From positions 1 to 54,234 of the forward strand of contig CBDUGV010000005.1 in the NCBI GenBank assembly GCA_965366815.1: a DNA stretch of 54,234 nt, in the 5' to 3' direction. Below are positions 1-54,234 of the stretch, piece by piece. Below the pieces are notes generated by a model. That model saw only the letters and a list, made by a program, of their open reading frames with translations. It was not told where the DNA came from and ran no database searches. Source of the stretch: an uncultured Bdellovibrionales bacterium. Its GTDB lineage: Bacteria > Bdellovibrionota_C > UBA2361 > SZUA-149. The position numbers were made by a program, and so were the translations under genes. The first letter of the stretch is position 1. Each line of letters starts with the position of its first letter.

Positions 1-1
1 C

Positions 2-2254
2 GAGTCATACGAGTCGCGCTTTACCCGACAAGCTCAACAGATCAACCAGATTTCCCACCCCAACGTTCTAAACCTGCTCGACTACGGTGTGCACAACGGA
101 CAGCCGTATCTTGTTATTCGCAACCTCGAAGGCATGAACATCCGAGATGCGCTCGTCGCAGACGGCCCCATGCCGGTATCGCGAGTCATTGAGCTCCTGC
201 ATCAGATCAGCGACGCGATTGCTGCTGGTCACCAAGTCGGTATTAATCACGGCGGGCTCACTTCAGATTCGGTGTATTTAGTACGAGACTTCTCTGGTGC
301 AGAGCAAGCCTACGTAATGGACTTTGGCCTGTCGCGTTTGCTTACCGGCGAAGATGCCGGTGGTACAATGACTCAATCGGGTCAAATTATTGGCAGCCCG
401 GAATACATGTCTCCCGAGCAGATTCGTGGAGAAGACGTAGATTTACATAGCGACATCTATTCTTTGGCCATTGTTGTGTTCGAAATGATAACCGGGAAAG
501 TGCCTTTTCCGATGGAGTCGGCGAGCGCAGAAGGTATCATGGATGTCTTGATGCGGCAGGCGACCGAACCTCCCCCAACGGTCCGAAGCATAGCCGGCGA
601 CGCGGAGATTCCTGAAGAATTTGACGCAGCGGTACTTAAAGCTCTCTCGAAAAGTCCGGCGGCACGACCAGATTCGGTGCTAAGTTTTGCAAAGCTACTC
701 GAGGAATCGGCATCAGCTATTACCTTTCAGCTACCTGGTAGTCAGCCTGACCTCTTGCTGGACGAAGCAGAGGACACGAGTGGGCAGGTTGAGAGTGATC
801 CCTTTGCAGCTGAAGATTCTGCTACAGAAGATGCGACAGATCTCGCCGAGGAAATCAGTCGCCAAGTTGACGAATTCGCCGTTCCAAGCGACGAAGGCCC
901 AACTATGCACGCCACTGATACCCTGGCAGACGATACTCTCGGGTTTGAACTGGAAGAAGATTCCGTAAGTACATCACTTGCGCAACCAACTCCGTATAGT
1001 GAAGAAGAGCCATTGCTCGAAACGGCCAAGGAGGTCTCACCGTTTGACTCTCCGAGCTTAGAGCTTGATGAGCCCGAAGATCCTTTCTCGGCAGCTGATA
1101 CACTTGAGGCAGATGCCCCGCCAAAACCAGTTAAGATGCGCCGAACCGCGATAATTACCGACCCTTCATATCCGAATCTTCCCGAAGATCATGGCAAGGC
1201 CAATCCGCTGACTGATTCGGCGTTTGCGAAACCTTCCCGAGAGGAGGAGGATCCAACCAGAGAGCTGGCACCTGAGGGTCAGCAAGAAACTGACTCTCTC
1301 TTGTTTGGCAGTGACGATCTAGATCCGTTTAGCTCGGCAAGCGACCCATTTGCCGATGTGGCTTCCTCGCAGGATGAAACGCTAGAGGATCCACTCTCCG
1401 CGTTCTCACCAGGGGACCGACCATCGACAATGTTTGATGAAACAACACAGTCCTTTGGTGACATGGGAGGTGAAGCCGACTCTGACGAGTTTATGTTCCC
1501 ACGCAGCGGGAGCGAATCAGATGAGAAAGAAGAACTCACTCAGATGGATTTATCTGAAGCCACTGAGCAACTCTTGGGCTCCCCTTCTCGTCGAGGCCCC
1601 TCGAAACTATTACTCAGAGTCGGAGCTGGGGCGCTTGTTCTCGTTGCGCTTGGGTTTGCCTGGATGACTATGAACAAGGCTGATCCGAAACCAGATACGC
1701 CATTTGCGATGAACCCAGACGAACCCGGTGGAATGGCTGGGCCCGATGATCCAGAGACACTCGCAGCGGGGCAGGAAGATCCCTCCGCGCAAACTGATCC
1801 AACTGGGCAAACTGATCCAACTGGGCAAACAGGTGATCCAGGGCAGGTTGCGACAGAGGATCCCGCTAAAATCGGTTCCGTTGACTTACAGAAAATCTTG
1901 CTCGCATCAGTTGCGGGGCGCGATCTGCAAGAACAGTATATGGCTCGCTATAAAGAAGTGTATAACCTTCCCGACTCAAAGAACCAGCTCGAGCGACTGC
2001 ACCGGGCCAATACACGGGTAGTTGGTGAATATCTCAAGGAACTCAGAAGAACTATCCAGGATTTTGGCAGAGCCAACGGCTACACCATTATAATTGGAAG
2101 CGATGGCAGCCTTGCGAACGCCCCTTTTATCGATGACGCAATTGCCGAATCCCAAGCTTCTGGCCTCTTGGCTTCAGCCAAAGAAGCACAGCAGGTCGAC
2201 GACCTCAACGAGCTAGTTCTGGCCGAATACAATCAGATGTTCTCCGAGCAGTAG
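2..2254 (+). CDS. Ser/Thr kinase-like (probable pseudokinase) with acidic linker, TM helix and C-terminal OmpH/Skp-like domain; 5'-truncated by the window edge
   Basis: Frame is open from base 2 (ESYESRFTRQAQQINQISHPNVLNLLDYG). DFG, GSPEYMSPEQ and DIYSL motifs are present but the catalytic loop reads HGGLTSDS. TM LLLRVGAGALVLVALGFAWM. C-terminus KIGSVDLQKIL...GYTIII...DLNELVL resembles Skp. Confidence 0.8.
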   Translation, partial: ESYESRFTRQAQQINQISHPNVLNLLDYGVHNGQPYLVIRNLEGMNIRDALVADGPMPVSRVIELLHQISDAIAAGHQVGINHGGLTSDSVYLVRDFSGAEQAYVMDFGLSRLLTGEDAGGTMTQSGQIIGSPEYMSPEQIRGEDVDLHSDIYSLAIVVFEMITGKVPFPMESASAEGIMDVLMRQATEPPPTVRSIAGDAEIPEEFDAAVLKALSKSPAARPDSVLSFAKLLEESASAITFQLPGSQPDLLLDEAEDTSGQVESDPFAAEDSATEDATDLAEEISRQVDEFAVPSDEGPTMHATDTLADDTLGFELEEDSVSTSLAQPTPYSEEEPLLETAKEVSPFDSPSLELDEPEDPFSAADTLEADAPPKPVKMRRTAIITDPSYPNLPEDHGKANPLTDSAFAKPSREEEDPTRELAPEGQQETDSLLFGSDDLDPFSSASDPFADVASSQDETLEDPLSAFSPGDRPSTMFDETTQSFGDMGGEADSDEFMFPRSGSESDEKEELTQMDLSEATEQLLGSPSRRGPSKLLLRVGAGALVLVALGFAWMTMNKADPKPDTPFAMNPDEPGGMAGPDDPETLAAGQEDPSAQTDPTGQTDPTGQTGDPGQVATEDPAKIGSVDLQKILLASVAGRDLQEQYMARYKEVYNLPDSKNQLERLHRANTRVVGEYLKELRRTIQDFGRANGYTIIIGSDGSLANAPFIDDAIAESQASGLLASAKEAQQVDDLNELVLAEYNQMFSEQ
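1789..1830 (+). repeat. 18-bp in-frame tandem repeat GCAAACTGATCCAACTGG x2.3 (QTDPTG repeats)
   Basis: Two exact copies at 1789-1806 and 1807-1824 plus a partial third. Confidence 0.9.
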
Positions 2255-2288
2255 GCCCTGCAACTTCGCCGATAAAATGAATTCGGTT

Positions 2289-2675
2289 CTATCGCGTCGA
2301 ATATAGACGCTCCCTACGCCAAGCAAGAAGTGCCAATACCCAAATCGGAAACTCTATCGCGACTACGTAGAAGAGATAGTTCCCCTCGACACCATCAACG
2401 CTTGCACCATAAACCCTCCCAGCGAGCAACCCTGACGAAGTCAGCAGTACAAGGAGTAAGGCCCCTGGGCGAAGTTCACTTCGATACAGCGCTACTAGGA
2501 GAAATACTCCTAGACCAATCTCCAAGCCACCGTAGAAAGAGCGAATCTCCATGGTTGCCGTTGGTCCAGAAATGAGCAGCCCGGCGTTTTCCAAAAAAGA
2601 TGGATTAAAAAATAACAAGATCCCGAACAAAAGATAGAGCAGGCCGCTCAAACCAAGTGTTATGTTCCCTAGCAC
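2289..2675 (-). CDS. Small integral membrane protein, DUF4345-like
   Basis: About 4 hydrophobic helices; EIRSFYGGLEIGLG and GRxxG-type motifs typical of DUF4345. Confidence 0.7.
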   Translation of the reverse strand: MLGNITLGLSGLLYLLFGILLFFNPSFLENAGLLISGPTATMEIRSFYGGLEIGLGVFLLVALYRSELRPGALLLVLLTSSGLLAGRVYGASVDGVEGNYLFYVVAIEFPIWVLALLAWRRERLYSTR

Positions 2676-2729
2676 AATTCAGTCCTCTTCACCCTTGGGG
2701 CTGCGACACTGCCGTGCTGGGGCAAGCGC

Positions 2730-4409
2730 CTACTCGTCAGTGACGCAACCGTTGCTCGCCGATGTCACATTCTTGATGTACTTGAACAGAGTTCCGCGCT
2801 GAGCTTTGTAGGGAGGCATTGTCCATGACTACCTTCGCTCAGCCAACTCTGTGTCGGAGAGATCGACGCTAATCGACCGGCTCTCAGCATCAATGGTCAC
2901 CACATCCCCGTTTTGCAACAGTCCAATCGGTCCGCCATCTTGCGCCTCCGGAGTAATATGGCCGACGATGAACCCATGAGATCCTCCTGAAAATCGACCA
3001 TCAGTAAGCAGGGCAACATCAGAACCAAGCCCTGCTCCGACGATGGCGCTTGTTGGGGTCAACATTTCCGGCATTCCCGGTCCACCCTTCGGTCCCTCGT
3101 AGCGAATTACAACGACATCGCCCTTGGCAATCTTCTCATCCTCGAGCGCATGCAGCATGTCCTCCTCGGAGTCGAACACCTTTGCCGGGCCCGAAAAAGT
3201 TCGCCCTTCTTTCCCTGTAATCTTTGCGACAGCTCCTTCCGGGGCCAAGTTACCTCGGAGAATAGTGATATGTCCGCTCTTCTGAATCGGATCAGACAGA
3301 GGCCGAACCACGTCCTGCCCGTCAGTTAGTCCTGCGGCCTCGGCCAGATTCTCAGCAACGGTCTTTCCAGTTACCGTAAGGCAGTCTCCATCTAGAAGCC
3401 CTTCAGCAAAGAGCATCTTCATTACCGCTGGAACGCCTCCAACATCATAGAGGTCCTCCATCACGTATTTTCCACTCGGCTTTAAATCGGCGAGAAACGG
3501 CACTCGATCGCTGATTCTTTGAAAGTCATCTATCGTCAAAGCCACCCCGACGCTCTTCGCCATGGCGATCAGATGTAGAACGGCATTCGTCGAGCCACCA
3601 AGCGCCATCGTCACAACGATCGCATTCTCGAAGGCGGCAGAAGTCATAATATCGCTGGGCTTGATGTCCTTCTCTAACAACAATCGCATCGCCGCTCCCG
3701 CCTCTCGGCATTCGACGAGCTTTGCCTCCTCTTCTGCCGGTATCGAAGAACTGAGTGGCAGACTCATGCCAAGCGCTTCAATTGCCGAGGCCATAGTATT
3801 GGCAGTATACATCCCGCCACAGGCACCAGCGCCAGGAATGGAACACTTAATGATTTCCTCGCGTTGAGCCTCATCAATCTCGCCAGAGAGGAACTGACCG
3901 TATGCCTGGAAAGCTGAAACAATATCGAGCTTGTTTTTCCCAGCACATCCGGCTCGAATAGTTCCCCCATACACCATCAAAGAGGGACGATTCACCCGAG
4001 CCATTGCCATGATACAACCAGGCATATTCTTATCGCAGCCCGGCAATGCAATGAGTCCGTCATACCACTGACCGCCCATCACAGTTTCGATTGAATCCGC
4101 AATAAGGTCGCGAGACTGAAGCGAATAACTCATCCCTTCAGTCCCCATGGAAATCCCATCGCTCACGCCAATGGTATTAAACCGCATCCCCACCATGTCA
4201 GCGCCCTGCACACCCGCTTTGACCTGCTCAGCCAAATCGAGCAAATGCATATTGCAAGTGTTCCCTTCCCACCACACACTAGCAATCCCAACCTGAGCTT
4301 TATTCATGTCGTCGCTGGTCAGACCGGCGCCATACAACATCGCCTGCGATGCCCCTTGTGACTTAGGCTGCGTAATACGCGAACTATATTTGTTGAGTTT
4401 TTGGCTCAT
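2730..4409 (-). pseudogene. ilvD: Dihydroxy-acid dehydratase with an in-frame TAG at 2829-2831; conserved C-terminus continues to 2730
   Basis: [36 protein letters not shown] and TDGRFSGG motifs. After AERR*, the frame continues [32 protein letters not shown], the usual IlvD tail. Gene identity is secure; pseudogene status is not. Confidence 0.85.
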
Positions 4410-4514
4410 ATCCTCACCGAATTAAGTGACAGAGATGTAATTCAAATAAGCGACGAGGACGGAACTCATACATCCGAGTTCCGTCTCCATCACTTGATTA
4501 GCGGAAGTGTGATT

Positions 4515-7500
4515 CTAATCAACGCTGTAGAGCTTGCCCGCATCGTTGAGATACATATTCCGCATCTCGTCTGCGTTAAAGGGGCGCGATCCAATTCGTC
4601 CAAGCACCGCTATTTGGTTTCCAGTTTCGTCGACTGCTCGATCTCGATCGAGGGGTTTAGAAATCGACATTGCTGGTCCCGTGGTATCTCTCCAGGCGAT
4701 CAGTTTTGGCTTCGGCTCCGGCGAGTATCCGTAATACGTGGGCACTCGCTCTGGATCAGTCAGCTGTATGATCTTCAGACCGTTCTCGCCATCAGCGAGA
4801 TAGGCAAACAGACTCGCATTGGTGGTCGCAATCTTCACATCGTTCAAGTCATTGATGGAGCCGCCAGCAGTATACTTCATGTAGATGCGAGGCTTGTCTG
4901 CCTTCTCAATGTCGACGATAACCAGTCCTTGCTTCCCACCCGCAACGTAGGCGTAGGTTCTCGCAACGTAGACTCCCCGTGCATCTGGAAGCGGAATTGT
5001 CGATTCTGCGATATGCGTTGGATTATCGACATCTGTGATATCCACGACATGCAAGCCACGAGCATCAACCACATAGGCGAAACGGAACTGTACTGCCACT
5101 GAACGAACCTGCTTAAATGGCAACGTCGCTCGGACCTTTGGTCGAAGTGGTTTATCCAAATCGAGAATAACTAACTTATTCTCTGTCCCTACGAAGGCAT
5201 TCGTTCCGGCCAATTGGATATGAGTCGCACCTGCTAAGACACCTTTCTCATTCCAAGTCATCGCACGCTCGAAGAAGTTGTTCCGACGATCCCCGTCTTG
5301 TAGGGTGTCGACGTTAACCGCGATAAGCCCTTCTTCATAATCAGTGATGAACGCGTAATGGAAAATCTTGTGCATTGGCGTCTCGAGATTCTCCGGCAAC
5401 TGCTCTTTAAATGGAGCAACTGGTTGGTTCGTCGGAAGCGCAAATGAAGTCGCGTTCTTCGTGTCAATGTGCGTGTCGTGCCCGAGCGGCGAGAATGGTG
5501 CGGTCACCGATCGTTCCGAGAAGCCTTTGTTCGCAATATTTGCGACATCGTAGGCTCTAAAACCACCGGTCCCCTCCGTGGCATAGAGGTATTCCCCTCG
5601 TAGCTGAACGGTATTGATCGCAGCACTCTGTAAGAACTTCGGAATGATTCCAACACCGACACCGTGATGTCTGCTCACTTGCAGCTCTTTCTCGCGTCCT
5701 TCGTGCTCAGCATACCAATCTGGATAGGCGTACTTGTGGAGGTAGCTTCCAATAACCGCCTGTGGTTCCTCCCACTCGGTCACCTGGATTGCCTCAAAGC
5801 CGTCGTCACCAGTCCCAACATAGGCGTGATATCCCATGAAGTTTACAAAGTTAGTACCTTGAAGCAACAGCTGCGCCATAATCGCGTTGTTGTCGTTCTT
5901 TTTAGAAACGTGGCAATCCGAGCACTGCTTCGTTTCCGTTGTACGAACGGTATGCGGGAAGTGCGGTGCAAACGCTTGAGAGCTATATCCAGCAGCTGAG
6001 GTTGGTGGCTGCTGCACGTAGATTTTCTGTCGATTAATGTCTTGCGAACTCAACACGAGAGCACTCGAGGATCGAATCGGTACAATCTTGCCGTCCTTCG
6101 CTGGACCATGTCGCCCAATCTGAAACATCTGATCCCGCGCAACCTGTGGGTTATAAGTCGCCCAGTTACGGGTCTGCTTCCCATCGTAGTGCTTCGTCTC
6201 TGACTTCCAGTTTGCTTGAATCGGCAAGTGACAACCACCACAACTAGTTGTCCACGAAGTGTGACAGGTGAAACAAGCCATGTCTTCATTGCCGTGTGCC
6301 AGATTGCTTGAGGCTTCACCCACGCCCGCAAAACTAGGTCTGGTCTGATCCGGACCGAGTTTCTTGGTCAGCTTGTGCTGGGCCGCCTTCGGATTGTAAT
6401 CCCTAGAACCCGGCGTCACGACGTCACGCACCTGCTTCACTCGCCACTTCAGCTTCTCATCAAGATGGGAGCGCTGAAACAATTCCCCGCCGATCCAGGT
6501 AAAAGTTGGGTCGCCAAACGGAGTGCGCATCAAACTCAGATCTTCGCCACCATTGCTCCCCGCAGCAGGGCCTGATGTCTTGAGACTGGCGCGCTTAGAG
6601 ACCGTACCATGACAATCCTTACAGCCGATCTGCACTTGCTGTGCAACTTCGCCGTATATATTTCCATCACCATGATTATCCTGTGAGAAGTGGCAATCAG
6701 CACAGTGCATTCCCTTCTCGGCGTGGATATCCATCATGTGAACAGCTTTCTCGAATTTCTTCGGATCATCATGTGAGACCTGACGCCCCTTTCCATCGAG
6801 CAAATTACCCTTGCGGTCTTTCTTGAAGATCGCTCGGAAGTTCCAACCGTGGCCATGATAGTCGGCAAACTGTGTGTTTTTTAGCTTTGGATTTAGCAGA
6901 GAAACGTCCTTGAGGAATTCCTTGTCGGTCCATAAGCCGCGCATTGCCGCTTCTTCGGGGTTGTGATTTATCGAGGCCCACTTCTCTTCGTGGGTTGGAT
7001 ACTTCTGCTCTTTTGGCCACATAAACGGCGCATCAGATTCGTAATCCCACATGATGTAGCCAAGATACGTATTTAGGAACATATTCGGTTGGTGCATATG
7101 ACAGATCATGCACTGCGAAGTCGGAATACCACGAGAGAACTCGTGTTTAATTGGGTGTCCAGACTCATCCTTCGGAATAGTCGGGTCTTTGGAATAGGAC
7201 TTACCGTCATTCCCATAAATCGCATAGGGGCCCGAAGCGTACCAGGTTCGGTCGTTCGCATACACCGTATGACAAGCGGTACAACCACTATTTCGATAAT
7301 CACCCGGATGATCGTTTGAACCCATCATTGACAAATGCGGGTCATTCAATCGTGTTTTATGAATATTGAGAACGGGAATTGCGATTCGCGATCCAGTCCC
7401 TTTACCTCGATTTGACTGAAGCACATCAGGCTTTCCGCCGAGTTCGAATACATTAGGATTTCCAATATCTGGGAACTGTGAGTCGACGTTCTTTCCGCCA

Positions 7501-8279
7501 CGCTCAAAGATTCGAAAAACATCGGTCACCGGGACGGCTTCCCAAGGTGGCATTGGAAGAAGACTCTTAAGTGCACCGCGTGCCTGGGCCTCCGGAGTCG
7601 GATCATCGGTAATTTCTACCGGCTTCCCATCCCTGTCGTAGCCTTCTCCAAGAAAATATTTCTTGTTGGGAAGAATTCCGTTGTTGTACGAGGCACCTCC
7701 CCAGAGCATCGCACTCGTGGTCATTAGACTTTTTCGATTCGCTTCAACTTCTGGTCCATGACAAGCGCCACAGGTATCGGGAGCTACACGCAAATCACCG
7801 GGATTGATGAAGCGAACAAAATCCCAATTCTCTTTCAATATCTTTGTATACGTTCCTTCAGGGTTCGCACTCGTCGGCCACCACTCTGGATGATCGGGAG
7901 CGACGTGCGCCGATGCCTTCGCATCGTCATATGAACCACTTCCCTTTTTGAGACCAGTCGCTCGAACTTTCGGGTCGCCACCGTGACAATTCGCACAACC
8001 CAGTACTACCCCCGGCGTGCTGTGCATCGTCGGCTGGTCAGTCGCGGTATGACAGTCCTGACAACCGATACTCGCTTCGTTCATTTCTTCCACGCTAAGA
8101 CCGCGGACCGGAATATATTTATTCCCTGCTCCGACCTTGGTCGGTGCCGCGTTCCCTTCGTCGGCCAATGCTGGCGTCCCAATCAGGAACGTCATTGCTA
8201 AAAGCATTGTCATCCAAAAAGGCGCAGCCCCTAATACACTTTGGTGCATGGTCTTGTGGCGCTTAATACTGTGGCGCAT
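4515..8279 (-). CDS. Exported decaheme c-type cytochrome with C-terminal LVIVD-repeat beta-propeller (1254 aa)
   Basis: Signal peptide ending PALA. 10 CxxCH motifs (CQDCH, CANCH, CGACH, CTACH, CMICH, CADCH, CKDCH, CFTCH, CGGCH, CSDCH). Repeats such as AYVVDARGLHVVDI, AYVAGGKQGLVIVDI and AYLADGENGLKIIQL. AGGAG RBS. Confidence 0.9.
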   Translation of the reverse strand: MRHSIKRHKTMHQSVLGAAPFWMTMLLAMTFLIGTPALADEGNAAPTKVGAGNKYIPVRGLSVEEMNEASIGCQDCHTATDQPTMHSTPGVVLGCANCHGGDPKVRATGLKKGSGSYDDAKASAHVAPDHPEWWPTSANPEGTYTKILKENWDFVRFINPGDLRVAPDTCGACHGPEVEANRKSLMTTSAMLWGGASYNNGILPNKKYFLGEGYDRDGKPVEITDDPTPEAQARGALKSLLPMPPWEAVPVTDVFRIFERGGKNVDSQFPDIGNPNVFELGGKPDVLQSNRGKGTGSRIAIPVLNIHKTRLNDPHLSMMGSNDHPGDYRNSGCTACHTVYANDRTWYASGPYAIYGNDGKSYSKDPTIPKDESGHPIKHEFSRGIPTSQCMICHMHQPNMFLNTYLGYIMWDYESDAPFMWPKEQKYPTHEEKWASINHNPEEAAMRGLWTDKEFLKDVSLLNPKLKNTQFADYHGHGWNFRAIFKKDRKGNLLDGKGRQVSHDDPKKFEKAVHMMDIHAEKGMHCADCHFSQDNHGDGNIYGEVAQQVQIGCKDCHGTVSKRASLKTSGPAAGSNGGEDLSLMRTPFGDPTFTWIGGELFQRSHLDEKLKWRVKQVRDVVTPGSRDYNPKAAQHKLTKKLGPDQTRPSFAGVGEASSNLAHGNEDMACFTCHTSWTTSCGGCHLPIQANWKSETKHYDGKQTRNWATYNPQVARDQMFQIGRHGPAKDGKIVPIRSSSALVLSSQDINRQKIYVQQPPTSAAGYSSQAFAPHFPHTVRTTETKQCSDCHVSKKNDNNAIMAQLLLQGTNFVNFMGYHAYVGTGDDGFEAIQVTEWEEPQAVIGSYLHKYAYPDWYAEHEGREKELQVSRHHGVGVGIIPKFLQSAAINTVQLRGEYLYATEGTGGFRAYDVANIANKGFSERSVTAPFSPLGHDTHIDTKNATSFALPTNQPVAPFKEQLPENLETPMHKIFHYAFITDYEEGLIAVNVDTLQDGDRRNNFFERAMTWNEKGVLAGATHIQLAGTNAFVGTENKLVILDLDKPLRPKVRATLPFKQVRSVAVQFRFAYVVDARGLHVVDITDVDNPTHIAESTIPLPDARGVYVARTYAYVAGGKQGLVIVDIEKADKPRIYMKYTAGGSINDLNDVKIATTNASLFAYLADGENGLKIIQLTDPERVPTYYGYSPEPKPKLIAWRDTTGPAMSISKPLDRDRAVDETGNQIAVLGRIGSRPFNADEMRNMYLNDAGKLYSVD

Positions 8280-8289
8280 GGTCGTTCTC

Positions 8290-10257
8290 CTAGTAGAACA
8301 GAATCAGATCAGCAAAGAACTGGTAGTACGTCTTATCCCCAAACAACCCCTTCACCCCATCTCCGGGGAGCAAATTGGAATAACCCAATTCAATTTGAAC
8401 ATTGTTGGTGAGTAAGGGGCGAAACTTAATAACTGAAGAAATATCGAGTCCGATGTCTCGGCTCACTGAATTCGTTTGTCGTGCCACTTGCAGCGGTGCC
8501 GTCGTATCAAATCTCAACCAGTTGACGTTGGTCTCCCAAATCGTCTTCGGCGTTAGATCTACATCTACCCCGACGTTAAAGATCAATAATCCAGGGTTCA
8601 CGAAGTTGCGCTGACCTTGGGCGCGCCCACCGCCAAGGTCAGGTATCGGGGTTCCACGATCGACCAACGGTACGGTTCCGCCACCGATAAATGGTATTCC
8701 TTGGCGCTGCCAGAGCGTGTTCTCTCCCCCAGCAAAGTTGGGATTATCAAATACGGTTGCCCAGCCTTCTGCCTTGTCGTCAAAGGGATCATCATCACCA
8801 CTTGCATACAAGAACGAAACTTTCGGACGAATCCAGTCGATATCGACTGAGAGTTCGAGCGCAGCAAAGTAAGCGTTAATATCGGTGCTTTGGTCAGCGA
8901 AGTTGTTATTGCTTTCTCCCCCGAAGGTCCAATACATCGACGAATTCACATTCAACCGACCAAAGTGCCCATCGGTGTTAAAGCCAAGATAGTAGTTCTC
9001 AATACTTTTCGGCTTTTCGTTTCCGATCGCAGCTGGGGTCGTCAGAAAATTATTGTCGTCGTAATTGTCTCCACGACTATCGAACTGATCATTGCGATAG
9101 AGGAAAACAAAATTAAGCGTATGCCCCTTGGCAATAATATCTTGCCAATACAAGTTCGTTAACCAGACGTCTTCGCGTTTGGACCGAAGCAGAATTGGCA
9201 GGAGCGCATTTGCGTCCAACTGCAAACGGTGGAAAAAGGCAGCGTTCCACTGAATCTTGTTGTTGTCCCAGTTCCCAAAGAACCGCACACCAGGCTGAGT
9301 CTCATTCAAGAGAAAGCCTCTGAAGTCTGCGTTAAAAGGCTGCACCCCAGCTTTCACCGAAACAAAGTCATAGCGATCGCTGATATCACCAAGGTGAATA
9401 TCGACCAGCGCTTCGGCTAGCGAAAAGTGGGCATCCTTACGACTACTTCCTCGAGAAGGATCGGCCCGCACTACTCCGTTTTCTTCAACGTCTGCATAGT
9501 TAAAATTGATAATCGGAGCTATCGCGAACTCATAGTCGGGTGGCTTAAAAGTCGTGTTCCCCTTAATCACCGAGGTCTGGAACAAGAGGTTTTGAACAAA
9601 GAAAGTCTGGTCAGGCGAGCCAAAAATATCGTTTCGACCTGCCGCTCGAGTACTCGTAATCGAAGTAGGTGTTGGGAGTCTTCGCCGCTCTAACAGCGTT
9701 TGAGACAAACCAGTTAGCTCAACAAACCAAGGGTCTCCATCTTCACCAAACATCTTAAGGTCACCCTTCCAGATGTTTTGATTGTAGGGATCATACCAAC
9801 GCCCTTTGTAGAGCATGGTCCAGCGGTTCGGAACGGGAAGAAAGCTATTACCTTGATAAGGCAAACGCATAGTCTTGGGACGCAGAATTTCTCGCCGCAC
9901 CGATTCTTCTGGAGTGGTAGCTCCGCCGGAATCTTCTGCAGGCGCTTCCTGACGTTCGCGTCTTCGAGGAGCTTCTGCACCCGGCCGACGTCTGCGAACC
10001 TGGGCGAGACGAATTCGTTCTTCAACGGCAAAGGTCCGAGGCCCGTAGGGCTGAATCGGCGTCCCATCGACACCCAGCAATTCACGCTCGGAATCGAGAA
10101 CTCCAGCATCGAGAGTTCCTAGCTCAAGAGACTGCGGCGTGGGCTCTGCCCAACCAGGCGTGCTCGTCGTTAGCAAGAAAGCACTCAACAGCACACAAGA
10201 CTGCAGGAGCTTAGACCTGAAGAGCCACTTTTCGATTATCATTGGCATGTCGTCCAT
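8290..10257 (-). CDS. Outer-membrane beta-barrel / porin-like protein
   Basis: Signal peptide, many amphipathic strands (YFAALELSVDI, IFNVGVDVDL, VQIELGYSNL), SFLYASGDDDP loop reminiscent of alginate-export barrels, and a terminal aromatic BAM-type signal FFADLILFY. Start placed at ATG 10257 rather than the overlapping ORF start at 10284. Confidence 0.75.
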   Translation of the reverse strand: MDDMPMIIEKWLFRSKLLQSCVLLSAFLLTTSTPGWAEPTPQSLELGTLDAGVLDSERELLGVDGTPIQPYGPRTFAVEERIRLAQVRRRRPGAEAPRRRERQEAPAEDSGGATTPEESVRREILRPKTMRLPYQGNSFLPVPNRWTMLYKGRWYDPYNQNIWKGDLKMFGEDGDPWFVELTGLSQTLLERRRLPTPTSITSTRAAGRNDIFGSPDQTFFVQNLLFQTSVIKGNTTFKPPDYEFAIAPIINFNYADVEENGVVRADPSRGSSRKDAHFSLAEALVDIHLGDISDRYDFVSVKAGVQPFNADFRGFLLNETQPGVRFFGNWDNNKIQWNAAFFHRLQLDANALLPILLRSKREDVWLTNLYWQDIIAKGHTLNFVFLYRNDQFDSRGDNYDDNNFLTTPAAIGNEKPKSIENYYLGFNTDGHFGRLNVNSSMYWTFGGESNNNFADQSTDINAYFAALELSVDIDWIRPKVSFLYASGDDDPFDDKAEGWATVFDNPNFAGGENTLWQRQGIPFIGGGTVPLVDRGTPIPDLGGGRAQGQRNFVNPGLLIFNVGVDVDLTPKTIWETNVNWLRFDTTAPLQVARQTNSVSRDIGLDISSVIKFRPLLTNNVQIELGYSNLLPGDGVKGLFGDKTYYQFFADLILFY

Positions 10258-10268
10258 TTGACTGTTCC

Positions 10269-18667: not shown

Positions 18668-19558
18668 ATGAAATCTGAGAAGATTCTCGAAGATCTACAA
18701 AACCGCTTAGGCCACCTAGAAGCCTTCTATGGGACCGCAAATCATGAACTCAGCCTAAAACTGGCCGATGCAGAGCGTAAGATTTTGCGGTTAGAACAGG
18801 CGCTTCTCGAAGTCGTGCGTCGAGCTCCACTCGAGGACATTGGCAGCGACGGACGCAACACGGCATTGTGGACCGTCGTCAAAGAGGCGATGGAGTCTGC
18901 ACAATCAAGCGATCCAAACCAGTACATGAAAGACTACTGGGATGTTTTGGCCAAAGCGAATCATCGGCATACGATTCTTGCCAGTTTCGATAACGACAAT
19001 GAGAGATTCTATTGCGAAGAAACTCCCTATCTCGATGGTTTTAACGAACAGTTTTCATTGTTCGATTCATCTTCTCGAGTCCTCGACGTTGGCTGCGGAG
19101 CCGGGCGCATTGTCTACGCGCTACGCAACCGTGTGAAGTCGATTGTCGGTGTAGACATCTCCGCAACGATGATCGAGTTGGCTCGCGAAGTTGCACCGGA
19201 AGAGCAATGTGAGTTTGTGGTGGGCAACGGCAAAGACTTGGCCTTCTTACCTGACAACTCTATAGATTTTGCGTATTCGCTCCTCGTCCTGCAGCATATG
19301 CGCCAAGACGTCATGTTCGACAACCTCAAAGAGGTTGCTCGAATTCTCGCACCGCAGGGCAAATTCCTCTTTAGCCTTCCTTCAGCTGGCGGCTACGATC
19401 ACCCCCGTGTCACAAGCGAAGACCTCTGGTCGGTTCAGATGTACGATCGAGCGGAAATAACTTCGCATCTTAGCGAATCAGGTCTTTCGCTCGTCGAAAT
19501 AGTGACTCGAGGGAATCAACATACTGTTGATGATTACTTTGTATTCGAGAAAAAGTAA
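18668..19558 (+). CDS. Class I SAM-dependent methyltransferase with N-terminal coiled coil
   Basis: VLDVGCGAGR, VGVDIS, DNSIDFAYSLLVLQH and RILAPQG motifs; heptad-like N-terminus. Confidence 0.85.
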   Translation: MKSEKILEDLQNRLGHLEAFYGTANHELSLKLADAERKILRLEQALLEVVRRAPLEDIGSDGRNTALWTVVKEAMESAQSSDPNQYMKDYWDVLAKANHRHTILASFDNDNERFYCEETPYLDGFNEQFSLFDSSSRVLDVGCGAGRIVYALRNRVKSIVGVDISATMIELAREVAPEEQCEFVVGNGKDLAFLPDNSIDFAYSLLVLQHMRQDVMFDNLKEVARILAPQGKFLFSLPSAGGYDHPRVTSEDLWSVQMYDRAEITSHLSESGLSLVEIVTRGNQHTVDDYFVFEKK

Positions 19559-19564
19559 TTGAGA

Positions 19565-20917
19565 TTACTTACGCAACTCGTCAATTGCCACGCGAAGAAT
19601 CTGTAATACGACTTTGTTCTCTTCAACCTGGAGACGAGCTTCAAGCTCGAGCAGTGCCATAGGATCTCCTGACGCGCCCAGTGCTCTGGCGGCGAATCCA
19701 CGCACAAGATATTCCTTATCATCAATCAAGTTGAGCAAGGCCGTCACTACTTCAGAGCGTTGCGAAGGCTTATACGTGCCGGGCTTGGAAAAAGTTTTCG
19801 CGACAGTCACCCGTACCAACATCGCCGGATTATCTACCAACTCCAACATTTTGCTTACCAGTATCGGATCTTGACGTTTCGCTGATTCCCGAACTGCCTT
19901 CTCCACGGTTGTGGGATTTGAGTCAGCAAGCAATTGAGCAAGTTGCTCTCGATTGAGCTTGCTCATATCGTTCGAATCGACAAGCTGTGAATCTTCATTG
20001 CTGGTGGCACTCGGTGCACTAGTCGCATTTGTTGTGGTGGCAGTGGTTGGAACCTGCTGAGTAACCACGACATCTGGTTCCGGAGAAGAAGTCTCTGGCT
20101 GCACATCGGCTGGACCTTCAGACGTTTGGGCAACAACAGCCTCAGACGAAGTCGTCTCAGGAGACTCACTTTCAGCAAGTGACTCTGAGGAGACCTCATC
20201 CTCGATTGTTCCTTCAGGTGGCTCCGAGTCCGACGAGGTAAAGAGTACCAATAGGAAAACGAAGGCGACTATACCGAGCAAAATACCGACATTTCGCAAA
20301 GTAAATACATCAGTTTGTTCCAGAACTTTGGGCGCAGTAGTTGGCGCATCTGAATCGGCATCACTGGGACTTGCAGCTTCAGTTGACTGCGAGCCATCTT
20401 TGCGAACGGTTTCGGGTAAAGCGAATTCGAACAAGGTTTGCGCCGAAAGTCGCTGATGAGCTTTCGTTTGGCCTCCCGCCTCAACCATTCGCGCGGCAGG
20501 AATCGCCGCTACAGCTGCTGCGGCCGCATCAGAAGTGTCCTTGCTATCGCTCGAATCACTAACCGCTACTTCGGCAGAATTTTTCTCTGTGTCGTCTTCT
20601 TCGGCCTCGGCCACTTGGCTCTCTTCAAGCCCTTTCTCTATCTCAGGCTCTTGCGGCAGCGACCCCGAGGCAGCCTCGACTTTCTCCGCCGTCTCTTGTG
20701 GCGCTTCTTCCGGCTCAAGCGAATCAGCTTCTTCTAGAACTACTTTCCCGGTATCTTCATCAATGGTGATTCTTCGAGAAGTGACGATGGTTTGTCCTAG
20801 AGCATCACCGGCAGCAGCTTTCGCAGCAGCAACATCTTCAGGCCGTTCTTTCTTATTGTCAGAGCTGCTCATAGTAACATCGTACAAATTGGGGGCTTTC
20901 TCAGCTGGAGAGCCCAA
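19565..20917 (-). CDS. Single-pass membrane protein with acidic disordered regions and C-terminal HEAT repeats
   Basis: TM VGILLGIVAFVFLLVLF; HEAT-like units DNPAMLVRVTVAKTF and DDKEYLVRGFAARALG. Start may be ATG 20872. Confidence 0.7.
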   Translation of the reverse strand: MGSPAEKAPNLYDVTMSSSDNKKERPEDVAAAKAAAGDALGQTIVTSRRITIDEDTGKVVLEEADSLEPEEAPQETAEKVEAASGSLPQEPEIEKGLEESQVAEAEEDDTEKNSAEVAVSDSSDSKDTSDAAAAAVAAIPAARMVEAGGQTKAHQRLSAQTLFEFALPETVRKDGSQSTEAASPSDADSDAPTTAPKVLEQTDVFTLRNVGILLGIVAFVFLLVLFTSSDSEPPEGTIEDEVSSESLAESESPETTSSEAVVAQTSEGPADVQPETSSPEPDVVVTQQVPTTATTTNATSAPSATSNEDSQLVDSNDMSKLNREQLAQLLADSNPTTVEKAVRESAKRQDPILVSKMLELVDNPAMLVRVTVAKTFSKPGTYKPSQRSEVVTALLNLIDDKEYLVRGFAARALGASGDPMALLELEARLQVEENKVVLQILRVAIDELRK

Positions 20918-21232
20918 GGCCTTCTCGATCTGCGCTCAGCATCTCGGAGTCTCCTCAAACCGAATAAACGATAATCTCTCTTGGAAATGAGATCAACCAC
21001 TAAAGACGAGGGAATCAGGCGATCCACTCACCTCAGCTATCACTCGCAAAATAACAGTCATTACAGGACTTTACAACATCTCATCCGATCAACGACGCTA
21101 TATTAAAAAAATACTACATTGTAGCTCATTCCCTGCATAACCTAGATACATGCTAAGTAGTCCAAGAGATTGCCTAAATCTCGAAGGATTGCAGGTAAAT
21201 AGGTTACGAAATATCAAACGAGGAATACTTGT

Positions 21233-21448
21233 ATGAACGCTGCGAAATGGTCGATAGGGGTTTTTGTAGTCTTCTTGATATTCTACTTCAGCGGCCCTGC
21301 TATATTCCGGGCCATGAAAAAGAAGGACTTTGATACGATTTATCATGGCATGCAGGACGCCAAACGCTCCGCTGGCGCCCACGTATACACTGGTCCATCA
21401 AAGAAGTGGCAGTCCTATTCGGAGCGATACGCGCGAGAGAGAAACTAG
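21233..21448 (+). CDS. Small membrane-anchored hypothetical protein (71 aa)
   Basis: GAGGA RBS, ATG start, N-terminal hydrophobic helix; fills an otherwise empty gap. Confidence 0.55.
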   Translation: MNAAKWSIGVFVVFLIFYFSGPAIFRAMKKKDFDTIYHGMQDAKRSAGAHVYTGPSKKWQSYSERYARERN

Positions 21449-21566
21449 TCGCCCCTCGAAGAGCCGATGAGCTCGGAAATATCGTAATTGCTCCCTCTGC
21501 TGACAACATTGACTTCCACTGCCAGCAAAGGGATATATACATTACAATACTAGATTTTTTATTGCG

Positions 21567-23741
21567 ATGATTTCTCTGCTTGGCATCTCTGTACTCTTTA
21601 CGGCTACGTTCCTAATAGTGCGGCGACTTCGTAGTGCTTTTTATCTAGCCCTTGCCGTTGGAAGTATTCTCCTTTCTTGCCTTCCGGCACTCTTATCGCA
21701 TCAAATACCAAACGAATATGCGGTATTTACTCTCTTTCCCCTCGCTGGCTGTCTCGGTGGCGTCTGGCTCCTCGTCTCCATGTATTTAACTCCTGAGGAA
21801 TCGCTGCGTTTGGTTCGACAGAGCGAACAGCGATTTCGAGATTTTGCTCGTTCCTGCTCAGACAATTTCTGGGAAATGGATTCCGACTTGCGATTCACGA
21901 TCGATATTGACTCCGACAACTCCCCCTCGCCTTCGAAAGCGGTTGGCAAGACTCGTTGGGAAGTCGCCGGGGCTGATCCAGAAACTGATGCCTATTGGCG
22001 ACAGCATAAAGAGGATCTCGAAGCCCGAAGAGCATTTCGCGATTTTTACTATTCGGCTGTTGAACCGAACAACCAATTAAAACATTGGAAGGTCAGCGGA
22101 ATGCCAATCTTCAGCAGCAACGGCGAATTCCGCGGCTACCGTGGCAGCGCCACTGAGATGACCGAAAGTATTCAGGCAAAGCAGCGCGCCCAAGAAGCAC
22201 AGTTGCGGCTCTATAATGCGATAGAGAATATCTCGGAAGGATTTATTCTCTGGGATGCAAACGATCGAGTTGTTTTATGTAATAGTCGGTACAAGGAGTT
22301 ATTTTCACCGATTCGAGAGTTTTGTGTGCCGGGAGCGAGTTGGGAGGATGGACTGCGTGCATTGGTTCAACAGGGGTTCTTCCCGCAACTCGAGGACAAA
22401 GCATCGCAGGAGTCCTTTATTGCTTCAAGAAAGCGACGCCGGCACTCCCCTCGAACCGAACCGTTTACTCAGTCTGTCATCGACAATCGATGGCTTCAAG
22501 TGATTGAGCGTCCGACCGGTGACGGTGGGATGGTCGGCATTTGGACGGATGTCACTGAGCTGAAACAAAGAGAACAAGAACTCGCCCATGCCCACAAGAT
22601 GGAGTTGGTTGGGCAGCTCACAGGCTCTATCGCCCATGATTTTAACAACTTCCTGGCGGTCATCCTCGGCAATCTCGAGTTGCTTAAATCTCGATTAGAC
22701 GAGAACGACAATAGAACGAAATTTGCCCAACGAAGCATTCGCGGCGCACAACGGGCAGCAGCACTCACTCAACGACTACTTGCATTTTCTCGAAAACAGG
22801 TTCTCCAACCTGAGCCAACTGACGTAACGAAACTCATTACTGGTATGAGAGAACTGCTGCAAGGCAGTGCTGGTGCTGGCATCGAAACGCGAATATCGTT
22901 TGACTCTGACCTCGCTCTCGCCGTTGTTGATCCCAATCAGCTAGAAACCGCACTGCTCAATCTCGTTCTCAATTCAAGAGATGCTATGCCGAAAGGGGGC
23001 GAGCTGTTGATTGAGGCAAAGAATTCGAAAAGCCAAGAGAGTGGTGGTCAAGAGAACGAATGCGTCATCATCTCTGTGAAAGATAACGGCGTCGGTATCC
23101 CAAGCGATATCAAAGAGAGAATTTTCGAACCGTTCTTCACGACCAAAGACACTGGAAAAGGCAGTGGCTTAGGACTGAGTATGGTTGAAGGGTTTATCCG
23201 CCAATCAAATGGTCGAGTGCGAATCCTCGACCATGGAAAACAAGGAACTTGTGTCGAACTCTCTCTACCGAAAGCGAATAGCCCCCAGGTCGAACGGCTC
23301 GAGCTCGAAACCGAACGCGACCTTCCGACCGGAAATGGCGAGCAGATCCTAGTGGTAGAAGATGATTTTCATGTTCGAGAGCTGACTGTAACCCTCTTAC
23401 TTGAATTCGGGTATCGAGTCACTGCAGTCGGCGACGGCCCTTCAGCTATTAAGATACTTGAAGAGCAACCAACCGAATTTAAGCTGTTGCTTACCGATGT
23501 CGTCCTTCCGCTCGGAATGAGTGGGCCCGAGATTACCGAGCGCGCTGTTGGTATCTGCCCTTCGCTCCCCGTGCTCTTTATGTCTGGGTATCCCCAAGTT
23601 GGAAAAAGCGAAAATACGCGATATGACATTACGCCGAATCTGATTCACAAACCCTTTCGCAAAGCAGAACTGGCGACGCGAGTTCGCTATGCGCTCGACC
23701 AATTCGAAGAACGGGCGCTACCCTCTGGTTCAAAAAGTTAG
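21567..23741 (+). CDS. Membrane-bound hybrid histidine kinase (TM-PAS-PAS-HisKA-HATPase-REC)
   Basis: H-box IAHDFNNFL, N-box LLNLVLNSRDAM, DNGVGI, FFTTK and GSGLGL; receiver ILVVEDD, LLLTDVVLP, FMSGY and HKPF. Confidence 0.93.
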   Translation: MISLLGISVLFTATFLIVRRLRSAFYLALAVGSILLSCLPALLSHQIPNEYAVFTLFPLAGCLGGVWLLVSMYLTPEESLRLVRQSEQRFRDFARSCSDNFWEMDSDLRFTIDIDSDNSPSPSKAVGKTRWEVAGADPETDAYWRQHKEDLEARRAFRDFYYSAVEPNNQLKHWKVSGMPIFSSNGEFRGYRGSATEMTESIQAKQRAQEAQLRLYNAIENISEGFILWDANDRVVLCNSRYKELFSPIREFCVPGASWEDGLRALVQQGFFPQLEDKASQESFIASRKRRRHSPRTEPFTQSVIDNRWLQVIERPTGDGGMVGIWTDVTELKQREQELAHAHKMELVGQLTGSIAHDFNNFLAVILGNLELLKSRLDENDNRTKFAQRSIRGAQRAAALTQRLLAFSRKQVLQPEPTDVTKLITGMRELLQGSAGAGIETRISFDSDLALAVVDPNQLETALLNLVLNSRDAMPKGGELLIEAKNSKSQESGGQENECVIISVKDNGVGIPSDIKERIFEPFFTTKDTGKGSGLGLSMVEGFIRQSNGRVRILDHGKQGTCVELSLPKANSPQVERLELETERDLPTGNGEQILVVEDDFHVRELTVTLLLEFGYRVTAVGDGPSAIKILEEQPTEFKLLLTDVVLPLGMSGPEITERAVGICPSLPVLFMSGYPQVGKSENTRYDITPNLIHKPFRKAELATRVRYALDQFEERALPSGSKS

Positions 23742-24724
23742 CGGTGAGCCGCACTTTGCTCCAGGCCAAGAGTCGTTCGAAGATCGCGAACCACCCCTTG
23801 CACACTATGCAGTTCACTCGCGTACCGATAGCCCGCGTCTACCTGGTGCCGGCGCTCTGCTGGATCTGACAATCGCAGGAGGGCATTGCTTAGTTCAGGA
23901 ATCTCGTTTTGCCCCAACCCCACCTTCGTGACAGTATCCTTTGGCAAGTCTCCCGCCCCGGAAAAATCGCTTACCACCACTGCCGCTCTCGCCATCATGC
24001 TGATCTGTACGTACGGACTTGGACTACCGTAAGCACTAAACAAACCATGAAATGAGATGTCGCAATTAGAAACCAATTGCTGCCAACGCTGGGGAGACCG
24101 CGAATTCTCCAGTTCTACCGGGATTTCGAACTCATTGCAGAGCTTCAGGGCTTCCGCCTTTTCATCGACTCCACACAACCAAAAAAAAGTATACGACCGC
24201 TCTAAGCGACGAAGCGCCGCAAACAAATGGGGGGCACGAAACTCTAATTCAGGACCACCGCAATAAGCAATACGTAGTTGAGCTGAGTTTGTTTCCTCAC
24301 GCAAAGAGTCCTCTATGGGACAAGGCACAAAGTGACAAGGTGGAAGATCTACGTCGCTCGCTTTTTTCGCCTCACGCAGATCGCGTTCATTTGAAAAGAG
24401 CACACAGTGCGCAGCCTGAATCTCTGGCAAAAATGTAGAAGCACCCTTCTCTCGCGGTCGACGATAGAAGTCGTGCACCCAAAGAGCTCCCGGACGGCGA
24501 TGGTGCTGCTCTCGAATAAACTCACAGCAGGACGCATCTTCCAGTTGATACAAAAAAAGGTCATATGAGTCATCAGGAGTGCAAGTTCCAGGGCTGCCGC
24601 TTTCGCCATACACATCAATCTGATGCGCACTGAGATGAGGAAGAAGGGTCTGACTCACATACGAGGAAGTGGAATCCGAAGCATCAAGGGGCGAGAACCA
24701 GGCAATTCGAAATGGTGCCGGCAT
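23738..24724 (-). CDS. Glycosyltransferase, GT-B/GT4-like (divergent)
   Basis: RIAWFSPL N-terminus, PGALWVHD, VVVSDFSGAGDL, and a GT-B-like C-terminal helix; coupled to the upstream methyltransferase. Confidence 0.6.
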   Translation of the reverse strand: MPAPFRIAWFSPLDASDSTSSYVSQTLLPHLSAHQIDVYGESGSPGTCTPDDSYDLFLYQLEDASCCEFIREQHHRRPGALWVHDFYRRPREKGASTFLPEIQAAHCVLFSNERDLREAKKASDVDLPPCHFVPCPIEDSLREETNSAQLRIAYCGGPELEFRAPHLFAALRRLERSYTFFWLCGVDEKAEALKLCNEFEIPVELENSRSPQRWQQLVSNCDISFHGLFSAYGSPSPYVQISMMARAAVVVSDFSGAGDLPKDTVTKVGLGQNEIPELSNALLRLSDPAERRHQVDAGYRYASELHSVQGVVRDLRTTLGLEQSAAHR

Positions 24725-24726
24725 CT

Positions 24727-25971
24727 TTACTCGACTTCCGCCAGGATAAAGTAGTCTTGATGGCCAAAGAGAAGCGCGTTCAATCGACGGACATTGTCGT
24801 TGATTCCCTCAACGGTCGATTTCCAGCGGGGAGGCATTGCTGCATCAAGTTCGATCTCCTGCAAGATTGCTGCAGAGGGGAAGGCTGACCGCTTCACTAC
24901 ACGCAACACTTTCAATCCAGCAAGTTCCATCAAATACTGCATAGTATCGGGATGCAGGGGCCAGACATGGGTAGGATCGCGAAAATAGTTCTGTGAGAGG
25001 GCAACCATTGACTCGGTATTAATTGTCTCGAAAACGATCTTGCCACCCGGAGCAACCTTTTCACGTGCGAGCTGCAGCAACTGTTTCAATTGGGCAAGCG
25101 ACAAATGTTCTATTACTTGAATGGCGATTAATCCACCAAGTGAATGCGCTGCAAGCTCAGACAGATGCCGCATTCCATCCCCGTGCTGTACATCGAGCCC
25201 TTTCTCCTCGCAGGCCTCAACCATCGCTTGGTCGAGTTCAATACCGTAGCTCGCAATACCTTTTGCACGAAACAGCTCTTGTAACTCTCCCCGCCCGGCA
25301 CCAATCTCAAGCACCGGCGAAACCGCGTTTGAGAAAATATCGGTAAACACCGACAACTGCTCAGCCACTCCTGACTCACTCCCACGAAAGCGGTTCTCGA
25401 GGAGAAGATAGGAGTAATCTACGTCCTGAGTCTCAGTCGCGGCTCGATTCGCTTCTTGGCTCTGAGAAACATTACCCTGACGCGCGACAATACGCTCCAG
25501 ACCACGTGCGACAGATTCTAATGTCTCAAGCTGATGAAGCTGTTGCTCTTGCGAAACCGCAATTGCAGAAATCTCTTTCGTTAGGCGTCGATCTTGCTCA
25601 CCTAACTGCTCAGCAAGCTGGGATTCCAGCTGATGAAGTGAGCCGCGCAGTTCATCATCCATACGCCACGTAGTCGTATCATGCACCTGGCATAGGGAAT
25701 TGAGCAATCGAACGAGCTGTGTCTGAAACTCTCTCTGATCTGTCAAATACTCGTCGAACAAAAATGAAAACAGCTTCCGACGCAGAAAGTCTTTTATCCT
25801 TCCGACCAGCCCCGTTTCAGGCGCAGACTCCGATCGCCCTCGCTGACAATGCTCATTGAGCGATCTAAGTTCGGCTGAATGCAAAAGCATCCGGGCCCCG
25901 GAGCTTGTAGAAGAATCGATATCAGGTCCTGTAGATTTCAATAGAGTAGATTTCAACGGACTGCCAGACAT
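24727..25971 (-). CDS. Coiled coil + class I SAM methyltransferase (surface polysaccharide-associated type)
   Basis: YLLLENRFRGS, VLEIGAGRGE, IQVIEHL, ETIN and YFRDPTH motifs; long N-terminal heptad region. Start moved to ATG 25971 to avoid overlap with the divergent HAD gene. Confidence 0.8.
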   Translation of the reverse strand: MSGSPLKSTLLKSTGPDIDSSTSSGARMLLHSAELRSLNEHCQRGRSESAPETGLVGRIKDFLRRKLFSFLFDEYLTDQREFQTQLVRLLNSLCQVHDTTTWRMDDELRGSLHQLESQLAEQLGEQDRRLTKEISAIAVSQEQQLHQLETLESVARGLERIVARQGNVSQSQEANRAATETQDVDYSYLLLENRFRGSESGVAEQLSVFTDIFSNAVSPVLEIGAGRGELQELFRAKGIASYGIELDQAMVEACEEKGLDVQHGDGMRHLSELAAHSLGGLIAIQVIEHLSLAQLKQLLQLAREKVAPGGKIVFETINTESMVALSQNYFRDPTHVWPLHPDTMQYLMELAGLKVLRVVKRSAFPSAAILQEIELDAAMPPRWKSTVEGINDNVRRLNALLFGHQDYFILAEVE

Positions 25972-26032
25972 GTTAGTAAGCTGTGAAGCTTTCTTAGAAA
26001 AACGATAATTATGTAGCATAAATCTTGCTAAG

Positions 26033-26710
26033 ATGAAACTTGTGCTTTTTGACATCGATGGCACGCTCTTACGCTGTGGAGATTCGCCAAAACGGGCCTT
26101 TGATAGAGCGTTTCTGAGCTATTTCTCTGTCCCACTCGCCTGGGGTCCGACAAAGGCACACGGGAGAACCGATCCGACTATCATACAAGAGATAGCTCAA
26201 GCGCAGCTGAAACGTTCACTAGACGACAATGAGTATGAAGAACTCAGTAAATTGTACGTTGCGAATCTCGAAGGTGAGTTGGCGAGAGATACCGTGTATC
26301 ACGTCCTGCCAGGAGTTGCTGAACTCCTGGCACGACTGGTCGAGGAACCGAATGTTGTCATCGGCATACAAACTGGCAACATGGAGCCCGCCGCTTGGCT
26401 AAAGCTTCGACGTGGGAACCTGGCACAATTCTTTGAATTTGGAGGCTTCGGTTCCGATCATCAGGAGCGCAGTGAGTTCATCCGACAGGCGATAGCACGG
26501 GCAGAGCGACTCACCTCCCGTGCTCAGTTCTCAGACATAACCGTCATTGGAGACGCGCCACAAGATATTCGAGCCGGACAGAAGGTGGGCGCAAGAGCTA
26601 TTGCAGTGAGCACCGGCTCAAGCCCCCAAGCAGAGCTTGCGGCATGCAAGCCGGATCTCCTCCTAGAGAATATGGCCGACACAGCTCGTTTGCTCAAAAT
26701 TCTTTTGTAA
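26033..26710 (+). CDS. HAD-superfamily hydrolase (phosphoglycolate phosphatase-like)
   Basis: LFDIDGTL, GRTD, TGN and VIGDAPQDI motifs. Confidence 0.9.
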   Translation: MKLVLFDIDGTLLRCGDSPKRAFDRAFLSYFSVPLAWGPTKAHGRTDPTIIQEIAQAQLKRSLDDNEYEELSKLYVANLEGELARDTVYHVLPGVAELLARLVEEPNVVIGIQTGNMEPAAWLKLRRGNLAQFFEFGGFGSDHQERSEFIRQAIARAERLTSRAQFSDITVIGDAPQDIRAGQKVGARAIAVSTGSSPQAELAACKPDLLLENMADTARLLKILL

Positions 26711-26789
26711 GATGCAAACACTTACCCGGTGATACGTTCAGATATCGCTCACCGTCTGAGCTATGTGTGAAGCAACTTTGGCATGACTA

Positions 26790-27176
26790 TTGATTAGTGG
26801 GCACCACGGGATCGTGGATACTCAGTATGTGGGGGTGTGGAAAGTGGCTGAGAAATGGACCCAGGTTGGGTCGCACACAAAATATTTTAATCTGTTAGAG
26901 CTCACCGAAGGTTGTAGCTTGAAACAATGTGTGGAGGCACATAAACGCCTCCTGCTCAAATGGCATCCCGACCGATTTCCCGAAGGAGATCCTCGCCGTG
27001 ATACCTCAATTCGAAAAATTCAAGAAATAAATACCGCATTCGACAAGCTGAGAGATGCATTTCACCAAGAGAACTCGATTCATTCGCAGGTCGAACAAGA
27101 GACGAGTCACGAAGAAAAACGTCTCCAGAAACTATCTCGTCTCCCTACCACGATCACAAAAGTCATCAACGACTAG
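26790..27176 (+). CDS. Small J-domain (DnaJ-like) protein
   Basis: YFNLLEL...HKRLLLKWHPDRF...IQEINTAFDKL with the HPD motif; start uncertain. Confidence 0.8.
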   Translation: MISGHHGIVDTQYVGVWKVAEKWTQVGSHTKYFNLLELTEGCSLKQCVEAHKRLLLKWHPDRFPEGDPRRDTSIRKIQEINTAFDKLRDAFHQENSIHSQVEQETSHEEKRLQKLSRLPTTITKVIND

Positions 27177-27189
27177 CTTGCTAGGCTAC

Positions 27190-27912
27190 CTATGGTGTAG
27201 GCATCGAACGCAAAGTGGTGCGAGCTTGGCGCGCCCACGCTCTCTCAGCTCGCTTGATATATTTGGGGGAATTTTCGTGATCAAGGAGTGCCTCTTCCAA
27301 CATCGTCCGAGCATCAGCTGTTTGATTCTCTTGCTGAAGAAATTGCGCGAGCATCAATGTATGTCGCAGCCGCTGACTCTTTCGAACTATTCGCTGCATC
27401 AACTCAATTGCTTTATCACGCTCATTTGTCTCCCAGTATGATTCTGCAAGACTCACTCCCGGAGAATAATCCTCGTAATTGAAATCTCGCTCGACTAATT
27501 CCTCGAGCGCCTGTATCGCCTCTTGTGTCTGCTTCGTCTCCATCAAACATCGCGCTAGACCAAACAAGGCTCGTTTCTCATCAGAATCGGTCTGCAAGAT
27601 TTCCTTAAACAAGTCAGCGGATTGCTGAAAATTTCCGTGGTCATGAAGCGCCTGAGCGAAGAGCAATCGATTCTGCAAACTCGGACTTCGAGTAGCCCGA
27701 TACTCAAGCTCTTTGAGCGTAACTTTCTTTCTGAGAAATGTGCCGCGTAATCGCTGGAATTGTGGATCGTGAATCTTATGGGTGAAGAAATAAGCCCATT
27801 CTCCAAACGGCATAAGAATAATCCAATACCAATGGGCACGTACCCCGCGGTTAACCGCGTCAATCAGCATCCATATCGAAAAAGCAGACTGAAGTACAAA
27901 TAATATATGCAT
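27190..27912 (-). CDS. Membrane-anchored tetratricopeptide-repeat protein
   Basis: Two N-terminal hydrophobic segments (W..IIL.P.G...Y pattern) then TPR-like helices (LLFAQALHDHGNFQQS, ALFGLARCLME). Start at ATG 27912. Confidence 0.8.
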   Translation of the reverse strand: MHILFVLQSAFSIWMLIDAVNRGVRAHWYWIILMPFGEWAYFFTHKIHDPQFQRLRGTFLRKKVTLKELEYRATRSPSLQNRLLFAQALHDHGNFQQSADLFKEILQTDSDEKRALFGLARCLMETKQTQEAIQALEELVERDFNYEDYSPGVSLAESYWETNERDKAIELMQRIVRKSQRLRHTLMLAQFLQQENQTADARTMLEEALLDHENSPKYIKRAERAWARQARTTLRSMPTP

Positions 27913-28003
27913 AGATACGTCTGTGCCCGTTGTTCGTATCAATCATCGGCGAAACGCCGAGAATTGTTGACCTCTATTTTCTATACCTATTTTTTGAATA
28001 ATT

Positions 28004-28138
28004 ACACTAAGCTAATGCGACTAAGCTAATTCGACACTGCGCTAATGCAACACTGCACTAATGCAACACTGAGCTAATGCAACACTGAGCTAATGCAACA
28101 CTGAGCTAATGCAACACTGAGCTATTCCAACAACGAGC
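28004..28138. repeat. Intergenic minisatellite, about 8 copies of 16-bp GCTAATGCAACACTGA
   Basis: Three exact units at 28073-28120; variant units at 28011 (14 bp), 28025, 28041, 28057 and 28121; no spacers. Confidence 0.95.
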
Positions 28139-28158
28139 GTTGAGTTACATGTCGCATT

Positions 28159-28863
28159 CTACAGAAGGGTGCCGACATAGACAGTCCACACAGGCTCGCC
28201 CACTCGAGTATCATAGGGAGGACCGGCCTCTACCCCATCTGCGGGGACACAAATCTCCTGACGCTCAACTTCCATTCCTGCGTCGGTAAATGCAGCCAGG
28301 TACTTTTCAGCGGGAGGATAAAATTCCCGGATCAAGCTCTCACCAGCGGGAACGCAACGAGCATAGGGGCCTTCATCAGTCTTAGGTTCATACAAGGACT
28401 CTGCCCAGTCAGTATTAATGACGGCAACTAACACCCGACCTCCACGACGGACAACTCTCGCAAATTCAGAAATCGTTTTAACGGAAATCTCTGGAGGCAG
28501 GTGCATCAAAACGCTGATACAAATAACCCAATCAAACGAATGAGACTCGAGATCAAATGGTCTCGTCAAATCGAGACTGCGAAACTCTACGCGATCATCT
28601 GCAACACGTGATCTGCCTCGTGCAAGCAGCTCTTCGTTGACATCCCCCGCAGTAATTGTACTCGGTTCGAGTCGACATAGGCGTTTCGTAAACCCTCCCG
28701 GGCCACAACCAGCTTCCAACACGCGACTATTCGCAATGCCGTTTTCCGCCAGGTAGGATAAAACTCCACGATGAAGAATGCGATGAGTGAGAGCGCCTTG
28801 GATCTGAAAGATGGCGTTGGCAAACTTGCCCTCTTTCGGTTTGACGTATTCGTTCCCGCTCAT
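28159..28863 (-). CDS. Class I SAM-dependent methyltransferase
   Basis: VLEAGCGPG, SFDWVICISVLMHL and RVVRRGG motifs; GAGGAG RBS before ATG 28863. Confidence 0.85.
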   Translation of the reverse strand: MSGNEYVKPKEGKFANAIFQIQGALTHRILHRGVLSYLAENGIANSRVLEAGCGPGGFTKRLCRLEPSTITAGDVNEELLARGRSRVADDRVEFRSLDLTRPFDLESHSFDWVICISVLMHLPPEISVKTISEFARVVRRGGRVLVAVINTDWAESLYEPKTDEGPYARCVPAGESLIREFYPPAEKYLAAFTDAGMEVERQEICVPADGVEAGPPYDTRVGEPVWTVYVGTLL

Positions 28864-28926
28864 AGGCTCCTCTCTTCTGCTACGCTCCAGAATACCGCGC
28901 CCAGGTCCAGAATTCAATAATTCAGT

Positions 28927-29700
28927 TTAAGTCAAAAATTGTCGCACACTTGCGACAAGCGACTCAATCGAATTTGTTTCTGCAACCGCCACAACGTGAA
29001 AGCCAAGTTCCCGAGCAATGAGTGCCGTCTTATCACCCAAGACTGCCACGGGTATACTCCCGACGTGAGTTATGAAATCAGCATCTCCCAACACCTCAAC
29101 CCCCAGTGTGACGAAGTTCTTAACGGTTTGAGAACTGGCAAAGAGTAGGAGATCGAATTGAAGTTCTCGTCTCGATAGAGCCGCAACAAGCTCCATTTCC
29201 GCAGCGGACAGTTTCGGAAGGCCGCTCCTATACACCTCGTACTTCGCAACGAAGAGCCCCTCACGCGAAAGCCGCTGCGGCAGTACCTCACTTGCTAAAT
29301 CTCCACGAAGCAGCACAACGCGAGTCGAACTTGCTGAACGAGTGAGAGAAGAAAGAAACTCTTCGGCAAAGTCTTCTGAGCTCGCGCCTGAACCGACGAA
29401 TGTGGGTTTAATACCTAAATCTCGGAGAACTCGTGCCGTCTTCTCGCCAATAGTCGCCACGCGAACCGTAGTGAGATCAAACAATGGCGAGATCGGGTGG
29501 ACTCCATTCGCACTAGTAAAGATAACCCAATCATCTGCTGACAATTGAGTGAGTGCTGAGACGATTTCAGAGAGATTCTCGCTTGGTTGCAGCTCCAAGC
29601 AAGGAAGATGTTCGACGGTGGCACCCTCCGCTTCGAGCAAGCTCGTTAAGGCGGCACTTTGTTGATGCGCTCGTGTATTGAGTATTCGCCTGCGTCTCAT
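28927..29700 (-). CDS. hemD: Uroporphyrinogen-III synthase
   Basis: ILNTR, DWVIFTSANGV, IGEKTA, LRG, VYRS and FASSQTV motifs. Confidence 0.88.
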   Translation of the reverse strand: MRRRRILNTRAHQQSAALTSLLEAEGATVEHLPCLELQPSENLSEIVSALTQLSADDWVIFTSANGVHPISPLFDLTTVRVATIGEKTARVLRDLGIKPTFVGSGASSEDFAEEFLSSLTRSASSTRVVLLRGDLASEVLPQRLSREGLFVAKYEVYRSGLPKLSAAEMELVAALSRRELQFDLLLFASSQTVKNFVTLGVEVLGDADFITHVGSIPVAVLGDKTALIARELGFHVVAVAETNSIESLVASVRQFLT

Positions 29701-29701
29701 T

Positions 29702-30619
29702 TTACAAGGCTCGTTCTGTTTCTTTCACAGCAATAACACTCTGCAACTCTAGCAACAACGGCTCAATTGCAGAAAGGTCACTTGCTGTATGCCCCAAGAA
29801 TTGTTCCGAGAGCAGCGCCACTCGACTGAAGAGATCTACATAGTGTTTGTTGCTGCGCTTTTCGCCACCAGCGATGAGTACAGCTGATTTTTCGAGAATT
29901 TCCTTGAACACGAGCCTTCGCTGTTCTGAATCGAGCGAAGCGGAAATTAATTTCATTAACGCGTATACTCGAAAGCGATCCATCGCCGGCTCGGCCCGAG
30001 AGAGTTGATCTGCATGGCCACCGTATTTCCGCACGAGCACCTCTTCAACTAAACCAACAGGATACTGTGCGGCTATGCGCAGCCACAGGTCGTAGTCTTC
30101 ACACACGCGCATACGCTCGTCGAAGCCACCAACCCGATCGAACAGAGTACGCCGCAACAATACTGAGGAAGGACTGATACAGCAGAGCTTCAAGCAAGCG
30201 GCGAAGGCATCTCCACTCGGCTTCGCATGGATTGCTCGCTGATTGACAAAGCGCCCCTTTCGAATCCACTCTTCGTTGCTCTGACAAATCTCTATATCCG
30301 GATACTGTTTGACGAACTCAATCTGTCGCTGGAGTTTATCGGGAAACCATTCATCGTCGGAATCTAAGAACGCAATCCAACTACCTGATGACTGCTGCAC
30401 ACCGACATTGCGCGCTGCCGCAACACCGCGATGCGAAACACGAAGATACCGCACACCACGCTCGGCTAAAAACTGCTGCAACTCTGACATGTCTTGATCG
30501 GACCCATCGTCAACCACAATAAGTTCGTAGTCACGATACCGTTGCTGGAGAACTGACTCTGCGGCACGACGAGTCCATACAGAGCGATTATGAGTGGGAA
30601 GGATAACTGAGACCTTCAT
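29702..30619 (-). CDS. Glycosyltransferase family 2
   Basis: VSVILPTHNR, IVVDDGS, AARNVG, FLDSDD and CEDYDLWLR motifs; start at ATG 30619. Confidence 0.92.
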   Translation of the reverse strand: MKVSVILPTHNRSVWTRRAAESVLQQRYRDYELIVVDDGSDQDMSELQQFLAERGVRYLRVSHRGVAAARNVGVQQSSGSWIAFLDSDDEWFPDKLQRQIEFVKQYPDIEICQSNEEWIRKGRFVNQRAIHAKPSGDAFAACLKLCCISPSSVLLRRTLFDRVGGFDERMRVCEDYDLWLRIAAQYPVGLVEEVLVRKYGGHADQLSRAEPAMDRFRVYALMKLISASLDSEQRRLVFKEILEKSAVLIAGGEKRSNKHYVDLFSRVALLSEQFLGHTASDLSAIEPLLLELQSVIAVKETERAL

Positions 30620-30629
30620 CGCGCAACAC

Positions 30630-31286
30630 TCACTCTGCTGGATCGACCAATGCTCCAATTGCATCGCAGAGTTCTGTAACCCCACGCTTTTTCTTCGCAC
30701 CGGCGCTCGTTAAGAATACCGACTGCTTCGAGACATCGAGGGAATCTGCCGCCAAGGTTCGGCAACTTGCCAACTTATTATTGGAAAGCTTGTCTGTTTT
30801 GGTAAGGACAAATAGTTTTTCTGCCGGAATATCGAGATGGAAGAACCAGGATTCTTGATCAGAAACGTCTCGACGGGAATCAGAGAGCAACGTCAAAACA
30901 GAAACCGTCTCTCGCGAAAGCAAATAAGAAGAAATTAACTTATCCCAATGCTTGCGCATTGCCTTTGGAACGTTCGCATGGCCGTACCCCGGCAAATCGA
31001 CAAAATAGGTTTCAAAATCTCTTCGCTCACCCGATTCGACCGACTCTGCGATCATCCGAACTGTGAAAAAATTGAGCAGCTGCGTACGTCCTGGGGTTTT
31101 ACTTACGCGAGCCAGCGCTTTCTGCCCACAAAGTGAATTCAACAAGGTCGATTTACCTGAATTCGATCTTCCGGCAAACACGATCTCCGGGCGATCGGCT
31201 GGAGGCAGCTGATGAAGCGCATCGACGCTGAGCAAAAAATCGGCTTCTGCAATCCGATATCGAATTGACTCTCGGGAGTCGCTCAC
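30630..31286 (-). CDS. engB: Ribosome biogenesis GTP-binding protein YihA/YsxC
   Basis: GRSNSGKS, SKTPGRTQ, DLPGYG and TKTD G-motifs. Confidence 0.93.
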   Translation of the reverse strand: MSDSRESIRYRIAEADFLLSVDALHQLPPADRPEIVFAGRSNSGKSTLLNSLCGQKALARVSKTPGRTQLLNFFTVRMIAESVESGERRDFETYFVDLPGYGHANVPKAMRKHWDKLISSYLLSRETVSVLTLLSDSRRDVSDQESWFFHLDIPAEKLFVLTKTDKLSNNKLASCRTLAADSLDVSKQSVFLTSAGAKKKRGVTELCDAIGALVDPAE

Positions 31287-31468
31287 TGATTAACTTGCCC
31301 CATATCTGCAGCAGTATTCGGATCCGATTCAAGTCGTTGCTGAAGCGCCCGAATTTCTTCAGACAGCCGACTTTGCGAGCGAACCATGCGAATAACAAAA
31401 ATCGCCAGAATTCCCCAAATTACGCTGTAGCCAAAAAATAAATCGAGATAAGTATTTGGCACTTCCAT
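31283..31468 (-). CDS. ccmD: Heme exporter protein D-like
   Basis: 61 aa, one TM (LFFGYSVIWGILAIFV) followed by a charged coil; directly after ccmC. Confidence 0.7.
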   Translation of the reverse strand: MEVPNTYLDLFFGYSVIWGILAIFVIRMVRSQSRLSEEIRALQQRLESDPNTAADMGQVNQ

Positions 31469-31486
31469 CTACGCGGTCTCCTCAAA

Positions 31487-32206
31487 CTACGAGCGCAGTC
31501 TTCGCTGTAGTGACTGCTTCTCATCCATCAATAACAAAGTCTGTAGCTTGCTCAACATCAACCAAAAGGAAAGGAGAATAACTGAAACATTTGCAAGGAT
31601 CAGGGTGTAGACAAAGCTTGCATCCCGCAGGCCGCGCTTCGCCACCACTTCCGGGTGAAGCTGCTGCGACTGATCCAACAATTTAATTGAAAAGATAACC
31701 AAAGGAACATTTACTGCGGCAAGAATTCCAAGCACGGCCGCAAAGTTGCGCTGTCGCGGATGCTCAGTCAGCAACATTCGCAGCAAAAGATACGAGAGCA
31801 AAAGCAGCCAGAGCACTAAAAACGAGACGAGCCGTGGCTCCCAACGCCACCAAGTGTTCCAAGCCGAATGACCCCAAATCATTCCCGAGGCCAGCACAAC
31901 GGAACAAAATACGAAGGCGACTGATCCCGCTGCCTCAGCTAATCGGTCCCATTGCACAACTCGTTTGGACAAGTACATGATACTGGCGACAAACAGCACC
32001 GCAATCATCGCATAAGCGGCCATTGCCGCACCGACATGAAAGTAGAAGATTCGCTGCACTGCCCCCATCACCTGTTCATTGGGCACCACCATAAAGATAC
32101 AGTACTGCGTCAGAGTTATGGCAACCACAACGACGAGAGGAAGTACACGCCTCAGCCAGAGACTCGAAAGAAGGGTTTGTGCAGAAAGAAGTTTTTGTAT
32201 GTCCAT
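31487..32206 (-). CDS. ccmC: Heme exporter protein C
   Basis: RIFYFHV, WWD-type motif WGHSAWNTWWRWEPRL, and LHP. Confidence 0.92.
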   Translation of the reverse strand: MDIQKLLSAQTLLSSLWLRRVLPLVVVVAITLTQYCIFMVVPNEQVMGAVQRIFYFHVGAAMAAYAMIAVLFVASIMYLSKRVVQWDRLAEAAGSVAFVFCSVVLASGMIWGHSAWNTWWRWEPRLVSFLVLWLLLLSYLLLRMLLTEHPRQRNFAAVLGILAAVNVPLVIFSIKLLDQSQQLHPEVVAKRGLRDASFVYTLILANVSVILLSFWLMLSKLQTLLLMDEKQSLQRRLRS

Positions 32207-32226
32207 AACTTCAAAAGGTATAGCAT

Positions 32227-32907
32227 TTATCGCGTGACGTGCTCAAACAGCAGCCACGATAAGGTAATAGAAATCACGTCAAAGCCGCACACGAGGGCAA
32301 ACCAGAAGCTACTCATCTCGATGCTTCCGGAAGCGATAACCTCGCGGGTGAGAAAAACCGCACCGGCCAACAACGGCAAACAAAGTGGAAAGAGCATTAT
32401 CGGCAACAACACCTCGCGAGACCTACTGCATACCGCCATCGCCGACAGCAAGGTTCCCAAACCGGCAAAACCGACTGCGGTCAGAAAGACAACGAGGAAG
32501 AGAGACCCAGCGACACTATGAAGAGCCACATTGAACAGCAAGCTATGCACAAACAAAACGAGGAGTTGTACTACTACCATAAACAACAAGTTGCTGAAGA
32601 ACTTGGAGAAGTACAGGAGTGCCGGATCAACTGGAGTCAAGAGCACTCCTTGCATCGCACCATTTTCTTGTTCGGTCAGAAACGAGTAGTTCAACGCCAA
32701 GACACCGCTAAACAAAAATATCAACCAGACGATTCCCGGAGTCAACGCCTTCAACTCCTCCTCTCCATATCCGATCTGACGAAACGCAAAACTCGATACC
32801 ACGACGAGCAACAGTGCAAATCCGAGGGTCGCCAAAAGCTGCGGCGTCGCGCGCCATAGACAGATGATATCCTTCTTCAAGAGTAACTGGAGTTGCCCCG
32901 TCATCAA
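32227..32907 (-). CDS. ccmB: Heme exporter protein B
   Basis: Six TM; PGIVWL, E.ENG and REVLLPIMLFPL motifs; follows ccmA. Confidence 0.9.
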   Translation of the reverse strand: MMTGQLQLLLKKDIICLWRATPQLLATLGFALLLVVVSSFAFRQIGYGEEELKALTPGIVWLIFLFSGVLALNYSFLTEQENGAMQGVLLTPVDPALLYFSKFFSNLLFMVVVQLLVLFVHSLLFNVALHSVAGSLFLVVFLTAVGFAGLGTLLSAMAVCSRSREVLLPIMLFPLCLPLLAGAVFLTREVIASGSIEMSSFWFALVCGFDVISITLSWLLFEHVTR

Positions 32908-33614
32908 TTGGCTCCTCCGTCCGGACGTGTTCCCCCGCTGGCAACCCCTCCTGCGAGTGAATACTCCCTCACGAGGCGACCAGATTCAAGGATGATAGCT
33001 CGACTTGCTAAAGACTGTACCCGCTCAATCAAATGGGTGGCAAGAATTGCACTACCGCCGTCTGCGGCGTGCCGCTGTAACAATTCAGTAAGTCGATCGC
33101 ATCCCTCTTGGTCAAGGTGTGCGTAGGGCTCATCGAGCAGTAGTAGACGAGGCGAACCCAAGAACGTGCGAGCAGCTCCCGCTCGGCGCACCATACCCTG
33201 CGAACATTCACGAACTCTGCGGTCCGCGACCGCCGCAAGCCCACAGAGTTCAAGAATTCGATTCACCTCTGCTTTCCTTTCAGAAATCCGGTGCATACCA
33301 GCGAGAAATTCCAAGTTCTCGCGAATACTCAGATCGGCATACAGCAAACTGTCCTGCGGGAGATAGCCAATACCATGATCGCGCTTGCAGCTGCGATACT
33401 GCTCGGAAGAACTCAGATCCAAGTCACCTATTCGCACAACACCATCATCCGGTAACTGCATGCCAGCCACACATTGCAGAAGCGTCGATTTGCCAGCCCC
33501 ATTGGAACCGACTATCGCCACAGTTTCTCCCGATTCAATTGAGAAAGTTACTTGATTGAGGGCAGTCAGAGAGCCGTAGTAGCGCGATACTCGTTCGAGA
33601 GTGACATACCCCAT
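32904..33614 (-). CDS. ccmA: Heme exporter ABC ATPase
   Basis: GSNGAGKST, CSQGMVRR, LLLDEP and H-loop ATH; lies within the ccm operon. Confidence 0.88.
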   Translation of the reverse strand: MGYVTLERVSRYYGSLTALNQVTFSIESGETVAIVGSNGAGKSTLLQCVAGMQLPDDGVVRIGDLDLSSSEQYRSCKRDHGIGYLPQDSLLYADLSIRENLEFLAGMHRISERKAEVNRILELCGLAAVADRRVRECSQGMVRRAGAARTFLGSPRLLLLDEPYAHLDQEGCDRLTELLQRHAADGGSAILATHLIERVQSLASRAIILESGRLVREYSLAGGVASGGTRPDGGAN

Positions 33615-33625
33615 AAGAAAATTAT

Positions 33626-33970
33626 CTAAGCTGCAACATCCAGAACTTCTGTAGCTTTTCCTTCTGTCTGTTCAACTCCACTCAAGCGGTCGACGATCTC
33701 AACACAAGCCATCGCCTCATGGGTGAGCTCGGCTTTACTCTGTTGATAGTCCTCTTCCGAGAGCTTCTCCGAAAGATACTCCTGTTCGAGATCTTCAAGG
33801 GCCTGAAGCACTCTCTCTTTTCGCTCAATCGCGTCACGAACAATCTGCACATGCTCTGCGACTCCCCGTTGGTTCTCAGCTTGCTGAAAAAACGGCAGCA
33901 CAATCGCCCAACTGATAATCAAAGCGAAAAAAAGTGAAACCGCTAACATGACAAGTGATGCAATCGCCAT
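33626..33970 (-). CDS. Small membrane protein resembling the CcmI/CycH N-terminus
   Basis: TM ending LPFF followed by LEDLEQEYLSEKLSEEDY; located between ccmF and ccmA. Confidence 0.6.
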   Translation of the reverse strand: MAIASLVMLAVSLFFALIISWAIVLPFFQQAENQRGVAEHVQIVRDAIERKERVLQALEDLEQEYLSEKLSEEDYQQSKAELTHEAMACVEIVDRLSGVEQTEGKATEVLDVAA

Positions 33971-33982
33971 CCCCTTTCCTCC

Positions 33983-36022
33983 CTACACCGCTGCCGAGCG
34001 AGCAGCTCGGTCTGCCGCAAGCTGTGAGACATTTACCGATTCGTGTTGAAACAATCCCTGCCCAATGAGGACAATCGAACCCAGCAATACGACGACACCA
34101 CCAAACCAGAGCCACACCTGAAGCGGATTGATAAACACCTTAAAAAGCACTGGCATAGTGGTAAGATCATTGCCCGCCTGCCCAGGCGGCACATCGAGCC
34201 CAGTGAGAGCCAGATAAAGATCTTCTCGAGGGGTCATACGAAGTTCTACCTCCGTGGTGATTTCTTGACTCGCCCGATACGATCGACGCTCGGGATACAT
34301 CCAAGCAAGCACTTCAGTGCTCGCGGCATCTCTCACTTCAATTTCTGAGACGAGAGCAACATAGTTATCGAATGCTTCCTGCTTAAGTGATTTCAAAGTG
34401 AGAAGATAGCGTCCGACGACGGTTTGCTCATTCACTTTGAGACTGATGTCCTTCTCCGTTTTGTAGGCCATTGATGCAGTAATCGCGACTGCCATAATCG
34501 CGACTCCAAGATGAACAAGGAATCCACCATAGCGTCGAGGCTTCCGTTTCACGACTGAAACAAGCCCGCGCGCCACACCATCATCGGTCAGCTGTCGACG
34601 AACCTTCAAGGCTCTACGGAATTCAGCTTCTATCGTCGCCAAAACAAATACACTAAGACCGAAGGCAACCGCCGGATAGATCCGTGCTGGGTCAATGACC
34701 AAGAACACAATGGTAATTATCGACCCTGCAATGAGCGGTCGCGAAAAAACCCTGAGCAGTGCTTTCTTTGACGAACGACGCCAAGAAATCAGCGGCCCAA
34801 CACCCATCAGGAAAATAAGTATTAAAAAGAGCGGTACATTCACTTGGTTAAAAAATGGTGGTCCGACCACGCTTTTTTCACCAGCAACTGCTTCACTAAT
34901 TACCGGAAACATCACACCCCAGAAAGTTGCAAAACAGATGCCGAGCAGCGCAAGGTTGTTAAAGAGAAAAGCCGCTTCCCGGGAAAAATAGCTCTGCAGT
35001 TGATTCTCTGGTCTCAAAGAATGACGTCGATAGAACAGCAGTGACACGGTCAGTACGCTCAAGACTGCCAAATACAAAAGAAAGACCCAACCAACATCAG
35101 TCTCGGCAAAGGCATGAACGCTTTGGACAATGCCAGAACGGGTTAAAAAGGTACCAAAGACCGTGAGTCCATAGGTGACTACAGAAAGGCAGACATTCCA
35201 GACCTTCAACATGCCGCGCTGTTCTTGCACCATGACTGAATGCAGATATGCGGTGCCGGTCAACCAAGGGAGGAAGGAAGCATTTTCAACTGGGTCCCAC
35301 GCCCAAAAGCCGCCCCATCCCAACTCGATATACGCCCAGTTGCCTCCAAGAATGATTCCGGCAGTAAGAAAGGCCCAAGCAACGAGAGTCCAGCGTCTGG
35401 TAAGCCGAATCCAACTATCACTCAGATTACCGCTCGCCAACGCAGCAATACAAAAGGCAAAGGGCACCACAAATCCAGTGAACCCTGTGTAGAGCATCGG
35501 TGGATGAATCATCATCGACGGGTTCTGCAAAAGGGGATTCAGACCATTCCCGTCAAGGAGCGGAGTCGCGTGAGGAACCAATCGAAAGGGATTTGTAAGA
35601 AAAGTAACAACGACTAAAAAGAATCCGGTCGCACCGCTCAACACCGGGACTACCCATGCGAGAAGATCTCTCGGTACTTTGTGCGAACGCCATACCACGG
35701 TCGCCGCAAAAATCGTCATAATGACTGCCCAGAGCAACATCGAACCATCCATTCCACCCCAAATGGCGGAAAAGAGATACATCGGCGGCATCGCATTATT
35801 CGAAGTTTGCCACACATACACATATCGATAATCGTGAACGAGAAACGCTTGCGCGAGCGCCAGAAAGGAGACGACTGAAAACAAACAACAGAGATAGACA
35901 CTGTTCCTCGCAGACCGAATCAGCGATTGTTTCCCGGATTTTGCACCCCAGAATCCAGCAAGCAATCCGTACATCGATAGCAACCATGCGCAAACCAGCG
36001 AAAAGTGTCCCAAGTCAATCAT
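33983..36022 (-). CDS. ccmF: Cytochrome c heme lyase subunit CcmF
   Basis: GLNPLLQ, IHPP, WAYIELGWGGFWAWDPVENAS and SVHAF motifs. Confidence 0.96.
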   Translation of the reverse strand: MIDLGHFSLVCAWLLSMYGLLAGFWGAKSGKQSLIRSARNSVYLCCLFSVVSFLALAQAFLVHDYRYVYVWQTSNNAMPPMYLFSAIWGGMDGSMLLWAVIMTIFAATVVWRSHKVPRDLLAWVVPVLSGATGFFLVVVTFLTNPFRLVPHATPLLDGNGLNPLLQNPSMMIHPPMLYTGFTGFVVPFAFCIAALASGNLSDSWIRLTRRWTLVAWAFLTAGIILGGNWAYIELGWGGFWAWDPVENASFLPWLTGTAYLHSVMVQEQRGMLKVWNVCLSVVTYGLTVFGTFLTRSGIVQSVHAFAETDVGWVFLLYLAVLSVLTVSLLFYRRHSLRPENQLQSYFSREAAFLFNNLALLGICFATFWGVMFPVISEAVAGEKSVVGPPFFNQVNVPLFLILIFLMGVGPLISWRRSSKKALLRVFSRPLIAGSIITIVFLVIDPARIYPAVAFGLSVFVLATIEAEFRRALKVRRQLTDDGVARGLVSVVKRKPRRYGGFLVHLGVAIMAVAITASMAYKTEKDISLKVNEQTVVGRYLLTLKSLKQEAFDNYVALVSEIEVRDAASTEVLAWMYPERRSYRASQEITTEVELRMTPREDLYLALTGLDVPPGQAGNDLTTMPVLFKVFINPLQVWLWFGGVVVLLGSIVLIGQGLFQHESVNVSQLAADRAARSAAV

Positions 36023-36034
36023 TATCGGTATCTA

Positions 36035-36472
36035 CTATTCAGAATAAGAGTAAGTCTGCTCAGTGCTATTCTTTGCAGCACCCGGAACAGGAGGTTCATA
36101 TTTTGACGGACATTGGGTCATGAGCGAAGAAGCGGCAAACGTCGTCCCGTCATAGTCGCCCTCTAAAATAACGTCACGTCCATTCTTGAGCGTGTCGGGG
36201 ATATTTCCCTCATACACGACCGGAATAATCTCGCTCGCAGCATCGGTAATATCTCGCACCTTAAAGTGTACCTGGCGCGTGGGTTGGCTCAGATAGCGAA
36301 TCTCGTCTTCGGCGACTCTTGCTCCGAGCCGCACAGAGCTTCGCTCACTGCCCTCAGTGACCAACTCTTTCACCGTTACAACTGACTTCGCGGTACTGGA
36401 GACTGCAGAGTACATCAACACTGACAAAGTGCCTGCAACAACCACGATGGCGATTAAAAACTTAGAATTCAT
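36035..36472 (-). CDS. ccmE: Heme chaperone CcmE, CxxxY variant
   Basis: N-terminal TM, V.YEG.IPD, and heme-binding motif CPSKY in place of HxxxY. Confidence 0.92.
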   Translation of the reverse strand: MNSKFLIAIVVVAGTLSVLMYSAVSSTAKSVVTVKELVTEGSERSSVRLGARVAEDEIRYLSQPTRQVHFKVRDITDAASEIIPVVYEGNIPDTLKNGRDVILEGDYDGTTFAASSLMTQCPSKYEPPVPGAAKNSTEQTYSYSE

Positions 36473-36591
36473 ATGCAAATATCGGCGTTTGAAGTAGCGG
36501 CATTGTATACTTCATTAGGGGGTAAAAGCCAACGTATAGACTGTTGCTGGGAACTGCTGAGAACTAAAACCGACTTAATTGAAGCAAAAAG

Positions 36592-38109
36592 CTAGGGACC
36601 AAGCGGCTGGATCACTCGAATGCCAAGTTCTCGCTTTACTTCGCGGATTTTCTTATCAATATGATCGGTTATCCACTTTGCATCCCACCACTCTTCCGGT
36701 CGAACTGGAACGCCGTGTAGACGAAACTGAAAACCAACTCCCGACTTAGGTATGAGGCCGCTTGCGCCGGCGCGTCCTACGACGCCTCCCTTGGCCAATT
36801 CGTCACCTTCAGTACACTCGTAGGAGGCTAGATGACTATACATAGTCGAAAGTCCAAAGCCGTGATCAACAATCACCGTCTTGCCGTAGGGGCCGAACTC
36901 GTCGACAAAAACAACTTTTCCGGAATTTGCTGCGCCAACGGCACGCCCGGATGGCGCAATATACAACAGCTCTTCAACTCTCGTTGTTCCAAGAAGCGTA
37001 TCTTCAAACATCCAATTAAGAGTATCGCCGAATCGCAACGAAAGTTGTCTTCCAGGAGGTCGACCAAAAACACCTCGCCAAAACATTTGTCCCTTCGGTC
37101 TTGCAAACAGCGGCTTTGCCGCCTCTTCGACCAACTTCCGGTATTCCTCGTTTACCGCAGTAAATCGCTCTACTCGTTCGCTATTCTTTATCGCAGGAAA
37201 ATATTCCCTTTCACTTACTCCACCAACTTTCGGCTCGGTGAGCAGATATTGTTCATAGGTTCTTTCAACTGCTTGCTCGAGAAACGCTTGAGTGACCTTC
37301 AATGTGCGAACAGCACCCTTCCGCTCACGAACCCGATAGTAAATCGAAGTCGTCGTCGTGTTCCCGACATTGTCTCGGGCAAGAAGTCTGATTTTACTTT
37401 GATCTGAATCAAAATCGAGCGGAATGGCAAACAGTGCAAAATATACGTCAGGAGTTTCTCTAAAAGCTGAATCTAAGGAAATCGCCGGAAATCCGGGGAA
37501 TAAGAGCGAACCAACAATGATCCCACTGAATGCATTGGAATCATTCGTGAGCCGATAAAACACCAACTCAACTCCCCCCTGAACTGCGTTATGCTGCTTC
37601 GTCAGTACTTCAATTTCGGGAAACTCATAGTCAATTTGAAGTTTCGCGGAAGCACGAGACGTATTGCTCCAGAAACTGCGATCAAAAGCGATGACAGTTA
37701 TCTGTAGATCTCCTTCATACAAACCCAGCTCCTTGGCATTAATCGGAATCTGAATAAGATCGTCAGTTACTTTTGTCGGATAACTTTTGCGAAAAAGATC
37801 TCTTGTTTGTTTCGCCTGAGTCGCTCGCACGATTACCTGATCGAGGCCAGCTCCAGCATCACCTACCTGAATGGTCAACTCAACTGGCGTGGTTCCAATG
37901 CCAAAGGGAGGATCCGGAATGCTCACCACTGGAGCGGTACGCTCCGCAATGCCGTTGTAAAAATTACTTACCGCATCGTGAACCCGAAAATAAAGCGCGA
38001 GAGAAAGTAAGATGCCTAAAAAGAAAATGACAAACCCCATCCGCGAGCGTTTGCGGACGGTGGGTTTCCCCGTGCCAAATGGTCCAAATCCAGGCGTGCT
38101 ATCAGCCAT
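36592..38109 (-). CDS. M23/LytM-family protein with degenerate active site
   Basis: AANSGKVVFV..GPYGKTVIVDHGFGLSTMYSHL...G..GASG...VPVRP.EW. The HxxxD and HxH zinc-ligand motifs are absent. Confidence 0.85.
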   Translation of the reverse strand: MADSTPGFGPFGTGKPTVRKRSRMGFVIFFLGILLSLALYFRVHDAVSNFYNGIAERTAPVVSIPDPPFGIGTTPVELTIQVGDAGAGLDQVIVRATQAKQTRDLFRKSYPTKVTDDLIQIPINAKELGLYEGDLQITVIAFDRSFWSNTSRASAKLQIDYEFPEIEVLTKQHNAVQGGVELVFYRLTNDSNAFSGIIVGSLLFPGFPAISLDSAFRETPDVYFALFAIPLDFDSDQSKIRLLARDNVGNTTTTSIYYRVRERKGAVRTLKVTQAFLEQAVERTYEQYLLTEPKVGGVSEREYFPAIKNSERVERFTAVNEEYRKLVEEAAKPLFARPKGQMFWRGVFGRPPGRQLSLRFGDTLNWMFEDTLLGTTRVEELLYIAPSGRAVGAANSGKVVFVDEFGPYGKTVIVDHGFGLSTMYSHLASYECTEGDELAKGGVVGRAGASGLIPKSGVGFQFRLHGVPVRPEEWWDAKWITDHIDKKIREVKRELGIRVIQPLGP

Positions 38110-38154
38110 TCTGCTTGCTCATACCCTTGCTGGTTAAGGAGTTCCCCCATTCGA

Positions 38155-39162
38155 TCACATTTCAAGCCGATCGGACAGAAACTCTTTGAGCTTAGCCTTG
38201 AGACGGCTCTCAATCTGTCGAATACGCTCCCGGCTCACACCAAATTGGTCGGCTATTACTTGGAGTGTCACTGGGTCCTCTGTAAAGAGGCGCTGGTCAA
38301 TAATGACCTTCTCCTTTTCGTCAACCTGATCCTTAAACTGTAACACCGCCTCGCGCAAGACATCATCGAATTGCTCCTGTACTACCACCTCTTCTGCGGT
38401 ATCAGCCTCATCTGCCAGCACCCCGTGGAGATCGAGCGCATCATCGCCCTGGCCAACTGGCTGATCGACACTCATATCGGGTAGCGCCAGCCGTTGTTGC
38501 ATCTCTATAACTTCGGACTCCTTCACATCAAGTCGCTCAGCAAGCAGCTTGGCTTCGGGTACAAATCCCTCGCGTTCAAGTTTCTGCTTCTCCTTCATGA
38601 GATTAAAGAACAACTTTCTCTGTGCTTGTGTCGTACCGACCTTCACTAAGCGAACGTTATTAATGAGATAACGGAGCATATAGGCGCGGACCCAATACAC
38701 GGCATACGAAGGAAAGCGCACTCCTCGAAATGGGTCGTATTTCTTTACTGCTTCGAGTAAGCCAATGTTCCCTTCTTGCACCAAGTCCAAAACGTTCTGC
38801 ACATTCCTCTGATACTCGCGGGCAATCATCACGACGAGCCGCAGGTTCGCGAGGACCAGTTTGTACCCCGCCGCTTTGTCACCATCTTGAAAGCGCAGAG
38901 CCAACTCATGCTCCTCTTCTCGTGTGAGAGTTGGGAGATGCCGTATCTCTGCCAGATATCGACGCAAGGGGTCATATTGAACGATCTCTTTTGAACTACT
39001 TCGTGACTTTTTCTTCGAGGAACTTGTGGTAGCTGGAACGAGATCTTTGGGATCTGGAATGAGTTCCGCATCAAGCTCGGGCACGTCCGACTCTGAATCA
39101 TCTGAATCAGCTGAGACAATTTCTGGCTCAATCGCTTTGGAAACTTTCTTTTTTCTACTCAT
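38155..39162 (-). CDS. rpoH: RNA polymerase sigma-32 (RpoH)-family factor
   Basis: NLRLVV, DLVQEGNIGL, RpoH box TTQAQRKLFFNL and SRERIRQIE. Confidence 0.85.
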   Translation of the reverse strand: MSRKKKVSKAIEPEIVSADSDDSESDVPELDAELIPDPKDLVPATTSSSKKKSRSSSKEIVQYDPLRRYLAEIRHLPTLTREEEHELALRFQDGDKAAGYKLVLANLRLVVMIAREYQRNVQNVLDLVQEGNIGLLEAVKKYDPFRGVRFPSYAVYWVRAYMLRYLINNVRLVKVGTTQAQRKLFFNLMKEKQKLEREGFVPEAKLLAERLDVKESEVIEMQQRLALPDMSVDQPVGQGDDALDLHGVLADEADTAEEVVVQEQFDDVLREAVLQFKDQVDEKEKVIIDQRLFTEDPVTLQVIADQFGVSRERIRQIESRLKAKLKEFLSDRLEM

Positions 39163-39900
39163 CTACTCGCATGCTAGCTGTTGCAATAAAAAAAGCTGGG
39201 CGAGCAAAGAACAAACTGCTGTCTCAACCCGCAATACTCGTTTACCCATTTGAAACGGCGAAAACCCCTGCTCGACGAACCAGCGCTCTTCGCGCTCAGA
39301 CCAACCTCCCTCTGGACCAACGCCCAAGACTACTCGAGAGGTCTCGAGGAGAGAACGCTGCAATCCCAGCTGTGGGAGCGAGCTTTCAGCAGAGGGGGTC
39401 GCCAAGAGTTTAAAATCCATTTCCGGCGGCAGCTGCAAATCCGAAAACGCACGACAAACGACTACTTCCGGAAGGGCGGTGCCCATTCCCTGCTCGAGTC
39501 CAAGAAGTAAATGAGCTCGCAATCGCTCTGGCTGCAGTACTTTAGAACTAAAATAACTCTTCTGCGCCCTGTGAGCCGCCGTTAAGATAAGCCGACGCAC
39601 GCCGTAGGTAGCCGCAGTTTCAAGCACCTTCTTTAGGGTTTGCGGACGGGGCAAGCCAAGAACGATACTTATGTCCATTGTCGCGTCGCAGGGCGCGAGT
39701 GGCCCCACCTCGAGCACGACTTCGCTCTTATCGACCGCAAGTACAGTCGCCTGCCCGGCTGGACCATCAATTTGCCCGACCCGTAGAAGAAAACCCGGCT
39801 CCACTCCCTGTATCTCGCGCAAGTACTCGCCTCGCTTGGCAGGCAAGCGCAGTATGCGATCAGCACCAAGTTCATGCGCTTCGAATAACACCAGGTTCAT
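39163..39900 (-). CDS. rsmE: 16S rRNA m3U1498 methyltransferase
   Basis: LPRPQ, EQ, VGPEGGW and RVLRVETA SPOUT motifs. Confidence 0.9.
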   Translation of the reverse strand: MNLVLFEAHELGADRILRLPAKRGEYLREIQGVEPGFLLRVGQIDGPAGQATVLAVDKSEVVLEVGPLAPCDATMDISIVLGLPRPQTLKKVLETAATYGVRRLILTAAHRAQKSYFSSKVLQPERLRAHLLLGLEQGMGTALPEVVVCRAFSDLQLPPEMDFKLLATPSAESSLPQLGLQRSLLETSRVVLGVGPEGGWSEREERWFVEQGFSPFQMGKRVLRVETAVCSLLAQLFLLQQLACE

Positions 39901-40056
39901 TTACCCACTAAGCCCCTCGACAAAGTCCGTACGTTCATGCTTAAACCGGTAGTCAATATATTGAGCGAAAATATCAATTTTGCTTCGCTACTGATATATT
40001 ATTTAGAGCAAAAAACATATCAGAATCAGCGGAAAACCACGAATTAAGTTCACCTC

Positions 40057-41406
40057 ATGTCTGAAAACACTACTCAAGAGCAAGCCAATATTGAATCCCT
40101 GGAAACCATTGTGTCACTCGCAAAGCGACGAGGATTCGTTTTCCCGTCCAGTGAAATATACGGTGGCATAGGATCCTGCTACGACTATGGTCCACTCGGA
40201 GTTGAGCTCAAGCGGAATGTAAAAGACGCGTGGTGGCGGTCAATGGTTCAATTGCGTGACAATATTGTCGGCATTGACGCGAGCATCATCATGCATCCGC
40301 GAGTTTGGGAAGCCTCAGGCCACGTCGCTGGCTTTACTGACCCGATGGTTGAGTGTGGCCGCTGCGGCACGCGAGTGCGCGCCGATCATCTGGAAGATGA
40401 GAACTGGCCGATCTGCGCCAAGGGAAAAAAGAAAGAAAAATGTGACTTTGGCGAGCCACGGGCCTTTAATTTAATGTTTCAGACCCACCTCGGGCCCGTA
40501 CAAGATTCAGCCCATGTGGTTTATCTTCGCCCGGAGACGGCCCAGGGCATATTCGTCAATTTCCTCAACGTCATAGACTCGACTCGGGTCAAATTGCCCT
40601 TTGGCATCGCCCAGCAGGGGAAATCGTTTCGAAACGAGATAACGACAAGACATTTCACCTTCCGCACCTGTGAGTTCGAGCAGATGGAGATGGAATTCTT
40701 CTGCAAACCTGAAGAGGTGAAGGAGTATTACGAGTATTGGAGAAAGACTCGGATTGATTGGTTTATCGATCTTGGAGTCTCTGAGCAACGATTGCGTTTG
40801 CGAGATCACGCCGATGACGAGTTGGCCCACTATTCAGTGGCTTGTGCAGATGTCGAATACTTATTCCCGTTCGGTTGGTCCGAGTTGGAAGGCATCGCCT
40901 GCCGTGGCGACTACGATCTCGGCAAGCATAGTGAACACAGCGGAAAGCAACTGCTCTGGAGAGACCAGCAATCCGGTGCAACCCTGACACCACATGTGAT
41001 CGAACCTGCATTAGGAACTGACCGCGCATTGCTGACCTTCCTCATCGACGCGTACTGCGAAGAGGAAATCGACGGCAACACGCGAGTGGTGATGAAGTTT
41101 CATCCTCGCCTTGCGCCGACGAAAGTTGCAGTATTTCCGCTTCTGAGAAAAGACGGCCACCCGGAGAAAGCAACCGAGGTCTACAATATATTGCGCGAGC
41201 GATACGCCGCGATCTACGACGACGGTGGAAACATTGGCCGCCGCTATCGTCGACAAGACGAGGCGGGAACACCTGTGTGTCTCACCGTTGACCATCAAAC
41301 GATGGAGGATGACTCGGTAACCCTCCGCGATCGAGACAGTTTAGAGCAACGCCGCGTCAAGATATCCGACTTGATCCAACAGCTGCACAATCAACTCGGA
41401 TTCTAG
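40057..41406 (+). CDS. glyQS: Glycine--tRNA ligase, alpha2 (GlyRS-1) type
   Basis: KRRGF, YDYGPLG, YLRPETAQG, FRNEI, EFEQME, ELEGIA, VIEP and IGRRYRRQDEAGTP motifs. Confidence 0.96.
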   Translation: MSENTTQEQANIESLETIVSLAKRRGFVFPSSEIYGGIGSCYDYGPLGVELKRNVKDAWWRSMVQLRDNIVGIDASIIMHPRVWEASGHVAGFTDPMVECGRCGTRVRADHLEDENWPICAKGKKKEKCDFGEPRAFNLMFQTHLGPVQDSAHVVYLRPETAQGIFVNFLNVIDSTRVKLPFGIAQQGKSFRNEITTRHFTFRTCEFEQMEMEFFCKPEEVKEYYEYWRKTRIDWFIDLGVSEQRLRLRDHADDELAHYSVACADVEYLFPFGWSELEGIACRGDYDLGKHSEHSGKQLLWRDQQSGATLTPHVIEPALGTDRALLTFLIDAYCEEEIDGNTRVVMKFHPRLAPTKVAVFPLLRKDGHPEKATEVYNILRERYAAIYDDGGNIGRRYRRQDEAGTPVCLTVDHQTMEDDSVTLRDRDSLEQRRVKISDLIQQLHNQLGF

Positions 41407-41897
41407 CCCCGAAAGATGTGCAAGCGTTCTCATCGCATGTCCAAAGGCTTGCCACAGCCCCCCTCAGCGGACTCTGCGCTCCTCTGAGAAGCCTCTGCGC
41501 TATAAAAAATAGACACTCGGACTACCGACAACACTCAGTCTCCCCCTAAGAACGATACCAGTGCCCTAACCTGCTACATACGTAGAACTGACGATTTTTC
41601 TAGTTAACTAGCAGCCTGCACGGCGGGAAATCGACTCGACTTTTGCTATCACGTCTCCGTCATCCGATTCGTTCAGATACCACTAACTAGCCGGGTATAA
41701 ACGTCTTTTTCACGGCGCGGCAAATTTTGCCCTTGACTAAGGGTTGTGCCGTATTTCGCCACAAATCACCGATAAAGTTTTCAATACCTTATTCCGATAC
41801 CAGAGACTGTGCCGTTGCTTGTCAGCAGGGCGCAAAAATTGTCGCTTTGTAGTGGGCAGGTGAAAGAGCAGAGCGACCTCAACAGCGAGAGCAAAGC

Positions 41898-43589
41898 ATG
41901 TCTTCAAGAATCGGTGATCTGCTCCTTCAGCAGGGCATAATAGATGAAACGCAACTAGCGCAAGCCGTTGAGCAAGCTGCTGGTGCCGGCGAATTAATCA
42001 ACTCGTCCCTCACGAAACTTGGTTTCATCGAGGAAAGCGAGCTCACCAGTCTTATCAGCAAGCAATACGGGCTGCCGATCGTAAATCTCGAAGAGCATGA
42101 CGTTGATATCGATGTCATCACACTCATTCCACAGCACTTGGCGGTAAAACATCATATTCTCCCGCTGGAGCTCATTAATTCCACACTCACCGTGGCAATG
42201 GTTGATCCATCGAACATTATCGCGCTCAACGATGTAAAGTTCATAACCGGCTACGATGTCAGAGTCGTACTCGCCACTACGACCGATCTCAAGACCAAGC
42301 TCGAGAAAACCTTCGAAGAAGATGTCTCCTATGAGGGTATCTTTGAGGATTTCGATGATGACGTCGAAGTTGTCGAAGGTGGCGATGACATTGACCTTGG
42401 CGCGCTTGAGAAACAAACCGAAGACGCGCCGGTTGTTAAGCTGGTCAACGCGATCTTGACTGATGCGATTAAGAAAGGGGCTTCAGATATTCACCTTGAG
42501 CCTTATGAAAAAACATTTCGAGTCCGATTCCGGATTGATGGTGTGCTCTACGAAATCATGAAGCCACCACTGAAGCTGAAGAACGCTCTCACGTCGCGAA
42601 TCAAAATTATGGCCGAACTCGACATTGCTGAGCGACGGCTTCCGCAGGATGGTCGAATCAAGCTAAAACTCGGTAACCGACGCGAAATGGACTTTCGAGT
42701 CAGCGTACTACCGGGTCTGTTCGGTGAGAAAGTGGTCCTGCGACTCCTTGATAAGTCAAATCTCCAGACGGATATGACGAAGCTGGGTTTCTCGGAGCAA
42801 CAGCTCACTCATTTCAATGAAGCGATACAAAAACCCTATGGGATGGTACTTGTTACTGGACCAACTGGTTCTGGTAAGACCACCACACTGTATTCTGCGC
42901 TCGCAGAACTCAACAAATCAACGGTTAACATTTCGACTGCCGAGGATCCGGTGGAATTTAACCTCTTTGGTATCAACCAAACTCAAATGCACGAGGATAT
43001 CGGTCTTAACTTTGCCGCTGCACTTCGTAGTTTTCTCCGTCAGGATCCCGACATCATCATGGTCGGTGAGATTCGTGACTACGAAACCGCTGAGATTGCA
43101 ATTAAAGCATCTCTTACCGGTCACTTGGTGTTATCCACCCTTCACACCAACGACGCTCCTTCGACTATCAACCGACTTCTCAATATGGGGGTTGAGCCTT
43201 TCCTTGTCGCATCTTCGGTAAACATTGTGGTTGCCCAACGACTTGCACGACGAATTTGTGAGGATTGCAGAGAGAAACTCGACCTCAGTCCGGATGCGCT
43301 GATCGATGTTGGCGTACCGGCTGCTGAAGCGAAACACCTCGAAATATTTCATGGCACAGGTTGCAACAAATGCTCGAACACTGGCTACAAGGGGCGAGTC
43401 GCACTCTACGAATGTATGCCTATGTCCGAGGGGCTCAAGGAGCTCGTTCTCAATGGAGCATCTTCAGCAGAGATCAAACGAGAAGCAATCAAAGAAGGGA
43501 TGTACTCGCTGCGTATGTCCGGAATTGAAGCACTTCGAGTAGGGACGACCACGGTCGAGGAAGTACTCAGAACAACAGCGAATGACTAA
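41898..43589 (+). CDS. pilB: Type IV-A pilus assembly ATPase
   Basis: ASDIHLEP, RLPQDGR, GPTGSGKTT, LRQDPDIIMVGEIRD, STLHTN and tetracysteine motif. Confidence 0.97.
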   Translation: MSSRIGDLLLQQGIIDETQLAQAVEQAAGAGELINSSLTKLGFIEESELTSLISKQYGLPIVNLEEHDVDIDVITLIPQHLAVKHHILPLELINSTLTVAMVDPSNIIALNDVKFITGYDVRVVLATTTDLKTKLEKTFEEDVSYEGIFEDFDDDVEVVEGGDDIDLGALEKQTEDAPVVKLVNAILTDAIKKGASDIHLEPYEKTFRVRFRIDGVLYEIMKPPLKLKNALTSRIKIMAELDIAERRLPQDGRIKLKLGNRREMDFRVSVLPGLFGEKVVLRLLDKSNLQTDMTKLGFSEQQLTHFNEAIQKPYGMVLVTGPTGSGKTTTLYSALAELNKSTVNISTAEDPVEFNLFGINQTQMHEDIGLNFAAALRSFLRQDPDIIMVGEIRDYETAEIAIKASLTGHLVLSTLHTNDAPSTINRLLNMGVEPFLVASSVNIVVAQRLARRICEDCREKLDLSPDALIDVGVPAAEAKHLEIFHGTGCNKCSNTGYKGRVALYECMPMSEGLKELVLNGASSAEIKREAIKEGMYSLRMSGIEALRVGTTTVEEVLRTTAND

Positions 43590-43626
43590 CAACTAAATAT
43601 ACGCGAACCGACGAGAGGAACAAGCG

Positions 43627-44844
43627 ATGCCTGTCTTTGTATGGGAAGGTAAGACAAGTGACGGTAAGAAAGTCAAAGGCGAGATGGAGGCAGTCAGCCA
43701 ACAGCATGTCTTTAACGCACTCCGTGGCAAAAAAATCACACCGGCAATCAAGAAGATTCGGCCGAAGGGTGCAGGTCTTGATCGCGAGATAAACATCCCG
43801 GGCTTTGGTCCCAAGGCAAAGATGCGGGATGTCGTGATCTTCACTCGCCAGTTTGCGACGATGATCGACGCCGGTCTTCCGTTGGTTCAAGGGATTACAG
43901 TACTCGGGCAACAGCATGAGAATCCTGCTATGCGCAAGTGCCTGATGGATGTCAAGGAACGAGTAGAATCTGGCGGAACGCTCGCCGAAGCCTTGTCGCA
44001 TCACCCGAAAATCTTCGACGACCTCTTTGTCAACATGGTCGCAGCCGGGGAGACTGGTGGTATTCTAGATATCATCCTGGAGAGGCTCGCTATCTATTTG
44101 GAGAAAATGGATCAGCTGAAGCGCCAGGTAAAAACGGCAATGATCTATCCAGGTGTTGTTGTTTCGGCTGCCGCTATCGTAACCTCAATTCTCTTAATTT
44201 TCGTTATTCCCACATTTGCAGATATGTTCTCGGATTTTGGTGCCGCACTCCCCGCACCTACGAGAATGGTAATGTCGATGTCGGACTTCTTTGTAAAATA
44301 CTATCTCGCGATATTCCTGAGCTTTGGAATATTTATCTGGTTGTATAAACGCTTTTCCAACACCGACCGCGGGAAAGAAGTACTACACCCTCTGTTTCTC
44401 AAATTGCCGGTCTTCGGAGAAATCATCCGCAAAGTTGCGGTTGCACGGTTTACCCGAACGCTTGGAACCATGCTGAGTTCAGGTGTCCCGATCCTTGAAG
44501 CGCTGCGAATCTGCGCACGCACGGCTGGAAACAAGGTTGTGGAGAAAGAAGTCACAAACGTCCAGAACGGTATTTCTGAAGGAAAGGCAATCGCTGAACC
44601 GCTAAAAGACTCAACGATTTTTCCACCGATGGTAGTGCAAATGATCGCAGTCGGTGAATCAACAGGTGCACTTGATGCGATGTTGAGCAAAGTCGCAGAC
44701 TTTTACGAGAGTGAAGTAGAGAACGCGGTAAATGCGATGAAGCAGCTGATCGAACCGATCATGATTCTCGTGCTTGGAACCCTCATTGGTGGTCTCGTAG
44801 TCGCTATGTATCTGCCGATCTTTAAGCTCGGTTCTGTCATCTAG
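43627..44844 (+). CDS. pilC: Type IV pilus inner-membrane platform protein
   Basis: FTRQFATMIDAGLPL, GETGG, AMIYP, GESTGAL, IEP and MYLPIF motifs. Confidence 0.96.
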   Translation: MPVFVWEGKTSDGKKVKGEMEAVSQQHVFNALRGKKITPAIKKIRPKGAGLDREINIPGFGPKAKMRDVVIFTRQFATMIDAGLPLVQGITVLGQQHENPAMRKCLMDVKERVESGGTLAEALSHHPKIFDDLFVNMVAAGETGGILDIILERLAIYLEKMDQLKRQVKTAMIYPGVVVSAAAIVTSILLIFVIPTFADMFSDFGAALPAPTRMVMSMSDFFVKYYLAIFLSFGIFIWLYKRFSNTDRGKEVLHPLFLKLPVFGEIIRKVAVARFTRTLGTMLSSGVPILEALRICARTAGNKVVEKEVTNVQNGISEGKAIAEPLKDSTIFPPMVVQMIAVGESTGALDAMLSKVADFYESEVENAVNAMKQLIEPIMILVLGTLIGGLVVAMYLPIFKLGSVI

Positions 44845-44882
44845 CCTTCTACTTCTCAAGAAACGCGAACACAGTTAGAGCT

Positions 44883-46991
44883 ATGGGCGAACAAGAAACA
44901 TCGAAAGTCGACGGTAAGTCAAAGCAGCGCCTCGAAACACTTCGAGACAGCCTTTCGCTTCGTTCAGTTCAAGAGTTCTTCATCACGCCGAGCCAGGTTC
45001 TGCCACCGGACACGCTCCGTTCAATGCTCGAGCAACTTATTCTGATTCGTGTGGTTGTCCTCTCGCTTATTATGAGTGCGAGTGCCTGGGAAGGCCTCAC
45101 TTCGCTGTCTTCCTTGGTTGAAAAAAAGATCGTCTTCGTCACCATCGCTTTGACGTATGCAATTTCACTGGCAAATGCGATTCTCCTGCGAAATAGCAAG
45201 ACACTTCGCGGCTTTGCCTACGGGCAACTGACCATTGATGTACTGCTCTCGAGCCTGGCGATTTATGCGACCAGTTCACCGGTAATGATATCGTTCTATC
45301 TCTTTGTCATTGTCGCTGCTGCTTTCCTGCTCGGCAGAACAGGTGCCGTACTGGTCGCTGCGCTCAGTGGTATAAGTTACGCTGCTATAACCTTGTTAGG
45401 CGACGTGCTGAGATCCTCCCCCTTAGATATCCTCGGGGTCTATACCTCCTTAGTAGTCATTGCATTGGTAAGCTCCTACATTGCAAAACGATTGGAACTC
45501 GCCGGAGCAACAATTGCCTCTCAGGAGAAAGATCTCTCTGATTATAGTGCCCGGCAACGCCAACTCTTTGATGGCTTATCAGAAGGGGTGATCACTCTTG
45601 ATTTGAACGCCACAATCACGAGTATTAACGAGGCCGCGAAAGCAATCATTGGCCTCTCGGAATTAGGAGCTGAGCATTTCGTCGGCAAGCCGCTTCAACA
45701 AGTATTTGTAGACGATGCTTCAAAAGACATCTCCCGAGCGGTCAGTTCCTCGCAGCCCGGAAAAGACATCACTTCCGAAATCGCATTAACGAGACCAGGG
45801 GATACCTCAGAGGTATTTCTTTCCTATAGCGTCACAACCCTCAGCGACAGCAGCGGCGGGCAGAGTGGCAAAGTACTTCGCTTCTCAGATGTCAGCCGCC
45901 TCCATAGCATTCAAGAGCAACTCGATCTTCATGAGCGGATGACAGCCCTTCTTGCTGAAACTCAAGCACACAAGGCAAGCGGTACGTTTAATCGGCCACA
46001 TGGCATTCGAATGATTGGCACAAGCCCCGCGATGGAGCGAGTCTATCAACTCGTAGAGCGAGTTGCTGCAAGTGATGCTTCCTTGCTCATAAGCGGTGAA
46101 AGCGGCACAGGTAAAGAACTCATTGCTCGAAGTGTCCACGAGCAAGGACCTCGAGCTCATAAGCGATTTGTTGCAATTAACTGCGGTGCGATTCCCGAGA
46201 ACCTCATTGAAAGCGAGCTATTCGGTCACAAGAAAGGGGCATTTACGGGGGCAGTTGTCGATAAACTCGGTTTGTTTCAAGAAGCTGAGGGCGGAACCGT
46301 ATTCCTCGATGAAATCGGCGAACTCCCCCTTCACCTTCAAACAAAACTGCTGAGAGTGCTACAAGAGCGAACGATTCGAGCTGTTGGCGGAACGAGAGAC
46401 ATCCCGGTAGACGTTCGAATTTTAGCCGCAACCAATCGCGATTTACGTGAAGAAATCAGCGAGAATAGGTTTCGTGAAGATCTCTACTATCGACTCAATG
46501 TAGTAAACATTGTTGTTCCGCCGCTTCGCGACAGAAGAGAAGACATACCCTTGCTGGTTCAACATTTCATGCAAGCCGCAGCTCAAGGGGATGAGCAAAT
46601 CGCCCAAATATCTCCCGAGGCTCTACAGATTCTCAACAACTACGATTTCCCTGGCAACATACGTGAGCTTGAGAACTTAATCGAACGAGCACTCGTACTC
46701 GGAGGCCAAGCGATCCTCCCGAGCCATATCCCCGAAGAAGTTCGCAATTTCGGAGCACAGGATCACAGCTCAAACGGTTTTTCTGGAAACCAGCAAGGTA
46801 ATCGCGAAACTGAAATTCGAATTCTTCCAATAGATCTAGAAGGCGAACTCGCCCGACTGGAGAAAGACTACCTCAACCGTGCCCTGGCGGAATCTGGCGG
46901 TGTGAAGAAGCAAGCAGCAGAGCTACTCGGCCTTAACTTTCGTTCTTTTCGCTATCGGCTCAAAAAATACGGCCTTCAAGAGCAAGACTAG
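44883..46991 (+). CDS. PilS-PilR chimera: PilS-like TM domain + PAS + sigma54 AAA+ activator + Fis-type HTH
   Basis: Multiple TMs, PAS (LSEGVITLDLNATITSINEAA), then GESGTGKE, ESELFGH, GAFTGA, FLDEIGE, FREDLYYRL, FPGNIREL and a PilR-type tail AAELLGLNFRSFRYRLKKY. No H-box, HATPase or receiver. Confidence 0.9.
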   Translation: MGEQETSKVDGKSKQRLETLRDSLSLRSVQEFFITPSQVLPPDTLRSMLEQLILIRVVVLSLIMSASAWEGLTSLSSLVEKKIVFVTIALTYAISLANAILLRNSKTLRGFAYGQLTIDVLLSSLAIYATSSPVMISFYLFVIVAAAFLLGRTGAVLVAALSGISYAAITLLGDVLRSSPLDILGVYTSLVVIALVSSYIAKRLELAGATIASQEKDLSDYSARQRQLFDGLSEGVITLDLNATITSINEAAKAIIGLSELGAEHFVGKPLQQVFVDDASKDISRAVSSSQPGKDITSEIALTRPGDTSEVFLSYSVTTLSDSSGGQSGKVLRFSDVSRLHSIQEQLDLHERMTALLAETQAHKASGTFNRPHGIRMIGTSPAMERVYQLVERVAASDASLLISGESGTGKELIARSVHEQGPRAHKRFVAINCGAIPENLIESELFGHKKGAFTGAVVDKLGLFQEAEGGTVFLDEIGELPLHLQTKLLRVLQERTIRAVGGTRDIPVDVRILAATNRDLREEISENRFREDLYYRLNVVNIVVPPLRDRREDIPLLVQHFMQAAAQGDEQIAQISPEALQILNNYDFPGNIRELENLIERALVLGGQAILPSHIPEEVRNFGAQDHSSNGFSGNQQGNRETEIRILPIDLEGELARLEKDYLNRALAESGGVKKQAAELLGLNFRSFRYRLKKYGLQEQD

Positions 46992-47305
46992 TTCAGCCGA
47001 TCCTCTCTATCGCGACCTCAATGATGCGATCCGATCGCAGCTAAAACGCACTACACCTTTGCACTACTAGCCCCTCGCGGCCGACAACCCTACATGAACA
47101 TCGATAGGCTCAGACTCTAACCCCTCAACAGCACTGAGTATTTCACTTCTCTATAAATCTAAGGAAAATAGGTGCAATTTATGCAGACTTTTTTGAACCA
47201 GGCACATCTTAAGCCTAACTCACTTTGTCTATAGGAATATCGCGAAATCGGTCTTCATTAAGGGGAAGTTGAGTCCGGGCTAAGAGGTCATTCTGTGTTG
47301 GAAGT

Positions 47306-47348
47306 GACAATTATTGTCGTTGGCTCTGCCAAAGAACAATTTTTGTCG
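47306..47348. promoter_or_regulatory. Two candidate enhancer (UAS) boxes for the pilA activator
   Basis: GACAATTATTGTCG (47306-47319, palindromic core) and AACAATTTTTGTCG (47335-47348), about 140-180 bp upstream of the -24 element. Confidence 0.55.
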
Positions 47349-47486
47349 CCAACTGTGTATCAGGGTTATCGCTTAGATCTGTGGTGGGGAAAAGGTGGTG
47401 GATAACACTGGACGCTAAGGTCCTGAGAATCAAAGGAATATTAGCCAAGAAATTTGTAAGGGGAATCCCTTACTTTTTCTAAGACT

Positions 47487-47502
47487 TGGCACTCCTTTTG
47501 CT
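47487..47502 (+). promoter_or_regulatory. Sigma54 (RpoN) -24/-12 promoter of pilA
   Basis: TGGCAC-TCCTT-TTGCT matches TGGCAC-N5-TTGC(W); GG at 47488-89 and GC at 47500-01. Confidence 0.88.
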
Positions 47503-47669
47503 TCTTAGAAGGCGTCCTCGTCGGTTCGCCTGCTGCAAGCAGAGGGCTATCCGGAAGCGCTTTGCGCAGATGGGCACAACTGGAGGGCTCAAAGGAGATG
47601 TGAAAACAAAGCCTTTGAGAGTTAGGTAACTTTAATAATGCAAATAATATATTTACGAGGAAACATAGA

Positions 47670-48083
47670 ATGAGAAGCGAAAAAGGTTTTACTCTCATTG
47701 AATTACTAGTTGTTGTAGCCATTATTGGTATTTTGGCTGCAATTGCGATTCCTCAGTTTGCTGAGTACAAAACTCGGGCGTTTAACTCCCGTGCTCAGTC
47801 TGACTTGAGAAACGCGTTAACGGCAGAAGAAGCGTATTTCGTAGATAACGAAGAGTATGCTGCTTGTGCAGATGCTGCATGTTCAACCACTCTTCCTGGT
47901 TTCGTACTCAGTGAAGACGTATCTATCTCGATGATTGTCGGTGGTAGTGCAAACGACGAGTTTGCTGGACAGAGCTGTCACGCTCGTGGAGACCGCGACT
48001 ATGACTGGCGTTCATCTGGTGCAAACGCAAACATCATGCAGAATACCGCTGTAACAAGCTGTGCTGCAGCAGGAACCTTCTAA
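47670..48083 (+). CDS. pilA: Type IV-A major pilin
   Basis: Prepilin site KG|FTLIELLVVVAIIGILAAIAIPQF; GAGGA RBS; 131-aa mature protein with 4 Cys; has its own promoter and terminator. Confidence 0.93.
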   Translation: MRSEKGFTLIELLVVVAIIGILAAIAIPQFAEYKTRAFNSRAQSDLRNALTAEEAYFVDNEEYAACADAACSTTLPGFVLSEDVSISMIVGGSANDEFAGQSCHARGDRDYDWRSSGANANIMQNTAVTSCAAAGTF

Positions 48084-48099
48084 TTTGAAGTCTCCTAGA

Positions 48100-48161
48100 A
48101 CGGTAGCGGCCCCAACGGCCGCTACCGTGTTAAAAAGGAAGCCCATGGGCTTCCTTTTTTT
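48100..48161 (+). terminator. Tandem hairpins after pilA: 12-bp stem-loop plus intrinsic terminator
   Basis: ACGGTAGCGGCC-CCAAC-GGCCGCTACCGT (48100-48128) and the self-complementary AAAAAGGAAGCCCATGGGCTTCCTTTTT ending in a T run (48132-48161). Confidence 0.85.
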
Positions 48162-48228
48162 ATGGGAAATCAGCGAAATATAGCGATTTCCTTGAAACAA
48201 CCCCCAGAGCCTTTCCATCTAAATTCAT

Positions 48229-49152
48229 ATGGGAAACCGTGGGAAAAATCAGTGGATTCAAGGAAGTGCGAATGTATGCCTGGTGGTATCGCTGCTGGCA
48301 GCTACCAGTATCTTCTGGTCTCGCGGAGAACTGCGGCGAATCCAAGCATCAGTTTCCGTCGCCGCCGAGTCTCCCCCACTCTATTTGCCAGAGATAGAAA
48401 AAGTCCGAATGATCACATTGGGATTTGATAACTTCGCTGCCGATATTCTCTGGTTCAACACGCTCAACTACTTCGGCAAGCAAATGGCAACTGAGCGCGA
48501 CTATCGCTGGCTCGGTCATATGTGCCAATTGGTTACCGACCTCAATCCAAAGACTCGACCGATAATAGAGTTTTGCTCGACTATGCTCTCCTGGGTTGCG
48601 GATCAAAAAGATCAAAGCACGATAGTTCTAAAAAAAGCGATCGCCGCTGAACCCAACTATTGGCGACATCGCTATCTCCTCGGTTTTAACTATTGGTACT
48701 TCCATGAGGACTTCCAAGCCGCAGGAGAAATGCTGCAATCCGCGGCTCAACTTCCAAACAGCCCACCCTTTGTTGCATCGCTCGCAGCCCGTATCACGCT
48801 TAACGAGAGCAGCCCTCAGATGGCGATTAGCTTTCTTCAAAACTTAATCAAGCGCGAGCCCGACAGAAACGCAAAAGCGGCGCTCGAAGAAAAACTCAAG
48901 CTCGCGATCATCAGTCTCGACCTTGAGCGACTTCAAGAGATTGCCAATCGCTACGAGAAAGAAAAGGGAAAGAAAGCTGAAAGTCTGCAAGAGATAGTCG
49001 AAGCCGAACTATTGCCTCATATTCCATTCGACCCATTTGGCGATATTTATGTCATCAACCCGGAAACGCTGCGCCCGGACACAAGCTCATCAAGGAAAGG
49101 CTTGGACTTTCCCGGTAAAACAGCGCGGACTGGACTGGCGAGTAAACACTAG
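48229..49152 (+). CDS. Pilin-associated TPR-like protein (XapA/PilG-like position)
   Basis: Signal/TM segment, LGFDNFAADILW, TDLNP, LGFNYWYF and DPFG; sits between the pilin and an ABC transporter. Confidence 0.7.
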   Translation: MGNRGKNQWIQGSANVCLVVSLLAATSIFWSRGELRRIQASVSVAAESPPLYLPEIEKVRMITLGFDNFAADILWFNTLNYFGKQMATERDYRWLGHMCQLVTDLNPKTRPIIEFCSTMLSWVADQKDQSTIVLKKAIAAEPNYWRHRYLLGFNYWYFHEDFQAAGEMLQSAAQLPNSPPFVASLAARITLNESSPQMAISFLQNLIKREPDRNAKAALEEKLKLAIISLDLERLQEIANRYEKEKGKKAESLQEIVEAELLPHIPFDPFGDIYVINPETLRPDTSSSRKGLDFPGKTARTGLASKH

Positions 49153-49159
49153 AGAGACG

Positions 49160-50158
49160 ATGAACGATATCATTCTCGAAATAGATAGTTTAGTGAAGTC
49201 GTTTCGTTCGTATTGGACCTTTCGTCCCATTCCGGCCGTCACTGACGTAAGCTTATCTGTCTACCGTGGAGAGTCCTTTGGCTTTTTAGGTCACAACGGA
49301 GCTGGCAAAACCACCACTATCAAATGCATCATGGGACTGATACACAAAACCTCAGGTGCTATCTCGCTCAACGGCGAGGAACTGAAAACCCCAGATCAGC
49401 GCGCCCATATCGGCTATCTTCCAGAGCATCCGTATTTCTACGATCACCTTACCGTTGAAGAAACGCTCGACTTCTTTGCTGCACTCTACGGCATTGAACC
49501 AAAAGGACGGGCTGCAAGAGTCGAAGAGACGCTTGAGCGTGTCGGCTTACTCGATAGAAAGCGCTCGTCGGTTCGCTCTCTTTCAAAGGGCTTACAGCAG
49601 CGACTCGGCTTGGCTCAGGCGATAATCAATCGACCAACGCTGCTTATTCTCGATGAGCCGTTTTCCGGTCTCGACCCAATTGGTCGAATGGAGGTTCGTG
49701 AACTCATTCTGCAATTGCGGGCCGAAGGAACGACCATCTTCATGTCCTCGCATATCCTTTCTGACGTTGAAGATATCTGTGACCGAGTTTCGATCATGGC
49801 CCGAGGTCGGGTCGAGCATGTATTCGACCTCCACGAGGCATCAGATTTATTTGGCGAACGATTCGAACTGAGCCTCATGAGTAAAGGAGTTGAGGCAGAT
49901 CTCAGGCAATCAGTACTGGCCGAGGCTTCAGATTGCGAACTTCGTAAAACAGCGCAAGGAGACCTTTTGGTCGCATCGTTCACTAGTCGAGCGAGCGCAG
50001 AGCAGGCATTGCAAGCTGCTCTTACCCAAAACGTCCAGGTTATGAATTTTAAGAATGCTGGGCTGACGCTTGAAGAAGTGTTTATGAAAGTTACTGAAGA
50101 ATCAACGAGGAAGGTAGACGATGAAGATATTCGTCATAGCTCTGAACACCTTTCGTGA
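49160..50158 (+). CDS. ABC transporter ATPase (PilH/XapD-like)
   Basis: [28 protein letters not shown] and SSH; start moved to ATG 49160. Confidence 0.9.
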
Positions 50159-50894
50159 GGCGGTTCGAAATAAGGTTCTGTATTCAGTAGTGCTTTTTGC
50201 CATTTTGATGGTAGGCGTAAGCGCGTTCTTTGGCTCGGTGAGCATTGGTGAACAGGAGCGAGTCATCAAGGACTTTGGTCTGTTCTCACTCTCTTTCTTT
50301 GGTGCGATTATCACTATCCTTATTGGCGTGACTCTTCTCAACAAAGAACTCAAGCAAAAGACGATTTACAACATTCTCTCCAAACCCGTATCGCGCTGGC
50401 AGTTCATCGTTGGCAAGCATTGCGGGCTCACCTGCACGGTGAGCTTGCTCGTCTTCATGATGGGGGTCGGACTTGTCGGCTTTACCGCATGCTTTGAAGG
50501 GCGAATTGATTGGCTCTTGTTACAAGCAACGGTATTTATCTTGCTGGAAGTAAGCATCATCGCCGCTGTCGCAATGTTTTTCTCATCCTTGGTGGTAACG
50601 ACTACCCTGACGGGAATGTTTACCTTAGGCACCTACATCGCTGGGCATTCCATTGCCTATTTCAAATATTTTCTACAAAATCCTGAAGTCTCAAACCCGG
50701 CTCTCGATCGATTGGTCATGGTGCTAGACTGGATTGTTCCCGATCTGAGTCTTTTCAACGTAGCTGACCAAATTGTCTATGGAAAGGCAGCGGCTCCTGA
50801 GCAACTTGCCTACGCTGTAATCTACGCCGCAAGTTATTCACTTGTAGCGCTCTGTTTGGCAACTCTGATTTTCCAGCGGCGAGAACTAACCTAG
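50121..50894 (+). CDS. ABC-2 type permease (PilI/XapB-like)
   Basis: [13 protein letters not shown] and [20 protein letters not shown]; six TM; F.RR.L terminus. Confidence 0.88.
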
Positions 50895-50898
50895 CCAA

Positions 50899-51078
50899 CT
50901 ACTTTTTAAAGCCATAGGGGCAATGCCGACAACCAGATTGGCAACACTTCCCCTTGGCAAGGTGATAGTGCTCGGTAAACACCATGAGCCCCGTCTCTGG
51001 ATCTATGTAGTTTGATTCGCCTTTCTCACAGGCTTCTCTGTGGAGGCGATCGATTTCTTCGTCACTTGGAGTTGCCAC
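50899..51078 (-). CDS. Small Cys-rich protein, DUF5522-like (59 aa; not in the ORF track)
   Basis: Hand translation from GTG: MATPSDEEIDRLHREACEKGESNYIDPETGLMVFTEHYHLAKGKCCQSGCRHCPYGFKK*. It starts 2 nt after the cysE stop and fills the gap. Confidence 0.85.
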   Translation of the reverse strand: MATPSDEEIDRLHREACEKGESNYIDPETGLMVFTEHYHLAKGKCCQSGCRHCPYGFKK

Positions 51079-51080
51079 CG

Positions 51081-52055
51081 CTAGTCGCGCAATTTCGACT
51101 TAATAACTGGCCCCTCGGCACCACGAAGTACCACACTCCCTGCTGGCACGCTCGCCGTAAGAAACACGTTCCCACCGATAGTTGATCCCTTGCCGATTAC
51201 GGTATCACCACCGAGGATGGTCGTATTGGAGAAAATGACGACATCGTCTTCAATGGTCGGATGTCGGCGAACGTGCTTGACCGGATTGCCATGTTCATCT
51301 CGAGCGAAGCTGCGCGCTCCAAGAGTCACGCCTTGATATAGTTTTACCCGATCGCCAATGACCGCAGTCTCCCCCACAACTACTCCCGTGGCGTGATCGA
51401 TAAAGAAGCTGCTTCCAATCTGCGCACCCGGATGAATATCCACACCAGTTTTCGAGTGAGTCCATTCACTCATCACTCGAGGAACGATCGGCACATTGAG
51501 CAAGTAAAACTCATGGGCAATCCGATAGGAGACGACTGCAGTTAAGCCCAAATTGGAAAGCTTCAGCTCGGCAAAGGTCAAGGCAGCCGGGTCTCCGTCA
51601 TAGGCCGCTTGCAAATCGTCAACGACTTTGCTGCGAATGAGCGGCAGCTTAGAAAGAAAAGTCTTCATGACTTCGATTGACACGGCCTTCGGATCTTCTT
51701 CCTCCGGCGGCCCCTCTGTTTGAGCTGCCCGTCCAAGCCAACGGTAAGGAATGGAACGTTCGATTTCAGGAAGTAAGGTCGACCAGGCATCTCGTAGCTT
51801 TACTTGAAACCAGGCATCGAGAGCATTCGCGTCAGAGAATTGATCCTCGCCTCGCACAGGAATCATCAATTCCACCAAACTGCGTAAGGCTCGGATGATG
51901 CGCCGTGCACGAGGTGCGGCAGAGTCGATGCTTTCCGGCACATCGTCACCACTAAAACAATACTGAGCGCTCAGTTGCTCGGCTGCGAGACTTATCTGTT
52001 GCTGTATCGCCAGTTCCTGGGAGCTGTCATCATTCTTCGACATGAAACGTTCCAA
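51081..52055 (-). CDS. cysE: Serine O-acetyltransferase (CysE/EpsC type)
   Basis: AAYDGDPAA, YRIAHEF, TGVDIHPGAQIG, IDHATGVVVGET, LYQGVTLGA and RHPTIED motifs. Confidence 0.92.
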   Translation of the reverse strand: MERFMSKNDDSSQELAIQQQISLAAEQLSAQYCFSGDDVPESIDSAAPRARRIIRALRSLVELMIPVRGEDQFSDANALDAWFQVKLRDAWSTLLPEIERSIPYRWLGRAAQTEGPPEEEDPKAVSIEVMKTFLSKLPLIRSKVVDDLQAAYDGDPAALTFAELKLSNLGLTAVVSYRIAHEFYLLNVPIVPRVMSEWTHSKTGVDIHPGAQIGSSFFIDHATGVVVGETAVIGDRVKLYQGVTLGARSFARDEHGNPVKHVRRHPTIEDDVVIFSNTTILGGDTVIGKGSTIGGNVFLTASVPAGSVVLRGAEGPVIKSKLRD

Positions 52056-52080
52056 TTGAGGTGGCAGAGCGAAGCAAAGA

Positions 52081-52518
52081 CTACTCAGAGAGCAGTTCTT
52101 TAACTAATTGACTCGCTACTTTCCCCTCAAACTGACCCTTATACTTGGCATTCAAATGCCCCATAATCGGCCCAATGCCATTCGCTCCCGAAGCAATCAG
52201 CTCTTCGATTATCTTCTTCAGCTCATCTTCACTCAACTGCGCCCCTAGAAATTCCTGAAGCAAGGCAATTTCTTCTTTGTTCTGAGCTACTAAATCGTCC
52301 CGATTTTGCTGTTCCGCAAATCCAAGCGCATCTCGCAGTTTCTTAACTTCTTTTTGCACGATCCCTAAGACACGCTCATCGTCGGCTTCCTCTCTTGAAT
52401 CGACTTCGTACTGCTTTATCGCAGCAGTAAGTCCACGCAAGGTGGTAACCGTCTTTTGATCTCGAGCCTTCATTGCATCTTTGAGTCGAGCTTGTATCTG
52501 TGCTTTCAGTTCAGACAT
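52081..52518 (-). CDS. GatB/YqeY domain protein
   Basis: LKDAMKARD...LRGL..AIK..E...KEVKK...E.ALL.EFL..QLSE..MG pattern. Confidence 0.9.
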   Translation of the reverse strand: MSELKAQIQARLKDAMKARDQKTVTTLRGLTAAIKQYEVDSREEADDERVLGIVQKEVKKLRDALGFAEQQNRDDLVAQNKEEIALLQEFLGAQLSEDELKKIIEELIASGANGIGPIMGHLNAKYKGQFEGKVASQLVKELLSE

Positions 52519-52548
52519 GACTTTCGTTTTCCCTACCGTTTCGTATAT

Positions 52549-53088
52549 CTACTGCATTCGCTTTTCGACTTCTTCCTGAACTCGACGAAGCAACTCTGGA
52601 TCGCTCTCCTGACTCTCTGCTCCCTGAGAAACGACACCCTCCACCGCAGTATTCTCCAAACTGCCGCCGCGTTGTGCTTTAAGGTTGCGCAACGCATAGA
52701 GAATCAGCAAGAACGTCAGCATAATTACAAAAGCTGGAACCAGCCAGGCCATTATTCCAAACCCCTCAGTTCGGGGCGTCCCCCGGACCTCATCTCCATA
52801 CAACGCGAGCAACTGGGTGCGCACCTCATCAGGAGTGCTTCCCTCATTGAGCCAAGTAATCACTTTCAATCGCAGCTCACGAGCTTGCCCGCTGGGACAA
52901 GCGGAGAGTGTTCGCCCAGGACAGAATGGACTCATCGTGGTTTCAGAAATTTCCTGCGCCAGCTGTTCGACTTCAGCTTCGGAATAGGCCGCCAGCGCGT
53001 TTGACGGGAACAACACGGCGACTGTCAGCAGCACATACAAGGCTGCAAGAACCACGCTACCTACAATTCGGGGGATACAATCCTTCAT
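52549..53088 (-). CDS. ccmH: Cytochrome c biogenesis protein CcmH-like
   Basis: Signal peptide, TMSPFCPGRTLSACPSGQARELR, YGDEV...P...G...AWLVP, then TM; start at ATG 53088. Confidence 0.8.
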   Translation of the reverse strand: MKDCIPRIVGSVVLAALYVLLTVAVLFPSNALAAYSEAEVEQLAQEISETTMSPFCPGRTLSACPSGQARELRLKVITWLNEGSTPDEVRTQLLALYGDEVRGTPRTEGFGIMAWLVPAFVIMLTFLLILYALRNLKAQRGGSLENTAVEGVVSQGAESQESDPELLRRVQEEVEKRMQ

Positions 53089-53166
53089 ATCTGCTTCTAA
53101 GTTTGACACCAATCGGCGGCTGCTCCAGAATAGCAGCTTGACTTTCTATAATACCAACGAGTTATC

Positions 53167-53379
53167 ATGGCGCGCATCTGTCCATATTGCAAATCCGAAG
53201 TTCAAGAAAAACAGGCTGGTATCTGGCCCTTTTGCTCTGAGCGCTGCAAGATGAGCGATTTAGGTGCCTGGATGCGCGAAGACTACCGAATCGCTGGCGG
53301 ACCGGTTTTAGACGAGGAATTTGACGAATCTGCAGACACAGATTCTGACGAGGACGAATTTAACAATTCCCGACACTGA
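53167..53379 (+). CDS. yacG: DNA gyrase inhibitor YacG
   Basis: CPYC...WPFCSERCKMSDLGAWMREDYRIAG with an acidic tail. Confidence 0.92.
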   Translation: MARICPYCKSEVQEKQAGIWPFCSERCKMSDLGAWMREDYRIAGGPVLDEEFDESADTDSDEDEFNNSRH

Positions 53380-53999
53380 TCGATCAATTGCCAATCGACA
53401 TCCTCTGACCCCGCTGAGAGATCGAGATTGACGCATTCACCCGGCAACTCACTCCATTGCTTCCCCAAACCGCGACACAGGGAGAAGTACGCCTGCTGTC
53501 GGGTCCAAGACTCAGCATCTTTGTCATCAAAAACGCCCAGCAGCAATTCGAATACCTGAAGATGAGAATCGGGAATCTCTTGAGCCGGTCGCTGAGAGGA
53601 TGCCTTCGCACCAGAAGCCGCTATAAATTCTCCGAGAATGCGAATCGCACTGAGTCGAACATCATCGTCATAGTCCCATCCGACACCCAAGGCAAAGTTA
53701 AATACCCGCTCCAAATACTCAGCGGTGCCACCCCAGTCCAAGCATAGTGTTTCAAGTACCTGACTGACCGTGAGCACATCGTTCGCATCGAGATAGCGTT
53801 CAAGGATTGGTCGATGCTCGAATCGTCGCAACTTTCCTATGACAACTAAATAGGCATACACTGCATCAATCGAAGGAACCCGACCCAGATCGGTCGTATC
53901 TACTGCATTCAGGCAGTCCACCACATAGGATATATGCTCCTCGGGGATTTCCTTACCGTCGCTGATATCGACAAGTAGTTTTTCTGCGTCGAGATCCAT
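53283..53999 (-). CDS. Hypothetical alpha-helical (HEAT-like) protein
   Basis: 238-aa ORF with ATG start and DDDVRLSAIRILG-type helical units; 3' end overlaps yacG. Confidence 0.6.
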   Translation of the reverse strand: MDLDAEKLLVDISDGKEIPEEHISYVVDCLNAVDTTDLGRVPSIDAVYAYLVVIGKLRRFEHRPILERYLDANDVLTVSQVLETLCLDWGGTAEYLERVFNFALGVGWDYDDDVRLSAIRILGEFIAASGAKASSQRPAQEIPDSHLQVFELLLGVFDDKDAESWTRQQAYFSLCRGLGKQWSELPGECVNLDLSAGSEDVDWQLIDQCRELLNSSSSESVSADSSNSSSKTGPPAIR

Positions 54000-54009
54000 A
54001 CATCAATCT

Positions 54010-54234
54010 CTACTTCGATTTCGTAAAGCGTCCAAGAATCGCAGTTTTCATTCGAGACAAAAGGGGCTCTTTTCCAAAGGGTTTTCTGAAATAGATCGGT
54101 GTCGCATCACTGAAAATCGTATGGTTCGGACTATCTGGATTGTCGAGATCATCGAAGATAATGATAACGCCACCGGTGTGCTTCATATATTCCCGGCCAA
54201 CCTCGTCTAACTCCGAGCGGATATATTGTTTCTT
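54010..54234 (-). CDS. C-terminal fragment of a gene running off the window
   Basis: 74 open codons from the window edge (KKQYIRSELDEVGREYMKHTGGVIIIFDD...LGRFTKSK*), stopping 10 nt before the next start. Confidence 0.55.
   Translation of the reverse strand, partial: KKQYIRSELDEVGREYMKHTGGVIIIFDDLDNPDSPNHTIFSDATPIYFRKPFGKEPLLSRMKTAILGRFTKSK

Follow-up and report, generated by a model that had tools for sequence, protein, structure and literature searches.

How is pilin transcription controlled at a locus where the place of the sensor kinase gene pilS and the response regulator gene pilR is taken by a single open reading frame? We met this question in the window, a 54,234-nucleotide stretch of DNA from an uncultured Bdellovibrionales bacterium, in which all of the features described here lie on the plus strand. 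The gene (44883..46991) encodes a protein of 702 aa. Upstream of it are pilB (41898..43589), encoding the type IV pilus (T4P) extension ATPase (Pfam T2SSE, E = 3e-145, and MshEN), and the immediate 5' neighbour pilC (43627..44844), encoding the platform protein (Pfam T2SSF, E = 4e-72). Its 3' neighbour is pilA (47670..48083), a type IVa major pilin gene (Pfam N_methyl) whose product has the leader MRSEKG followed by FTLIEL. A TPR-like ORF of 307 aa paired with an ABC ATPase follows (48229..50158; Atlas TPR-named clusters, Pfam ABC_tran). Split loci of other phyla run pilT-pilC-pilS-pilR-pilA and then continue with the same TPR-like ORF and ABC ATPase, an arrangement 3' of pilA that is common to the fused loci and to the split loci of Geobacteraceae and Lujinxingia. 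The reading of the initial annotation, a single ORF in the pilS-pilR slot, thus agrees with the gene order of those phyla, in which pilS and pilR stand at the same place.

The domain content of the protein was established with Pfam, a hydropathy scan, an AF2 model and hhalign. A six-TM PilS-type sensor domain occupies residues ~42–201 (45006..45485), with TM segments at ~48–68, 83–101, 112–130, 133–151, 154–172 and 183–201 in the hydropathy scan; the helices of the AF2 model (42–73, 78–104, 108–130, 133–172 and 180–230) agree with them. Next come a PAS domain at residues 223–340 (45549..45902; PAS_4, E = 1.3e-6; PAS_8, E = 5e-6), a sigma54-interaction AAA+ domain with its lid at residues 377–628 (46011..46766; Sigma54_activat at 377–543, E = 6e-73; AAA_lid_14 at 549–628) and a Fis-type HTH_8 DNA-binding domain at residues 656–696 (46848..46970; E = 2.7e-13). 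The Walker A motif GESGTGKE is at residues 405–412 (nt 46095–46118) and the GAFTGA motif at residues 452–457 (nt 46236–46253). Across 43 sequences little or no variation is seen at the AAA+ residues G405–E412, G452, F454, T455, A457, D476 and E477; the output motifs and HTH are intact, as had been proposed. HisKA, HATPase_c and Response_reg, which had been said to be missing, gave no Pfam match in the fused protein at E ≤ 0.01. Against NCBIfam the protein reaches no equivalog cut-off, the best match, PrdR, scoring 370 bits where 795 are required. From its sequence, then, the two-component system has collapsed into a predicted membrane-integral one-component activator which, as HisKA, HATPase and REC are absent, would work without a phosphorelay.

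The sensor half is related to PilS kinases. Residues 39–356 of the fused family align to 31 PilS kinases with an hhalign probability of 100 (E = 1.2e-46), the alignment ending at ...ERLAAI, and residues 40–364 match residues 1–339 of Lujinxingia PilS in BLASTP (E = 1.5e-23). The kinase homology stops at residue 356, about nine residues short of the position of the H-box histidine (H-box HEIRNPL). Arg56 in TM1 is kept in 45 of 46 fused proteins and 83 of 84 kinases, Asp119 in TM3 in 46 of 46 and 82 of 84, respectively, and Gln115 is conserved alike in both groups; a glycine found in 83 of 84 kinases aligns to fused residue 357, where 31 of 46 fused proteins have leucine. The PilS-like character assigned earlier to the TM and PAS regions held for the six TM segments, the PAS domain and the family profiles, but the window protein by itself gave no match to Pfam 6TM_PilS even at E ≤ 10. 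The cut-off of that six-TM family (PF25323) is passed by the family members P0004, P0041 and P0149, and with no Pfam match of its own the relationship of the window protein to PilS rests on profile and family evidence. The PAS domain has been lost in lineage G010 and in the representatives P0052 and P0120, all of which keep the TM domain, so the PAS domain is not essential to the design.

Between the two halves lies the fusion joint. The helix DVSRLHSIQEQLDLHERMTALL (residues 336–357, nt 45888–45953) belongs to a conserved helical stretch at residues 338–365 (45894..45977) that is what is left of the PilS helix leading from PAS to DHp. After it comes a variable linker at residues 366–376 (45978..46010), modelled with low confidence, and MIGTSPAM begins at residue 377 (nt 46011). 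The helix and the start of the AAA+ domain are thus separated by 19 residues, close to the roughly 20 first estimated. Mean conservation falls to 0.23 over residues 361–380, against 0.55 and 0.58 in the flanking blocks, and in the AF2 model pLDDT is below 50 at residues 366–372, with neither helix nor strand assigned by DSSP at 366–381. Because the joint is poorly conserved and of low model confidence, rigid helix-to-helix signalling across it is unlikely.

The output half is that of PilR. Residues 376–700 share 52% identity with residues 154–469 of Lujinxingia PilR (BLASTP, E = 1e-107) and the output half shares 57% with a Geobacteraceae PilR, both comparators coming from pilC-pilS-pilR-pilA loci of other phyla; alignments of the fused protein to PilR begin at PilR residue 143–169. 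In trees built with FastTree (131 rows) and IQ-TREE (47 rows), the fused proteins nest within the PilR clade, PilR and fused proteins together forming one clade (support 98), within which the main fused clade (97) has Geobacteraceae PilR as its sister. The four other bacterial enhancer-binding proteins (bEBPs) of the same genome that the tree included all fall outside the combined clade, and this genome, at 90% completeness, yielded no canonical PilR. A single origin of the fused proteins, including the outliers P0041 and P0149, was not rejected (AU test, P = 0.337).

We looked upstream of pilA for the sites on which such an activator would act. A predicted sigma54 (−24/−12) promoter, TGGCACTCCTTTTGC (47487–47501), is the one place in the 54 kb that fits TGGCAC-N5-TTGC without a mismatch; with up to two mismatches allowed there were 46 matches, against 47 expected by chance. 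A canonical counterpart was present in 12 of 12 intergenic regions between fused genes and pilA, and rpoN is present in the genome. Approximately 150–180 bp 5' of the promoter are two tandem palindromes, GACAATTATTGTC and AACAATTTTTGTC (47306..47347), of the type GACA-N5-TGTC and 29 bp apart, which form a candidate enhancer (UAS). The window has a single instance of the strict form GACA-W5-TGTC, the k-mer GACAAAA is found in 11 of 12 upstream regions of fused loci, and the same palindrome is near pilA in three of ten split PilR loci scanned. Rfam families were absent from the whole window at gathering thresholds and from 46950–47720 at E ≤ 1, hence no known riboswitch or leader 5' of pilA.

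Conservation of the fused gene extends over an order and a large part of a class. It lies directly 3' of pilC in 23 of 23 fetched relative loci; pilA does not adjoin it in several relatives (L108, L109, L111, L131 and L015). In the nearest Atlas cluster Bdellovibrionota is the commonest phylum, the phylum being known for 11 of its 54 members. Matches were present in 33 of 41 related genomes, and in a wider sample of 96 genomes, all of the same class, approximately 37 had the sensor in an open frame of 665–789 aa. Four homologues of 692–714 aa have the same architecture, with 39–49% identity in the sensor half. Among the best 150 representatives matched by the sensor half, 29 carry the AAA+ domain against 99 that are kinases. 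A full-length query was dominated by the conserved AAA+ domain and, among its 80 loci, returned the fused form in L015 only; those loci supplied the split PilS-PilR comparators.

We consider it probable that the protein is a membrane-integral one-component bEBP that arose by in-frame fusion of pilS and pilR, and that it acts as follows. Fusion of the two adjacent genes would have removed everything from just before the phospho-accepting histidine of PilS down to and including the PilR receiver with its linker. The PilS input would survive as the six TM helices with their buried Arg/Asp pair, the PAS domain and the opening turns of the dimerisation helix, linked by a short variable tether to the PilR output, a sigma54 AAA+ ATPase with a Fis-type HTH. 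The protein would bind the tandem GACA-N5-TGTC sites 5' of pilA, and its AAA+ ring would assemble there and remodel sigma54-RNA polymerase at TGGCAC-N5-TTGC, turning pilin transcription on. Ring assembly would depend directly, without phosphotransfer, on what state the TM/PAS sensor dimer is in, and we infer that the protein does its work without leaving the membrane. The pilin pool of the inner membrane is the most likely signal, abundant pilin switching the activator off; we infer this from the conserved intramembrane Arg/Asp and by analogy with PilS of P. aeruginosa. According to two papers, PilS contacts PilA directly via its six TM segments, and excess PilA causes PilS to dephosphorylate PilR (PMC6058289, PMC13170266). 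A complex prediction for the TM domain (residues 35–215, 43-row alignment) with PilA residues 1–60 (11 rows) returned no verdict (score 0.00) and weighs neither for nor against contact.

Other accounts of the gene have to be set against this one. That it is a chimeric assembly, or a decaying and functionless pilS-pilR remnant, might be suspected because the metagenome-assembled genome that contains the window is fragmented, with 416 contigs. However, the ORF is uninterrupted in all 23 fetched relatives and in the four database proteins (39–49% sensor-half identity), the catalytic motifs are invariant, and a separately built Logan contig (8082 bp, run X1) spans 44800–47800 with eight substitutions, no indel and no joint; run X1 may be the source sample of the window DNA. 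The joint is thereby crossed in a separate assembly, as the initial annotation had wanted confirmed, and because the fusion is conserved across relatives it is neither a misassembly nor a strain-specific deletion, two of the outcomes that were to overturn that reading. Conservation across genomes refutes the artefact, which we regard as extremely improbable.

Two functional alternatives are each unlikely in our judgement, though far less so than an artefact. The protein could be stored inactive in the membrane until a protease cuts the joint (~366–381), releasing a soluble, constitutive AAA+-HTH fragment that reaches the pilA enhancer. Several bEBPs turn constitutively active once their N-terminal regulatory domain is removed, which would suit such a release, as would a joint of low model confidence that varies in length and sequence. 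A study of RedR2, a bEBP held by BtdS, describes membrane sequestration as limiting the access of the activator to its promoters (PMC10084136), a finding that also counts against our preferred reading. Against cleavage, the locus ORFs compared include no conserved protease gene, the joint has no visible conserved cleavage motif, and other membrane-integral regulators, CadC among them, are reported to engage DNA while still anchored there (PMC6320335, PMC7888679). The TM domain might instead do no more than localise the activator, for example at the pole, with pilin not sensed; activity would then be constitutive or would follow some cue other than pilin that the PAS domain detects. Small-ligand binding is common among PAS domains. 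Polar targeting has been linked to the PilS TM domain, to judge from the title of Ethier and Boyd 2000 as cited in PMC6058289. Yet conservation of the buried Arg56 and Asp119 and of Gln115 is as strict as among the PilS kinases, which suggests a role beyond anchoring, and the variants that have lost PAS and kept the TM domain mean that PAS cannot be the sole input.

The preferred reading, a fused activator working from within the membrane, can be placed beside known systems. PilS-PilR of P. aeruginosa, Geobacter and Myxococcus, and the split loci of Geobacteraceae (L016) and Lujinxingia vulgaris (L044), occupy the same slot between pilC and pilA, have a six-TM and PAS sensor with the same conserved Arg/Gln/Asp, have a PilR whose clade takes in the AAA+-HTH of the fused protein, and likewise carry at pilA a sigma54 promoter together with a related GACA-N5-TGTC site. 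They are two polypeptides, whereas here there is one, without HisKA (H-box), HATPase_c, the receiver or the REC-AAA+ linker; with the phosphotransfer domains absent, kinase/phosphatase switching and aspartyl phosphorylation are predicted to be impossible. Cytoplasmic one-component bEBPs, to which we compare PrdR, the best NCBIfam match, have the same order of PAS, sigma54 AAA+ and HTH_8 and also do without phosphorylation. They are soluble, however, whereas the fused protein has a PilS-type six-helix membrane domain, and in the trees its AAA+ domain sits with PilR, apart from theirs. In the PspF-PspA system a bEBP is controlled through the membrane in trans. There, and in RedR2-BtdS (PMC10084136), a sigma54 activator is likewise physically coupled to the inner membrane, but the membrane partner is separate and its binding inhibitory and reversible, whereas here the membrane domain is covalent. 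Activators of the ToxR/CadC type are reported also to reside permanently in the inner membrane and to meet their chromosomal site from there (PMC6320335, PMC7888679). Unlike the fused protein, with its six TM segments, PAS, AAA+ and HTH_8, they combine one TM helix with a periplasmic sensor and an OmpR-type winged helix, and they act at sigma70 promoters with no ATPase or ring assembly; as an analogy, the likeness is one of location only. Our search of the full-text literature, with subscription journals and bioRxiv supplements outside its scope, found no description of a fused PilS-PilR protein or of a bEBP with transmembrane segments.

The locus is a natural case, found throughout a lineage, in which a two-component system has been reduced to one component at a constant place in the genome and the points of breakage can be seen. 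AAA+ enhancer-binding proteins must oligomerise and loop DNA, and the fused gene would place one of them permanently in the membrane. It would also provide a simpler system for studying sensing by the PilS membrane domain, because the output could be read without kinase and phosphatase kinetics. In one paper, pilS and pilR are reported as absent from a Bacteriovorax genome (PMC6060248); a fused gene may be the reason, since searches for the separate genes would miss it. More tentatively, and with rather less confidence than we place in the fusion itself, we suggest that this may be the first recognised membrane-integral sigma54 activator, in which the TM Arg/Asp would read pilin occupancy and convert it, without phosphorylation, into assembly or disassembly of an AAA+ ring lying beneath the membrane, so that pilin would regulate itself, and that this may be the standard wiring of a large marine and freshwater lineage that is Bdellovibrionota-like and probably predatory.

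The fused ORF (44883-46991, forward strand, 702 aa) follows pilB (41898-43589) and pilC (43627-44844), and a type IVa pilin gene, pilA (47670-48083), begins 678 bp beyond it. Pfam assigned it a PAS domain (residues 223-340), a sigma54-interaction AAA+ domain (377-543, E 6e-73) followed by its lid (549-628), and, at 656-696, a Fis-type HTH; HisKA, HATPase_c and receiver domains went undetected. Both Walker A (GESGTGKE, 405-412) and GAFTGA (452-457) are preserved, and judged by sequence the ATPase and DNA-binding motifs of the protein are complete. Hydropathy predicted six membrane-spanning helices within residues 48-201, in agreement with the AlphaFold2 (AF2) model, and because the number is even both ends can share one (cytoplasmic) side. 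No solved structure matched residues 1-355 by sequence. The initial annotation had located the features correctly, with the helix at 336-357, a joint of roughly 20 residues and MIGTSPAM from residue 377. No pilT separates pilB from pilC in the window (at 43589-43627); among the first 20 relatives fetched, 19 likewise lack it there and one, L101, has it. A pilT-like gene occupies that spot in loci of other phyla with separate pilS and pilR (split loci), namely those of Geobacteraceae, Lujinxingia, L034 and L078. Locus L099 (G003:C125), from a relative in the same family, retains pilC, fused gene and pilA, yet pilB was undetected between glyQS and pilC.

The same architecture recurs in relatives. 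With the sensor half (residues 1-375) as query, we found four database proteins of 692-714 aa that share it and are 39-49% identical there. Against 1.84 billion representatives the sensor half matched 2428 proteins at E<=1e-3; the best 150 of these comprised 29 with an AAA+ domain, 99 histidine kinases and 22 with neither, the last being fragments or multi-PAS proteins. Matches were found in 33/41 genomes related to that of the window. The fused gene lay directly 3' of pilC in all 23 loci fetched from relatives (20 full length at 659-737 aa, two cut at contig ends and one of 578 aa in G010). In a sample of 96 genomes from one class, all at least 85% complete, 51 matched, approximately 37 of them (counted from the table) across TM and PAS within open frames 665-789 aa long; none of PilS-kinase size appeared in this sample. 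This conservation across genomes rules out a misassembly, a strain-specific deletion or a decaying remnant, the first two being among the conditions that the initial annotation had named as refuting it. A separately built Logan contig from run X1 also spans 44800-47800 with eight substitutions, no indel and no joint, and a 332-base contig from run X2 bridges 45871-46202. Taken alone these contigs are weak support, since all three runs come from one marine-metagenome study and the source sample is possibly among them. In other lineages of the class, L125 (G053) and L126 (G087) carry pilB-pilC with one to three copies of pilA immediately downstream and no intervening regulator gene.

Both halves trace to the separate two-component genes. 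By BLASTP, residues 40-364 align to Lujinxingia vulgaris PilS 1-339 (25% identity, E 1.5e-23) and residues 376-700 to its PilR 154-469 (52% identity, E 1e-107); identity is 57% with PilR from a Geobacteraceae MAG. When 43 fused proteins were compared as a profile with one built from 31 PilS kinases, hhalign gave probability 100 (E 1.2e-46). The match pairs residues 39-356 of the window protein with 2-325 of the kinases and ends at ERLAAI, nine residues before the phospho-accepting His of the kinase H-box. The Gly after that end, invariant in kinases (83/84), is Leu in 31/46 fused proteins. Hallmark sensor residues of the aligned sequences are kept alike in fused proteins and kinases: Arg56 in TM1 (45/46 and 83/84, respectively), Gln115 (42/46 and 80/84) and Asp119 in TM3 (46/46 and 82/84).

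In split loci the order is pilT-pilC-pilS-pilR-pilA, with a TPR-like ORF and then an ABC ATPase next. The same pair (307-aa TPR-like ORF and ABC ATPase, 48229-50158) lies downstream of pilA in the window and relatives and spans phyla, so the fused gene sits exactly in the pilS-pilR slot. The pair may resemble the Myxococcus genes pilG/pilH/pilI, which lie downstream of pilA. The ABC ATPase gene probably starts later than its listed TTG (49037), from which it would share 116 nt with the ORF before it. In a FastTree of 131 AAA+-HTH sequences (P0010 and L094 left out because Walker A was not matched, P0014 and P0016 as duplicates), 43/45 fused proteins formed one clade (support 98) nested among PilRs. 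IQ-TREE, on 47 rows chosen after the FastTree result was seen, united fused proteins and PilRs (98), left outside 12 other bacterial enhancer-binding proteins (bEBPs), four of them from the window's genome, and made Geobacteraceae PilR the sister group (92) of the main fused clade (97). Two fused proteins, P0041 and P0149, fell elsewhere among PilRs, and a single origin was not rejected (P = 0.337, AU test). The simplest history is a single in-frame deletion that began where the PilS DHp helix starts and removed everything through the PilR receiver and its linker. The proposed collapse of PilS and PilR into one protein is thus borne out in its architecture, its dual descent and its loss of every phosphotransfer component.

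In the AF2 model (mean pLDDT 84.8) the PAS domain leads into a helix (338-365). The helix is followed by residues 366-381, to which neither helix nor strand is assigned (pLDDT <50 for 366-372), and then by the AAA+ domain. The 338-365 helix keeps a conserved pattern, LxLHExMtxLL, across 46 family members, and the approximately 11-25 residues after it vary in length and sequence, with mean column conservation of 0.23 against 0.55 before and 0.58-0.83 after. Some members lack the PAS domain: the G010 form (L131, contig C116, 1349-3085), whose gene lies directly 3' of pilC, and the database proteins P0052 and P0120. In these variants (575-582 aa) the TM domain joins the AAA+ domain almost directly. 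That some lineages shed PAS yet kept the TM domain points to the latter as the essential input.

The sole exact sigma54 consensus match in the window, TGGCACTCCTTTTGC (47487-47501), lies 169 bp 5' of the pilA start, and TGGCA(C/T)-N5-TTGC(T/A) recurred in 12/12 spacers between fused gene and pilA (the window and 11 relatives with pilA close downstream); pilA was non-adjacent in five relative loci. About 150-180 bp upstream of this promoter is a pair of palindromes, GACAATTATTGTC and AACAATTTTTGTC, at a spacing of 29 bp, and the strict form occurs once in the 54 kb. The k-mer GACAAAA, on either strand, was present in 11/12 upstream regions, mostly inside GACA-N5-TGTC and often in two copies. 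Sequence comparison thus shows a conserved sigma54 promoter and a candidate enhancer at pilA. Of ten split PilR loci scanned, three (from Geobacteraceae, Lujinxingia and Desulfobacterales) also have the palindrome near pilA, which agrees with the strong conservation of the HTH. The promoter is bracketed exactly (47477-47510) by a perfect inverted repeat of 8 bp, TTCTAAGA...TCTTAGAA, which may be coincidental or may serve a further factor as operator. The pilA leader of approximately 155 nt (47513-47669) holds an 8-bp hairpin (47588-47595 with 47612-47619) and matched no Rfam family.

The window's genome encodes sigma54. No canonical PilR was found in it, an absence not proven because the genome is only 90% complete; its other bEBPs are 41-47% similar to PilR, compared with 54% for the fused protein, and fall outside the PilR clade. 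Its only other 6TM_PilS protein, a kinase of 420 aa (1381-2643 of locus L001, contig C190), has HisKA and HATPase domains, lacks PAS and is followed by a 179-aa REC and HTH_8 regulator (2636-3175). The domain layout of the two equals that of the RegB/RegA-like GrtK/GrtR pair (PMC12918730).

The fused protein would work like PilS-PilR, but it fails the defining H-box/HATPase and receiver tests, so it fits neither class; by every sequence test it is a bEBP. It resembles ToxR/CadC only as a membrane-integral activator. For Bdellovibrio bacteriovorus HD100, separate pilS and pilR are described 3' of pilC (PMC4237445), and for Bacteriovorax marinus SJ a lack of pilRS was reported (PMC6060248). Targeted full-text searching turned up no account of either a PilS-PilR fusion or a bEBP with transmembrane segments. 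An Atlas cluster, with Ca. Binatota as its commonest phylum, bears the automatic name 'PilS-like transmembrane/AAA...'. Since automatic names carry the domain pair, the architecture is already catalogued, and we found it uninterpreted.

We propose that the fused protein would activate pilA while in the membrane, its sensor dimer governing AAA+ ring assembly through a flexible tether, not a rigid helix. A protease might instead cut the poorly conserved joint and free the activator; RedR2, a bEBP barred from its promoters by membrane sequestration (PMC10084136), lends this some weight, and we nonetheless consider such release improbable. Equally unlikely, in our judgement, is that the membrane domain serves as an anchor only and the signal is something other than pilin. 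In Pseudomonas aeruginosa, PilS contacts PilA directly via its TM segments and excess PilA leads PilS to dephosphorylate PilR (PMC6058289, PMC13170266). Taking this PilS as the analogue, pilin bound at the TM domain would be expected to hold the fused activator off. The retained PilS helix may act like the receiver and coiled-coil linker of NtrC1 and DctD, which keep the AAA+ domain as an inactive dimer.
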